A stretch of 24,000 nucleotides of DNA. It comes from Halorientalis salina. GTDB lineage: Archaea > Halobacteriota > Halobacteria > Halobacteriales > Haloarculaceae. Of this stretch, positions 1-24,000 are shown piece by piece. Each line of letters starts with the position of its first letter. Positions within the stretch are counted from its first letter, which is position 1. Both the position numbers and the translations under genes were made by a program. The notes beneath the pieces were generated by a model. The model ran no database searches. It was not told the origin of the DNA and saw nothing but the letters and a program-made list of their open reading frames with translations. The stretch lies in assembly GCF_005049285.1 (NCBI RefSeq), contig NZ_SOSC01000010.1, forward strand, positions 69,662 to 93,661, in the 5' to 3' direction.

Positions 1-42
1 CACACATGTCACGCAACCTATATGGACTCAGCAGCCCTCTAT

Positions 43-519
43 ATGCGTATGAAGACACTTGAGACGACAATCGACATCGACGCGCCGGCCGACATTGTGT
101 GGGACGTGCTGACCGACTTCGAGCGGTATCCGGAGTGGAACGACTACACGCGTATCGCGGGCGAGGCCGTCGAGGGCGCACAGCTCCGGGTCGCACCAGG
201 GCCACGAGCGGGACGGATGCCGACGTTCACTCCCCGCGTACTTCGTTCCCGAGCCGATTACGAGCTCCGGTGGCTCGGCCACCTCTACGTTCGAGGCCTA
301 TTCGATGGCGAACACCGGTTCACGATCGAGGCCCTCGGTGACGGCCGCTCACGGCTGACCCAGGCCGAACAGTTCTCCGGTCTCCTCGTTGGCCCCATCA
401 TGCACCGGTACGGCGAGCAGACGAGAGCGAACTTCGAGAGCGTCAACCGCGCACTCAAGCGGCGAGCCGAGGGACTGGTACGGGAGGAACCGACGGCGGG
501 ACCCGACGTGGCAGCCTGA
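43..519 (+). CDS. SRPBCC-superfamily protein (polyketide cyclase/dehydrase-like, START/Bet v1 fold)
   Basis: ORF 22..519. The translation [30 protein letters not shown] is the typical N-terminal signature of SRPBCC/cyclase-dehydrase proteins. The start is ambiguous (ATG at 22, 43 or 49). A TATA-like cctatat at 17-23 would fit a leaderless start at 43 or 49. Confidence 0.75.
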
Positions 520-577
520 CAGAGAGGACAGTGTCCGTAACGGTTTTCGGTCAGACGCGACAACTATTGTGATAGCT

Positions 578-937
578 ATGAGTGGCAACCCCGACGACGA
601 GGAACTCGAACAGCTACGACAGGAGAAAATGGAGAAGCTCCGCGAGCAGAAACAGGGCCAGCAGGGCGGGGCCGGCGGCGAGGCCCAGGAGGCACAGCGC
701 CAGCAGGCCGAAGCCCAGAAGAAGGCGCTGCTCCGTCAGCACCTCACCGACGGGGCGCGAAAGCGGCTCAACACGGTGAAGATGTCGAAACCGCAGTTCG
801 GCGAGAAGGTCGAACAGCAGGTGCTGGCGCTGGCCCAGAGCGGCCGCATCCAGGACAAGATCGACGAGGAGAAGATGAAACAGTTGCTCTCGGAGCTCAA
901 GCCCGACTCGAAGAGCTTCGACATCGAGCGACGCTAG
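578..937 (+). CDS. PDCD5/TFAR19-like archaeal DNA-binding protein
   Basis: Internal ATG of ORF 389..937. [21 protein letters not shown]...[46 protein letters not shown] matches the conserved archaeal PDCD5-type double-stranded DNA-binding protein family. The upstream part of the ORF is Arg-rich and overlaps the preceding gene, so it is not coding. Confidence 0.85.
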
Positions 938-1561
938 ATGCACGCCGGACTGTGCTACAGCGGCGGCAAGGACTCGACACTGGCCGCCCTGCTTCTCGAT
1001 TCCTTTTACGACGTGACGCTCGTCGCCGCGACCGTCGGCGTGACCGACGCGGCCGACCACGCCCGCGAAGCCGCCGAAGCGGTCGGGTTCCCGCTCGTTA
1101 CCGTCGAACTCGACGAGGCAGTCGCCCACGAGGCCGTCGACCGAATGGTCGCGGACGGCTACCCGCGCAACGGTATCCAACAGGTCCACGACCACGCCCT
1201 CGAAACGGTGGCCGCCGGCGAGTTCGAGGTGGCGGGGACCGTCGAGACGTTCGACGCCATCGCCGACGGGACCCGACGGGACGACCGCGTCCCCACGGTG
1301 TCCCGCGCGCAGGCCCAGAGCATCGAGGACCGCTACGGCGTCGACTACCTCGCGCCGCTGTCGGGGTTCGGCCGGAGCGCCGTCGACGACCTCGTCGAGG
1401 CGACGCTGGTCGTCGAGACCGGCCCCAGCGAGGAGATCGACAAGGGCGACTACGAGGCCGAACTGCGGGCACTGATGGCCGAAGAACACGGCGAGGAGGC
1501 CGTCGACGAGGTGTTCCCCGATCACGACCAGACCCGCGTGGTCGGACTCCGTGACCGGTGA
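938..1561 (+). CDS. PP-loop ATP pyrophosphatase family protein (adenine nucleotide alpha-hydrolase superfamily)
   Basis: N-terminal SGGKDS PP-loop motif (MHAGLCYSGGKDSTLAALLL). The ATG directly abuts the TAG stop of the upstream gene (tagatg at 935-940), which suggests co-transcription or translational coupling. The exact enzymatic function is not assignable from sequence alone. Confidence 0.8.
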   Translation: MHAGLCYSGGKDSTLAALLLDSFYDVTLVAATVGVTDAADHAREAAEAVGFPLVTVELDEAVAHEAVDRMVADGYPRNGIQQVHDHALETVAAGEFEVAGTVETFDAIADGTRRDDRVPTVSRAQAQSIEDRYGVDYLAPLSGFGRSAVDDLVEATLVVETGPSEEIDKGDYEAELRALMAEEHGEEAVDEVFPDHDQTRVVGLRDR

Positions 1562-1571
1562 GCGACGGGCG

Positions 1572-1850
1572 CTACGCTCCGTCGACCAGTCGCGGATCGT
1601 CGATCCCTGATTCGAGGTTCCAGCCCCGTTCGAGCGGCCCGGTGATGAGCGACCAGCGGTGACCCCCTGTCGCCAGACCCTGGGCACGAGTGATGAACGA
1701 CTCCCACTCGACGGCACACTGATGATGCAACAGCAGCCCCCGCGACCGGCCCCGGTTCGGCGTGATCCTGATGGGATCGGCCGACGCAGTCAGTGGCTCG
1801 TCGCACCACGGACAGTGTTCGGTCATGGTCCGAGGCTCGTCGTGGCACAT
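1572..1850 (-). CDS. small cysteine-motif (zinc-finger-like) protein, hypothetical
   Basis: ORF 1572..1892 (GTG). It contains HCPWC ... HHQC, a possible 4-ligand zinc site, and the codons are GC3-rich. I favour the start at ATG 1850 (ATG 1826 is also possible) because AT-rich promoter-like sequence lies at 1866-1890. I recognise no family. Confidence 0.5.
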   Translation of the reverse strand: MCHDEPRTMTEHCPWCDEPLTASADPIRITPNRGRSRGLLLHHQCAVEWESFITRAQGLATGGHRWSLITGPLERGWNLESGIDDPRLVDGA

Positions 1851-1865
1851 CGTTGTTACACGGTA

Positions 1866-1878
1866 CCTATAGTAGTCA
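1866..1878. promoter_or_regulatory. left arm of a perfect 13-bp inverted repeat (CCTATAGTAGTCA) containing a TATA-like core
   Basis: Read directly. Bases 1866-1878 are the exact reverse complement of 1969-1981. The arm lies in the divergent intergenic region between the small Cys protein gene and hisS. Confidence 0.6.
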
Positions 1879-1968
1879 GCAGAAATTTTCACTGTCCAGG
1901 ATCGTCAGCAGGCTGCCTTTCCGGCACGAAACACCCTGCTCGATGAGAGCGTGAGCAAAGACTGCTGG

Positions 1969-1981
1969 TGACTACTATAGG
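1969..1981. promoter_or_regulatory. right arm of the 13-bp inverted repeat (TGACTACTATAGG)
   Basis: Read directly. It is the reverse complement of 1866-1878 and lies 57 bp upstream of the hisS ATG. Confidence 0.6.
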
Positions 1982-2037
1982 GGAGGCTCGACCGCGGGAA
2001 GGACAGTTTCAAGCGCGCCGTGTGCGAACCCCTGGGC

Positions 2038-3342
2038 ATGTACGACCACCTGAAGGGCTTTCGGGACTTCTACCCCGACGAGATGGGGGCGCGCCGGGAG
2101 GTCATCGACCAGCTGGAGGCCACGGCACGGCAGTACGGCTTCCGCGAGATCGGCACGCCCGCGCTCGAACGGACCCAGATGTACGTCGACAAGAGCGGCG
2201 AGGAGATCGTCGAGGAACTGTACGCCTTCGAGGACAAGGGCGGCCGCGAGGTCGCGCTGACGCCCGAACTCACGCCGACCGTCGCGCGGATGGTCGTCGC
2301 CAAACAGCAGGCGCTGTCGAAACCGATCAAGTGGGTGTCGACGCGGCCGTTCTGGCGCTACGAACAGGTCCAGCAGGGCCGCTTTCGCGAGTTCTACCAG
2401 ACCAACGTCGACATCTTCGGGTCGGCGGAACCGGAGGCCGACGCCGAGGTCCTGGCCTTCGCCGCCGACGCGCTCACTTCGCTCGGGCTGACCGCCGACG
2501 ACTTCGAGTTCAAGGTCTCACACCGGGACATCCTCGGTGGCCTCCTGGAGGCGTTCGACGCCGACATCGCGACGAAAGACGCCATCCGCGCCGTCGACAA
2601 AAGCGAGAAGATCAGCGAGGCCGAGTATCACGATCTGCTCGTCGAGGCGGGACTCACCTACGACCAAGCCGCCGAGTTCGACGAGTTGCTCGCCACGGGC
2701 GAGGACGACCTGGACGAACTCGTCGACTTTGCGGGTACCGACCGCGTCGAGAACGCCGTCACGAACCTCCAGAACGTCCTGGACGCGGCGGCGGACTTCG
2801 GCGCGCGGGAGTACTGTACGCTCTCGCTGGAGACCGCGCGTGGACTGGACTACTACACCGGCGTCGTCTTCGAGTGTTTCGACTCGACGGGCGAAGTCTC
2901 CCGCTCGGTGTTCGGCGGCGGCCGCTACGACGACCTCATCGAGAGCTTCGGCGGCCAGCCCACGCCCGCCGTCGGCGTCGCCCCGGGACTGGCTCCCCTC
3001 TCCCTGCTCTGTCAGCGCGCCGGCGTCTGGCCCGAGGAGGGATTCACGACCGACTACTACGTCCTGCAGGTCGGCGACACGCGCGAGGTCGCCGCGGAGA
3101 TGACCCGGAAACTGCGCTCGCGGGGCCACGTCGTCGAGACGGACGTAGCGGGTCGGAGTTTCGGCGCGCAACTGGACTACGCCGACAGCATCGGTGCCGA
3201 GACGGTCGTCATCGTCGGCGAGCAGGACCTCGCGGACGACGCCGTGACAGTCAAGGACATGGACAGCGGCGACCAGAAACAGGTTCCGCTCGCCGAATTC
3301 CCCGGCGACCACGACCGCCCGACGCTCGACGACTTCGAGTGA
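2038..3342 (+). CDS. hisS: histidine--tRNA ligase
   Basis: MYDHLKGFRDFYPDEM..., ELTPTVARM, RPFWRYEQVQQGRFREFYQ and GGGRYDDL are class IIa HisRS motifs. Start taken at the internal ATG of ORF 2020..3342, giving 434 aa. Confidence 0.95.
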   Translation: MYDHLKGFRDFYPDEMGARREVIDQLEATARQYGFREIGTPALERTQMYVDKSGEEIVEELYAFEDKGGREVALTPELTPTVARMVVAKQQALSKPIKWVSTRPFWRYEQVQQGRFREFYQTNVDIFGSAEPEADAEVLAFAADALTSLGLTADDFEFKVSHRDILGGLLEAFDADIATKDAIRAVDKSEKISEAEYHDLLVEAGLTYDQAAEFDELLATGEDDLDELVDFAGTDRVENAVTNLQNVLDAAADFGAREYCTLSLETARGLDYYTGVVFECFDSTGEVSRSVFGGGRYDDLIESFGGQPTPAVGVAPGLAPLSLLCQRAGVWPEEGFTTDYYVLQVGDTREVAAEMTRKLRSRGHVVETDVAGRSFGAQLDYADSIGAETVVIVGEQDLADDAVTVKDMDSGDQKQVPLAEFPGDHDRPTLDDFE

Positions 3343-3360
3343 TCGGTCGTCACGGACCGA
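3343..3360. terminator. short hairpin (TCGGTC-6 nt-GACCGA) immediately after the hisS stop, at a convergent gene junction
   Basis: Inverted repeat read directly. There is no adjacent T-tract, so a terminator function is only a guess. Confidence 0.25.
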
Positions 3361-3375
3361 CGCGACGGTACGCTC

Positions 3376-3888
3376 TCAGCCGGACGGGTACTCGTAATCG
3401 AGCGATACGTCCCGTTCGGCCTCGCCCGCGCGGAGCAGGCCGTTGATCTCGAGCGTGAACGATCCGTCCCTGATGGCGTCGCCTGCGGACTCGCCGAGGT
3501 CGGCGTAGTCGACGATGACGGTCATGGTCCGTCTCGCCGTTTCCCCCGGTTCCAGCGTGTTGATCGTCGGTTCCGACGTGACCGCCCGTGCGCCGTTGAT
3601 GAACACGTCGAATTCGCCCGACGGACTGGGAATCTCCTCGTCGGTCGGGTTCTCGACTTCGAGGATCACGTCCATGTCGGCGCTCCGGAGGCCGGCCTCG
3701 GGCTTTCGAACGTCGAAAATCGATATCTCGAGGTCGTCGATGGGCGGTGGCATCGGCGTCGGTGTCGCCGTCGCCGTCGCGCCCGGTTGCTCGTCGTCAC
3801 CGCCACCGGCTCCCGCGTCGTCGGTACAGCCCGCGAGTCCACCGACCGCGAGCCCGCCGACCGCCGTCAGTACTGACCGCCGATTCAT
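3376..3888 (-). CDS. secreted lipoprotein, LEA type-2 (LEA_2/WHy)-like domain
   Basis: N-terminus MNRRSVLTAVGGLAVGGLAGC has a Tat-like RR, a hydrophobic stretch and the lipobox LAGC. An Ala/Thr/Pro linker follows, then a beta-rich ~120-aa domain (DVILEVENPTDEEIP...FDVFINGARA...TMTVIVDY) resembling LEA_2 proteins. Confidence 0.75.
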   Translation of the reverse strand: MNRRSVLTAVGGLAVGGLAGCTDDAGAGGGDDEQPGATATATPTPMPPPIDDLEISIFDVRKPEAGLRSADMDVILEVENPTDEEIPSPSGEFDVFINGARAVTSEPTINTLEPGETARRTMTVIVDYADLGESAGDAIRDGSFTLEINGLLRAGEAERDVSLDYEYPSG

Positions 3889-3980
3889 CGTTCGCTAACG
3901 TGTCGGGCAGAAACGATAATCTTACGATAACGAACGGCGGAGCGCAACGCTCATCCGCCGGCCCGCCGGAGTGACGGGCG

Positions 3981-4784
3981 ATGCGTGCGTTCCGCGTCGC
4001 CTACGACGGTCGGCCGTTCCACGGCTTCCAGCGCCAGCCGGACGTCCCGACCGTCGAGGACGCCATCCTCGACGCGCTCCGTCGGCTCGACGTCCTCGCA
4101 GGCGACGACGTACCCGAGAACTACGCGGCCGCCGGCCGCACCGACGCCGGCGTCTCCGCGCTCGCCCAGACCGTCGCGTTCACGGCCCCCGAGTGGCTGA
4201 CGCCGGCCGCACTGAACAGCCAGCTCCCGGCCGCGGTCCGCGCGTGGGCTCACGCCGACGCTCCGACGGGATTCCACGCGACCCACGACGCGACCAGTCG
4301 CACCTACCGGTACCACCTCCACGCGCCAGCCGAGACCGTCGACGATGGGCGGGCAGGCAAGGGGTTCAATCGCCTCCGCGGCGAACACGACTTTCACAAC
4401 CTGACGCCCGACGAGACCGGAACGGTCCGGGCCCTCCAGGGGTCGCTCCGGCGCGACGGCGAGTACCTCGTGATCGAACTCACTGCTGGCGGGTTCGCGC
4501 GGCAACTCGTCCGCCGGGTCGTCTCCGTCGTCGCGGCGGTCGCTCGCGGCGACCGCGACCTCGACTTCCTCGACCGCGTGTTCTCGGCCGAGTCGCTGGC
4601 CGGCCCCGACGGGGTCCCGCCGGCACCGGCCGATCCGCTCCTGTTGGTCGACGTGACCTACCCGGACCTGACGTTCACCGTCGATACCGAGGCCCGGGAA
4701 AGCGCGAACGCGGTCTTCGCCGAGCGACGCGACGAACACCGGACCCGAGCGCGGGTGGCCGGTGACATCGCTGCCGAGCTGTGA
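3981..4784 (+). CDS. truA: tRNA pseudouridine(38-40) synthase
   Basis: MRAFRVAYDGRPFHGFQRQP... and the catalytic-Asp motif GRTDAGVSALAQTVAF are characteristic of TruA. Confidence 0.92.
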   Translation: MRAFRVAYDGRPFHGFQRQPDVPTVEDAILDALRRLDVLAGDDVPENYAAAGRTDAGVSALAQTVAFTAPEWLTPAALNSQLPAAVRAWAHADAPTGFHATHDATSRTYRYHLHAPAETVDDGRAGKGFNRLRGEHDFHNLTPDETGTVRALQGSLRRDGEYLVIELTAGGFARQLVRRVVSVVAAVARGDRDLDFLDRVFSAESLAGPDGVPPAPADPLLLVDVTYPDLTFTVDTEARESANAVFAERRDEHRTRARVAGDIAAEL

Positions 4785-4797
4785 GAAGCAGGGCCGG

Positions 4798-4953
4798 TTA
4801 TTCCATCTCGTCGAGCGAAACGACGGTGTCGGACTGGAGCCAGCGGCTAGTGTCTTCTCGGTCGTAGACCACCAGGGCGTCCCGGGTGGTAAACTGGCGG
4901 TATCGGCCGGGCGAGGGCGTCCGGTCGGTGGATCGTCGTTCAGGGCGTGTCAT
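4798..4953 (-). CDS. small conserved-looking haloarchaeal protein, hypothetical
   Basis: ORF 4798..5004 (GTG). The C-terminal segment DALVVYDREDTSRWLQSDTVVSLDEME resembles a motif I recall from small haloarchaeal proteins; the family name is not certain. Start could be ATG 4953 or GTG 5004. Confidence 0.5.
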   Translation of the reverse strand: MTRPERRSTDRTPSPGRYRQFTTRDALVVYDREDTSRWLQSDTVVSLDEME

Positions 4954-5105
4954 CGTCTCTCTCCACTCGCCGTTTGGACCCGGATGGTGGTATAGGTATG
5001 ACACGTTATCCGATGTTTTCGGCCGTTTCGAGCGGTTTCAGGCGTCTTTCGACGGTTCAACCAGCGTAAAGAGTGTGAACGATACGGTCCGAGAGCGGCG
5101 ACGGG

Positions 5106-6962
5106 TCAGACAGGGGCGACCATGTCCATGGCCTCCCGCACCGACTCGCGCTGGCCCAGAATCGTGATCCGGTCACCGAGTTCCAGCGCCATGTCCGGTT
5201 CGGGGACCTCGATGCCGTCGTCGTGGTCGACCAGGGCGATGAGACAGTCCTCGGGGAGTTCGAGGCGGAGTTCCCGGACGGTGTAGTCGGCGAACCGCTC
5301 GGCCGTGAGTTCGACCTCCTGGACGTCGCCGACGCGGTCCAGATCGGTCATCCAGTGGGCCATGGCGGGCCGTTCGATCTGGTTGTCGATGGCCCAGGCG
5401 GTCGCCATGCTCGCGTCGATGGTTCGCACGCCGAGGTCCTCGAAGGCGTCGACGTTGTCGGGGTTGTTCACCCGTGCGATGACGGTCTCGACGTCGAACT
5501 TCGAGTTCGAGAGTTGCGCGATGAGCAGGTTCGCGTCGTCGTTGCCGGTCGCGGCGATGATCGTTTTGGCGTTGGCACCACCGGCCTCACTGAGGACCTC
5601 CGTGTCGGTGCCGTCACCCCAGACGACCGAGTACCCGTCGTTTCGTGTTCGTTCGACCATTGCCTCTTCCGTTTCGATGATGACGACGTTCTCGCCTCGA
5701 TCTTCGAGGCGTTCGGCGAGCGACCGACCCACTCGTCCGCCGCCAACGATGATGACTCTCATTGGTATCACATCCAGGTATTCCGCGATTTTGCGCGCGA
5801 AGCCGCCCTCGAAGGCGACCGTCGCGAAGATGACCAGAAAGACCGTCCCGACGAGCACCTGGGCCTGCTCGTCCAGCCCCTGGGCCTGCATCTCCACGGC
5901 GAACAGCGTCGCGACCGAGGCCGGAATGATGCCCCGCGGGCCGACGAAGCTCATGAACAGTTTCTCGCTGGTCTTGAACCGGTCGCCCCAGGTCGAGACG
6001 AAGACGAGCACCGGCCGGATGATCAGCATGATCACGGCGACGACGGCCAGTCCGGGTACCCCCAGTTGGAGGAGGTCCTCGAACTCCAGCAGCGCCGCCA
6101 GCGCGATGAAGACGATAGAAAGCACCAGCAACGTGATGTCGCCTTTGAACGCCGCGATTTCGTCCTCGTAGGGGAGGTCGGCGTTCCCGAGCAAGAGCCC
6201 GGCCGTCGCGACGGCCGCGACACCGGCCTCCGTCCTGATGGTATCGGCCGCGGCGAAGGCGACGAGCGCGCCCGCGAGCGTGAGCAGCCGTGCGCTCTGT
6301 GGCGCGTTGCCGGGTGAGAGGTCGACGTACCTGATGAGGTAGTAGATCACGGCGGCGACGACGACGCCGACGAGCAGTCCGATACCCAGGCGCGTGGCGA
6401 ACGCCTCGACGAACGACACTTCCGCCTCGTTTCGGAGGACGATGACCTTGAAGACGACGACGGCGATGATCGCCGCACTCACGTCGTTGATGATCCCCTC
6501 GGTCTCCAGGGCGGTCGCCACCCGGTCGCGGACGGGGACGACCTCCAGGATCGGCGTGACGACCGTCGGTCCCGTCGCGACCAGGAGGGCACCGATGAGA
6601 AAGGACATGTCCCAGGGTTGATCGAGCGCGAAGTGGACGACCACTGCAGTCCCGCCCAGTGCGATCGCGGCTCCCACCGTCACCAGCCTGAGCGTGGCCG
6701 CCGGTGCCGCCTTGACGCGATCGATGCGGAGGTGAAAGGCCCCCTCGAAGACGATGATCGCGACCGAGAGACCGACGATCGCGGGCAGCGCTGGCCCGAA
6801 CGACTCCCGCGTGACCAGGCCCAACCCCTCGGGACCGAGGGCGACGCCCGCGGTCAGGAGGAAGATGATACTGGGCACGCGAAAGCGCGCGGCCAACAGC
6901 TGTGCCCCGACGCCGATTCCGATTATCGCTGCAACCAGTGGAATTATCGCACTACTGGCCAC
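5106..6962 (-). CDS. cation:proton antiporter (Na+/H+ exchanger family) fused to a C-terminal RCK module (TrkA-N + TrkA-C)
   Basis: About 400 aa of multi-TM exchanger sequence, then MRVIIVGGGRVGRSLAERLEDRG (Rossmann GxGxxG, TrkA-N) and a TrkA-C-like end (GDRITILGQRESV). The ORF track starts at GTG 7049, but those first 29 aa (MYRGAESGRTDCECLNH...) look non-native. I favour GTG 6962 (VASSAIIPLVAAIIG). Confidence 0.88.
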   Translation of the reverse strand: MASSAIIPLVAAIIGIGVGAQLLAARFRVPSIIFLLTAGVALGPEGLGLVTRESFGPALPAIVGLSVAIIVFEGAFHLRIDRVKAAPAATLRLVTVGAAIALGGTAVVVHFALDQPWDMSFLIGALLVATGPTVVTPILEVVPVRDRVATALETEGIINDVSAAIIAVVVFKVIVLRNEAEVSFVEAFATRLGIGLLVGVVVAAVIYYLIRYVDLSPGNAPQSARLLTLAGALVAFAAADTIRTEAGVAAVATAGLLLGNADLPYEDEIAAFKGDITLLVLSIVFIALAALLEFEDLLQLGVPGLAVVAVIMLIIRPVLVFVSTWGDRFKTSEKLFMSFVGPRGIIPASVATLFAVEMQAQGLDEQAQVLVGTVFLVIFATVAFEGGFARKIAEYLDVIPMRVIIVGGGRVGRSLAERLEDRGENVVIIETEEAMVERTRNDGYSVVWGDGTDTEVLSEAGGANAKTIIAATGNDDANLLIAQLSNSKFDVETVIARVNNPDNVDAFEDLGVRTIDASMATAWAIDNQIERPAMAHWMTDLDRVGDVQEVELTAERFADYTVRELRLELPEDCLIALVDHDDGIEVPEPDMALELGDRITILGQRESVREAMDMVAPV

Positions 6963-7103
6963 ACCCGATCCTCCATACACCGGACCCAATGAACGGCTGT
7001 GATTTAAACACTCACAATCCGTCCTGCCGCTCTCTGCCCCGCGATACACTCGACCAGCGAGGACGGAGCGCGTTCACTATCGACGATGATAATGCAACCC
7101 TGA

Positions 7104-7113
7104 AGTATATACT
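7104..7113 (+). promoter_or_regulatory. TATA-like perfect palindrome AGTATATACT upstream of the soluble transducer gene
   Basis: AT-rich palindrome centred ~22-28 bp upstream of the ATGs at 7131 and 7137. GAGGTGAGG (Shine-Dalgarno-like) lies at 7122-7130. Confidence 0.45.
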
Positions 7114-7130
7114 GTTCTGGTGAGGTGAGG

Positions 7131-8795
7131 ATGGTAATGAGTAGCATGAGGCGAATAACTCGGTTCGTTCACTCGTCTCGTCTCGCCGCGTTGGTTCGGT
7201 CCGACACCGACGACCACTCGGAGACGGACGCGACGACCACTGGCGAACCGGACACGGGGGGAACCGACAGAGAGCGGACGACTTCGGAGGACGGCTCGGA
7301 CCAGATGGCGCTGGAGACGACCGATGACGAGGGTGCGGGGGAGACGAATTCCACGTCGTCACCCGTCGGGACAGGCAGCGACCACACGCCAGTCGCCTCG
7401 GACGGCGGGACACACACGGTCGACGCGGCAGCCGCGTCGACCACGTCGTCGCTGGAAGCCACAGCCCGCGACTTCCGCGACGCCATGGCGGCCGCGGCGG
7501 ACGGCGACATCAGTCAGCGCCTGGACACGGACCGGGACAACGACGCGATGGCGGAGGCCGCGTCGGCGTTCAACGAGATGATGACGCATTTCACCGACAC
7601 CGTCGGGGAGTTAGAGGAGTTCGCCGAGGACGTCGACGACGCGACCGAGGAGATGAGCGCCGCCACCCGCGAAGTCAAGGAAGCCAGCGAAGAGGTCAGC
7701 GGGTCGATGGACCAGATCTCGAACAACGCCTCGAAGCAGGACGACCACCTCCAGGAGGTCGCCGACGAGATGACGGACCTCTCGGCGACCGTCGAGGAGA
7801 TCGCCTCCTCGGCCTCGGAGGTCGCCAGTATCTCCAGGGACGCCGCGGAGTTCGGGCAGGAAGGCCGCGACGCCGCCGAGAAGGCCGTCGATCGGATGGA
7901 CGAGATCGAAACGACGGCCGACGACACCATCGAGCAGGTCGAACACCTCGAAGAGCACATCTCCGAGATCAACGAGGTCGTCGAAGTGATCGACGAGATC
8001 GCCGATCAGACCTCGATTCTGGCACTGAACGCCTCGATCGAGGCGGCGCGAGCGGGCGAGGCCGGCGAGGGGTTCGCCGTCGTCGCCGACGAGGTCAAGC
8101 AGTTGGCCGAGGAGGCCAGCCAGGCGACCGAGGATATCAGCGAGATGATCACGGACGTCCAGGACGAGACGACGGCGACGGTCACGGAGATCCGCGAGAT
8201 GGGAGAGCACGTCTCGGAGGGGACGGACACCGTCGAGGAGGCGCTCGAAGCGCTCGACGCTATCGCGGACCGCGTCGAGGACGCCAACGACGGCGTCCAG
8301 TCGATCAACGAGGCCACCAACGAACAGGCGGGGAGTACCGAGGAGGTCGTCGCACTCGTCGAGGAGGTCGCCGACCTCAGCGAGCGGACGGCCGACGAAA
8401 CGCGCGAGGTGTCGGCCTCGGCAGAGGAACAGACCGCCGCACTAACCGAAGTGGCGGCCAACATGGACGGGATCGCCGACCAGGCGACTACCCTCACCAC
8501 GCTGCTCGACGACTTCGAGCGACGCGACGGGGACGGCGGCGACGACGACGATCTCGCCTGGGACGATGCGATGGTTCACGACGGTGACGACGAGGAGGAC
8601 GCCGCGGAAGAGACAGCAGCAGACAGCGACGAGGACGACGACCTCGCCTGGGACGACGCGATGGTTCACGACGGCGACGACGGCGGCGCTGGCGACGAGG
8701 ACGGGACGGGCGGAGAAACGACGGATGCGGACAGCGGCTCCGACGAGGAAGAAGAGATCTCCTGGGACGACGCGAAAGTCCACGACGGGAGTTGA
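7131..8795 (+). CDS. soluble (cytoplasmic) methyl-accepting chemotaxis transducer (Htr-type) with repeat-bearing acidic C-terminal tail
   Basis: Canonical MCP signalling hairpin [40 protein letters not shown] and a HAMP-like segment GDISQRLDTDRDNDAMAEAASAFNEMM. I see no hydrophobic TM segment. The first ~110 aa are Thr/Asp/Gly/Ser-rich low complexity. Start ambiguous: GTG 7125, ATG 7131/7137/7146 or ATG 7305. Confidence 0.9.
   Translation: MVMSSMRRITRFVHSSRLAALVRSDTDDHSETDATTTGEPDTGGTDRERTTSEDGSDQMALETTDDEGAGETNSTSSPVGTGSDHTPVASDGGTHTVDAAAASTTSSLEATARDFRDAMAAAADGDISQRLDTDRDNDAMAEAASAFNEMMTHFTDTVGELEEFAEDVDDATEEMSAATREVKEASEEVSGSMDQISNNASKQDDHLQEVADEMTDLSATVEEIASSASEVASISRDAAEFGQEGRDAAEKAVDRMDEIETTADDTIEQVEHLEEHISEINEVVEVIDEIADQTSILALNASIEAARAGEAGEGFAVVADEVKQLAEEASQATEDISEMITDVQDETTATVTEIREMGEHVSEGTDTVEEALEALDAIADRVEDANDGVQSINEATNEQAGSTEEVVALVEEVADLSERTADETREVSASAEEQTAALTEVAANMDGIADQATTLTTLLDDFERRDGDGGDDDDLAWDDAMVHDGDDEEDAAEETAADSDEDDDLAWDDAMVHDGDDGGAGDEDGTGGETTDADSGSDEEEEISWDDAKVHDGS
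8553..8789 (+). repeat. three copies of an 11-aa motif in the transducer tail: LAWDDAMVHDG (8553-8585), LAWDDAMVHDG (8643-8675), ISWDDAKVHDG (8757-8789)
   Basis: Read directly from the translation and DNA. Copies 1 and 2 are identical in protein and nearly identical in DNA. Each copy follows an Asp/Glu run. The third copy ends one residue before the C-terminus. Confidence 0.9.
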
Positions 8796-8850
8796 TCGAC
8801 GGACGGTCGTGGACAGACGTGAGCTATCAGGGATGAGAATCGCGGAGTAA

Positions 8851-8863
8851 TACTAATAATTAG
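8851..8863 (+). promoter_or_regulatory. AT-rich TATA-like element (tactaataattag) ~26 bp upstream of the first paralog ATG
   Basis: This is the only AT-rich block in the 8796-8882 spacer. The spacing fits a leaderless or near-leaderless haloarchaeal transcript. Confidence 0.45.
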
Positions 8864-8882
8864 TTGGGAGACAGACACACAC

Positions 8883-9281
8883 ATGCCGTACAAGTCCGGA
8901 GAGAGCTGGGAAGTGGACATCGACCAGGGAACGAACAGGCTGTACCTCGAACTCGACGGATACCTCGAGAGCGACGCGGCCGGTGCGGCGGCGGACGCGA
9001 CGATAGAAGGGGCAAAGAAGCTGGATGCGGGGTTCGACATGATCAACGACCTCTCGAACTTCCAGCCCTCCGACGAGGAGGCGATGAAACACATCGAGCG
9101 CGGGAAGAAAGGCATCGCCAAACACGACGTGGCCGCCGTCGTGCGCGTGACGTCCGAGTCGACGACGGGACAGATGCAGTTCGACCGCGCCGGCGAGGAC
9201 GAGGAGAGCTATCAGCTCGCGATGGCCGACTCCCAGGAGAAAGCCGAGAAGCTACTGGACAAGCGACGCGAACAAGCATGA
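8883..9281 (+). CDS. small acidic protein, paralog 1 of 4 (STAS/SpoIIAA-like layout, uncharacterised family)
   Basis: 132 aa. It shares the pattern W-x-V-x-I/T-D...NRLYL-x-L-x-G...GFD-x-IND-x-S-x-F-x-P...ERGK...RV-x-SESTTGQMQFDRAGE...YQLA...AEKLLD with the next two genes. Confidence 0.85.
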   Translation: MPYKSGESWEVDIDQGTNRLYLELDGYLESDAAGAAADATIEGAKKLDAGFDMINDLSNFQPSDEEAMKHIERGKKGIAKHDVAAVVRVTSESTTGQMQFDRAGEDEESYQLAMADSQEKAEKLLDKRREQA

Positions 9282-9349
9282 GAGAGACCCACTATCAACG
9301 GTGAAAAACGGCGAGGAACGCTTTTGACCGGTACCGCGATACTCGCCCT

Positions 9350-9727
9350 ATGGGCGACTGGAGCGTCGAAATCGACGAGGAGCGGAGTCGAATATACCTC
9401 ACGCTGTCGGGCTACCTGGAGCTATCGGAACACGAGAAGGTGGCCGACGCCGTGACAGAGGCCGCGATCGACATGGACGGCGGGTTCGACCTCGTCAACG
9501 ACATGTCGAGTTTCGAGCCGGCCAGCGAGGACGCGATGGCGGAGATCAAACGCGGGAAGCGCGGCCTCGCCGAGAACGGTATGGAGGCCGCCGTCCGCGT
9601 CGTCTCCGAATCGACGACCGGCCAGATGCAGTTCGACCGCGCCGGCGAGGGCGTCGAGAACTACCAGCTCGCAAAGGCGAACTCGATCGACGAGGCCGAG
9701 AAACTGCTGGACTCGCGGGGCGACTAG
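9350..9727 (+). CDS. small acidic protein, paralog 2 of 4
   Basis: 125 aa. By hand count, 79 of 125 ungapped positions are identical to paralog 3. It contains the identical 15-mer SESTTGQMQFDRAGE. Confidence 0.85.
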   Translation: MGDWSVEIDEERSRIYLTLSGYLELSEHEKVADAVTEAAIDMDGGFDLVNDMSSFEPASEDAMAEIKRGKRGLAENGMEAAVRVVSESTTGQMQFDRAGEGVENYQLAKANSIDEAEKLLDSRGD

Positions 9728-9802
9728 GGAGACCCAGTCGTCGGACAGTCGGCCCGGGACGGGCTGAAACACGTGAGCGATTCGATCACACGGAGAACAC
9801 AC

Positions 9803-10186
9803 ATGGGCACTTGGAACGTCGACACGGACGAGGAGAAGAACAGACTGTACCTATCCCTGGACGGGCACTTCGAGGTCGAGGAAGTGGCGGAAGCGGCGGA
9901 TGCGGTTATCGAGGCCGCGGAGCGACTCGACCCGGGGTTCGACGAGATCAACGACATGTCCGGGTTCGAGCCGGCCGACCAGGAAGCGATGGACCACATC
10001 GAACGGGGCAAACGCGGGATCACCGAAAACGGCGTCGCGGCCGTCTGTCGCGTCGTCTCCGAGTCGACGACGGGCCAGATGCAGTTCGACCGCGCCGGCG
10101 AAGGCGAGGAGGACTACCAGTTGGCGAAAACCGACTCCATCGAGAAAGCCGAGAAACTGCTCGACGCGCGCCGCGAGGACAACTGA
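9803..10186 (+). CDS. small acidic protein, paralog 3 of 4
   Basis: Internal ATG of ORF 9773..10186. MGTWNVDTDEEKNRLYL aligns with the N-termini MGDWSVEIDEE and MGQWSVDVDEE of paralogs 2 and 4. GGAG lies 8-11 nt upstream. Confidence 0.85.
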   Translation: MGTWNVDTDEEKNRLYLSLDGHFEVEEVAEAADAVIEAAERLDPGFDEINDMSGFEPADQEAMDHIERGKRGITENGVAAVCRVVSESTTGQMQFDRAGEGEEDYQLAKTDSIEKAEKLLDARREDN

Positions 10187-10263
10187 CCCCAGCGCGGACC
10201 CCGAATCGATCGATACCCAACAGTCTGCGAACATTCATTACGGAGTGCTTACATCACAGGGGT

Positions 10264-10635
10264 ATGGGACAGTGGAGTGTCGACGTCGACGAGGAGCGCA
10301 ACCGGTTGTACGCGGAGCTCTCGGGCTTTTTCGTGGAAGAAGAGGCGACGGAGTCGACCGAGGAGTTCATCGAGGCGGCCGAACGACTGGAGACGGGATT
10401 CGACATGATCCAGGACCTCGCGGAACTCCAGATCGGAGATCCGGGCGCGGCGGAGCAACTCGAACGCGGCAAGCGCCGGCTCGCGGAGAACGGACTGGCC
10501 ACCGTCGTCCGGATCCCGCCGACCGCCACGACGAGCGAACTGCAGTACGAGGAGTCTGGCGAGGACGCCGAGAACTACGAGATCAGGACCGCGTCGTCGG
10601 TCACGGAAGCCGAGACGATCCTCGACAACCAGTAA
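10264..10635 (+). CDS. small acidic protein, paralog 4 of 4 (most divergent)
   Basis: In frame within ORF 9811..10635. MGQWSVDVDEERNRLYAELSGFF...GFDMIQDLAELQ...ERGKRRLAENG keeps the family pattern. The conserved SESTTGQMQFDRAGE block is replaced by PTATTSELQYEESGE. Confidence 0.8.
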   Translation: MGQWSVDVDEERNRLYAELSGFFVEEEATESTEEFIEAAERLETGFDMIQDLAELQIGDPGAAEQLERGKRRLAENGLATVVRIPPTATTSELQYEESGEDAENYEIRTASSVTEAETILDNQ

Positions 10636-10666
10636 GACGGCGGACGGGGAACCGTCAGTCGCCGTC
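10636..10666. terminator. interrupted 12-bp hairpin at the convergent junction of paralog 4 and the MBL hydrolase gene
   Basis: GACGGCG (10636-10642) pairs with CGCCGTC (10660-10666). An inner GACGG (10643-10647) pairs with CCGTC (10652-10656) around a GGAA loop. It overlaps the stop of the minus-strand gene. No T-tract is present, so the function is uncertain. Confidence 0.3.
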
Positions 10667-11578
10667 GGCCCCGTCGCGCTCGTCGAGGTAGGTCAGGACA
10701 CCGCGGACGTTCATTCGTTCTTCGCCGCGAGCCTTGCGCTCGCCCCAGATGCCGATCATATCGGTCCGCTCGGCGAAGTGCTCGATGACAGCGTCGTCGT
10801 CGTCGAGTTCCTCGCGTTTCGTCGCGACGCGATCGACCCACTCGGCGATGGCGTCCGCGTACTCCTGGAGGCGGTCGTCGGTCCGCGCCGAGCCGAAGTG
10901 CCCGTAACAGAGTACCTCGGGGTCCAGTTCCCGGATCGTGTCTATGTCAGCGAGCACCTGCTCCAAGTCGAAGTTCGACGGGGGCGAGGTGTGCTGGATG
11001 AACGCCTCGCTGGGGACGTAGATGCCCGCCGCGTCGGCGACGAACACGATCGCGTCGTCGGGTTCTTCGAAGACGACCTGATGGGGTGCGTGTCCCGGCG
11101 CGTGGTGGACGCGCAGTTCGCGGTCCCCGAGGTCGATGACGTCACCGTCGGTGAGTTCGCGGATGCGGTCCTCGGGGATCGGTTCCGGGTCGGTGTAGAA
11201 CGCCCACTGGTCGCCGACGGCCGCTTTCGTCCCCTCGATCAGTCGCGAGGGGTCGACGAGGTGGCGCGCGCCGATCTCGTGGATGGCGACGGTCGCGTTC
11301 GGACAGGCCGCCGCGAGGTGGCCCGCACCGCCCGCGTGGTCGAGGTGGACGTGCGTGAGCGCGATGACATCGAGATCCGCCGGCGCGATGCCGACCTCGT
11401 CCATCGCATCGAGGATCCGCTCGTACTCGGTCCCGATACCCGAATCGATCAGTGCGGGCCGCTCCCCGTCGACGATGTACACCGAGCCGTACTCGGGGGC
11501 GTCGTACATCCCGGTGTCGACGTAGTAGACGTCCTGACAGTCGCCCTCGGTCACCTCGAACACGTCGCCGATTGCCAT
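10655..11578 (-). CDS. MBL-fold metallo-hydrolase
   Basis: THVHLDHAGG (HxHxDH motif) plus a downstream HAPGHAPH. Start taken at MAIGDVFEV, an internal ATG of ORF 10655..11914. The upstream 112 aa are Arg-rich and overlap grpE in antisense. Confidence 0.9.
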   Translation of the reverse strand: MAIGDVFEVTEGDCQDVYYVDTGMYDAPEYGSVYIVDGERPALIDSGIGTEYERILDAMDEVGIAPADLDVIALTHVHLDHAGGAGHLAAACPNATVAIHEIGARHLVDPSRLIEGTKAAVGDQWAFYTDPEPIPEDRIRELTDGDVIDLGDRELRVHHAPGHAPHQVVFEEPDDAIVFVADAAGIYVPSEAFIQHTSPPSNFDLEQVLADIDTIRELDPEVLCYGHFGSARTDDRLQEYADAIAEWVDRVATKREELDDDDAVIEHFAERTDMIGIWGERKARGEERMNVRGVLTYLDERDGADGD

Positions 11579-11658
11579 ACCGGAGGACCGAAGCCCGCGG
11601 GGAAAAACGGTTCGGACGACCCGGGAAGTGAAGTCCCCGACACGCGTTTCCGTGACGT

Positions 11659-12240
11659 ATGCGAGAAGACGGGACAGCCGAACCCGACGGCGACGACGAC
11701 CGGGCCGACGAGGGTCTACCCGCGACATCGTCGATCGACGGCGCTGTCGGCGAGGAACTGACGCGACTGCGCGGCGAGATCGAGCAGCTATCGGTCGCGG
11801 TGGCGACCCTCCAGGAGGCCGACGAGGAGCGCGAACAGCGGCTCTCGGACCTCGAAACGCGCGTCGAGGACTACCAGCGGCGCGGCGAGCGCGAGCGCGA
11901 GCAACTGGCCGCACAGACGCTGGCCGACTTCGCCGACCGCATGCTGTCGGTCAAGGACAGCCTCGACAACGTCCTCGGGATGGCCGACCTGGACGAGGAC
12001 ACCGACCGACAGCTCTCGCTGGTCCGCAAACAGTTCGAGCAGTCCTTTACCGGCGGCGAGGTCGAGCGCATCCGCTCGGACGGCCAGTTCGACGCGAGCC
12101 GACACAAGATGGTCGAACGGGTGCCGGCCGACGACCGCGACGACGGCGAGATCGTCCGAGAACTCGACGCGGGCTATGCTCTGGGGGACCGCGTCCTCAG
12201 ACCGGCCCGCGTCGTGGTCGCGAAAGGCGACGGCTCCTGA
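11659..12240 (+). CDS. grpE: nucleotide exchange factor GrpE
   Basis: Acidic N-terminus, a long coiled-coil (LRGEIEQL...LETRVEDYQRRGEREREQL) and a C-terminal beta domain with GQFDASRHKMV (the FDPxxHxA-type motif) and GYALGDRVLRPARVVVAK. Confidence 0.85.
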   Translation: MREDGTAEPDGDDDRADEGLPATSSIDGAVGEELTRLRGEIEQLSVAVATLQEADEEREQRLSDLETRVEDYQRRGEREREQLAAQTLADFADRMLSVKDSLDNVLGMADLDEDTDRQLSLVRKQFEQSFTGGEVERIRSDGQFDASRHKMVERVPADDRDDGEIVRELDAGYALGDRVLRPARVVVAKGDGS

Positions 12241-12255
12241 CTCGTCGCCGAACGA

Positions 12256-13257
12256 TCAACCGCCAGCCAGATACCCGGCCAGTCCGCCGATGGCGACCGG
12301 GTAGACAAGCCCCATTATCAGAACTGCGCTGCCAAGGTCCGGCTGAATCGTGACGACGCCACCGGTCCCGCTGTACGAGAAGACGGTCATCGCGCCGAGG
12401 ACCGTGAGCGCGAGGTAGCCGACGGCGATCGTCGCGCCGGCCCGGGCGCTGTCGAACCGGGAGACGGGTTCGTCCATCGACGCTCGCGAGGCGAGTATCA
12501 TCCCGAACAGCAAGAGGAGCACTGCCGGGACGACGTAGTAGGCGATTTTCGGCACTATCGGGTCCAGCGTGGCGCTGTAGGCCTCTTCGACGAAGTTTAT
12601 CGACTCGTCACCGGCCGAGTCCGTAGTCTGGACTCCGTGTGCCGAGTAGAAGAACCAGCCGAACAGCGCGACCAGCGCATCGACCGAGTCCTCCACCGGA
12701 AGCACGCCCAGCCCGTCGCTGTCCTCCACTTCCAGGAGGACGAAGGCGGAGATGACGACGAAACTGATGAGATACGAGAACAGCCCGTAAATGACGCCGC
12801 CGACGATGGGCAGGTCCGAGAGCAGACTCGTGGCCGTTCCGGTCGTCTGCTGGTTGCCGCCCTGACGCGTGCCGCCACCGCGCTGGGCTCCCTGGCCCTG
12901 TCGCTGGTGACCGCCGGGCTGACTGCCCTGCGTCGGTTGCTGGTAATTGCCGGACTGACCACCCTGGCCCGGTTGCTGCTGACCGCCCTGCGTCGGTTGT
13001 TGCCGGCCGCCCTGCGTCGGTTGCTGTGGACCGCCACCGGATTGCTGGGGTTGGCCCCCGCCGACACTGACGGGTTGCCCGGACTCCTGGGTCCCCGATC
13101 CGGGCTGTTGGGGCGGTGTCTGGCCGGTCCCGTGTTCGTCGCCCTGGGTCGGTTGCGTGCCCTGTCCACCCTGCTCGTCCTGTGACAGCGTCACGCCACA
13201 CTCGGGACACTGCCGGTTCTGTGCGGACACCTCGGTCCCGCACGACGGACAGTACAT
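12256..13257 (-). CDS. zinc-ribbon membrane protein with a long Gln/Gly/Pro-rich low-complexity domain
   Basis: N-terminal MYCPSCGTEVSAQNRQCPECG (CxxC-x11-CxxC zinc ribbon). A Q/G/P/T-rich region of ~115 aa follows, with reiterated QQPTQGG units, then a C-terminal domain with several hydrophobic TM segments. Confidence 0.85.
   Translation of the reverse strand: MYCPSCGTEVSAQNRQCPECGVTLSQDEQGGQGTQPTQGDEHGTGQTPPQQPGSGTQESGQPVSVGGGQPQQSGGGPQQPTQGGRQQPTQGGQQQPGQGGQSGNYQQPTQGSQPGGHQRQGQGAQRGGGTRQGGNQQTTGTATSLLSDLPIVGGVIYGLFSYLISFVVISAFVLLEVEDSDGLGVLPVEDSVDALVALFGWFFYSAHGVQTTDSAGDESINFVEEAYSATLDPIVPKIAYYVVPAVLLLLFGMILASRASMDEPVSRFDSARAGATIAVGYLALTVLGAMTVFSYSGTGGVVTIQPDLGSAVLIMGLVYPVAIGGLAGYLAGG
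12838..13182 (-). repeat. Q/G/P-rich low-complexity coding region with imperfect reiterated units (QQPTQGG; DNA unit gccctgcgtcggttg on the + strand occurs 3 times)
   Basis: Read directly from the translation (aa 26-140 of the zinc-ribbon protein) and from the DNA. Confidence 0.85.
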
Positions 13258-13281
13258 ATCCGATCTTGAGACACCAGTCGT

Positions 13282-13288
13282 GTAAAAC
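13282..13288 (-). promoter_or_regulatory. TATA-like GTTTTAC centred ~28 bp upstream of the zinc-ribbon gene ATG (13257)
   Basis: The spacing matches the typical haloarchaeal TATA-to-start distance for leaderless mRNAs. This suggests the gene can be transcribed independently of the upstream Hsp70-like gene. Confidence 0.45.
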
Positions 13289-13326
13289 TTCTGAAAGCAG
13301 CAAACGGGAGTAGACCAGAACCGCCG

Positions 13327-14928
13327 TCAGGACCCGACCTGTGCCGTATCGCTGCCGTCGTCGGGCGAGGTGCCGGTGACGTTCTGTTCGACGGTGAGCG
13401 AGCCCTCGGCGTCGCCGTCGATGTCTTCGGCCGTCACGTGGAGAATGCCGTCGTCGTCGATCCGGAAGGTCACCTCGATGGTCGGGTCGCCGGCCGGGGC
13501 CTCCGGGATGCCGGTGAGCGTGAACTCGTCCAACTTCTCGTTCTCGCGAGCCGTTTCGTGTTCGCCCTGAAACACGTCGATGGCCATGATCGTCTGGTCG
13601 TCGCGGGTCGTCGTGTAGTACTTCGTCCCCGTCGCTTCCGTGATGGGCGTCCCCTTCTCGATCAAGACGTTGAAGCTGCCGTCCTTGACGCGGGTGCCCA
13701 GCGAGCGTGTGACGATGCTTTTGACCGTGATCTCGCCGCGTTCCTCGACTTTCTCGGCGTGATCCGCTGCCCCGTGTGCGTCGTCGACGTGGTTCTGGAA
13801 CGCCTCGCGGGCGTCGAAGGTCTCGCCGCAGGTGCAAGCGTACTGCTCCTCGACGGCCCCGCTCTTCTCGGCGTACAGCGCCGCCCCCTTCGCGACGATC
13901 TTGTCCGGTTCGAAGGTCAGTTCGGGATCGACGCCGGTGTAGTCGGCGACGCGTTCCTGGATGGCCGGCATCCGCGTCGACCCGCCCACCAGCAAGACGG
14001 TGTCGACGTCGCGGGTCGTGCGGTCGGCGTCGTCGAGCGCCTGTTCCAGCGGGGCCAGGGCTCGTTCCCGGAGGTCCTCCGTGATCGACTCGAAGGTGTC
14101 GCGGGTCAGCGTCTCCTCGACGTCGACGATCTCGCCGTCGACCTGGCCGAGTAGCGGTTCGATGAGTTCTGTCTCCGCGGCGGTCGAGAGGTCGATCTTC
14201 GCGCTCTCGCCGAGCGAGCGGAGGTTCGCCCGGAGTTCGTCCGCGGCCAGGACGTCGATGCCCCGGTCCCCCTCGATCCGGTCGGCGACGTGTTCGACGA
14301 TCGCCTCGTCGAAGTCGGTGCCGCCGAGGTGGTTGTCGCCACTGGTCGTCAGGATGGTGAAGGTGTCGTCGGCGATCTCCAGAACGGAGACGTCGAGCGT
14401 GCCGCCGCCGAAGTCGTAGACCACGAGCGTCTCCTCGTCGAGGCCGGCGTCGTAGCCGTGGGCGATGGCCGCCGCGGTCGGTTCGTTCAGGAGCGTGATC
14501 TCGTCGAAGCCGGCCAGTTCGGCTGCCCGTCGGGTCGCCTTCTTCTGGTCTGCGGTGAAGTAGGCCGGGACGGTGACGACGGCTCTCGTGACTTCCTCAC
14601 CGAGATAGGACTCGGCGTCAGCCTTGAGTTTCCGGAGGATCTCGGCGGAGATCTCGGCGGGGTCGTAGGACTCGCCGTCGATCTCGACGCCGTCACCCGT
14701 GCCGATGTGGCGCTTGATGGTTCTGATCGTTCGGTCGGGATTGGCGGGGGCGCGGTTCTCGGCGCGCCGGCCGACCACCGGGTCCCCGTCGTCGTCGAAG
14801 CTGACGACCGACGGCGTCAGCGGCTCGCCCTCGTTGTTCTGTAACATCTGGACGTCGTCGCCCTCGATGAGCGCCATGCCGCTGTTGGTCGTCCCGAGAT
14901 CGATCCCCAGGGCCTTCTCACTGACCAT
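13327..14928 (-). CDS. Hsp70/DnaK-family ATPase paralog, lid-less, with a zinc-finger-like insertion between the NBD and SBD
   Basis: MVSEKALGIDLGTTNS, VTVPAYF, NEPTAAAIAHG, DFGGGTLDVS and LVGGSTRMPAIQ are Hsp70 NBD motifs. IPEAPAGDPTIEVTFRIDDDGILHVTAED is the SBD-beta signature. The protein ends shortly after SBD-beta, at 533 aa from ATG 14928, with no helical lid or EEVD-like tail. AGGTG lies 11 nt upstream of the ATG. Confidence 0.9.
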   Translation of the reverse strand: MVSEKALGIDLGTTNSGMALIEGDDVQMLQNNEGEPLTPSVVSFDDDGDPVVGRRAENRAPANPDRTIRTIKRHIGTGDGVEIDGESYDPAEISAEILRKLKADAESYLGEEVTRAVVTVPAYFTADQKKATRRAAELAGFDEITLLNEPTAAAIAHGYDAGLDEETLVVYDFGGGTLDVSVLEIADDTFTILTTSGDNHLGGTDFDEAIVEHVADRIEGDRGIDVLAADELRANLRSLGESAKIDLSTAAETELIEPLLGQVDGEIVDVEETLTRDTFESITEDLRERALAPLEQALDDADRTTRDVDTVLLVGGSTRMPAIQERVADYTGVDPELTFEPDKIVAKGAALYAEKSGAVEEQYACTCGETFDAREAFQNHVDDAHGAADHAEKVEERGEITVKSIVTRSLGTRVKDGSFNVLIEKGTPITEATGTKYYTTTRDDQTIMAIDVFQGEHETARENEKLDEFTLTGIPEAPAGDPTIEVTFRIDDDGILHVTAEDIDGDAEGSLTVEQNVTGTSPDDGSDTAQVGS

Positions 14929-14991
14929 CTCGACTACACCTGCCTCGCCGCGGCATATCACGCTTTCGCCCGATGTGAGCGACGAAGCCGG

Positions 14992-17208
14992 TCAATCGTC
15001 GCCTCCGGAGGGTACCGCCTGTATCTTCTCGTCGCCCGCGTCGATCTCGAAGGCGGCGAGCATCTCCTGGAGTTCTCGGGTCCGCTCGGCCAGGCTCGCC
15101 GCCGAGTCCGACACCTGGCTGATCGAGCTGCTGGCCTCCTCGGAGGCGGCGGCGACGGTCTCGGCCTGCTGGGTGGTCTCCTCGGAGACGCTGGCGATCT
15201 CGTCGACCATCCGGACGATCTGCTGGGCAGAGTCGGCCTGTTCGTCGGTGGCGTCGTTGATGCTCTTGAGGCCGCCGTCGACGCTGTCGACCCCGTCGAC
15301 GATCGCTTCGAGCGAGTCGGTCAGGTCCTCGACGGTCTCGGTCCCCTCGGTGATGCGGGACTCGGCTTCGCGGATGTCCTCGGCGCTGGCCGTCGCCCGG
15401 TCCTGGACCGACGAGATGGTCGTCTCGATCTCGTCGACCGCCCGCTGGGTCTCCTCGGAGAGTTCCTTGACCTCCTCGGCGACGACCGCGAACCCGGAGC
15501 CGGACTCGCCGGCGCGGGCGGCCTCGATGTTGGCGTTCAGCGCCAGAATCGAGGTCTGCTCGGCGATCTCGTCGATCAGACGAGTCACCTCGCTGATCTC
15601 GTCGATCTCGTCGGTGAGCCGCTCGATCGACTCGACTACGTTGCCCGTCTGTGCCTCGATGGACTGCATCTCCTCGATGGTCGCCTCGGCCTGCTCGCGG
15701 CCCTCGGCACCGAGTTCGGCCACCCTGTCGGACTGGCTGGCGACCTCGTCGGTCGTCGAGGCCACCTCCTCGATGGTCGCCGAGAGGTCGTTGACCTCGT
15801 CACCCGTCGCCTGCAGGTCCTCGGTCTGTTCCTGTGCGCCCGTCGAGATTCCCTGGATGGAGCGGCTGACCTCCTCGCTTGCCTCCTTGACCTCGCCGGC
15901 GCTGTCCTCGACGTCGTGACTCGACGCGGCGACGTCCTCGGCGAACTGCTGGACGTCGGCGACGGTCCGTTCGAGGTCGGCGATCATCTCGTTGAACGAG
16001 TCGGCGATCGACTGCATCGCATCACTGTCGGTTTCGGGGTCGAGCCGCCGGGTGAGGTCGCCGTCCGCACAGGCCGCCATCGTCTCGCTGTAGCGTTCGG
16101 CCTCGGCTTCGAGCTGCTCGTTGAACCGCTGGGTCTCGAGTTCGCGCTGTTCGGCCTCCTCGCGTGCGCGTTCGGCCTCGGCTCTCGCGTCGTCGGCTTC
16201 GGCCAGGGACTCCTTGAGCGAGTCGCGCATCGCGCCGAACTCCCCGTAGAGCATCCCGACCTCGTCGGTGCGGTCGGTCTCCAGTTCGACGTCCAGGTTC
16301 CCCTCGCCGATCTCGCTGGCCCGATCCGCGAGCTGGCGCAGCGCCAGTGCGAGGTTGCCACCGATGGTGATCCCGAACACGCCGAGGTTCAGGGCGATGA
16401 CGTACAGGAGCGCGACGAGCCCCGCCGTCGCGGTGTTCCGGTCAGTGTACACCACGTCGCTCGGCGCGTACGTCACGACCTGCCAGTTCGTGTCGGCCAC
16501 GCCCGCCCCCGTCGTCGCGAACTCGGACCCGTCGACGGTCGTCGTCTCGATGCCCTCGTCGCCGGCCAGGTCCGCCGCGCCCGTGGCGTTCCACGCCGTC
16601 GACCCGGATGCGGCCACTGGGGTTCCGTCGACCACGAGCGCCGTCGCGTAGCCGTCGTCCGCGATCCGGGACTGCAGGGACGCCGTCGAGGCGTCCACGA
16701 CGATCGCGCGGTCCGCGTCGACCGCCGCCACGAACGGCACGACCGTCGCGTCACCGCTCACGGCCGCCCGCGGCGTGCCCGCGACCGCCTCGCCGTCGCC
16801 GGCGTCACCGACCGCGACCGTCTCGCCCGTCGCGTCGCTCGCCGAACTCGACAGTATCTCGCCGCTCGTCCGGTCGACGTAGTGGACCGCGGCGACGCGA
16901 TCGGCCCCTGCCGCCCGGTCGAGTCGATCCGCGATCCGGTCGGTATCGCCGCTCTCGACGGCGCTCGACGTCGCGACGCCGGTGGCGAGTGCCTCGTTCG
17001 AGTCGGCCCACAGCGCCGTGACGTTGGCACCGTCGCTCGCGTGGTCGGTGAAGGCCGCGTCCGCCGACTGCCCGAGTTCGCCGGCAACGTTACCGTAAAA
17101 AAAGGCGGTCGAGACCAGCGTGATCAGGAAGACCACGCTGAGCGTGACCACCATCTTCAGGCTGTAGCTCGACCTGACCCGATCCAGTACGTTCGTATCG
17201 AAGTTCAT
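14992..17208 (-). CDS. membrane-bound methyl-accepting transducer (HtrII-like: TM1, ~220-aa extracellular Cache-like domain, TM2, HAMP, MCP signalling domain)
   Basis: TM1 [23 protein letters not shown] and TM2 [33 protein letters not shown] segments ([26 protein letters not shown], and [26 protein letters not shown]) and the MCP core [40 protein letters not shown]. Confidence 0.93.
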
Positions 17209-17335
17209 GTGTCCTCACTTCCGGGCCGCATACCCCGTGTGAATCGTACCCGAACGATGCCAGTCGTCTCGGTAAAACCTGACGGGCGGATTATTAGATC
17301 CGATAACAAACCACTTCGAGGTTGATTACGCATCG

Positions 17336-18091
17336 TCAATCACCGGCCGGGGTGTCGGCGCTCGGTGGGTGCGTTCCGTCGTCGCGGAAGTAATCGAGCG
17401 GCGTCGGGTGCTCGGCCGCGAGTTCCCGGATCGCGGTCGGCGCTCGCAGCAGGATTCCGCCGAACCCGATGTGCCCGAGCAGGTCGAGGTAGCCGCCGAC
17501 GTAGACGCCGGTGAACGTCCCGAGGAGCCCGAGGCCCTGGCGGGAGGTCAGTCCGACGACGAGGTACATCAGCATCAACAGCGCCATGAGGTTCCGGAGT
17601 TTCCCGAAGAGCAGCCGCCGGGCACCGGTCACGGCCTGGGCGGACTGGGTGTAAGGGAGGAAAAGCAGGTAGAGAGCGCTGGCGATCGATGCGAGAACCA
17701 TCAGTTTGCCGCCGCTGTCGAAGGGCACTGGAGCGAGCCAGTTTATCAGCGTCCCGGTCACGAACCCGACGAGCGCGATCATTCCAGCGAGCGTGAGCCG
17801 GCGACTGGCGTCCGCGAGTACGCCGATCGACGCGACCACGAGCGGATACGTGAACAGGTACATCAAGAACCGCGAGACGGGAACCGGTTCGCCGCCGGGA
17901 CTGTGAAGGACGAGCAGCTGGTTGGCCATCGCGAAGTAACCGATCATCAACATCCCGGATGCGAACGGTGCGAGCAGCAGGTACTGGCGCGTCGTCCCGG
18001 AGAACTGGCGGAGTCTGGCGACGAAGCCGAGTGTCGCGACGAGCGCCACGGTCGAAACCAGCAGATAGAACGTGCTCTCGGGAATGATCAT
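17336..18091 (-). CDS. bacteriorhodopsin-family (type-1 opsin fold) 7TM protein lacking the retinal-binding lysine (His at the Schiff-base position)
   Basis: Seven hydrophobic segments that align helix by helix with BR and sensory rhodopsin II. Helix C is [14 protein letters not shown] (BR: ARYADWLFTTPLLL). Helix F is [18 protein letters not shown] (BR: VLRNVTVVLWSAYPVVWL). Helix G is [17 protein letters not shown] (NpSRII: YLDLVTKVGFGFIAL; BR: LDVSAKVGFGLILLRS). Start taken at ATG 18091 ([11 protein letters not shown]). The ORF-track start at 18184 is a TTG that adds a basic 31-aa extension. Confidence 0.85.
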
Positions 18092-18190
18092 GATGCCTCC
18101 GATCGTCGGGGTCGGACGACGAGTCGCGAGCGCTGTGCGGTCGTGTCCGGCGGAGCGGTCCCAGACCCGATACTCGACATGCAAGAACGT

Positions 18191-18215
18191 TCGATTAAAC
18201 TACAGTATAAAAGTA
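18191..18215. promoter_or_regulatory. AT-rich block (tcgattaaactacagtataaaagta) in the 225-bp divergent spacer between the opsin-like gene and serS
   Basis: It contains TATA-like cores readable on both strands (GTATAAAAG on +, CTTTTATAC and GTTTAATCG on -). It lies ~100 bp from each start codon, which implies 5' leaders of about 70-90 nt if it is used. Confidence 0.35.
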
Positions 18216-18316
18216 CGCTCCCTCTTCTCATACATGATATTGCCACCCACGGACGGGACGGCGCCAACGGGCCAGAGCGACACGGTTTTGCCACGCCACG
18301 GCAAACCGACTGCCAA

Positions 18317-19696
18317 ATGATCAGCAGGCAGTTCCTCCGTGAGAACCCCGATGCCGTCCGGGACGCCCTCGAACAGAAGGGCGTCGACGACGTCGACCTG
18401 GACCGGATACTCGAACTCGACGAGGAGTGGCGCGAACTGAAAGCGCGGGGTGACGACCTGCGCCACGAGCGCAACGAGGTCAGCTCGAAGATCGGCCAGC
18501 TCAAACAGGACGGCGACGAGGAAGCCGCCCAGGACGCCATCGAGCGCTCCCAGGAGCTCAAGGACGAACTCGAGGACGTCGAGGAGACCGCCGACGGGTT
18601 GAAAGACCAGCTCGAAGACGCGATGCTGGAGCTCCCCCAGATCCCCCACGAGGACGCCCCCGTCGGCGACGACGAGAGCGACAACGTCGAGGCCTACCGC
18701 GAGGGCTTCGACGACGTCGACGTCATCGACGACGTGACGCCCCACTACGATCTGGGCGAGGAGCTGGGCATCCTGGACTTCGAACGGGGCGCGAAGGTCA
18801 CCGGCGGCGGCTTTTACTTCCTTCGCGGTGACGGCGCGCGACTCGAACACGCGCTGATCCAGTTCATGCTCGACGTGCACCGCGAGCAGGGGTACTCGGA
18901 CATCTACCCGCCGGTGCCGGTCAACAGCGCCTCGATGCGCGGGACCGGCCAGTTCCCGAAGTTCGTCGACGACGCCTACCGGGTCGGCGAGCGCAACGAG
19001 GAGCCCTACGACGACGACGACCTCTGGCTCTGCCCGACGGCGGAGGTGTCGGTCACGAACATGTACCGCGACGAGATCCTGCTGGACGGCGACCTGCCGC
19101 TGAAACACCAGGCCTTTTCCCCGAACTTCCGGCGGGAGGCCGGCGAGCACGGGACCGAAACCAGGGGCATCGTCCGCGTCCACCAGTTCAACAAGGTCGA
19201 ACTCGTCAACTTCGTCCGTCCCGAGGAGAGCTACGAGCGCCTCGACGGCCTGCTGGGCGAAGCCGAATCCGTTCTCCAGAAACTTGGCCTGCCCTACCGC
19301 GTCCTGGAGATGTGTACCGGCGACATGGGCTTCACCCAGGCCAAGAAGTACGACATCGAGGTGTGGGCCCCCGGCGACGACATGGAAGACGGTCCCGAGG
19401 CGGGCGGTCGCTGGCTCGAAGTCTCCTCGGTGTCGAACTTCGAGGACTTTCAGGCCCGACGCGCCGGCCTGCGCTACCGGCCGGAGCGCCACGAGTCCGC
19501 CGAGTACCTCCATACCCTGAACGGGTCGGGGCTTGCAGTCCCCCGGACGATGGTCGCCATCCTGGAGTACTACCAGAACGAGGACGGCACCGTCACCGTC
19601 CCCGAACCGCTCCGGCCGTACATGGGCGGCCAGGAAGTCATCGAGGGCCACGACCCGGTCGGCGAGAGCGCGCTCGGCTCCGGCGAAAAGGAATAG
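18317..19696 (+). CDS. serS: serine--tRNA ligase
   Basis: [22 protein letters not shown], an N-terminal coiled-coil arm, then class II motifs ([43 protein letters not shown]). Internal ATG of ORF 17369..19696, giving 459 aa. Confidence 0.95.
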
Positions 19697-19781
19697 CGGC
19701 ACCGTCCCCTCGGCCGTCCTAACGGTCGGTGCGTGTGATACGTTCCCAAACGGATTTCCTCGCACGCGTCGTACTAGTTGC

Positions 19782-20189
19782 GTGGCTCGTATCCGACAGG
19801 CACTCAGCGACCGCTCGCAAGCCACGGACACAGACAAATCGGACCAGGGGGACGGGACCCGGTCGTCCCGAAGTGCCCTCCTGCGGAAACTTCTGATCGT
19901 TCTCGGCCTCGGCGTCGTCGTCTATCTCGTCACTCGCCGGGGGACCATCACCGACCGCGAATCGAACCCGACGGACTCGAAGTCGTCGGTGACGACCGGG
20001 TCGGCGACCGCCGAGCAAGCCGGCGAGGAGTTGCCGGGCACGGACCGTGTACCGGGAGAAATCGAGCAGCGCGGGACCGAAGACGCCCCCGAAGAACCCG
20101 CCGAGCCCGGGGAGATGCACGTCGACGAGGAGATCGTCGACGAGGTGGTCGAGGACGAACCGGACGAAGGGGACGACGACGCGGCGTGA
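19782..20189 (+). CDS. small single-pass membrane protein with an acidic C-terminal tail, hypothetical
   Basis: GTG start downstream of the serS stop, in the frame of ORF 19533..20189. One TM segment (LLRKLLIVLGLGVVVYLVTRR) and GC3-rich codons. The acidic tail (EEIVDEVVEDEPDEGDDD) is typical of haloarchaea. I recognise no family. Confidence 0.5.
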   Translation: MARIRQALSDRSQATDTDKSDQGDGTRSSRSALLRKLLIVLGLGVVVYLVTRRGTITDRESNPTDSKSSVTTGSATAEQAGEELPGTDRVPGEIEQRGTEDAPEEPAEPGEMHVDEEIVDEVVEDEPDEGDDDAA

Positions 20190-20213
20190 CCGGCACGACC
20201 TGTTTTGGCCGCC

Positions 20214-20555
20214 TCACCGCGTGTACGTCCGAATCGCCGCGACCTCGTCGCCCGTAAACGAGAACACGTCGACGAAGGAAACAATACGCTCGCCCCCGGC
20301 GTCGAGCAACCGACCCCTGACCGCGATGTCGCCCCGAGCGGTGTCGTCGGTCCGGTACACGGCGTCGACGGGGTGGCTCGTCTCCGTGTTCGGGCGCTCC
20401 TCGCGCATGAACCGGACGAACCGGTCGCTGCCCTCGATGGTCTGGTCGGGCCGGTCGTGGACGAACCCCGACGCGAGCAGGTCGGCGAGCGCCTCGTAGT
20501 CGTGCCCGTCGAGTGCCTCGTAGTACGCCCTGGCCGTCGCCTCGCGGTCTGTCAT
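20214..20555 (-). CDS. NTF2-like / SnoaL-like (ketosteroid-isomerase fold) protein
   Basis: 113 aa. MTDREATARAYYEALDGHDYEALADLLASGFVH... is the typical opening helix of SnoaL/NTF2-like proteins, and the length fits. Confidence 0.7.
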   Translation of the reverse strand: MTDREATARAYYEALDGHDYEALADLLASGFVHDRPDQTIEGSDRFVRFMREERPNTETSHPVDAVYRTDDTARGDIAVRGRLLDAGGERIVSFVDVFSFTGDEVAAIRTYTR

Positions 20556-20598
20556 GCGACCGCGTACGCGGCGACGGACCGAGAAACCGGTGGTCTCG

Positions 20599-21867
20599 TC
20601 ACTCGTTCGGATCTTTCAGGTCCAGTTCGATGTCCTCGTCGTCCTCGTCGTTGCGCTCCGCGTCGTCGCCATCGTCTCCGACACGCTCCTCGGCGGCGTC
20701 CTCGGAACCGACAGCCTCGGTCCCGTCCCGGTCGTCTTCGTCACCGTCGAGATCGAACTCGACGCCGTCGGGAACTGTTGGCTCCGTCGCGTCCGCCGGC
20801 TCCGTCGCGTCCGCCGGCTCCGTCTTGTCCCCGTCGACGGCCACGTCCCGGACCGCAGCGTCGACGTCCTCGTCGGTCTTGGGTTCGCCCGTGGCGTCCC
20901 GACCTGGTTCCGAGGTCGTCTCGTCGTCGGCGGGGTCGGTTGGCGCGTCGAGGTCGTCGCCGTCGTCGCCCGCGGCGCTCGCCGCTGTGGCCGCGTCGGC
21001 ATCGAGAGAGATGTCGTCCGGGTCCGGCGGTTCCCCGATGTCGCGGGCGGTCTCCAGCGGCGATTCGGCGTCCTGCCGGTAGTTGTCGGCCTCCTCGCCG
21101 TTCCCGCTGGCGTACTGGTTGGCCGACTCGGCCAGCCACTCGGCGGCCTGCCACAGCGACGTGGTCTTCTCCTGGGCGCGCTCGAATCCGGCTTCGAGCG
21201 GACCGGACTCGGCGAAGCGGACGGCACTCTGGAACCGGTCGGCCGACTCCCGGAACTCGTCCATCGCGCGCTCGAAATCGCCCTGGGCGATGAGCCAGTC
21301 GCGGTCCTCGTAGCTCCCCATCGCGCTCGTGAAGGCCCGTCGGCCCTCCATGTAGTGGGCGTGGCCGACCCGATAGCGGCCGACGGCCGTCGAGTCGCCC
21401 CCGATGTCGGCGGCGGCCTCGCGCACGTCGTCGACGGGGGGCCGCTCCTCCAGGTCGGTCGTCGACCAGGCGTACTGGACGACCCCGCGCTGGTCGACGA
21501 CGAAGACGGCTCGCTCGGCGAGCAACTGATCGCTGGCGTCGTATTCGACGTCGTACGCCCCCATCGCCTCGCCGCGGGTGTCCGAGAGGAGCGGGAGCGA
21601 CAGGGAGTACTCCTCGGCGAAGGCCCGGTGGCTGAACACGCTGTCGGGCCCCACGGCGAAGACGTCGACGTCTTGCTGCATCGTAAAGAGGTCCAGTTCC
21701 GTCAGGTCGCAGGCGTCCTCGCCGCAGGCCGGGTTGAAATCAGCCGGGTAGAACGCGAGGACGAGGATGCCGTCCCCGACGTAGTCGGAGAGGTCGACGT
21801 CGCGCGGTGCTCCGTCGACGACGCCCGGCAGGGTAAACGTCGGCGCGTCCGACCCTTCGGATAGCAC
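20599..21867 (-). CDS. Bcp/PrxQ-type peroxiredoxin fused to a helical domain and a long acidic disordered tail
   Basis: N-terminal thioredoxin-fold domain with FYPADFNPACGEDAC (C-x4-C as in Bcp/PrxQ). A ~100-aa helical segment follows (GRYRVGHAHYMEGRRAF...WQAAEWLAESANQY), then ~170 aa of Asp/Glu-rich sequence. GTG start at 21867, with a TATA-like element 27 bp upstream. Confidence 0.85.
   Translation of the reverse strand: MLSEGSDAPTFTLPGVVDGAPRDVDLSDYVGDGILVLAFYPADFNPACGEDACDLTELDLFTMQQDVDVFAVGPDSVFSHRAFAEEYSLSLPLLSDTRGEAMGAYDVEYDASDQLLAERAVFVVDQRGVVQYAWSTTDLEERPPVDDVREAAADIGGDSTAVGRYRVGHAHYMEGRRAFTSAMGSYEDRDWLIAQGDFERAMDEFRESADRFQSAVRFAESGPLEAGFERAQEKTTSLWQAAEWLAESANQYASGNGEEADNYRQDAESPLETARDIGEPPDPDDISLDADAATAASAAGDDGDDLDAPTDPADDETTSEPGRDATGEPKTDEDVDAAVRDVAVDGDKTEPADATEPADATEPTVPDGVEFDLDGDEDDRDGTEAVGSEDAAEERVGDDGDDAERNDEDDEDIELDLKDPNE
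20780..20824. repeat. 18-bp tandem repeat, 2.5 copies (ggctccgtcgcgtccgcc), encoding TEPADA-TEPADA-TEP on the minus strand
   Basis: Read directly. It lies inside the acidic tail of the peroxiredoxin fusion. Confidence 0.85.
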
Positions 21868-21890
21868 ACGTATACCTCGATTGGAAGTGA

Positions 21891-21897
21891 CTTAAAG
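21891..21897. promoter_or_regulatory. single near-palindromic TATA-like element CTTAAAG (CTTTAAG on the other strand) midway between two divergent start codons
   Basis: Its centre (~21894) is 27 bp from the minus-strand GTG at 21867 and 26 bp from the plus-strand ATG at 21920. It is the only AT-rich element in the spacer between these starts (49-52 bp depending on whether tsr3 starts at GTG 21917 or ATG 21920). Confidence 0.5.
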
Positions 21898-21919
21898 GCT
21901 GACAGCGTTTGGGCTGGTG

Positions 21920-22438
21920 ATGGGCACGTACGGCCTGCACGTCCGCTACGAAGGCGACGACGACCCGAAGAAATGCAGCGCCCGCAAACTCGCCCGCTTC
22001 GATCTCGCGGAACTGCACAACTCCACGCGAGCGACGCCGCCGGGCATCGTCCTCAACCCCTTCGCCGAGCAGGCGCTCTCACCCGCCGACGGCGTCGGGT
22101 CGGGCGCGCGCCACGACCGCCTCGTCGCCCTCGATTGCTCCTGGGAGACCGCCGAGCGGGAGGCCTTCGACCTCGACGGCATCCACCGCTCGCTCCCCTT
22201 CCTCGTCGCCGGGAACCCCGTCAACTACGGGACGGCCTTCCAGTTGAACACCGTCGAGGCCTTCGCCGGGGCGCTGTGTATCCTGGGCGAGCGCGACCAC
22301 GCCGAGGAGATCCTCTCGAAGTTCACCTGGGGCCACACCTTCCTCGAACTCAACGAGGAACCGCTCGCCCGGTACGCCGAGTGTGCCGACTCCTCGGCGG
22401 TCGTCGCCGTGCAGGACGATTACCTGGCCGAGGAGTAA
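21920..22438 (+). CDS. tsr3: rRNA aminocarboxypropyltransferase Tsr3 (DUF367 family)
   Basis: [14 protein letters not shown]..., [22 protein letters not shown] and [15 protein letters not shown] match the conserved Tsr3 ribosome-biogenesis family. GTG 21917 is an alternative start. Confidence 0.85.
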
Positions 22439-22627
22439 GGCCGCCGTCCGGGGGCGCGAGTCGGGATTTCTCGACCCCCAGGCCGACAGTCGGAGAACCC
22501 ACAACGAATAGTGTCGGCAGTGTGTACCCCGCCGTATGATCACACGCCGATCCACTGTGAGAGAGCCGGCGAGCCCGGTCGCAGACGGGAGTCCGACCGC
22601 CACGCGCGAACCCCGGAGGGCGTCGGG

Positions 22628-23947
22628 ATGGTAGACCTCGTGGCCTCGGTCGGCCGACTGCTCGCGGCGCTGTTTCTGGTGGTTCTCAACGGCTTTTTCG
22701 TCGCCTCGGAGTTCGCCCTCGTTCGAGTCCGGTCGACGGCCGTCGATCGAATGGTCGAGGAGGGGCGGAGAGGAGCGACGACCCTGCAGGATGCACTGGG
22801 GAATCTCGACGACTACCTGGCCGCGACCCAGCTCGGGATCACGATCGCGTCGCTGGGACTGGGGTGGATCGGCGAACCGGCCGTCGCCGCGCTGATCGAA
22901 CCGGTGTTGGCACCCGTGGTTCCGGCGGGAACGCTCCACCTCATCGCGCTCGTGATCGGGTTCAGTACCGTCACCTTCCTGCACGTCGTCTTCGGGGAGC
23001 TGGCACCCAAGACCGTCGCGATCGCGGAAGCCGAGCGACTCGCCCTCCGGATAGCCCCGCCGATGAAGCTCTTCTATTACCTGTTCCTGCCGGGCCTGTT
23101 CGTGTTCAACGGGGCCGCCAACTGGTTCACGAGCCTGATCGGCGTCCCGCCGGCCTCCGAAACCGAGGAGACGCTCTCCGAAGAGGAGATCCGACTAATC
23201 TTGAGCCGGGCCGGCCAGGAGGGACACGTCGACGCCGGTGAAGTGGACATGATCGAGCAGGTCTTCGAGCTCGACGACGTCACCGCTCGCCAGGTGATGG
23301 TTCCACAGCCGAACGTCGTGACGGTGCCGGCCGACGCGAGCTTTTCGGCGTTGCGGACGCTCGTCGTCGACAGGGGTCACACCCGGTATCCGGTCGTCGA
23401 CGGCGAGGCGGGCGACGAGGTGGTGGGCTACCTCGACGTCAAGGACGTCCTGCGAGCGAGCGAGAGCGGCGACACCGCCGATATCACGGCGGCTGATCTC
23501 GCGCGGGAGGTCCCGATGGTGCCCGAGACGACGTCCGTCGACGACCTCCTCGCCGAGTTCCAGTCGAGCGAACGCCAGCTCGCCGCAGTCATCGACGAGT
23601 GGGGGACGCTGGAGGGAATCGCGACCGTCGAAGACGTCGTCGAGGTCGTCGTCGGCGACATCCGCGACGGGTTCGACGACCGCACGCCCGAACCATCGGT
23701 CGAGCGCCGGGCCGACGGCACGTACGTCGCCGACGGCGCGCTCCCCCTCGCGCAAGCCAACGACGTTCTGGATGCAGTCTTCGAGAGCGACTCCTACAGT
23801 TCGCTCGGCGGGCTCGTGTTCGACCGCCTCGGCCATCCCCCCAACGTCGGCGACACGATCACGACCGACGGCTACCGGCTGGAAGTCGAGGCCGTCGACG
23901 GTGCACGGGTCGAGACGGTCGGGATACGGCCCCCGTCGGACGAGTGA
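22628..23947 (+). CDS. CNNM/HlyC/CorC-family transporter (DUF21 TM domain + CBS pair + CorC_HlyC C-terminal domain)
   Basis: LNGFFVASEFALVRVR and LAATQLGITIASLGLGWIGEP form the DUF21 signature. The CBS region contains VMVPQPNVVTV...HTRYPVV. The C-terminus GYRLEVEAVDGARVETVGIRP is the CorC_HlyC type. Internal ATG of ORF 22511..23947. Confidence 0.9.
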   Translation: MVDLVASVGRLLAALFLVVLNGFFVASEFALVRVRSTAVDRMVEEGRRGATTLQDALGNLDDYLAATQLGITIASLGLGWIGEPAVAALIEPVLAPVVPAGTLHLIALVIGFSTVTFLHVVFGELAPKTVAIAEAERLALRIAPPMKLFYYLFLPGLFVFNGAANWFTSLIGVPPASETEETLSEEEIRLILSRAGQEGHVDAGEVDMIEQVFELDDVTARQVMVPQPNVVTVPADASFSALRTLVVDRGHTRYPVVDGEAGDEVVGYLDVKDVLRASESGDTADITAADLAREVPMVPETTSVDDLLAEFQSSERQLAAVIDEWGTLEGIATVEDVVEVVVGDIRDGFDDRTPEPSVERRADGTYVADGALPLAQANDVLDAVFESDSYSSLGGLVFDRLGHPPNVGDTITTDGYRLEVEAVDGARVETVGIRPPSDE

Positions 23948-24000
23948 TGAAGGGGCCGTGACCGGATTCCGTCACCACCCGAACCCGACGGGGTCCGTCG

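Follow-up and report, generated by a model that had tools for sequence, protein, structure and literature searches.

To our knowledge, the CheR/CheB pentapeptide of the NWETF type, found in bacteria, is the one tail motif so far established for a chemoreceptor. In Pseudomonas aeruginosa the single receptor that bears it, McpB/Aer2, is paired with a dedicated CheR2. In the known haloarchaeal receptor-transducer pairs, i.e., SRI-HtrI, SRII-HtrII, BasB-BasT and CosB-CosT, a transducer that has no sensing of its own is encoded beside its input protein, and the two touch each other by way of transmembrane helices or periplasmic domains. The pentapeptides of bacteria, mostly acidic, bind to a basic site on CheR, and canonical pentapeptides were found in none of 2730 Halobacteriales chemoreceptors (PMC7390727). 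A STAS protein can serve as a chemotaxis accessory, as CheS of Sinorhizobium meliloti binds CheA (PMC12654446). Short linear motifs of the W-acidic class have a Trp flanked by Asp or Glu with Leu or Met at W-2, lie in disordered acidic regions, often in tandem, and bind through hydrophobic pockets and salt bridges to Arg or Lys; tandem L-x-W-D/E motifs bind the basic groove of kinesin light chain (PMC5450233).

The locus described here lies in a stretch of 24,000 nucleotides from Halorientalis salina (contig NZ_SOSC01000010.1, positions 69,662 to 93,661; hereafter the window). It contains a gene for a soluble methyl-accepting transducer (Htr) of about 552 amino acids (7137-8795, plus strand). 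The open reading frame opens at GTG 7125 and its stop is at 8795, and the ATG at 7137 (MSSMRRITRF...) is the likely start, since the N-termini of the orthologs align from MSS or MSL. The MCP signalling domain (7869-8378, plus strand) matches PF00015 with an E-value of 5.8e-46 and 156.9 bits versus a cut-off of 34.6, and the sequence of its hairpin tip (7983-8114, plus strand) is kept in all aligned orthologs, which places the protein in the MCP family. A HAMP-like segment (7452-7604, plus strand) is strongly conserved across orthologs, with a Pfam HAMP match below threshold (E 0.018). The first-pass annotation had called this transducer soluble, and this is correct, because no hydrophobic segment is present: the maximum KD19 is 0.87 versus 2.38 in the second transducer of the window (14992-17208, minus strand), which has two transmembrane segments. 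Neither a sensor domain nor a transmembrane segment was found by Pfam and hydropathy.

The protein begins with a conserved basic segment, MSSMRRITRFVHSSRLAALVRS (7137-7202, plus strand), after which the alignment of 13 orthologs shows a disordered region that is acidic and variable. The net charge over the first 25 residues is +3, and in Halovenus the conservation of this basic segment is only moderate. Within the disordered region, the motif A-[AS]-D-G-G-[AT] (7389-7421, plus strand) is conserved among the orthologs. A DGG motif like this N-terminal ADGG also occurs 3-4 residues from the C-terminus in 32% of other haloarchaeal transducers.

The transducer ends in an acidic tail of 89 residues with a net charge of -40 and no predicted structure (8526-8792, plus strand), reading ...LTTLLDDFERRDGDGGDDDD-LAWDDAMVHDG-DDEEDAAEETAADSDEDDD-LAWDDAMVHDG-DDGGAGDEDGTGGETTDADSGSDEEEE-ISWDDAKVHDG-S. 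Translation and pattern matching place copy 1 of the Trp motif, the 13-mer DDLAWDDAMVHDG, at 8547-8585 (11-mer 8553-8585), copy 2, again DDLAWDDAMVHDG, at 8637-8675 (11-mer 8643-8675), and copy 3, EEISWDDAKVHDG-S, at 8751-8792 (11-mer 8757-8789), all on the plus strand. The three copies of [LI]-[AS]-W-D-D-A-x-V-H-D-G reported by the first-pass annotation are thus real, the last of them being followed by a single Ser and the stop codon, and the second transducer lacks such a tail, as had also been stated, and ends in ...AVPSGGDD. The back-translated pattern TGGGAYGAYGCNNNNGTNCAYGAYGG matches three times in the window versus 0.01 matches expected from shuffles, and an origin as chance repeats was rejected on these numbers. 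Over 61 nt, copies 1 and 2 share 90% identity; copy 3 has only 64% DNA identity, yet nine of the 11 residues are kept. A DNA-level repeat or regulatory element was likewise rejected, since the codons vary while the residues stay fixed.

Conservation in orthologous transducers, on which the first-pass annotation had staked its proposal, was clear. Nineteen related loci from Halorientalis, Halovenus, Haloarculaceae MAGs and metagenome contigs encode a transducer with one to three copies of D-[DE]-L-S-W-D-D-A-x-V-H-D-G, most of them three, and in 19/19 a single residue separates one copy from the C-terminus. A genome-wide pattern scan detected it in the transducer orthologs of Halorientalis persicus, regularis, pallida (two strains), brevis and marina, as well as in those of Halovenus and Haloarculaceae MAGs, and nowhere else in those haloarchaeal genomes, i.e., on one transducer per genome; the seven bacterial matches were all out of context. 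Further loci came from H. halophila, from metagenome contigs and by way of their STAS genes. The distribution is narrow and covers the Halorientalis/Halovenus branch of the Haloarculaceae. In a homolog search with the whole protein, the 120 best matches were haloarchaeal MCPs that share 45-56% identity in the signalling domain only, and none of them has the motif. The true orthologs, found instead by DNA scanning, are missing from the protein collection behind these matches, so their absence reflects a gap in the collection and is no evidence against conservation. A protein search with the tail, a short and compositionally biased query, gave 204 word candidates, none of which scored.

Among the 38 motif copies, Trp and D7 are invariant, followed by A8 (37/38), V10 (36/38), D6, D12 and G13 (35/38 each) and Leu (34/38), whereas position 9 is free. 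The same copies use five codons for Leu, four for Gly and three for Ala, which is a clear sign of selection on the peptide rather than on the DNA. The tail linkers vary in length and sequence and are unalignable between the 13 orthologs, and the last copy lies 50-90 disordered residues beyond the last helix. This pattern is that of a short linear motif under purifying selection in an otherwise unconstrained acidic tail, as judged from the alignments. The motif also fits the W-acidic class as a pattern match, with L(34/38)-S-W(38/38)-D(35/38)-D(38/38) in tandem in a disordered acidic context. The W-acidic motifs of SKIP and calsyntenin-1, which bind the TPR groove of kinesin light chain, are nearly identical in pattern; however, they are evolutionarily unrelated to it and a TPR partner was not identified here, and the analogy is one of mechanism only.

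Directly downstream of the transducer lie four genes for small proteins, all on the plus strand: protein 1 of 132 amino acids (8883-9281), whose type is the first gene 3' of the transducer in the closest relatives and which was assigned by tblastn synteny as a member of the modelled family; protein 2 of 125 (9350-9727), assigned by tblastn and the family alignment; protein 3 of 127 (9803-10186; the reading frame opens at GTG 9773); and protein 4 of 123 (10264-10635), likewise placed by tblastn and the family alignment. The AlphaFold2 model of protein 3 (pLDDT 86.6, pTM 0.80) has the element order b-b-a-b-a-b-a-b-a, and Foldseek aligned it with anti-sigma-factor antagonists at an E-value of 1e-4, TM 0.65-0.73 and probability 1.00. 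The top matches include 4hyl, 1vc1, 6m36, 1tid and 6jhk, with SpoIIAA, RsbV and RsbS among them. On the strength of this model, the four proteins are assigned the STAS (SpoIIAA/RsbV-like) fold. None of the four has a Pfam or NCBIfam match, including STAS (PF01740) and SpoIIAA-like (PF11964), and distant family members reach these two profiles only below threshold (E 0.0065 and 0.049). An HMM of the family found no meaningful match among the PDB sequences, and the assignment is therefore one of fold.

The best-conserved segments of the family are the beta3-alpha2 loop, the beta4-alpha3 loop and alpha3, which, matched by the order of secondary structure, presumably correspond to the partner-binding face of SpoIIAA/RsbV as known from published structures. 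R14, R68, K70, R83 and R97 are conserved in proteins whose net charge is -13 to -22. Like SpoIIAA, RsbV and RsbS, the downstream proteins are single-domain, about 125 residues long and found in a signalling neighbourhood, but they differ from these in lacking a significant Pfam STAS match. A phosphorylatable Ser/Thr that is conserved where helix 2 starts is not evident: in the family alignment the residues before this helix read P-[AS]-[DS]-x-E, mostly with Asp and with no invariant Ser/Thr. Unlike partner-switching modules, the locus has neither a HATPase-type kinase/anti-sigma factor nor a PP2C phosphatase among the annotated neighbours in the window and the related loci. The close subfamily comprises 63 clusters among 5.8 billion proteins, and the organism names attached to them are all Halorientalis, Halovenus or Haloarculaceae. 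The wider STAS-like family, a widespread one that current domain databases do not detect, counts 814 representative clusters and occurs in bacteria and other haloarchaea without such a transducer nearby, so the fold does not require the Trp motif; the neighbours of these distant bacterial and haloarchaeal members were searched and contain no W-acidic motifs.

The first-pass annotation had only listed the four small proteins as possible partners, and their fold and conserved synteny with the transducer now give them more weight. In 17/17 Halorientalis-type loci, two to five paralogs lie directly 3' of the transducer. In Halovenus halobia, the single STAS ortholog that was found sits at a separate genomic site and does not adjoin the transducer. 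Complete loci with three motifs carry two to five STAS genes, those with two motifs carry two and those with one motif carry two, while Halovenus halobia combines one canonical motif and two degenerate ones, VTWNDAAVDDG and VAWEDAEIDGG, with its one unlinked STAS gene. The number of motifs thus broadly tracks the number of STAS genes, a trend that may reflect shared ancestry because the loci are phylogenetically close.

Since the motif is strictly conserved in relatives and almost always encoded beside a STAS set, it very probably serves for docking, with the adjoining STAS proteins as the most likely ligands. We tentatively favour the view that the repeats are multivalent W-acidic docking sites which bring the co-encoded STAS proteins to a receptor without a sensor domain of its own. 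Each repeat, with Leu at W-2, the invariant Trp, two Asp and A-x-V-H-D-G, would be displayed on the disordered, strongly negative tail of the cytoplasmic chemoreceptor and could bind one STAS domain encoded directly downstream, its hydrophobic anchors L, W and V and its acidic residues meeting the few conserved Arg/Lys of proteins that are very acidic in other respects. Several STAS subunits could then be held by one receptor dimer. They would act as input or modulatory subunits, and their binding or release, in the manner of partner switching, could alter kinase control or array incorporation. We infer all three elements, i.e., binding by the tail, the STAS proteins as partner and the effect on signalling, from sequence.

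Such an input would parallel the haloarchaeal transducers that are fed by a separately encoded, adjacent receptor protein, an arrangement of which the window itself holds an example, as the second transducer (14992-17208) adjoins its own receptor gene, that for a rhodopsin at 17336-18184. In contrast to these pairs, both partners would here be cytoplasmic and in contact by linear motifs on a disordered tail. In contrast to CheS and related STAS systems, two to five tandem paralogs lie beside a receptor and outside any che operon, and no che genes are annotated within the window. The gene adjacency links the transducer with the STAS proteins but does not single out the tail as the contact site, for which the basic N-terminal segment and the ADGG motif would be alternatives. 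Also against docking on the STAS proteins, the numbers of motifs and STAS genes are not one-to-one (three versus two to five; one versus two), and the STAS gene of Halovenus is unlinked. When the tail was fused to STAS protein 1 and folded without an alignment, pLDDT was 42.8 and pTM 0.20, and even the STAS domain was unfolded, so this model is uninformative on binding. Somewhat more doubtful is the stronger proposal that up to five STAS paralogs dock on tandem tail motifs and so feed a partner-switching input straight into a cytoplasmic archaeal chemoreceptor, which would give archaeal transducers their first functional tail motif, one unrelated to the CheR/CheB pentapeptide.

If the link between transducer and STAS proteins holds, CheS would be joined by a second case of STAS proteins in chemotaxis, and by the first at the level of the receptor. 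The locus bears on how signals reach haloarchaeal transducers that are cytoplasmic and lack a recognisable sensor domain. It provides a synthesisable 13-residue peptide, candidate partners encoded beside it and natural variants with one, two, three or degenerate copies, and the docking question is thereby directly open to peptide-binding and tail-swap experiments.

The main rival is that the motif is the archaeal counterpart of NWETF, a high-affinity tether that would concentrate CheR and/or CheB at the receptor, with three copies raising the local enzyme level in a cytoplasmic array; we consider this unlikely. The general design is the same, as a short, mostly acidic motif with an aromatic residue stands at the extreme C-terminus of an MCP behind a flexible linker and on only a subset of the receptors of a genome, which recalls the single pentapeptide receptor of P. 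aeruginosa with its dedicated CheR2, and the acidity of the bacterial pentapeptides and the basic site on CheR (PMC7390727) also speak for a tether. The motif itself, L-S-W-D-D-A-x-V-H-D-G in an archaeal lineage, departs from x-W-x-x-F: W+3 is Ala in 37/38 copies, neither Phe nor Tyr, and there is no second aromatic residue, on which grounds identity with the canonical pentapeptide was rejected. The conserved unit spans 11-13 residues rather than five, it occurs in one to three copies per protein rather than in a single terminal one, with one residue after the last, and it is confined to one transducer per genome, none of the 120 best-matching haloarchaeal MCP homologs listed having it. Canonical pentapeptides, moreover, are found in no Halobacteriales MCP (PMC7390727).

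In favour of a tether, the transducer of the window retains a canonical-looking methylation segment, SASAEEQTAAL (8412-8444, plus strand); against it, AEEQ is replaced by TGTQ or TTVQ in persicus-type and Halovenus orthologs, whose tail is nevertheless fully conserved. Among other haloarchaeal transducers, the shared C-terminal signatures are different ones, DGG-x3-4 or -DD, which would be better candidates than the Trp motif for a generic function of all receptors. To judge from the synteny, the partner is probably neither CheR nor CheB. The earlier proposal is partly supported: the conservation and the fixed C-terminal place back a short linear motif, which would recruit a partner, while the implied analogy with CheR/CheB tethering is weakened by the missing xWxxF pattern, the multiple copies and the restriction to one transducer per genome. 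It had also stated that haloarchaeal Htrs have no known equivalent, and this fits the literature searched, in which no paper contains 'SWDDA', and the count of 0/2730 (PMC7390727). Nothing relevant was found on haloarchaeal STAS proteins or a 'DGG motif'.

Less probable still is that the motif binds another array component (CheW, CheA, CheD/CheC or a HEAT-repeat protein) or the receptor itself, e.g., the basic N-terminal segment of neighbouring dimers, so that three motifs per chain would cross-link soluble receptors into a cytoplasmic cluster. A conserved basic segment and multivalent acidic motifs do occupy the opposite ends of one protein, clustering interactions are typically multivalent, and the cytoplasmic Htrs of Halobacterium salinarum showed distinct interaction patterns and were fished by CheW2 (PMC3579733). 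Such binding, however, leaves the conserved pairing with the STAS genes unexplained, and the N-terminal segment is the part that is only moderately conserved in Halovenus.

It is very improbable that the tail docks the receptor on the cytoplasmic TrkA/RCK domains of the divergently transcribed Na+/H+ exchanger (5106-7049, minus strand; assigned by Pfam, with 68-79% tblastn identity in 10 loci), which would couple taxis to ion or pH homeostasis. In every Halorientalis-type locus with upstream flank sequence, the transducer has this exchanger as its divergent neighbour, but this adjacency may be mere inherited synteny, and Halovenus keeps the motif although the upstream neighbour there is a histidine-kinase-like ORF. 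Strongly disfavoured, and hardly credible, is the view that the repeats are slippage products without specific function in a low-complexity acidic tail serving only solubility in high salt: the surrounding DNA is GAC/GGC-rich with short tandem repeats, copies 1 and 2 are close to identical, and three identical 21-residue units in the H. persicus tail suggest recent duplication or gene conversion, but between species the 11-mer shows stronger conservation than the flanking linkers, its codons vary synonymously around invariant residues, one copy is fixed before the C-terminus in every locus and none of the 120 other Htr tails among the best matches, acidic as they are, contains it.

Within the STAS gene set, protein 4 represents a divergent subtype with TSELQYEESGE in place of TGQMQFDRAGE, and orthologs of this subtype are present in three loci (L011, L025 and L033). 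Some of the STAS genes have AT-rich boxes, seen by eye, about 25-30 nt upstream.

The methyl-accepting transducer encoded at 7125-8795 (+), hereafter the W-tail transducer, matches Pfam MCPsignal (E 5.8e-46) and, weakly, HAMP, and ortholog comparison makes ATG 7137 its probable start codon in place of the GTG opening the ORF at 7125. From the N-terminus, the protein comprises a short basic segment, a variable acidic linker bearing the conserved motif A-[AS]-D-G-G, a HAMP-like segment, the signalling domain and a tail, and neither Pfam nor the ortholog alignment reveals a sensor domain. The tail, i.e., the last 89 residues (30 Asp, 11 Glu, 13 Gly; net charge -40), reads DGDGGDDDD-LAWDDAMVHDG-...-LAWDDAMVHDG-...-ISWDDAKVHDG-S before the stop codon. 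Translation of the ORF thus returned exactly the three Trp-containing 11-mers described in the first-pass annotation (8553-8585, 8643-8675 and 8757-8789, +), the last of them one residue from the C-terminus as claimed, and the back-translated pattern matches the window 3 times, where shuffled sequence gives an expectation of 0.01. The descriptions of this transducer as soluble and of the second, membrane transducer (14992-17208, -) as lacking such a tail were equally accurate: the former has no hydrophobic segment (maximum KD19 0.87) versus two in the latter, which ends in ...SGGDD and has no W motif. The N-terminal segment (7137-7202, +; MSSMRRITRFVHSSRLAALVRS in the window, MSLASRVSALLRS in most orthologs) is conserved, basic and probably amphipathic, and could be a second docking site or an intramolecular partner of the acidic tail.

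The motif was absent from the 120 best homologs of the whole protein (P0001-P0120, all other haloarchaeal MCPs), and nothing scored with the tail as a protein query. These negative results carry no weight, because the orthologous transducers, despite coming from public genomes, were missing from the protein database results; the corresponding genes are recorded without a Pfam match, yet their MCP domain is clear. Such a gap in precomputed data could mislead a conservation test resting on protein search alone. Scanning the DNA of one genome per species for the pattern yielded 18 loci, comprising 11 orthologous transducers (Halorientalis persicus, regularis, pallida in two strains, brevis and marina, Halovenus halobia, and Halorientalis, Halovenus and Haloarculaceae MAGs) and 7 bacterial chance matches, out of frame or within unrelated proteins. 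Further W-tail loci came from H. halophila, two metagenome contigs and look-ups anchored on the small downstream proteins. Conservation in orthologs, on which the docking proposal had been staked, is borne out, as all 19 tails carry one to three copies of D-[DE]-L-S-W-D-D-A-x-V-H-D-G, one of which in every case terminates a single residue ahead of the stop codon, with the reservation that all loci belong to one family-level clade and are therefore not independent counts. Across the 38 copies, W5 and D7 are invariant, followed by A8 (37), V10 (36), D6, D12 and G13 (35 each), L3 and H11 (34 each) and S4 (33), while position 9 is free (Q, K, M, V, A or E). Five Leu, four Gly and three Ala codons are used within the copies, which indicates that selection acts at the peptide level rather than on the DNA. 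Linkers between copies are of unequal length and cannot be aligned between orthologs, and at the sequence level a conserved motif on free linkers is the hallmark of a short linear motif that is functional and lies within disorder. We consider it very probable that the three repeats are functional docking motifs. Metagenome contig L025 (1810-2177) retains of the transducer only an ORF of 86 residues and a piece in another frame. The ORF still closes with two intact W motifs, and two STAS genes (see below) come next; this may be a pseudogene of recent origin or an assembly artefact, or it may hint that the tail and STAS proteins can be retained in the absence of the signalling domain.

Directly downstream lie four paralogous ORFs of about 125 residues (STAS proteins 1-4; 8883-9281, 9350-9727, 9803-10186 and 10264-10635, +) without a Pfam or NCBIfam match. 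Among 5.8 billion proteins, close relatives are confined to 63 clusters, and such organism names as these carry are all Halorientalis, Halovenus or Haloarculaceae. The AlphaFold2 model computed from a 63-sequence alignment is confident (pLDDT 86.6, pTM 0.80). In the PDB it most resembles anti-sigma-factor antagonists and further STAS domains, among them SpoIIAA, RsbV, RsbS and TM1442 (E about 1e-4, TM 0.65-0.73), so that a STAS fold is predicted without sequence-level membership of the STAS family. By exhaustive profile search, this clade falls within a STAS-like family that is far larger, lacks annotation and escapes both Pfam and NCBIfam (814 representative clusters at E <= 1e-3), Pfam STAS or SpoIIAA-like matches being sub-threshold; it also has bacterial members, tandem two-domain forms (P0190, P0216) and a PilZ fusion (P0285). 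One member adjoins a Cache-GAF-PAS sensor (L039), and the distant members P0192 and P0230, on hypersaline or haloarchaeal contigs, stand alone in unrelated contexts. Two to five STAS genes lie directly 3' of the transducer in every Halorientalis-type locus, with the subtype order kept in the closest relatives (type 1 first, divergent type 4 last). Among loci complete downstream, three motif copies accompany 2-5 STAS genes, and two copies or one copy accompany 2, a positive trend that is not one-to-one in raw counts uncorrected for phylogeny. Halovenus is an informative exception, its transducer being followed downstream by an unrelated gene in convergent orientation. H. halobia has a single STAS ortholog, which shares 73% identity with STAS protein 3 and is placed on a different contig; of the motif copies in this species, the terminal one alone is canonical, the internal ones having decayed to VTWNDAAVDDG, VAWEDAEIDGG or similar.

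In haloarchaeal transducers, the input commonly comes from a separately encoded adjacent protein, as in the window itself, where the bacteriorhodopsin-like gene at 17336-18184 (-; Pfam E 5e-15) directly upstream of the second transducer probably forms a sensory rhodopsin/transducer pair with it; such a pair also occurs near the W-tail locus of metagenome contig L036. By synteny, phyletic pattern and analogy, the most economical reading, which we hold tentatively, is that the STAS proteins may be input or modulatory subunits of this receptor without its own sensor domain, for which the W motifs would serve as docking sites. Three features fit this reading. Like the tandem W-acidic motifs of eukaryotes, the W motif places Leu at W-2 and two Asp directly after Trp; the eukaryotic motifs attach to a basic groove by means of hydrophobic pockets together with salt bridges (PMC5450233). 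The STAS proteins have net charges of -13 to -22, yet five or six Arg/Lys are conserved, and their most conserved segments are the beta3-alpha2 loop, the beta4-alpha3 loop and helix 3, the same face that meets the partner in published structures of SpoIIAA and RsbV. Finally, the start-to-start spacing of 18-38 residues would, if domain size is roughly estimated, leave room for several domains of 14 kDa at once. Classical partner-switching modules differ in that no phospho-site or kinase/phosphatase partner is evident here, and CheS, the closest known case of a STAS accessory in chemotaxis, binds CheA, not a receptor (PMC12654446). The W motif is mentioned in none of the papers searched, and the candidate system is interesting but narrowly distributed.

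A CheR/CheB tether would share its architecture with the bacterial NWETF-type pentapeptide, and the W motif and the pentapeptide are alike in kind, each being a linear motif for docking that is carried by a flexible tail of a receptor. The W motif nevertheless falls outside that family, two defining features of which, the xWxxF consensus and a single terminal copy, were tested and not found; it is multi-copy, and within a genome it is confined to one receptor. None of 2730 Halobacteriales receptors has a canonical pentapeptide (PMC7390727). Moreover, the methylation-site-like segment SASAEEQTAAL (8412-8444, +), retained in window-like orthologs, is swapped for KATGTQTTML or AQATTVQTTML in H. 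persicus-type and Halovenus orthologs, the former in many with a perfect tail, and so does not track the tail. On balance, a tether is unlikely. Other haloarchaeal transducers share different terminal signatures, which suit a generic function better. Among the 120 homologs, 38 carry [A/S/T/P]-D-G-G, mostly 3-4 residues from the C-terminus (background 0.4% per 15-residue window), and 55 end in -DD, as does the second transducer; these could be generic docking signals, for which no literature was found. At the C-terminus of the W-tail family neither signature is present; A-[AS]-D-G-G-[AT] occurs in the N-terminal disordered region of these proteins (7389-7421, +).

Binding of the motif to another array component, or self-association via the basic N-terminus, appears rather improbable. 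Docking on the RCK domains (TrkA_N and TrkA_C) of the Na+/H+ exchanger, the conserved divergent neighbour (5106-7049, -), is very improbable; the exchanger keeps its position in Halorientalis-type loci (68-79% identity), not in Halovenus. That the repeats are a functionless slippage product is barely credible, being contradicted by the conservation pattern. In H. halobia, a HEAT-repeat protein (L019, 8384-9676) is encoded some 2 kb away from the unlinked STAS ortholog; HEAT-type solenoids can bind acidic linear motifs and the che cluster of Halobacterium includes a HEAT_PBS protein, but the proximity may well be a coincidence.

Follow-up and report, generated by a model that had tools for sequence, protein, structure and literature searches.

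A tandem array of paralogs with a predicted STAS fold encoded downstream of a sensor-less transducer gene in Halorientalis

The locus analysed here raises the question of what a series of small, related proteins does directly downstream of a taxis transducer gene, and whether it has a role in taxis at all. In the window (the whole 24-kb stretch of Halorientalis salina DNA that was analysed) the four paralogous open reading frames, which an earlier note on this DNA had described as repeating with a regular period of about 460 bp, are all present on the plus strand and encode proteins of 123–132 residues (Table 1). The four DNA copies, each of 300 nt and with 60–72% identity, are spaced by 452, 453 and 461 bp, i.e. 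they form a four-fold repeat that is far beyond chance. The encoded proteins are 40–66% identical to one another, with identities to paralog 1 in the four-way alignment of 55, 66 and 41% for paralogs 2, 3 and 4, respectively. The common motif blocks described previously are apparent as 31 invariant columns, including the W, the R-x-Y of N/S-R-L/I-Y, GFD, RGK and the A-E-x-x-L-D tail, and an earlier hand count of 79 identical residues between paralogs 2 and 3 proved exact (79 of 123 aligned positions). Paralog 4, already singled out as divergent, is the outlier; its largest difference lies in the SESTTGQMQFDRAGE block, where it has PPTATTSELQYEESGE, and it belongs to a diverged, basal subgroup in which the β4-α3 block is altered. 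Paralog 2 is 100% identical to the H. salina protein P0004, and the subgroup of paralog 3 takes in the single Halovenus copy as well as the last gene of the other arrays.

Table 1. Coordinates of the transducer gene, the paralog array and the associated elements in the window
Feature	Position	Strand	Details
Palindromic element TATCGacgaTGATA	7078-7091	+	~59 nt upstream of Htr ATG
TATA-like TATATAC of Htr	~7107-7113	+	-30 to -24 from ATG
Cytoplasmic sensor-less Htr/MCP	7137-8795	+	Pfam PF00015, weak HAMP match, ortholog alignment
C-terminal DDL(A/S)WDDAxVHDG repeats of Htr (three)	8547-8585, 8637-8675, 8751-8789	+	within 8547-8789
Paralog 1 promoter region	8824-8863	+	element CTATCAgggaTGAGAA 8824-8839; AT-rich TATA-like box TAATACTAATAATTAG 8848-8863 (-35 to -20 from ATG)
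STAS-like paralog 1	8883-9281	+	132 aa; orthologous to copy 1 of both H. brevis and H. marina
Paralog 2 promoter region	9292-9327	+	element CTATCAacggTGAAAA 9292-9307; TATA-like GCTTTTGA 9320-9327
STAS-like paralog 2	9350-9727	+	125 aa; sequence used for AF2 model
STAS-like paralog 3	9803-10186	+	127 aa; alternative upstream GTG at 9773
STAS-like paralog 4	10264-10635	+	123 aa; ortholog is H. marina copy 3

The array genes have orthologs in at least nine other genomes or MAGs, and their dN/dS values of 0.12–0.51 (0.12 for paralog 1 compared with H. brevis and 0.30 for paralog 4) indicate purifying selection; on both grounds they are real genes. The GC-rich DNA of haloarchaea does yield many spurious long open reading frames, and one degraded STAS-like copy exists in Halorientalis sp. 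LUM.68 (L005, 9949 onward), so that an annotation artefact, comprising non-coding frames or decaying duplicates, has to be considered. This explanation is, however, effectively refuted, and we give it hardly any credence, by the 99 close homologs of conserved length, by dN/dS values below 0.55 for all four genes, by a confidently predicted fold and by the presence of orthologous subgroups in the same order across species. At least five such subgroups are discernible and their order is conserved, which together with the evidence for purifying selection implies that the array is old and maintained. An Rfam scan of positions 6900–10900 identified no RNA family.

The AF2 model of paralog 2 (pLDDT 89.5, pTM 0.85) has the β-β-α-β-α-β-α-β-α topology found in STAS proteins (E3-9, E14-21, H25-42, E46-55, H60-75, E78-85, H89-99, E106-110 and H113-124). 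When it was compared with the PDB using Foldseek, the 14 matches at E <= 1e-3 were STAS proteins without exception, as were nearly all of the top 50; these matches include SpoIIAA (1tid/1h4y), RsbV (6m36), RsbS (6jhk), SiaC (6kko), SLC26 STAS domains and DUF3478. The top query TM-score (0.71, at 10% identity) was obtained with a DUF3478 structure, 2q3l; 2ook scored 0.68, the identities to these two DUF3478 structures being 10–15%, and 1tid_B, 1h4y, 6m36 and 4hyl gave 0.6–0.69. The confident topology and the identity of the top matches thus support the proposal, made initially from the sequence, of a STAS/SpoIIAA-like fold. At the sequence level, none of the four window proteins matches PF01740, PF13466 or PF11964 at E <= 1, and none reaches the PF11964 gathering threshold (25 bits). 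Consistent with the initial view that no characterised family could be recognised, Pfam, NCBIfam and PADLOC scans and a PDB sequence search gave no match, the PDB sequence hits from the narrow and wide profiles being rejected as noise (antibody VH 'DxxKNxLYL' and PDZ7). The few marginal Pfam matches in the wider family are mostly to the STAS clan, which is matched by only 6 of 134 members (best E 4.4e-4), with two of the 134 matching PF11964 (E >= 0.0023); a distant two-domain relative, P0108, reaches 41.5 bits for PF11964 (SpoIIAA-like, formerly DUF3478), above the gathering score. Alignment of the wide profile with an approximate Bacillus subtilis SpoIIAA sequence by hhalign was marginal, with E = 0.005 and a probability of 7%. 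The model predicts that the four genes encode single-domain STAS-fold proteins, of a family that is absent from domain libraries.

SpoIIAA and RsbV (PF01740) resemble the paralogs in fold, size and topology, whereas the paralogs have no HMM match, no DSSG motif, no kinase or phosphatase gene nearby and a host without sigma factors, which archaea are not known to have. These comparisons bear on the possibility that the paralogs belong to a classical phosphorylation-dependent partner switch, whose RsbW/SpoIIAB-type kinase and PP2C phosphatase would be the products of genes at other sites and whose output would be something other than the transducer. By Foldseek E-value, anti-sigma antagonists are indeed the best fold match; one relative carries a PilZ domain fusion, recalling the links of SiaC and HsbA to c-di-GMP signalling; and Ser or Thr occupies the helix α2 N-cap in 76 of 134 wider family members (S in 52, T in 24), with Asp in a further 21, making S, T or D in 97. 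In the window the N-cap residue, which we equate with Ser58 of SpoIIAA to within one residue, as the hhalign alignment did not fix the register there, is D, S, D and D in paralogs 1–4, Ser59 of paralog 2 being the only Ser. In the Halorientalis clade, however, Asp predominates here, with 32 of 50 sequences, against 9 with Ser. As the earlier note had observed, a phosphorylatable Ser in a D-S-S-G motif at the N terminus of helix α2 is absent from the four paralogs, and no gene for a HATPase_c anti-sigma kinase or a PP2C phosphatase was found in the 24-kb window or adjoining the approximately 20 related loci inspected. Ser, Thr and Asp are, moreover, simply the residues that are generally preferred at helix N-caps. 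Because this preference is generic and the loci have no linked gene for a kinase or phosphatase, we demoted the interpretation of the N-cap residue as a phosphorylatable Ser, and a classical partner switch appears improbable.

The gene directly upstream of the array encodes, as had been recognised, a taxis transducer (Htr), with an MCP signalling domain (PF00015, E = 5.8e-46); its open reading frame opens at GTG 7125, with ATG 7137 aligning with the starts of orthologs, which are present in all Halorientalis loci (53–65% identity). A conserved N terminus of 15 residues is followed by about 100 residues that are non-conserved, acidic and disordered, by a HAMP-like segment and by the signalling domain; neither a TM segment nor a sensor domain was detected by Pfam scan and ortholog alignment. 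The last of the three C-terminal repeats ends two codons short of the stop. Exactly three of these repeats are present in 8 of 8 Htr orthologs examined, with none in the second Htr of the window or in the Htr of the H. marina locus L021. Covariation of repeat number with STAS copy number was rejected, since there are always 3 repeats versus 2–5 copies. A database search with a profile of the 87-residue Htr tail returned 3 fragments only, the candidates being swamped by acidic low-complexity sequences.

The expanded array is restricted to Halorientalis and close relatives, with 2–5 copies per genome, and always lies downstream of one cytoplasmic sensor-less Htr. The window shares the gene order NhaP/TrkA(-), Htr(+), two to five STAS-like genes(+), MBL(-) with 9 other loci, which represent at least 7 species or MAGs. 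Genes for GrpE and DnaK are also located near the array in the window. Adjacency alone is weak evidence, because the syntenic arrays belong for the most part to a single genus and one closely related MAG, in which the flanking genes are conserved too. A second, independent adjacency occurs in H. marina (L021), where a different sensor-less Htr, which has HAMP, MCPsignal and a TM hairpin, is preceded at a distance of 160 bp by the singleton P0059.

A cis-element links the two types of gene further. The sequence TATCG-N4-CGATAAT, followed after about 11 nt by TATATA/TATTTAT, precedes the orthologous Htr gene at all 10 loci, and a palindrome of the form TATC(G/A)-N4-(C/T)GA(T/A)A is common to Htr and most of the STAS-like genes, lying upstream of their promoters. 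Searching 218 kb of haloarchaeal loci with TATC[AG]-N4-[CT]GA[AT]A gave 43 strand-hits, compared with 0.63 in shuffles (for shuffles of the window, the expected number is 0.01); nearly all of the hits precede the start codon of an Htr or STAS-like gene by 57–59 nt. The palindrome is also present at unlinked STAS-like copies, i.e. in Halovenus (with one mismatch) and at L019/L021; the L024 singleton is without it, and only degenerate versions precede paralogs 3 and 4 in the window. The second Htr gene of the window is preceded by the palindrome in H. salina and H. brevis only and lacks it in the pallida group, for which reason the idea that it is an element of all Htr promoters was dropped. From these sequence patterns, each array gene seems to have a leaderless-type promoter of its own, and the presence of the same palindrome at Htr and most STAS-like genes makes it probable that they are activated jointly by one regulator.

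Beyond Halorientalis, the wider family comprises 924 cluster representatives at 50% identity from bacteria and haloarchaea, most of which are orphan bacterial singletons without a chemoreceptor nearby; at the inspected loci the bacterial homologs have unrelated neighbours, with metabolic genes adjoining. No Htr is present near the haloarchaeal singletons at the three loci in Halovenus, L019 and L024, and a metagenome locus scan yielded one contig only, of 1.5 kb. The earlier note had asked whether the family is always next to an MCP, and had taken wide occurrence without transducer linkage to count against its proposal. The wider family is indeed broad and without transducer linkage, which counts in part against that proposal; only the expanded array, at every locus, and one dispersed H. 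marina copy are Htr-linked.

The wider distribution is of relevance to an alternative in which the paralogs are DUF3478/SpoIIAA-like carriers of small molecules or hydrophobic ligands, or general stress proteins, with no role in taxis, the adjacency to Htr being synteny inherited within one genus. DUF3478 proteins have been proposed as carriers of hydrophobic compounds (PMC2954197). The PF11964 SpoIIAA-like proteins (2ook, 2q3l), which are of unknown function, give the best structural superposition and, like the paralogs, are stand-alone proteins of about 120 residues; the orphan bacterial singletons beside metabolic genes, the three haloarchaeal loci without Htr and the GrpE and DnaK genes near the array would likewise fit a carrier or stress role. 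Unlike the window array, however, PF11964 proteins have no link to transducers, and the window proteins have no match to that HMM. The restriction of the palindrome to Htr and STAS-like genes, with almost none elsewhere in the 218 kb, and the independent adjacency in H. marina to a different sensor-less Htr also argue against inherited synteny, and we consider this alternative unlikely, albeit one to be taken seriously.

The preferred reading is that the paralogs serve as protein-interaction modules of the STAS type, subject to co-regulation with taxis transducers and acting as their input or modulator subunits, which would have been recruited to taxis in Halorientalis; we judge the prospects of this being correct to be about even. 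A STAS-only protein with a role in chemotaxis has precedent in CheS of Sinorhizobium meliloti and Agrobacterium fabrum, which binds CheA and changes the handling of CheY (PMC12654446). Like CheS, the paralogs are small, with a predicted single-domain STAS fold, are encoded with chemotaxis genes and lack an enzymatic motif; they would also have its mode of action, protein binding, in common. The gene for CheS, however, is present in one copy and forms part of a bacterial che operon that also contains cheA and cheY, whereas the array consists of 2–5 paralogs by a transducer gene in an archaeon; no che genes, including cheA, cheY and cheW, are present in the 24-kb window, the only transducer genes nearby being that upstream of the array and a second on the minus strand (14992-17208). 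The earlier view that this is not a described arrangement therefore needs qualification: STAS-only chemotaxis proteins were already known, but an array of paralogs beside an archaeal transducer gene differs from them.

In haloarchaea, a transducer gene typically forms a pair with the gene for its receptor partner, as in htrI-sopI, htrII-sopII, basT-basB and cosT-cosB of Halobacterium salinarum. By analogy, the window locus may likewise place a non-sensing transducer gene beside that of a putative signal-delivering protein. The H. salinarum partners are sensory rhodopsins or substrate-binding lipoproteins and the Htrs are membrane-bound, whereas here the Htr is cytoplasmic and its neighbours are predicted to be soluble STAS-fold paralogs.

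In terms of mechanism, recruitment of the STAS-like family to taxis signalling in Halorientalis would have given an ancient, subfunctionalised array of 2–5 paralogs, acting, by analogy with SpoIIAA/RsbV, SiaC and CheS, through reversible protein–protein binding. The conserved α2/β4-α3 face (ERGK...VRVxSESTTGQMQFDRAGE) is a candidate docking surface, the target of which may be the transducer, possibly its C-terminal repeats, or the CheA/CheW core. The variable α1 helix and β3-α2 loop could confer a separate input or specificity on each paralog, so that the paralogs would provide or modulate the input to a receptor without a sensor of its own. Whereas the genes, their paralogy, purifying selection, fold and synteny, the common cis-element and the sensor-less nature of the Htr are results of the analysis, the physical interaction, the sensing role and the co-regulation are inferred. 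Much as CheR and CheB are brought to bacterial receptors by the NWETF tether, the paralogs might be interchangeable cytoplasmic sensor or adaptor subunits that dock on the three WDDAxVHDG peptides to provide combinatorial inputs, under a single palindrome-binding regulator of a transducer/STAS regulon. In this specific form the proposal is a long shot; if true, it would give one archaeal chemoreceptor combinatorial, transcriptionally co-regulated inputs.

Whatever their function, the paralogs belong to a sizeable STAS-clan family that is not covered by current domain databases, and two sequence features are new, namely the triple WDDAxVHDG repeat at the Htr C terminus and the promoter palindrome TATCG-N4-CGATA. 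The STAS-fold paralogs, which are coupled to such a transducer genetically and, it appears, in transcription, provide a concrete, testable candidate for the input or modulator layer of cytoplasmic archaeal transducers that have no sensor domain. If the proposed role is correct, the partner-binding logic of STAS proteins would extend from the control of bacterial sigma factors, c-di-GMP and CheA to archaeal taxis.

The tandem array of four paralogous genes, which the earlier note had placed beside a taxis transducer, is confirmed, and the factual statements made about it all hold on checking the ORFs, the alignment, the DNA repeat and the upstream gene, which encodes a transducer (Htr) with an MCP signalling domain. 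Paralogs 2, 3 and 4 have 55, 66 and 41% protein identity with paralog 1, 79 residues are identical between paralogs 2 and 3, as counted previously, and 31 columns are invariant in the full-length alignment of all four; the DNA repeat period is 452-461 bp, with copies 60-72% identical. The dN/dS ratios of the array genes (0.12-0.51) are approximate, because dS is close to saturation. The GC content of the window (~0.65) and its acidic encoded proteins are haloarchaeal in character, and a Halorientalis salina protein, P0004, matches paralog 2 with 100% identity.

Coordinates of the array, its transducers, the palindromic elements and neighbouring features
Feature	Position	Sequence	Strand	Remark
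Palindrome of Htr gene	7078-7091	window		~58 nt upstream of start codon
Htr	7137-8795	window	+	upstream of array
Htr repeats DDL(A/S)WDDAxVHDG	8547-8585, 8637-8675, 8751-8789	window		acidic linkers between
Further palindrome copies	8824-8839, 9292-9307	window		upstream of STAS-like starts, TATA-like box after
Paralog 1	8883-9281	window	+	ORF
Paralog 2	9350-9727	window	+	ORF
Paralog 3	9803-10186	window	+	ORF
Paralog 4	10264-10635	window	+	ORF
HSP70/DnaK-like gene	13327-14961	window	-	544 aa
Gene next to the HSP70/DnaK-like gene	11659-12240	window	+	
Gene next to the HSP70/DnaK-like gene	12256-13257	window	-	
Second Htr	14992-17208	window	-	membrane-bound
Palindrome of second Htr	17293-17306	window	-	2 mismatches
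Palindrome of second Htr	14434-14447	L001 (H. brevis)		exact
TCTCA-N4-TGATA	18226-18239	window		one mismatch
TCTCA-N4-TGATA	15375-15388	L001 (H. brevis)		one mismatch
Array-copy remnant	~9949-10300	L005 (Halorientalis sp. LUM.68)		HMM match positions 18-125
STAS-like singleton P0059	6001-6378	L021 (H. marina CP095487)		downstream of DUF6149 gene; L022 likewise
Htr adjoining the singleton	6540-8216	L021 (H. marina CP095487)		
Htr	3371-5038	L018		
Htr	4160-5887	L020		

None of the four paralogs was recognised by Pfam, NCBIfam or PADLOC at E <= 1, and searches of PDB sequences with family profiles returned only noise. An AlphaFold2 model of paralog 2, made with an input alignment of 50 sequences, is confident (pLDDT 89.5, pTM 0.85) and has the topology b-b-a-b-a-b-a-b-a; its Foldseek matches in the PDB are almost exclusively STAS proteins, including SpoIIAA (1tid, 1h4y), RsbV (6m36), RsbS (6jhk), SiaC (6kko), the anti-sigma antagonists 4xs5, 4hyl and 4qtp, and SLC26 STAS domains. 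The predicted fold thus supports the STAS/SpoIIAA-like assignment proposed earlier, including its DUF3478 flavour. The top query TM-scores are those of DUF3478 structures (2q3l, 0.71; 2ook, 0.68), and the main rival to a function in taxis is a DUF3478-like ligand carrier role unrelated to it (PMC2954197). Marginal STAS, STAS_2 or SpoIIAA-like matches were found in only 6 of 134 diverse relatives, and one two-domain relative, P0108, exceeds the PF11964 threshold; in sequence the family lies outside current Pfam models and forms an uncatalogued STAS-superfamily branch.

A word-indexed search gave 99 close homologs, those with a named organism all being from Halorientalis, Halovenus or Haloarculaceae MAGs and the rest metagenome proteins. 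An exhaustive profile search extended the family to 924 cluster representatives at E <= 1e-3 (409 at E <= 1e-10), with named members in Chloroflexi, Delta- and Betaproteobacteria and Clostridia MAGs. Most members are ~120 aa long, a few consist of two domains in tandem, and one is a PilZ fusion. The distant relatives P0204, P0108, P0122 and P0168 are of these PilZ (c-di-GMP-binding) fused or tandem two-domain types. In five bacterial or metagenomic contexts, all orphan singletons, we observed no recurrent neighbour, MCP, kinase or phosphatase.

The gene order NhaP/TrkA antiporter (-), soluble Htr (+), two to five STAS-like genes (+) and MBL-fold gene (-) is present in the window and at nine other loci, i.e. 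those of H. brevis, H. marina, H. persicus, H. regularis, two H. pallida strains, LUM.68, a Haloarculaceae MAG and a metagenome contig. In a neighbour-joining tree the array genes fall into at least five orthologous subgroups, whose order along the array is conserved, and each of the four window copies has orthologs in other species. These results point to an old array with differential loss of copies and not to a recent amplification. A degraded copy persists in the LUM.68 array, which is evidence of copy turnover; this remnant lacks its N-terminus, and its reading frame continues antisense to the MBL gene. Beyond the array in the window, a short HSP70/DnaK-like gene with a Cys/His-rich insert (YACTCGETFDAREAFQNHVDDAH) adjoins grpE and a gene for a zinc-ribbon membrane protein with a Q/G-rich linker.

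Orthologs of the array-linked Htr begin with a common 15-aa N-terminus. Next come ~100 aa of acidic sequence that is not conserved, then a HAMP-like segment and the signalling domain; neither a TM segment nor a sensor domain was detectable. Exactly three DDLSWDDAxVHDG repeats end all eight of the eight orthologs examined, the last at the extreme C-terminus, an arrangement reminiscent of the pentapeptide tether at the C-terminus of bacterial receptors. These repeats are lacking in the window's second Htr.

An extra H. marina member, P0059, lies at a separate chromosomal site, 160 bp upstream of another sensor-less Htr, which has a TM hairpin, HAMP and an MCPsignal domain (direct hmmscan E = 7.7e-41, with 4.7e-45 for the Htr of L018). 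The orthologous metagenome locus L019 has the STAS-like gene and lacks the Htr, and no Htr lies beside the singletons of Halovenus and L024. In the haloarchaeal branch, transducer linkage thus recurs without being obligatory, and in bacteria it is absent.

Most array spacers carry CTATCA-N4-TGA(A/G)AA(C/T), which begins 57-59 nt ahead of the ATG, and then a TATA-like box at about -32 to -24. This layout implies that each array gene probably has a separate leaderless-type promoter; only the last gene of the pallida, persicus and regularis arrays departs from it, lying just 3 nt after its neighbour. In 10 of 10 loci the Htr gene has the perfectly palindromic form at this distance, TATCG-N4-CGATAAT, followed by ~11 nt and TATATA. 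Copies of the consensus, TATC(G/A)-N4-(C/T)GA(T/A)A, occur in L001-L009 and L018-L022 besides the window; the unlinked singletons of L019, L021 and L022 are preceded by TATCA-N4-TGATA and that of Halovenus also by the element, which is absent from the more divergent L024. A strict pattern gave 43 strand-hits in 218 kb of haloarchaeal loci, compared with 0.63 in shuffles, almost all upstream of Htr or STAS-like genes. Synonymous sites have reached saturation between the paralogs, so that a non-coding motif which is still conserved implies selection, and on the simplest reading the palindrome would be bound by a common transcription factor, making it a candidate binding site of a shared regulator. 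Palindromes also lie ~100 nt before the ATG of the second Htr in the window and in H. brevis, and the pallida-group orthologs of this Htr are without TATCG-N4-CGATAAT. In the same two loci, a copy of the palindrome with one mismatch, TCTCA-N4-TGATA, lies ~90 nt upstream of the region coding for seryl-tRNA synthetase.

The most conserved blocks of the paralogs, ERGK in a2 and VRVxSESTTGQMQFDRAGE across b4-a3, coincide with what we take to be the canonical STAS partner-binding face, as mapped from the SpoIIAA-SpoIIAB complex; helix a1 and the b3-a2 loop differ between paralogs. The STAS-only proteins characterised so far, SpoIIAA/RsbV, SiaC and CheS, switch binding partners, CheS doing so with CheA (PMC12654446). 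The paralogs may bind one common partner, either Htr (possibly via its C-terminal repeats) or the CheA/CheW core, and each would have a distinct input or specificity. Phosphoregulation at the a2 N-cap, a position equivalent to SpoIIAA Ser58 to within one residue, where 57% of the wide family have S or T and the Halorientalis clade mostly D, is a minority hypothesis, since S, T and D commonly cap helices in general and no kinase or phosphatase genes are linked to the family loci. The family expanded next to a sensor-less Htr with which the array is apparently co-regulated, and a functional link of the STAS-like array to taxis is plausible, the balance being an even one.

What the first reader, a model, noticed from the sequence alone, without database searches (positions are those of the whole stretch)
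13774..13842. C2H2-like zinc-finger motif inserted at the NBD-SBD junction of a lid-less Hsp70 paralog
In canonical DnaK the NBD ends near (D/E)EAVAxGAAIQ and runs directly into the conserved hydrophobic interdomain linker (consensus approximately D-V/L-L-L-L-D-V-T-P-L-S-L-G, quoted from memory). Here AKGAALYAEKSG is followed by a ~35-aa insertion before ITVKSIVTRSLG. The insertion contains Y-A-C-T-C-G-E-T-F-D-A-R-E-A-F-Q-N-H-V-D-D-A-H. This has C-x-C, three residues, F, five residues, F, two residues, H, four residues, H. It mirrors the classical C2H2 finger pattern (Y/F-x-C-x(2-4)-C-x3-F-x5-hydrophobic-x2-H-x(3-5)-H), except that only one residue separates the cysteines. The protein also ends right after SBD-beta, with no alpha-helical lid. 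A metal-binding or nucleic-acid-binding module placed exactly at the allosteric linker of an Hsp70 is unusual and would be expected to alter interdomain coupling. The protein is clearly not the housekeeping DnaK: it is shorter and its N-terminus and motifs are divergent.
Basis: partly seen in the sequence, partly recalled or inferred. Interest (0 to 1): 0.6.

Follow-up and report, generated by a model that had tools for sequence, protein, structure and literature searches.

The report
Zinc finger inserted into archaeal Hsp70
A salt-loving archaeon has a second, shortened Hsp70 chaperone with a small zinc-finger domain inserted where its ATPase joins its client-binding half; this is a rare, apparently undescribed Hsp70 variant that works with its own GrpE partner.

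Summary
Window 13774-13842 (minus strand) encodes YACTCGETFDAREAFQNHVDDAH. It lies inside a 533-aa lid-less Hsp70 paralog (13330-14928, minus). The genome carries a normal grpE-dnaK-dnaJ locus elsewhere.

The motif is a real C2H2 finger, for these reasons:
- C365, C367, H380, H385 and the hydrophobic core are invariant in all 10 close orthologues.
- It aligns residue for residue with finger 1 of a sister clade. That clade has two canonical CxxC-x12-H-x4-H fingers at the same junction, and they score above Pfam zf-C2H2 thresholds.
- AlphaFold2 predicts a beta-beta-alpha fold, and its structural matches are C2H2 fingers.
- The strict pattern occurs only once in this genome.

The CxC spacing is a one-residue deletion. 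The same spacing occurs in a solved human finger (PDB 2csh).

The family branches beside haloarchaeal DnaK on a long stem. It keeps the ATPase catalytic residues and a dedicated, co-inherited GrpE. It has replaced all three J-domain HPD contact residues of DnaK (R167, Q378, P419). The insertion starts just after the Q378 position.

The insert is very acidic (net charge -7 to -11), which argues against nucleic-acid binding. My best reading is a protein-docking or regulatory module at the former J-domain site. Relatives outside the window's clade sit in vWA/FtsZ-like-1 gene clusters that this genome lacks. The family is rare (4 of 301 Halobacteria genomes). Zinc binding is untested.

The parts
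13327..14928 (-). Lid-less Hsp70 paralog, 533 aa plus stop codon (P0003)
   Evidence: ORF. Pfam HSP70 E=9e-136. Orthologues begin at the same MVSEK start. A canonical DnaK lies elsewhere in the genome.
13867..14928 (-). Nucleotide-binding domain (residues 1-354). Catalytic residues are intact: D10, T13, T14, K72, E149, D172, T177, D179.
   Evidence: These columns are invariant across 66 Hsp70s. AF2 pLDDT is about 85-95.
13732..13866 (-). Inserted segment (residues 355-399) between the last NBD helix and the interdomain linker
   Evidence: Absent from all canonical DnaKs in alignments A1/A2. Net charge is -9.
13774..13842 (-). C2H2-type finger core Y363-H385. Ligand codons: C365 = 13834-13836, C367 = 13828-13830, H380 = 13789-13791, H385 = 13774-13776.
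   Evidence: Translation. The ligands and Y363, G368, F371, R374 and D382 are invariant in 10 orthologues. Beta-beta-alpha fold in AF2. Foldseek hits are almost all C2H2 fingers.
13705..13731 (-). Modified interdomain linker ITVKSIVTR (residues 400-408), in place of the canonical (V/I)(V/L)LLDVTPL
   Evidence: Alignment. Family-specific substitutions include L392->T/K, P396->T/S and L397->R/H. AF2 predicts it as strand 401-405 within an ATP-like docked model.
13390..13704 (-). Substrate-binding beta-sandwich (residues 409-513)
   Evidence: Matches Pfam HSP70 profile positions 380-501. AF2 gives strands with pLDDT about 83-93.
13330..13389 (-). Short acidic disordered tail (residues 514-533) in place of the helical lid
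   Evidence: pLDDT is below 50 for residues 519-533. Canonical DnaKs continue for about 100 or more further residues.
11659..12240 (+). Dedicated GrpE paralog, convergent with the Hsp70 paralog
   Evidence: Pfam GrpE E=2.8e-27. A GrpE gene lies convergent downstream of the Hsp70 paralog in L004, L005, L006, L017/18, L020, L022 and L023, and within the same cluster in L021. It is 40% identical to the GrpE of the two-finger clade but only 28% identical to this genome's canonical GrpE.

Best explanation
The segment is a genuine C2H2 (beta-beta-alpha) zinc-finger domain inserted between the last helix of the ATPase domain and the interdomain linker of a specialised, lid-less Hsp70 paralog. The paralog family arose beside the haloarchaeal DnaK lineage and then diverged quickly. 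Its ancestral form probably carried two classical C2H2 fingers at this junction. The window's clade (Halorientalis) retains one finger whose Cys knuckle lost one residue (CxxC to CxC). The protein still cycles nucleotide: its catalytic residues are intact and it has a dedicated, co-inherited GrpE. It has replaced the three DnaK residues that the HPD motif of J-domains contacts (R167, Q378, P419) and has remodelled the linker. The insertion begins a few residues after the Q378 position. I infer that the finger is an acidic protein-protein docking or regulatory module located at the former J-domain docking site. On this reading it couples the ATPase cycle to a specific partner or client instead of canonical J-protein targeting and lid closure. 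Shown here: presence, conservation, homology to canonical fingers, predicted fold, the GrpE pairing, and the loss of the J-contact residues. Inferred: zinc binding, protein docking, and J-independence.
For: - Motif present.
- In 10 orthologues of 77-94% identity, 11 of 23 motif positions are invariant, and these are the four ligands plus the structural core. The helix positions -1, 2, 3 and 6 are the most variable.
- dN/dS of the insert is 0.27-0.61, against 0.12-0.22 for the rest of the gene, so it stays below 1.
- The finger aligns with finger 1 of the two-finger clade; E, Y, C, C, G, F, D, H, D and H are invariant across both clades.
- The two-finger relatives score above Pfam thresholds: zf-C2H2 25.8 and 28.5 bits against a cut-off of 25.2, and zf-Di19 36.4 bits against 27.5. 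They also match solved classical fingers (1mey 7e-8, CTCF 1.5e-7).
- All 18 weak PDB hits of the window's own insert are C2H2 fingers. One of them is 2csh (ZNF297B), with the same CxC spacing aligned without a gap.
- AF2 of the full-length protein gives strands 360-364 and 370-371 and helix 374-388. The insert-only model has pLDDT 87-88 over the finger core.
- Nearly all of the top 50 Foldseek hits are C2H2 fingers.
- The strict pattern is unique in the genome.
- In the tree the lid-less family is monophyletic (SH-aLRT 100) and sister to haloarchaeal DnaK (98). Two-finger forms occur in two separate lineages of the family.
- Catalytic residues are invariant.
- R167, Q378 and P419 are conserved in 32 of 32 canonical DnaKs but replaced in the family. 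Their role as HPD contacts is taken from Mayer 2021, PMC8215388.
- A GrpE paralog lies next to the gene in 8 of the 9 distinct loci examined, and it is closer to the other family-linked GrpEs than to the genome's own canonical GrpE.
Against: - Zinc binding has not been measured. CxC is outside the classical Cx2-4C rule, and the window's own finger is below every Pfam gathering score (best 18.1 bits against 24).
- AF2 confidence for the insert within the full-length protein is only moderate (pLDDT about 68-77). The model coordinates could not be inspected, so neither ligand geometry nor the finger's position relative to the NBD could be checked.
- Five family members (P0023, P0025, P0033-35) have no finger at this junction, so the family can work without one.
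- The window's clade has lost finger 2 and the vWA/FtsZl1 partner genes. This is also what gradual decay would look like.
- The docking-partner and J-independence claims rest only on substitutions and position. No partner has been identified in this genome.
Confidence: 0.6

Rival explanations
1. Decaying relic. After finger 2 and the partner genes were lost, the remaining finger, with its shortened CxC knuckle, no longer binds zinc and now serves only as a spacer or tether before the linker.
For: There is a one-residue deletion in the knuckle and finger 2 is missing. The insert evolves 2-3 times faster at non-synonymous sites than the rest of the gene. Finger-less family members exist. The vWA and Tubulin_2 partners are absent from this genome.
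Against: All four ligands and the hydrophobic core are invariant in 10 orthologues, over a clade tree length of roughly 1.6 substitutions per site (my sum of the branch lengths). Variation is confined to exposed helix positions. dN/dS stays below 1. AF2 still folds the segment as beta-beta-alpha. A solved human finger has the same CxC spacing (2csh).
Confidence: 0.15
2. Nucleic-acid-targeting module. The finger tethers the Hsp70 to DNA or RNA (for example the ribosome or a specific locus), as classical C2H2 fingers do.
For: This is the classical role of C2H2 fingers. The weak sequence and structure matches include small archaeal C2H2 proteins bound to the Thermococcus ribosome (6skg_Bo at 0.8 A rmsd over 26 columns, and 9qf4_Bk).
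Against: The net charge of the insert is -7 to -11 in the one-finger clade and -11 to -24 in the two-finger clade. The canonical base-contact positions -1, 2, 3 and 6 are Ala/Glu/Ala/Asn here and are the most variable columns. A single finger without basic flanks rarely binds nucleic acid (general knowledge, not tested here).
Confidence: 0.1
3. Zinc/redox switch. Reversible loss of zinc, through oxidation of the two Cys or zinc limitation, unfolds the finger, lengthens the tether between the NBD and the linker, and so switches interdomain coupling on or off. This would be analogous in logic to Hsp33.
For: The position directly precedes the allosteric linker. Cysteine is rare in this proteome and these two are strictly conserved. 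A third conserved His (H390) lies five residues after H385.
Against: There is no direct evidence. Classical C2H2 sites are usually structural. The neighbouring genes give no link to redox or metal stress. Finger-less relatives exist.
Confidence: 0.1

Closest known systems
Canonical (haloarchaeal) DnaK / Hsp70, PF00012
   Same: It has an actin-fold NBD with all catalytic residues, an SBD-beta sandwich and a GrpE-type exchange factor. It is 47-50% identical to haloarchaeal DnaKs and is their sister group in the tree. The AF2 model superposes on ATP-state DnaK with TM 0.78-0.80.
   Different: It has no helical lid. It has a 35-45-residue zinc-finger insertion before the linker. The linker is remodelled. 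The J-domain HPD contact residues R167, Q378 and P419 are replaced. It is not in a grpE-dnaK-dnaJ operon, and it is rare and patchily distributed.
Specialised prokaryotic Hsp70 paralogs HscA and HscC (Mayer 2021, PMC8215388)
   Same: They are non-housekeeping Hsp70 paralogs with altered NBD/SBD features, a sporadic distribution and dedicated co-factors.
   Different: HscA and HscC keep a lid, use dedicated J-proteins and have lost GrpE dependence. This family does the opposite: it has no lid, keeps a dedicated GrpE and has lost the J-contact residues. NCBIfam HscA scores are far below the cut-offs (375 against 708). The family branches with haloarchaeal DnaK.
Classical C2H2 (Krueppel/TFIIIA-type) zinc finger, PF00096; CxC variant in human ZNF297B/ZBTB43 finger 1 (PDB 2csh)
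   Same: The pattern is Y-x-C...C-x3-F-x5-F-x2-H-x4-H with a predicted beta-beta-alpha fold. The sister clade's fingers pass the Pfam thresholds. The 2csh finger shares the CxC spacing.
   Different: Only one residue separates the cysteines. The surface is strongly acidic. The finger is embedded as an internal insertion in a chaperone rather than forming part of a DNA-binding array. It is archaeal.
vWA/FtsZ-like-1 (Tubulin_2) operons (Makarova & Koonin 2010, PMC2875224) and the HSP70-GrpE theme of GAP1-N2 DO-GTPase conflict systems (Kaur et al. 2020, PMC7159879)
   Same: Two-finger and finger-less relatives of this protein are encoded beside a vWA protein, GrpE, a conserved protein of about 396 aa and a Tubulin_2/FtsZl1 protein. 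Kaur et al. describe HSP70+GrpE and tubulin+vWA as components of such systems in bacteria.
   Different: The window's locus and genome lack the vWA and Tubulin_2 partners. The 396-aa neighbour has no P-loop, so no DO-GTPase was recognised. Term searches of the main text of the two papers found no Hsp70 or DnaK in PMC2875224 and no 'zinc finger' or haloarchaea in PMC7159879.

Membership tests
Hsp70 (PF00012) | Actin-fold NBD with catalytic Asp/Lys/Glu/Thr residues | tested here: met
   Pfam E=9e-136. D10, T13, T14, K72, E149, D172, T177 and D179 are invariant columns in 66 Hsp70s.
Hsp70 (PF00012) | SBD-beta sandwich | tested here: met
   Matches profile positions 380-501. AF2 strands have pLDDT of about 83-93.
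Hsp70 (PF00012) | Alpha-helical lid (SBD-alpha) | tested here: not met
   The protein ends about 20 residues after the last beta strand.
Hsp70 (DnaK type) | Conserved hydrophobic linker VLLLD and J-domain HPD contacts R167, Q378, P419 | tested here: not met
   The linker is ITVKS. R167 is T here (H/K/E/T in the family), Q378 is Y and P419 is T. The contact list comes from PMC8215388.
Hsp70 (DnaK type) | GrpE as nucleotide exchange factor | tested here: inconclusive
   A dedicated GrpE gene is conserved beside the gene and appears co-inherited. A physical interaction was not tested.
Classical C2H2 zinc finger (PF00096 / PF13894) | C-x2-4-C ... H-x3-5-H ligand spacing with 12 residues between Cys2 and His1 | tested here: not met
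   The x12 and H-x4-H spacings are met, but the Cys pair is C-x-C. The sister clade has CxxC or Cx4C.
Classical C2H2 zinc finger (PF00096 / PF13894) | Score above the Pfam gathering threshold | tested here: not met
   For the window's finger the best scores are 18.1 bits against 24 (C2H2_ASCIZ_4th) and 13.8 bits against 27 for zf-C2H2_4. The homologous fingers of P0013, P0014 and P0032 pass.
Classical C2H2 zinc finger (PF00096 / PF13894) | Beta-beta-alpha fold with a conserved hydrophobic core | tested here: met
   AF2 gives two short strands and a helix carrying both His residues. Foldseek hits are C2H2 fingers, top probability 0.94. Y363, F371 and F377 are conserved. This is a prediction only.
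Classical C2H2 zinc finger (PF00096 / PF13894) | Binds one Zn(II) through Cys2His2 | not testable with these tools
   This needs ICP-MS or spectroscopy.
HscA / HscC | Membership by curated model and phylogeny | tested here: not met
   NCBIfam HscA scores 375 against a cut-off of 708. The tree places the family as sister to haloarchaeal DnaK.
vWA/FtsZl1 (Tubulin_2) module | Neighbouring vWA and FtsZl1 genes | tested here: not met
   This is not met for the window. It is met for relatives in L005, L015-18 and L020-22.

The most novel reading that the evidence does not exclude
The C2H2 finger or fingers act as a built-in replacement for J-protein targeting. On this reading the zinc-dependent docking module sits on the former J-domain site and lets a specific partner trigger ATP hydrolysis directly. 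In the ancestral module that partner would be the vWA/FtsZl1 assembly; in Halorientalis it might be the upstream transducer array. This would make it an Hsp70 that runs a GrpE-assisted cycle without any J-domain protein and without a lid.
Probability: 0.2. Interest if true: 0.85.

Novelty: new variant of a known kind. Interest (0 to 1): 0.62.

Why it matters
Hsp70 architecture (NBD, hydrophobic linker, SBD-beta, lid) and its dependence on J-domain proteins are among the most conserved features in protein biology. To my knowledge, and in the literature searches made here, no folded domain inserted exactly at the NBD/linker junction has been described. This family also has no lid, lacks the three HPD-contact residues and keeps a private GrpE. 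If the finger proves to be a zinc-dependent docking or switching element, the family offers a natural experiment on how Hsp70 allostery can be rewired. In relatives it would also give an experimental handle on the uncharacterised vWA/FtsZ-like-1 systems. It adds a rare case of a classical C2H2 finger used as an internal insert in an archaeal enzyme.

Tried and rejected
- PADLOC scan of the Hsp70 paralog, its GrpE and the downstream zinc-ribbon gene: no defence-system match.
- Zinc-ribbon / Q-G-rich / membrane gene (12256-13257) as a conserved partner: rejected. It is absent between the Hsp70 paralog and grpE in the orthologous loci L004, L006 and L023.
- The ~396-aa neighbour of the sister clade as a DO-GTPase: no Walker A motif and no Pfam family.
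- HscA/HscC or YegD assignment: rejected by scores and by the tree.
- Literature searches for an Hsp70 with a C2H2 insertion, or for haloarchaeal Hsp70 paralogs with zinc fingers: nothing relevant found.
- 50%-identity representative library: among the 150 best Hsp70 hits only one further protein (P0126) has C2H2 fingers at this junction. The listing is too shallow to exclude distant cases.
- AF2 coordinates are not exposed, so Cys/His geometry and the finger's position relative to the NBD could not be measured.
Full report
**Observation.** Window 13774-13842, read on the minus strand, translates to YACTCGETFDAREAFQNHVDDAH. The peptide lies in the ORF 13327-14961(-). Orthologues show that the start is ATG 14928, which gives a 533-aa protein, P0003. 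Pfam HSP70 matches residues 7-354 and then the SBD-beta part of the profile (positions 380-501 of 599). Nothing matches the lid. In an alignment with haloarchaeal DnaKs, including this genome's own, the protein has about 35-45 extra residues between GAALYAEKSG and EITVKSIVTRSLG. It also stops where lid helix A of DnaK begins. The genome has a complete canonical grpE-dnaK-dnaJ locus on another contig. The factual content of the finding is therefore correct.

**Is the motif a real finger?** Six lines of evidence agree.
- Conservation: ten orthologues of 77-94% identity (one named Halorientalis brevis) all carry Y-x-C-T-C-G-E-x-F-x2-R-x2-(F/L)-x2-H-x-D-x2-H. Eleven of the 23 positions are invariant, and these are the four ligands plus the structural core. 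The exposed helix positions -1, 2, 3 and 6 are the most variable columns.
- Selection: the first Cys codon differs synonymously between species. Pairwise dN/dS for the insert is 0.27-0.61, against 0.12-0.22 for the rest of the gene. The insert is less constrained but still under purifying selection.
- Homology: a sister group of about 50-57% identity (for example Halorubellus salinus) has, at the same junction, two canonical fingers (CxxC or Cx4C, then x12, H, x4, H). The window's finger aligns with finger 1, and E, Y, C, C, G, F, D, H, D and H are invariant across both groups. These relatives pass the Pfam gathering scores for zf-C2H2 and zf-Di19 and match solved classical fingers (1mey 7e-8, CTCF 1.5e-7).
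- The window's own insert: it is below threshold on its own, but all 18 of its weak PDB hits are C2H2 fingers. One is the ZNF297B finger in 2csh, which has the same CxC spacing and aligns without a gap.
- Structure prediction: AlphaFold2 on the full-length protein (mean pLDDT 85) gives two short strands (360-364 and 370-371) and a helix (374-388) that carries both His residues. The insert modelled alone has pLDDT 87-88 over the finger core. Nearly all of its top 50 Foldseek matches are C2H2 fingers; their E-values are not individually significant, as expected for a domain this small.
- Chance: the strict classical pattern occurs exactly once in 4.18 million residues of open frames in this genome.

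**The host protein and its family.** A maximum-likelihood tree built without the insert columns places all lid-less proteins in one clade (SH-aLRT 100). The clade sits on a long stem (1.12) and is sister to haloarchaeal DnaK (98). Two-finger forms occur in two separate lineages of the clade. The one-finger group is a tight sub-clade, and five members have no finger. The simplest reading is that a tandem pair was ancestral and was later reduced, but the basal branches are unresolved. All ATPase catalytic residues are invariant.

A column-by-column comparison shows which residues are conserved in canonical DnaKs but replaced in the family. R167 and Q378 are conserved in 32 of 32 canonical DnaKs, and P419 likewise. 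In the family R167 becomes H/K/E/T (T in the window protein), Q378 becomes Y, and P419 becomes E/T/A/D. Linker residues L392, P396 and L397 are also replaced. According to Mayer 2021 (PMC8215388), R167, Q378 and P419, together with the L391 backbone, are exactly what the HPD motif of the J-domain contacts. The insertion starts a few residues after the Q378 position. The AF2 model resembles ATP-state, docked DnaK (TM 0.78-0.80), and the modified linker is predicted as a strand.

**Partners and context.** A GrpE gene lies convergent and immediately downstream of the paralog in most loci examined, and within the same gene cluster in one more. The single exception is L015/L016. The window's GrpE is 40% identical to the GrpE of a two-finger locus, but only 28% identical to this genome's canonical GrpE. 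I read it as a dedicated, co-inherited exchange factor.

Outside the window's clade the Hsp70-GrpE pair lies in a conserved cluster. The cluster contains a vWA protein, a conserved protein of about 396 aa of unknown function, and a Tubulin_2/FtsZ-like-1 protein. A secreted protein and an AAA ATPase are present in some loci. This matches the vWA/FtsZl1 operons of Makarova and Koonin 2010. It also recalls the HSP70-GrpE and tubulin-vWA themes that Kaur et al. 2020 describe in bacterial conflict systems. No P-loop GTPase was recognised in the ~396-aa neighbour.

The window's genome lacks this vWA protein and any credible Tubulin_2 gene. In all four one-finger loci the paralog instead follows an Htr-type transducer gene, co-directionally and with a 22-63 bp spacer. 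These genomes are closely related, so this synteny is weak evidence. The zinc-ribbon/Q-rich membrane gene between the paralog and grpE is specific to this genome.

**Distribution.** Only 4 of 301 Halobacteria species genomes (3 of 80 genera) have a family member at the threshold used. Within the genus, only this genome and one of seven others have one. Among the 150 best representatives in a library of 1.84 billion proteins, only one further protein has fingers at this junction.

**Mechanism.**
- Shown: there is a conserved finger with a predicted fold at the NBD/linker junction. The ATPase site is intact and the gene has a private GrpE. The lid and the J-contact residues are lost.
- Inferred: the finger binds zinc and serves as a docking or regulatory element on the former J-domain site.
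- Against nucleic-acid binding: the insert has a net charge of -7 to -11 (-11 to -24 in two-finger relatives), and its canonical base-contact positions are acidic or small and variable.
- Rivals not excluded: a decaying relic and a zinc/redox switch. They are ranked lower for the reasons given in their entries.

**Novelty.** The sources annotate these proteins only as "Hsp70 family protein" or "DnaK". Literature searches found no description of an Hsp70 with a C2H2 insertion. I classify it as a new variant of a known kind.

**Limits.** There is no biochemical evidence for zinc binding. Sequencing-run data were unavailable. The organism name Halorientalis salina comes from earlier scan notes; it is consistent with the 87%-identical H. 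brevis orthologue but was not verified independently.

Noticed in passing
L005, L015-L018, L020-L022 (relatives' loci): The lid-less Hsp70 and GrpE sit in a conserved haloarchaeal cluster. Its members are a vWA protein, an uncharacterised protein of about 396 aa (conserved EEWLREQL and GFLRRFTWQ(F/Y)R motifs, no P-loop), a secreted protein of about 280-370 aa, and an 800-900-aa Tubulin_2/FtsZ-like-1 protein. Some loci also have a two-domain AAA ATPase. It looks like an archaeal version of the vWA/FtsZl1 systems with an Hsp70 arm.
   Followed up: partly
window 14992-17208 and 13330-14928; L004, L006, L023: In all four one-finger loci an Htr-type MCP gene ends 22-63 bp upstream of the Hsp70 paralog on the same strand, so the two may be co-transcribed. 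The genomes are closely related, so the linkage may be only inherited synteny.
   Followed up: partly
window 12256-13257 (-): The gene encoding a zinc ribbon, a Q/G/P-rich low-complexity stretch and a multi-TM domain lies between the Hsp70 paralog and grpE. It is absent from the orthologous loci of H. brevis and two metagenomic relatives, so it is a lineage-specific insertion and not a conserved partner. A TTTTAC element lies about 30 nt upstream of its ATG.
   Followed up: partly
G000 C2:14050-14649(-), C11:85325-86626(-), C18:174261-174974(-), C20:156481-157371(-): This genome encodes several other proteins with classical-looking C2H2 fingers. The finger on contig C11 (CPEPGCGETFESE...H-x4-H) resembles finger 2 of some two-finger Hsp70 relatives. 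This hints at a haloarchaeal pool of C2H2 fingers from which the insert may have been drawn.
   Followed up: no
window 13759-13761 (H390): A third histidine, five residues after the second zinc ligand, is invariant in all ten one-finger orthologues. In one alignment it falls in the column of the last His of finger 2 in the two-finger clade, so it may be a remnant of the lost finger or an alternative ligand.
   Followed up: no
P0031 (two-finger relative): Finger 1 of this relative ends in Cys instead of His (HYDTDC), which makes it a C2HC variant.
   Followed up: no

What the first reader, a model, noticed from the sequence alone, without database searches (positions are those of the whole stretch)
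14992..18091. Lysine-less opsin homologue paired with an HtrII-like transducer, in inverted gene order
The opsin-like gene (18091 to 17336) and a two-TM methyl-accepting transducer (17208 to 14992) are co-directional and separated by 127 bp. In the established haloarchaeal photosensory operons (htrI-sopI, htrII-sopII) the transducer gene comes first; here the opsin-like gene is upstream. The helix-G sequence is closest to the SRII type and keeps the Tyr equivalent to NpSRII Y199, a residue known to contact HtrII. The signalling residue T204 is Gly and K205 is His. Like H. salinarum HtrII, this transducer has a large extracellular domain (aa ~39-258, nt 16435-17094). That domain looks Cache-like ([31 protein letters not shown]). 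My inference is that a receptor-transducer complex has been conserved but the receptor no longer senses light. It may sense a membrane-embedded or chemical or physical cue, or it may act as a constitutive modulator of the Htr.
Basis: partly seen in the sequence, partly recalled or inferred. Interest (0 to 1): 0.8.

Follow-up and report, generated by a model that had tools for sequence, protein, structure and literature searches.

The report
Lysine-less opsin paired with chemotaxis transducer
This haloarchaeal gene pair encodes a rhodopsin-like membrane protein that cannot bind retinal (His replaces the essential Lys) next to a chemotaxis transducer; it is a new His-type branch, with flipped gene order, of the "opsin-related proteins" described in 2016, whose stimulus is still unknown.

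Summary
ORF 18091-17336 (-) is a 251-aa, 7-TM microbial-rhodopsin homologue (Pfam E 3e-15; AF2 pLDDT 88; TM-score to NpSRII, normalised by target length, about 0.9). His207 sits at the Schiff-base Lys position and Gly206 at T204. Y199, D201 and R72 are kept, and all three retinal-pocket Trp are lost. A 127-bp spacer separates it from ORF 17208-14992 (-), a 2-TM/HAMP/MCP transducer with a 215-aa extracellular domain.

The idea is not new. Becker et al. 2016 (PMC4915679) described haloarchaeal lysine-less opsin-related proteins (ORPs). These are mostly adjacent to HAMP/MCP genes, keep Y199, do not bind retinal, and were proposed as non-light sensors.

New here:
- A rare His-type subclade (about 25 proteins in the word-indexed search of 5.8 billion; named ones are Halorientalis), absent from Becker's genome set.
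- ORP-first order in all 9 distinct core-clade loci. Relatives have Htr-first or divergent order, so adjacency survived three arrangements.
- dN/dS is about 0.2 for both genes.
- Conservation concentrates in ORP helices F and G and in Htr TM2, the parts that form the SRII-HtrII interface.

"Cache-like" is inconclusive. No complex model could be run. The pair is most likely a retinal-free receptor/modulator subunit of the Htr; the stimulus is unknown.

The parts
17336..18091 (-). ORP gene: 251-aa lysine-less type-1 opsin homologue of the His-type ('GH') subclade
   Evidence: ORF. Pfam Bac_rhodopsin E 3.4e-15. AF2 7-TM model, pLDDT 88, pTM 0.85. Foldseek against SRII/BR structures, TM-score normalised by target length 0.85-0.92. 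dN/dS 0.18-0.32 in close pairs.
17471..17473 (-). CAC codon for His207, at the position of the Schiff-base lysine (NpSRII K205 / BR K216)
   Evidence: HMMER alignments to four solved rhodopsins. His in 19 of 22 family members, Gln in H. brevis, Arg or Val in the most distant members. Codon read.
17447..17626 (-). Helix F, F-G loop (invariant S183-R184-Q185 within the SRQGLGLL motif, whose other positions are nearly invariant) and helix G (Y201, D203, G206, H207). This is the most conserved part of the protein and the presumed transducer-facing side.
   Evidence: Mean identity to the window protein in the core clade: F 0.83, FG loop 0.91, G 0.74, against 0.47-0.56 for helices A-E. Invariant columns. 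Helix limits from the AF2 model.
18205..18212 (-). TTTTATAC, a TATA-box-like element in the SerRS/ORP divergent intergenic region. It is a candidate ORP promoter (inferred only).
   Evidence: Sequence. A TTTAT element is conserved upstream of the ORP in all orthologous loci, 40-120 nt from the ATG. No transcript data.
17209..17335 (-). 127-nt ORP-Htr spacer
   Evidence: Spacers are 67-138 nt in most orthologous loci but 1 nt in H. marina (L002) and L015/L016. The RNA fold is not better than shuffles, z -0.22.
17287..17308 (-). Conserved AT-rich palindromic element TGTTATCGGATCTAATAATCCG in the spacer, followed by TTTTACC at 17271-17277. It may be an internal promoter or operator for the Htr gene (inferred).
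   Evidence: Aligned across the six loci with the longest spacers (127-138 nt: window, L005, L001, L006, L010, L017). Arm changes keep the inverted repeat (CGGAT/ATCCG against CGAA/TTCG).
14992..17208 (-). Htr gene: 738-aa two-TM methyl-accepting transducer
   Evidence: ORF. HAMP E 4e-14 and MCPsignal E 3e-39. 63-77% identical orthologues lie immediately downstream of the ORP in nine loci.
17089..17157 (-). Htr TM1 (aa 18-40)
   Evidence: Hydropathy. Weakly aligned to NpHtrII TM1. Core-clade identity for aa 1-40 is 0.60.
16435..17088 (-). Htr extracellular domain (aa 41-258); fold unassigned
   Evidence: Lies between the two TM segments. No Pfam hit. No PDB profile hit. Weak dCache_1 hit in 1 of 9 orthologues. 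AF2 single-sequence model unusable, pLDDT 45. It is the least conserved part of the protein, 0.51. It is homologous in L011 and L020 and absent in L003 and L023.
16354..16434 (-). Htr TM2 (aa 259-285), including Asn274, the equivalent of NpHtrII N74
   Evidence: phmmer alignment to NpHtrII chains, E 2e-20 ('vialNlgv' against 'llgiNlgl'). Core-clade identity 0.87.
15187..16356 (-). HAMP1 (aa 285-333), HAMP2-like segment and MCP signalling domain (aa 506-674)
   Evidence: Pfam coordinates. Alignment to NpHtrII through HAMP1.

Best explanation
The upstream gene encodes a member of the haloarchaeal opsin-related protein (ORP) class. These are 7-TM type-1 opsin homologues that have lost the Schiff-base lysine (here His207) and the tryptophan cage of the retinal pocket, so they cannot act as canonical retinal photoreceptors.

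I infer that it works as the membrane partner of the transducer encoded next to it. ORP helices F and G would pack against Htr TM1/TM2, as in the SRII-HtrII 2:2 complex, with Tyr201 bonding to Asn274. A conformational state of the ORP would then pass through TM2 and the HAMP domains to the MCP tip, and so to CheW/CheA and the archaellar switch.

The input is not light through retinal. Two sources are likely:
- The ORP's strongly conserved extracellular face (E5, Y9, R74, Y78, the [10 protein letters not shown] loop, D203 and H207 below it), binding a ligand or sensing protons.
- The Htr's own 215-aa extracellular domain, with the ORP setting or modulating the transducer's signalling bias. This would make a two-input receptor like H. 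salinarum SRII-HtrII (light plus serine).

Shown:
- Fold, residue substitutions and clade membership.
- Conserved adjacency in three gene arrangements.
- Purifying selection.
- F/G and TM2 conservation.

Inferred:
- The physical complex.
- Direction of signalling.
- Nature of the stimulus.
- Co-transcription.
For: Fold and substitutions:
- Pfam and PDB alignments; AF2 and Foldseek.
- Pocket residues: W76 to Y, W171 to M, W178 to G, D75 to M, T204 to G, K205 to H; R72, Y174, Y199 and D201 kept.

Membership of the lysine-less clade:
- An exhaustive profile search gave 304 hits. In the signature table and NJ tree, the lysine-less sequences form one cluster apart from the main body of Lys-bearing opsins (a few scattered K-to-R/T/V sequences sit among the latter). 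The His-type sequences form their own branch within that cluster.
- This matches the class described in PMC4915679.

Linkage to the Htr:
- ORP then Htr in the window, H. brevis, H. marina and six metagenomic lineages, 9 of 9. The spacer is 1 nt in L002/L015.
- A full-length Htr homologue (44-45% identity, including the extracellular domain) is paired with more distant ORPs in Htr-first order (L011) and in divergent order (L020).
- Htr-first order, with a 4-8 nt overlap of the two genes, in group-A-like and group-B-like ORPs.

Selection: dN/dS 0.18-0.32 for both genes.

Interface:
- ORP helices F, FG loop and G at 0.74-0.91 identity against 0.47-0.56 elsewhere. Htr TM2 at 0.87 against TM1 0.60 and the extracellular domain 0.51.
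- Htr TM2 and HAMP align to NpHtrII at E 2e-20, with N74 conserved.

Becker et al. showed two ORPs (groups A and B) do not bind retinal in vitro and that eight of the nine ORP genes they tested are transcribed.
Against:
- The second SRII-HtrII hydrogen-bond set (T189 with E43/S62) is not conserved: Gly191 in the ORP, and Asn40/Ala262 in the Htr.
- Conservation of helices F and G is also typical of ordinary rhodopsins, so it is suggestive rather than specific.
- Several His-type ORPs have no adjacent Htr: L014, and two paralogues in L019. The protein can therefore exist without a linked transducer gene.
- His207 is Gln in H. brevis and L010, so a titratable His is not strictly required.
- The core-clade loci are all syntenic over more than 10 kb (SerRS, peroxiredoxin, MBL). 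Their 9 of 9 adjacency is therefore partly shared ancestry; the independent evidence comes from the rearranged distant loci.
- The ORP evolves faster than its neighbours: 54-57% identity against 63-77% for the Htr and 84-91% for SerRS.
Confidence: 0.62

Rival explanations
1. The ORP is functionally independent of the Htr. It would be a 7-TM membrane protein with another role, such as a channel or transporter, a lipid scramblase-like activity, a membrane-stress factor or a chaperone client. The adjacency would be inherited synteny without coupling.
For: - His-type ORPs without an adjacent Htr exist (L014, L019 x2), as do K-to-V relatives (L004, L012).
- Becker et al. found 15 of 32 group B ORPs not next to transducers, some of them near stress genes.
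- In most core loci an atypical Hsp70 / GrpE / zinc-ribbon membrane protein module follows the Htr.
- The core-clade loci are collinear over more than 10 kb.
Against: - ORP-Htr adjacency persists in three different arrangements, with homologous Htrs, and when the Hsp70 module is absent (L002, L015).
- The two genes are separated by 1 nt (L002, L015) or overlap by 4-8 nt (L022, L023) in several lineages.
- A haloarchaeon has roughly 10-25 Htr genes among about 3,500 genes (my own estimate). That gives roughly a 1% chance of adjacency for a random gene.
- Tyr201 and Asn274 are retained.
Confidence: 0.17
2. The ORP is still a photoreceptor. It would use a non-covalently bound or unconventional chromophore (retinal analogue, carotenoid or other pigment) and signal light to the Htr as SRI and SRII do.
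For: - Y174, D201, R72 and Y51 equivalents are retained in this subclade. Becker's groups A and B both lost Y174, so the pocket is less degraded here.
- BR and bovine rhodopsin lacking the Lys can work with aminated retinylidene compounds, as cited in PMC4915679.
- Becker et al. state that an alternative chromophore remains untested.
- No His-type ORP has been tested.
Against: - All three pocket tryptophans are lost (W76 to Y, W171 to M, W178 to G). The counterion D75 is Met, and P175 is Leu.
- His cannot form a retinal Schiff base.
- Two ORPs from groups A and B showed no 480-580 nm absorption with excess retinal.
- Eight ORP-only species lack crtY and brp.
Confidence: 0.08
3. The ORP is a decaying relic of a former sopII-like gene (pseudogene-like passenger) next to a working chemoreceptor.
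For: - It is the fastest-evolving gene of the locus.
- Becker et al. could not detect ORP protein natively.
Against: - Intact 249-261-aa ORFs in all core-clade orthologues.
- dN/dS about 0.2, equal to that of the Htr.
- 19 invariant residues, including a family-specific SRQ motif.
- Confident AF2 fold.
- Coding-type GC3 of 0.84, computed on the longer TTG-start ORF 17336-18184 that contains the gene.
- The clade has diversified to more than 100 clusters at 50% identity.
Confidence: 0.03

Closest known systems
Haloarchaeal opsin-related proteins (ORPs), groups A and B (Becker et al. 2016, PLoS One 11:e0156543, PMC4915679)
   Same: - Type-1 opsin homologue lacking the Schiff-base Lys.
- W178 replaced by Gly or Ala.
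- Y199 universally kept; R72 and Y51 kept, as in group B.
- Falls within the cluster of lysine-less opsins.
- Adjacent to a HAMP/MCP transducer.
- Same hypothesis of non-light sensory signalling.
   Different: - His at the Lys position (group A has Arg; group B has Leu or another hydrophobic residue).
- Y174 is retained (both groups have Leu).
- T204 is Gly.
- D189 is not kept in the window copy (Gly191).
- Gene order is ORP-first rather than the Htr-first order I saw in group-A-like and group-B-like loci.
- The host genus Halorientalis is absent from their 80-genome set.
- The partner Htr carries a 215-aa extracellular domain.
Sensory rhodopsin II - HtrII complex (Natronomonas pharaonis, PDB 1H2S; H. 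salinarum SRII-HtrII)
   Same: - 7-TM fold (TM-score normalised by target length 0.87-0.92).
- Helix G motif YLDL..(K/H)xGFG.
- Tyr199 equivalent and HtrII Asn74 equivalent both kept.
- Transducer with TM1, TM2, two HAMP-like segments and an MCP domain, aligning to NpHtrII at E 2e-20.
- HsHtrII also has a large extracellular domain and a second (serine) input (established knowledge).
   Different: - No Lys, no retinal pocket and no D75 counterion.
- T204 (needed for SRII signalling) is Gly.
- The T189-E43/S62 contacts are not conserved.
- Gene order is opposite to htrII-sopII.
- About 25% sequence identity.
Other lysine-less microbial rhodopsin homologues (fungal ORPs; Rh-noK of Guillardia theta, PMC7714340; flotillin-associated rhodopsins, PMC10308929)
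   Same: Independent cases of type-1 opsin scaffolds that no longer bind retinal and are presumed to have light-independent roles.
   Different: - Phylogenetically unrelated losses. Becker et al. found none of the non-haloarchaeal ones inside the haloarchaeal ORP clade.
- None is paired with an MCP transducer.

Membership tests
Microbial (type-1) rhodopsin superfamily (Pfam PF01036) | Seven-TM bacteriorhodopsin-like fold with sequence similarity above the family threshold | tested here: met
   Pfam 56.6 bits against a 24.6 cut-off. 90 PDB rhodopsin sequences at E<0.01. AF2 model with seven helices, pLDDT 88. Foldseek TM-score (normalised by target length) up to 0.92.
Microbial (type-1) rhodopsin, functional retinal protein | Schiff-base lysine in the middle of helix G | tested here: not met
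   His207 aligns with K205/K216 in four independent pairwise alignments and in the 173-sequence alignment. The only Lys residues are K129 and K164.
Microbial (type-1) rhodopsin, functional retinal protein | Aromatic retinal pocket (NpSRII W76, W171, Y174, W178) and D75 counterion | tested here: not met
   The equivalents are Y78, M173, Y176, G180 and M77. Only Y174 is kept.
Haloarchaeal ORP class (Becker et al. 2016) | Haloarchaeal type-1 opsin homologue lacking the helix-G lysine and clustering with other lysine-less haloarchaeal opsins rather than with BR/HR/SR | tested here: met
   Signature table and NJ tree of 162 sequences from the exhaustive profile search. The NJ tree is approximate and has no bootstrap.
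Haloarchaeal ORP class (Becker et al. 2016) | Y199 conserved; W178 replaced by a small residue | tested here: met
   Tyr201 is invariant. Gly180 is present in 21 of the 22 sequences of A1 (Ala in P0021) and in every core-clade member.
Haloarchaeal ORP class (Becker et al. 2016) | Adjacency to a HAMP/MCP signal transducer (15 of 16 group A, 17 of 32 group B) | tested here: met
   Window and 9 of 9 distinct core-clade loci.
Haloarchaeal ORP class (Becker et al. 2016) | No retinal binding in vitro | not testable with these tools
   Shown by Becker et al. only for one group A and one group B protein. No His-type ORP has been tested.
ORP group A | K205 to Arg, W76 to Asp, Y174 to Leu, W178 to Ala | tested here: not met
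   The window protein has His, Tyr, Tyr and Gly at these positions.
ORP group B | K205 to Leu or another hydrophobic residue; Y174 to Leu; Y51 and R72 kept; W178 to Gly | tested here: not met
   Y51, R72 and W178-to-Gly match, but the Lys position is His and Y174 is kept. The His-type sequences form a separate branch next to the group-B-like sequences.
SRII-HtrII-type receptor-transducer pair | Transducer with TM1-TM2, HAMP and MCP signalling domain homologous to HtrII | tested here: met
   Pfam HAMP and MCPsignal. NpHtrII is the best PDB match, E 2e-20, over TM2-HAMP1. NpHtrII is the only haloarchaeal Htr in PDB, so this does not single out HtrII among Htrs.
SRII-HtrII-type receptor-transducer pair | Receptor Tyr199 - transducer Asn74 hydrogen-bond pair | tested here: met
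   Tyr201 and Asn274 align with them. Asn is kept in the core clade, L020 and L023, and is His in L003 and L011. This is an alignment-level result only.
SRII-HtrII-type receptor-transducer pair | Receptor Thr189 - transducer Glu43/Ser62 contacts; Thr204 signalling residue | tested here: not met
   The equivalents are Gly191 (Asp in roughly half of the family members), Asn40, Ala262 and Gly206.
SRII-HtrII-type receptor-transducer pair | Physical 2:2 complex through helices F/G and TM1/TM2 | not testable with these tools
Only indirect support is available: conservation is concentrated in F/FG/G and TM2.
SRII-HtrII-type receptor-transducer pair | Operon order htr then sop | tested here: not met
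   ORP is upstream of Htr in the window and in all core-clade loci. Htr-first order is seen in L003, L011, L022 and L023.
Cache-domain chemoreceptor (for the Htr extracellular domain) | Significant match to a Cache profile or a Cache-like (long helix plus PAS-like alpha/beta) fold | tested here: inconclusive
   No Pfam hit for the window copy at E<=10. One of nine orthologues matches dCache_1 at E 0.0067. No PDB profile hit. The AF2 single-sequence model has pLDDT 45 and is unusable.

The most novel reading that the evidence does not exclude
The His-type ORP is a true retinal-free 7-TM sensor. The buried His207/Asp203/Arg74 triad and the invariant extracellular F-G loop (SRQGLGLL) would form a ligand-sensing or proton/PMF-sensing site. 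Its state would be relayed through helices F and G to Htr TM2. Together with the Htr's own extracellular domain this would make a two-input, light-independent taxis receptor: an archaeal, GPCR-like use of the opsin scaffold for chemical or electrochemical sensing.
Probability: 0.2. Interest if true: 0.85.

Novelty: new member of a known kind. Interest (0 to 1): 0.45.

Why it matters
The function of ORPs is an open question ten years after their description. They make up nearly 30% of haloarchaeal opsins, and no stimulus, complex or phenotype is known. This locus adds a well-defined subclade for experiments. It has a polar, titratable His at the Schiff-base site, a less degraded pocket, and a partner Htr that can be identified without ambiguity. 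The ORP-Htr pair has stayed adjacent through three gene arrangements, which is stronger comparative evidence for functional coupling than adjacency counts alone. It also shows that database entries naming the Halorientalis proteins 'bacteriorhodopsin' are misannotations, which inflate counts of phototrophy genes in hypersaline metagenomes.

Tried and rejected
1. **ORP-Htr complex model.** I built a paired alignment of nine ORP-(GGGGS)6-Htr(1-345) fusions (A2).
2. **Fold of the Htr extracellular domain.**
- The word-indexed homologue search with Htr aa 1-300 returned nothing. Its 8,000 scored candidates were probably taken up by matches to the low-complexity Ala/Gly/Thr/Val-rich sequence.
   - The single-sequence AF2 model had pLDDT 45, so I ran no fold search on it.
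   - The profile search against PDB was empty.
3. **Wider locus collections.** The genome contigs and metagenome-contig scans with the family alignment gave only 4 and 2 loci. The synteny statistics therefore rest on exact-protein look-ups.
4. **Profile re-search in the word-indexed database.** It added only four proteins.
5. **Structured RNA in the 127-nt spacer.** Rejected, z -0.22.
6. **Pseudogene or relic.** Rejected on dN/dS and invariant motifs.
7. **Relocated Schiff-base lysine.** Rejected. K129 is at the start of helix E and K164 at the cytoplasmic start of helix F.
8. **sigma-70 promoter/terminator scanner.** Not used, because it does not model archaeal promoters.


Full report
**1. 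Observation**

The opsin-like ORF is best read from the ATG at 18091, giving 251 aa. A GGAGG lies 5 nt upstream. Every orthologue starts MI(V/I)xE and is about 251 aa. The ORF matches Pfam Bac_rhodopsin (E 3.4e-15) and 90 solved rhodopsin sequences.

In the HMMER alignments to NpSRII, deltarhodopsin, HmBRI and cruxrhodopsin-3, helix G reads [11 protein letters not shown] opposite YLDLVTKVGFG. So:
- the Schiff-base lysine is His207;
- T204 is Gly206;
- Y199 (Tyr201) and D201 (Asp203) are kept.

The protein's only lysines, K129 and K164, lie elsewhere. An AF2 model built on 22 family sequences is a confident seven-helix bundle (pLDDT 88, pTM 0.85). It superposes on SRII, BR and other microbial rhodopsins with target-normalised TM-scores of 0.85-0.92.

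The downstream ORF (738 aa) has HAMP and MCPsignal domains. It has two hydrophobic segments, aa 18-40 and 259-285, bracketing a roughly 215-aa hydrophilic domain. The spacer is 127 nt. The descriptive part of the finding is therefore confirmed.

**2. Prior description of this class**

Becker et al. 2016 (PLoS One, PMC4915679) surveyed 80 haloarchaeal genomes. They found 48 lysine-less 'opsin-related proteins' (ORPs) among 170 opsins, forming a monophyletic clade next to the sensory rhodopsins.
- Group A (mainly Halorubrum) has K to R. Fifteen of 16 are adjacent to a HAMP/MCP transducer.
- Group B (Natrialba and others) has K to Leu or another hydrophobic residue. Seventeen of 32 are adjacent to a transducer.
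- Y199 is universally conserved and the retinal pocket is lost.
- Eight of nine ORP genes tested were transcribed.
- Two purified ORPs did not bind retinal.
- The authors proposed a sensory, non-light taxis function.

I found no later functional study of haloarchaeal ORPs in the held library.

**3. Place of this protein within the class**

Close relatives are rare. The word-indexed search of 5.8 billion proteins returned 21, and 25 with a profile. The named ones are Halorientalis brevis, H. marina and Halorientalis sp. IM1011, all annotated 'bacteriorhodopsin'. A scan of 185,579 species genomes gave four loci.

The family alignment shows:
- His at the lysine position in 19 of 22 sequences (Gln in H. 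brevis; Arg or Val in the most distant);
- invariant R74 (=R72), Y78 (W76 to Y), Y176 (=Y174, kept), S183-R184-Q185, Y201 and D203.

An exhaustive profile search of 1.84 billion cluster representatives gave 304 hits. I aligned the full-length ones among the 150 best-scoring hits together with the earlier family members and NpSRII (173 sequences; 162 kept for the tree).

In the signature table and an NJ tree, the lysine-less sequences form one cluster, apart from the main body of Lys-bearing opsins. A few scattered K-to-R/T/V sequences sit among the Lys-bearing ones. Three types are visible within the cluster:
- group-A-like (W76 to D, Y174 to L, W178 to A, K to R);
- group-B-like (D75 to G, W76 to Y, Y174 to L, W178 to G/A/S, K to V/L/I);
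- the window's 'GH' branch (Y174 kept, W178 to G, T204 to G, K to H).

The protein is therefore an ORP, but it meets neither the group A nor the group B definition. Halorientalis is not in Becker's genome list. The tree is distance-based without bootstrap, so the exact branching is provisional.

**4. Synteny**

The order SerRS (divergent) | ORP, Htr, then downstream genes holds in:
- the window;
- H. brevis (L001) and H. marina (L002);
- six further metagenomic lineages (L005, L006, L007-9, L010, L015-16, L017-18).

That is 9 of 9 distinct loci, at 54-94% ORP identity. The pair stays together when the following Hsp70/GrpE module is absent (L002, L015). In those two loci the genes are 1 nt apart.

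These loci are collinear over more than 10 kb, so much of this is shared ancestry. The more telling evidence comes from distant relatives:
- L011 is a K-to-R ORP (34% identity) that keeps D75 and T204. It lies 11 nt downstream of a full-length homologue of this Htr (44% identity, including the extracellular domain).
- L020/L021 is an 'AYDGH' ORP (41% identity). It has a 45%-identical full-length Htr homologue in divergent orientation.
- L003 (Natronosalvus hydrolyticus) is a K-to-H ORP. L023 is group-B-like and L022 group-A-like. All three have Htr-first order, with the two genes overlapping by 4 nt in L023 and 8 nt in L022. In L003 and L023 the transducer lacks the extracellular domain.

Adjacency has thus survived at least three arrangements. 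ORP-first order is a derived feature of the window's core clade. Some His-type ORPs have no neighbouring Htr: L014, and two paralogues in L019.

**5. Selection and conservation**

dN/dS is 0.18-0.32 for close pairs, for both the ORP and the Htr. This rules out a decaying relic.

Within the core clade, mean identity to the window proteins is as follows:

| Protein | Region | Mean identity |
|---|---|---|
| ORP | helix F | 0.83 |
| ORP | F-G loop | 0.91 |
| ORP | helix G | 0.74 |
| ORP | helices A-E and tail | 0.47-0.56 |
| Htr | TM2 | 0.87 |
| Htr | HAMP1 | 0.85 |
| Htr | N-terminus and TM1 | 0.60 |
| Htr | extracellular domain | 0.51 |

In the NpSRII-HtrII crystal structure the interface is formed by SRII helices F and G with HtrII TM1/TM2 (established knowledge; PDB 1H2S). 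Helix C, which is conserved in retinal-binding rhodopsins, is not conserved here.

The Htr's TM2-HAMP1 aligns to NpHtrII at E 2e-20, and Asn274 lies opposite N74, the partner of SRII Y199. The other contact set (T189 with E43/S62) is not conserved.

Most invariant ORP residues (E5, Y9, M55, G67, R74, Y78, S183-R184-Q185, L190, F193, G195) lie in the extracellular half. This fits Becker's modelled extracellular pocket. The SRQGLGLL motif also occurs in ORPs whose Htr has no extracellular domain (L003) or that have no adjacent Htr (L004, L012). It is therefore an intrinsic ORP feature, not a docking site for that domain.

**6. Points left open**

- The 'Cache-like' label stays inconclusive.
- No complex could be modelled.
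- Co-transcription is uncertain in this genome. The six longest spacers (127-138 nt) share a conserved AT-rich inverted repeat, TGTTATCG(G/A)A..ATAAT..CG, followed by TTTACC. Arm changes preserve the palindrome. The spacer has no unusual RNA stability. I read this as a possible internal promoter or operator, which is inference only.

**7. Mechanism**

Most likely (about 0.6), the ORP is a retinal-free 7-TM subunit bound to the Htr through helices F/G and TM1/TM2. It would either transduce a non-light cue received at its conserved extracellular/His-Asp-Arg core, or set the signalling bias of an Htr that senses through its own extracellular domain.

Rivals:
- an Htr-independent membrane function (about 0.17);
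- a photoreceptor with an unconventional chromophore (about 0.08);
- a relic (about 0.03).

**8. Verdict**

The finding is real and well observed, but its central idea was published in 2016. New here are the His-type subclade, the inverted gene order, the three-arrangement linkage, and the matching F/G-TM2 conservation. I rate it a new member, with variant features, of a known kind whose function is still unknown. Interest is moderate (0.45).

Noticed in passing
window 13327-14961 (-), with 12256-13257 (-) and 11659-12240 (+): An atypical 544-aa Hsp70 starts 30 nt after the Htr stop. Its DnaK equivalog score is 469, below the 648 cut-off, and it carries a C2H2-like insert 'YACTCGETFDAREAFQNHVDDAH'. 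It is followed by a zinc-ribbon, Gln/Gly-rich membrane protein (DUF7978 in L006) and a convergent GrpE. The module is present in five orthologous loci and absent from L002 and L015. Becker et al. also noted heat-shock genes near some ORPs.
   Followed up: partly
window 7125-8795 (+) and 8883-10635 (+): A soluble MCP (556 aa; MCPsignal only, no HAMP hit, no TM check done) is followed by four tandem paralogous small acidic proteins of about 121-137 aa, starting 'MG(T/Q)W(N/S)VD(T/V)DEE(K/R)NRLY'. Three of them were scanned and have no Pfam or NCBIfam match; the fourth (~10270-10635) was read by eye from the ORF list and not scanned. L015/L016 show the same kind of arrangement: three small genes with no Pfam hit next to a homologous soluble MCP. 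This may be an uncharacterised sensor module.
   Followed up: partly
window 17287-17308 (- strand), and 17271-17277: A conserved AT-rich inverted repeat (TGTTATCGGATCTAATAATCCG) followed by TTTTACC lies inside the ORP-Htr spacer. Six loci share it, with arm changes that preserve the palindrome. It is absent where the spacer is 1 nt. It may be an internal promoter or operator.
   Followed up: partly
P0008, P0015, P0174 (Halorientalis brevis, H. marina, Halorientalis sp. IM1011): Public annotation calls these lysine-less proteins 'bacteriorhodopsin', and JGI calls metagenomic copies 'sensory rhodopsin' or 'bacteriorhodopsin'. These are misannotations that would inflate counts of phototrophy genes.
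   Followed up: yes
L019 156-878 (-) and 5001-5753 (+): One metagenomic contig carries two His-type ORP paralogues 4 kb apart (helix G 'YVDLIGHIVFAG' and P0035). Neither is next to an MCP. One sits beside an ABC transporter operon.
   Followed up: partly
window 5106-7049 (-): A Kef-type Na+/H+-exchanger-family protein with TrkA-N and TrkA-C domains is divergently oriented to the soluble MCP. It looks ordinary.
   Followed up: no
A1 alignment, C-terminus (window aa 250-251): Nearly all family members end in Gly/Ser-Asp ('..AGD', '..SD') after a variable acidic tail. The significance is unknown.
   Followed up: no

Follow-up and report, generated by a model that had tools for sequence, protein, structure and literature searches.

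Lysine-less opsin-related proteins (ORPs) whose genes adjoin those of HAMP/MCP transducers were described in haloarchaea by Becker et al. in 2016 (PLoS One 11:e0156543, PMC4915679). In the 80 haloarchaeal genomes surveyed there, ORPs accounted for almost 30% of the opsins. In their group A the position of the Schiff-base lysine is occupied by Arg, in group B by Leu or some other hydrophobic residue; His at this position is not mentioned. A HAMP/MCP gene is the neighbor in 15 of 16 cases in group A and in 17 of 32 cases in group B. ORPs of both groups are transcribed, and two ORPs combined with retinal gave no pigment absorbing at 480-580 nm. A non-photic sensory role was already proposed by these authors on the same kind of evidence as used here, an alternative chromophore was not excluded, and stress genes were noted in the vicinity of some ORPs. 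The genus Halorientalis was absent from that survey. We found no functional follow-up on haloarchaeal ORPs in the searchable literature.

The locus studied here lies in a stretch of 24,000 nucleotides (the window) from Halorientalis salina (Haloarculaceae). A prediction made from the bare sequence had seen in it an opsin-fold protein with His in place of the retinal-binding lysine and had mentioned lysine-less homologues in the literature, though not by name; the protein is a member of the ORP class of Becker et al.

The opsin-related gene of Halorientalis salina

The coordinates of the gene, of its transducer partner and of the residues discussed below are collected in Table 1. An open reading frame on the minus strand (17336-18184) starts with TTG and encodes 282 amino acids, and the original prediction had numbered its residues by this frame. 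The gene, however, starts further inside: 21 of 21 homologues as well as the RefSeq protein begin at the ATG at 18091, and the 282-aa version had no match in the protein collection. Residues are therefore numbered according to the 251-aa protein; addition of 31 gives the earlier 282-aa numbers. A GGAGG motif (18096-18100) is found in the intergenic region 5' of the gene, and an AT-rich TTTTATA (18206-18212) in the same region is a candidate archaeal TATA element. In RefSeq, the exactly matching 251-aa sequence is named 'bacteriorhodopsin [Halorientalis salina]'. Because of this naming, ORP genes are miscounted if PF01036 counts are read as phototrophy or phototaxis in genome or metagenome surveys.

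Table 1. Features of the ORP-Htr locus (positions in the window; residue numbers of the 251-aa ORP and the 738-aa Htr)
Feature	Position	Strand	Remarks
Htr, HtrII-type transducer	14992..17208	-	738 aa; 100% identical to NCBI MCP of Halorientalis salina
AAC codon, Htr Asn274 in TM2	16387..16389	-	Equivalent to NpHtrII Asn74, which contacts SRII Tyr199
Spacer between ORP stop and Htr start	17209..17335	.	127 nt
ORP gene (opsin-related protein)	17336..18091	-	251 aa + stop; identical to WP_136718076.1
CAC codon, His207 (His238 in 282-aa numbering)	17471..17473	-	Position of BR K216 and NpSRII K205
Tyr201-Leu-Asp203	17483..17491	-	Tyr201 = NpSRII Tyr199; Asp203 = BR Asp212; both invariant in the clade
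F-G loop motif Ser183-Arg-Gln-Gly-Leu-Gly-Leu-Leu190	17522..17545	-	S183, R184, Q185 and L190 invariant, G186-L189 nearly so (22 sequences)
Lys129	17705..17707	-	Occupies the BR Trp138 site; Lys 15, Gln 1, Arg 1 among core-clade members
Arg74-Phe-Leu-Met77	17861..17872	-	Arg74 = BR Arg82; Met77 at the position of the helix-C counterion Asp85
Intergenic region	18092..18316	.	Between ORP gene and divergent seryl-tRNA synthetase gene (ATG at 18317)

With the Pfam profile PF01036 (Bac_rhodopsin), the protein reaches 56.6 bits (cut-off 24.6 bits; E 3.4e-15), residues 5-217 being aligned to profile positions 3-220 of 224. In a phmmer search of the PDB, deltarhodopsin (6e-15), SRII (1e-10) and BR (1e-9) were found, with His standing opposite the Schiff-base lysine ([10 protein letters not shown] vs LDLSAKVGFG). 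An AlphaFold2 model calculated from an alignment of 22 sequences has seven helices (pLDDT 88, pTM 0.85). When this model was compared with the PDB using Foldseek, SRII/HtrII complexes (5jjn, 1h2s, 5jje), BR and deltarhodopsin ranked at the top, with TM-scores of 0.77-0.81 normalized to the query and 0.85-0.92 to the target. Profile, alignment and model thus confirm, far beyond chance, the predicted seven-helix relationship to BR and SRII and the membership of the ORP in the microbial (type-1) rhodopsin superfamily.

To establish residue correspondences, 166 members of the family were aligned together with BR and NpSRII using MAFFT. In this alignment, Arg74, Met77, Tyr78, Thr81, Ser88 and Met173 of the ORP correspond to R82, D85, W86, T89, D96 and W182 of BR, and Tyr176, Leu177, Gly180, Asp203 and His207 to Y185, P186, W189, D212 and K216; the placement of Gly206 also matches the earlier one. 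The original prediction had assigned the same residues: His for the Schiff-base lysine, Met for the helix-C counterion, Ser for D96, Tyr, Met, Leu and Gly for W86, W182, P186 and W189, with R82, T89, Y185 and D212 retained. Its remark that the CAC codon lies at least two substitutions away from a lysine codon is correct as well, as two are required to reach AAA or AAG. Among the pocket residues W86, W182, Y185, P186, W189 and W138 of BR, which are Tyr, Met, Tyr, Leu, Gly and Lys in the ORP, only Y185 is kept. Furthermore, bulk has been added in the former pocket (T90Y, M118F, S141V, T142L). Hence neither of the two hallmarks of a retinal-binding rhodopsin, i.e. the lysine in helix G and the aromatic pocket, is found in this protein, and the retinal Schiff base and the Asp75 counterion, the signature of a light stimulus, are replaced by His207 and Met77. 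Judged from these residues, chromophore binding appears to have been lost.

Conservation within the histidine clade

A neighbor-joining tree of 161 sequences places the ORP apart from BR, HR and SR, on the lysine-less side of a split between lysine-bearing opsins and ORPs that has 92% support in 200 bootstraps. The tree was calculated by neighbor joining only and independently of the sequence set of Becker et al.; one of its lysine-less representatives belongs to Natrialba hulunbeirensis, which is among the species they list. Within the tree, the sequences of the Arg/Asp type form a separate clade, and the ORP belongs to another subclade than the Natrialba-type sequences.

His207 is present in 22 of the 23 members of the clade, the exception being H. 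brevis with Gln, and it is kept over sequences sharing 41-94% identity. A strict requirement for His is nevertheless weakened by this Gln and by a homologous Htr of Natrinema that is paired with an Arg-type ORP. The residue at position 216 (BR numbering) covaries with that at position 85: an acidic residue is found at the latter in 1 of 26 sequences with His, in 0 of 61 with an uncharged residue, in 44 of 48 with Lys and in 18 of 26 with Arg. Since position 85 is non-acidic in the His types as it is in the uncharged types, this pattern suggests that the His is accommodated in its neutral form.

Among 22 aligned ORP sequences, 19 columns are invariant. Tyr52, Arg74 and Tyr201 are invariant in the clade, and beyond the face of helices F and G that would dock to a transducer, invariant or near-invariant residues include Glu5 (BR Glu9), Tyr9, Arg74, Tyr78, Tyr82, Tyr176 and the SRQGLGLL loop. 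By homology to BR residues 192-199, this F-G loop motif would lie on the extracellular side; its pLDDT in the AlphaFold2 model is below 50. The motif is also present in the Arg-type ORP of Natrinema.

The dN/dS ratio of the ORP gene is 0.23 in comparison with the 94%-identical copy in locus L010, 0.18-0.22 in the next closest pairs and 0.32-0.48 in more distant pairs, which are saturating. The gene order is conserved in four Halorientalis, namely H. salina (the window), H. brevis, H. marina and sp. IM1011, and in several metagenomes. The ORP gene is under purifying selection and is not an isolated degenerate copy.

The adjacent transducer and a possible role of the pair

That the gene has an informative genomic partner had been predicted as well, and indeed a gene for an HtrII-type transducer adjoins the ORP gene in 12 of the 14 loci examined. 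It lies directly 3' of it in nine loci (the window, L001, L002, L005, L007, L009, L010, L012 and L014), is divergent in L015 and is located upstream in L003 and L016; no adjacent Htr was present in L004 and in L011, the latter with a His-type ORP. The spacer between the two genes varies from 1 to 138 nt in orthologous loci (1 nt in L007, 2 nt in L014), and the 127-nt spacer of H. salina may contain a separate promoter for Htr. Three small ORFs in the neighborhood had no match in Pfam or NCBIfam.

The Htr consists of TM1, an extracellular domain of ~215 aa, TM2, HAMP and the MCP signaling domain. Its TM1 and TM2-HAMP1 regions align to the NpHtrII chains of SRII complex structures (2f95_B, E 2e-20). 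Asn274, which corresponds to NpHtrII Asn74, is found in all 8 orthologues. On the opsin side, Tyr at the SRII-199 position is found in 23 of 23 clade members, 85 of 91 other ORPs and 17 of 50 lysine-bearing opsins. The contact between SRII Thr189 and HtrII Glu43/Ser62 is not kept, these residues being Gly191 in the ORP and Asn40/Ala262 in the Htr. The extracellular domain had no match in Pfam or NCBIfam; its model (pLDDT 85-94) resembles the dCache domains of Mlp24, Mlp37, Tlp3 and DctB (target-normalized TM-scores of 0.6-0.73), and it is thus predicted to be dCache-like. A homologue search with the N-terminal 301 residues of the Htr gave no match, probably due to a word-index limit; the full-length query did give matches. 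The dCache fold binds ligands in other receptors. With such a domain of its own in the Htr, the ORP need not be the sole or main sensor.

We propose, with a probability of about 0.58, that the ORP, bound to the Htr encoded just downstream, serves as an input or modulatory subunit of a taxis receptor and works without retinal. In this model, which rests on sequence and structure prediction, helices F and G of the ORP would dock onto TM1 and TM2 of the Htr in the membrane, and Tyr201 of the ORP would form a hydrogen bond with Asn274 of the Htr, as in the SRII-HtrII complex. The conformational state of the ORP would then be transmitted via TM2 and HAMP to the MCP signaling domain and further via CheA/CheY to the archaellum. 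The complex would have two inputs, the ORP and the dCache-like domain, similar to Halobacterium HtrII with serine and SRII. The physical complex, the absence of any chromophore and the direction of signaling are inferred. The idea that the scaffold has been retained in a non-photic sensor or regulatory partner is supported by the retained fold, the missing lysine and aromatic pocket and the adjacent Htr, with the loss of the chromophore itself being probable.

Together with Asp203, Arg74, Tyr52, Tyr78, Tyr82 and Tyr176, His207 might form a titratable switch replacing the pair of Schiff base and counterion, although we regard this as quite improbable. In such a switch, an SRII-like movement of helices F and G would be triggered when the His becomes protonated or when an ion binds via an extracellular half-channel (Glu5, Arg74, Lys129 and the SRQ loop), and the complex would be a sensor of pH, proton-motive force or ions on an opsin scaffold.

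Alternatively, the Htr could be an ordinary dCache chemoreceptor, with the ORP, an inheritance from an SRII-HtrII ancestor, retained only for the structure or assembly of the Htr's transmembrane helices and giving no signal of its own. The confidently modeled extracellular domain could do all the sensing; HtrII of H. salinarum mediates serine taxis without SRII. Among ORPs paired with homologous Htrs, the lysine position varies, being His in Halorientalis, Gln in H. brevis and Arg in Natrinema, and the charge-balancing covariation of positions 85 and 216 in the core fits a purely structural constraint. However, conservation of the ORP reaches interior and extracellular-side positions beyond the docking face, its dN/dS equals that of the Htr (0.23 and 0.25, respectively), and NpHtrII-like transducers without an extracellular domain are also paired with His-type ORPs (L003). 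A passive role of the ORP is rather unlikely.

Very unlikely is a function independent of the Htr, either in the regulation of carotenoid synthesis or in a membrane stress response together with the Hsp70/GrpE neighbors. Bacterio-opsin inhibits lycopene elongase, and opsin-mediated inhibition of bacterioruberin synthesis operates in Halobacterium; no carotenoid gene, though, is found within the 24,000-nt window. In the window, L005 and L009, Htr is followed by genes for an Hsp70-like protein, a membrane protein with a zinc ribbon, and GrpE, and stress genes occur near some of the published ORPs (PMC4915679), but this chaperone block is missing from L007 and L014, where the ORP-Htr pair persists. 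The invariance of the transducer-contact Tyr also speaks against such a role.

It is extremely unlikely that the ORP is still a photoreceptor, with retinal or another chromophore bound non-covalently or via another lysine. Lys129 is found in all but two of the 17 core members; Tyr185, Asp212 and Arg82 are kept, and an alternative chromophore was left possible by Becker et al. (PMC4915679). However, Lys129 is rejected as a relocated Schiff-base lysine because two orthologues possess Gln or Arg at this position and could not form a Schiff base there; moreover, W182, W189, P186 and W86 are replaced, the substitutions listed above fill the pocket, and the two ORPs combined with retinal in that study remained without pigment. 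Finally, a decaying pseudogene or isolated degenerate SRII copy, as might be suspected from the loss of the catalytic lysine and the counterion, has a negligible chance, because the gene has an intact reading frame and a dN/dS of ~0.2, and the His and the synteny are conserved.

The proposed retinal-independent subunit of a taxis receptor can be studied in the His subgroup as in a clean test system, with a compact ORP-Htr locus in cultured Halorientalis species, a clearly HtrII-like transducer, a conserved contact pair and a natural His-to-Gln variant in H. brevis. Moreover, it carries a chemically reactive His at the old Schiff-base site.

Comparison with known systems

The H. salina protein shares with the ORPs of Becker et al. 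the type-1 opsin fold, the absence of the Schiff-base lysine, the Tyr corresponding to SRII Tyr199 and the HAMP/MCP neighbor. The retinal pocket is not conserved in those ORPs either (SRII W178 is Gly or Ala, F127 is non-aromatic), and the signaling residue SRII Y199, in group B also Y51 and R72, is kept here as Tyr201, Tyr52 and Arg74. Unlike in groups A and B, which both have Leu at the SRII-174 position (BR Y185), the Tyr is retained here. In group A, K216 is replaced by Arg, SRII W76 (BR W86) by Asp and Y174 by Leu, whereas His, Tyr and Tyr are found in H. salina; in group B, K216 is replaced by a hydrophobic residue, Y174 by Leu and W178 by Gly, and only the last replacement is common to both. 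Specific to the His clade are P42, Y82 and an R184-Q185 signature, and the gene order, ORP followed by Htr, also differs from that of the published ORPs. As only Arg or Leu/hydrophobic residues, and no His, are given for the lysine position in PMC4915679, the His clade is, by its sequences, an undescribed subgroup of ORPs and not a new kind.

The best structural match is SRII-HtrII of N. pharaonis (1H2S, 5JJE, 5JJN, 2F95; TM-scores of 0.79 for the query and 0.87-0.91 for the target), with which the H. salina pair shares the Tyr199/Asn74 contact and the homology of Htr TM1 and TM2-HAMP1. In contrast, Lys205, Asp75, the retinal pocket and the Thr189-Glu43/Ser62 contacts are gone in H. salina, the 215-aa extracellular domain of its Htr has no counterpart in NpHtrII, and the gene order is reversed.

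A dual-input architecture, i.e. an opsin-fold partner and a large extracellular domain on one transducer, is also that of HtrII from Halobacterium salinarum, the transducer of SRII, which, as Hou et al. reportedly found in 1998, additionally senses serine via its periplasmic domain. However, the partner there is a true retinal photoreceptor, whereas covalent retinal binding is impossible for the H. salina ORP, and ligand binding by its Htr is only predicted.

The Htr of Natrinema sp. CBA1119 (L017) is 45% identical to that of H. salina over the full length, including the extracellular domain, and the two ORPs share the [10 protein letters not shown] loop as well as the Tyr and Asp of helix G. 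However, the Natrinema ORP carries Arg at the lysine position and has kept Asp at D85, and the genes are arranged as Htr followed by ORP with a 4-nt overlap.

Rhodopsin architecture without retinal binding, with a function unknown or regulatory, is also known from Rh-noK and flotillin-associated rhodopsins (PMC10308929; bioRxiv 10.1101/2025.04.29.651185). These, however, come from the proteorhodopsin/xanthorhodopsin lineages of bacteria, lack an Htr/MCP partner and adjoin a pump paralogue or flotillin instead; furthermore, flotillin-associated rhodopsins often retain the lysine, unlike the H. salina ORP.

The gene and its lost retinal site

The opsin-related protein (ORP) of the window comprises 251 residues. 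A 282-aa version initiated at TTG is absent from the protein collection, and the homologues (21 of 21) begin at a Met equivalent to the ATG at 18091, five bases upstream of which lies GGAGG. The exact 251-aa sequence is deposited in RefSeq as WP_136718076.1, "bacteriorhodopsin [Halorientalis salina]", and close relatives are named "sensory rhodopsin" or "bacteriorhodopsin" by JGI. Such rhodopsin names on lysine-less proteins will inflate the counts of phototrophy or phototaxis genes. No NCBIfam model matched the ORP.

The original prediction described an opsin-fold protein with His in place of the Schiff-base Lys and Met in place of the helix-C counterion, and proposed a non-photic sensor or regulatory partner. 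Its observations are confirmed in full and, within the limits of computation, its interpretation is supported. Residues 5-217 match Pfam PF01036 (56.6 bits, cut-off 24.6), and a phmmer search of all PDB sequences retrieved deltarhodopsin (6e-15), cruxrhodopsin, sensory rhodopsin II (SRII, 1e-10) and bacteriorhodopsin (BR, 1e-9); the ORP His was aligned with the Schiff-base Lys in every alignment printed. AlphaFold2, run on an alignment of 22 homologues, predicts seven helices (pLDDT 88, pTM 0.85), and a Foldseek search of the PDB ranks SRII/HtrII complexes, BR and deltarhodopsin closest to this model (TM 0.77-0.92). All predicted residue correspondences were reproduced when 166 family members were aligned together with BR and NpSRII: R74=R82, M77=D85, Y78=W86, T81=T89, S88=D96, M173=W182, Y176=Y185, L177=P186, G180=W189, D203=D212 and H207=K216 (ORP=BR). 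Furthermore, the former pocket has gained bulk at several positions (T90Y, M118F, S141V, T142L). The His codon is two substitutions away from either Lys codon, as claimed (at least two).

The gene is maintained under purifying selection, and a pseudogene or isolated degenerate copy is excluded. His is kept at the Lys position in 22 of 23 clade sequences, and 19 columns are invariant among 22 ORP sequences with identity down to 32%. By the Nei-Gojobori method, dN/dS amounts to 0.23 when the gene is compared with a metagenomic copy of 94% identity, and the pairs next in similarity give 0.18-0.22; the neighbouring transducer gene shows the same values. The exception to His is Gln in the cultured Halorientalis brevis (locus L001), where the whole ORP-transducer operon is intact and the ORP has a dN/dS of 0.18 against its nearest relative. 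Residues conserved in the clade are concentrated around the old Schiff-base site (Tyr52, Arg74, Tyr78, Tyr82, Tyr176, Asp203, His207) and on the extracellular side (Glu5, equivalent to BR Glu9, Tyr9, Lys129 and the F-G loop SRQGLGLL). This loop is the sole segment within the seven-helix core modelled with pLDDT <50, as might be expected if only a partner or ligand brings it into order. An extracellularly accessible cavity was predicted in the ORP models of Becker et al. 2016 (PMC4915679).

Features discussed (window positions unless a locus is named)
Feature	Positions	Strand	Remarks
Open frame	17336-18184	-	282 codons, TTG start
ORP gene proper	17336-18091	-	251 aa, ATG start
F-G loop motif SRQGLGLL	17522-17545	-	ORP residues 183-190, almost invariant
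His codon	17471-17473	-	CAC
Htr	14992-17208	-	738 aa, HAMP + MCP signalling domains; directly downstream of ORP, 127 nt apart
Hsp70-like protein	13327-14961	-	544 aa, below NCBIfam DnaK cut-off; right after Htr
Zinc-ribbon membrane protein	12256-13257	-	
GrpE	11659-12240	+	
MCP	7104-8795	+	563 aa, without HAMP or detected sensor domain
Three small acidic ORFs	8823-9281, 9305-9727, 9728-10186		after the 563-aa MCP
AhpC/TSA peroxiredoxin fusion	20599-21867		~280-aa extremely acidic C-terminal extension
Gln-type ORP, H. brevis	L001, 6001-6753		
Htr and Arg-type ORP, Natrinema sp. CBA1119	L017, 4001-7011		4-nt overlap

The transducer partner

The genomic partner pointed out in the prediction is an HtrII-type transducer (Htr), 100% identical to an NCBI protein of H. 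salina. Its N-terminus and TM1, and especially TM2 and HAMP1, align to N. pharaonis HtrII of the SRII complexes (2f95_B, E 2e-20). In the complex structures (1H2S), HtrII Asn74 hydrogen-bonds SRII Tyr199. The equivalents of both residues are conserved: Htr Asn274 is invariant in 8/8 extractable orthologous transducers, and ORP Tyr201 is invariant in the clade. Among other ORPs, 85 of 91 have Tyr at this position, whereas Lys-bearing opsins have it in only 17 of 50 cases. Of the SRII-HtrII contacts, the second one (Thr189 with Glu43/Ser62) is not retained.

Pairing is conserved across most related loci. The ORP precedes the Htr in the window and in L010, L009, L012, L001, L002 (H. marina), L005, L007 and L014 (Halorientalis sp. 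IM1011), with spacers down to 1-2 nt; the Htr is divergent from the ORP in L015, precedes it in L003 (Natronosalvus) and L016, and is not adjacent in L011 and L004.

The ~215 residues between TM1 and TM2 of Htr (residues ~43-258) matched nothing in Pfam, and a word-indexed protein search with the first 301 residues gave no match, although orthologues of 60-77% identity are in the same database. In an AlphaFold2 model (27-sequence alignment, pLDDT 85-94), this region begins with a long helix and continues into two alpha/beta modules; Foldseek retrieved for it the double-Cache ligand-binding domains of Mlp24 (3c8c), Mlp37 (structures with serine, taurine or arginine), Tlp3, DctB and PscC (TM on target 0.6-0.73). 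Pfam dCache_1 is present in more distant Htr homologues. The region is thus predicted to be a dCache-like ligand-binding domain. Halobacterium HtrII senses serine and also couples to SRII, an architecture that Htr with its own putative sensor domain would parallel.

As for the surroundings, the Hsp70-like and GrpE genes recur in L005 and L009 (in L009 with a DUF7978 protein between them), and neither is found in L007 and L014. The three small acidic ORFs matched nothing in Pfam and NCBIfam; L007 has a block resembling window 7104-10186 in gene size and gene order, and the large gene of the L007 block aligns to the MCP region of the window Htr. The peroxiredoxin fusion also occurs in L005, L007, L010 and L014 (410-561 aa).

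Possible role of the ORP

We favor, with a probability of roughly 0.58, the reading that the ORP is a retinal-independent subunit docked on Htr in the manner of SRII. It would add a second input to, or modulate, a chemoreceptor whose dCache-like domain senses a ligand as well, and the output would pass through the HAMP and MCP domains to the Che pathway. For this we infer that ORP and Htr form a complex, that any chromophore is absent and that the ORP carries information. The main alternative is that the ORP is only a structural companion of the transducer. In its favor, Htr has a dCache-like domain of its own, and residue 216 varies (His, Gln, Arg) between ORPs whose partners are homologous; against it, conservation extends to interior and extracellular positions outside the docking face, and we regard it as rather unlikely. 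A transducer-independent role, e.g., one tied to the adjacent Hsp70-like/GrpE block, is very improbable because L007 and L014 lack this block but have the ORP-Htr pair. That the ORP is still a photoreceptor is likewise very improbable, as the aromatic pocket is gone and two orthologues have Gln or Arg in place of Lys129.

Within an alignment of 160 opsin-family representatives (BR numbering), residue 216 covaries strongly with the helix-C counterion position 85. An acidic residue (D/E) stands at 85 in 44/48 sequences with Lys at 216, 18/26 with Arg, 1/26 with His and 0/61 with an uncharged residue; the single His-type exception, which has Asp at 85, comes from the cluster that includes Halorientalis sp. 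IM1011. Arg82 and Asp212 are retained nearly everywhere. The simplest reading would be that buried charges stay balanced and His is accommodated in neutral form. The His/Asp/Arg/Tyr cluster could form a proton- or ion-titrated switch in place of the photochemical one and so turn the opsin scaffold into a sensor of pH, pmf or ions, which would be a notable finding; considering that Gln occurs naturally at this position, that Arg-type relatives exist and that the His is probably neutral, we regard this reading as improbable.

Relation to known opsin-related proteins

Searching 1.84 billion representative proteins with a profile yielded 304 relatives, 161 of which were placed in a neighbor-joining tree. 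The split between Lys-bearing rhodopsins (BR, SRII and others) and a large group without the Lys has 92% bootstrap support, and the window ORP falls on the Lys-less side; its core clade has 80% and the extended His-bearing clade 73% support. His at the Lys position occurs in two further lineages, Natronosalvus hydrolyticus (family representative P0026, with P0020) and P0049. Residues P42, Y82, T182, R184 and Q185 are specific to the window ORP clade. Natrinema sp. CBA1119 (L017) has a sister system with gene order reversed relative to the window: an Htr that is 45% identical and has the same extracellular domain precedes an ORP of the Arg type, in which the SRQGLGLL loop is present and the D85 position is still Asp.

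The Lys-less group is the class of haloarchaeal ORPs of Becker et al. 2016 (PMC4915679), who found it monophyletic (48/170 haloarchaeal opsins), with K216 replaced by Arg in group A and by Leu or another hydrophobic residue in group B, the retinal pocket not conserved and SRII Tyr199 conserved. HAMP/MCP transducers adjoin most of these ORPs, most are transcribed, two gave no pigment with retinal, and a non-photic sensory function was proposed. Both groups were recovered here: the Arg type, in which W76 is Asp and Y174 is Leu (including Natronomonas), and the hydrophobic type including Natrialba hulunbeirensis, a species in their table. In contrast, the window ORP has His, keeps Tyr at SRII-174 and fits neither group; that study does not mention His at K216 and has no Halorientalis in its table, and our literature search turned up no later description of a His type. 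It therefore represents a new subgroup of a known class. The phenomenon, the transducer link and the non-photic hypothesis are already described at class level; new here are the His-bearing subgroup centered on Halorientalis, its HtrII-like transducer with the conserved Tyr/Asn contact, the predicted dCache-like domain on this transducer and the 85/216 covariation.
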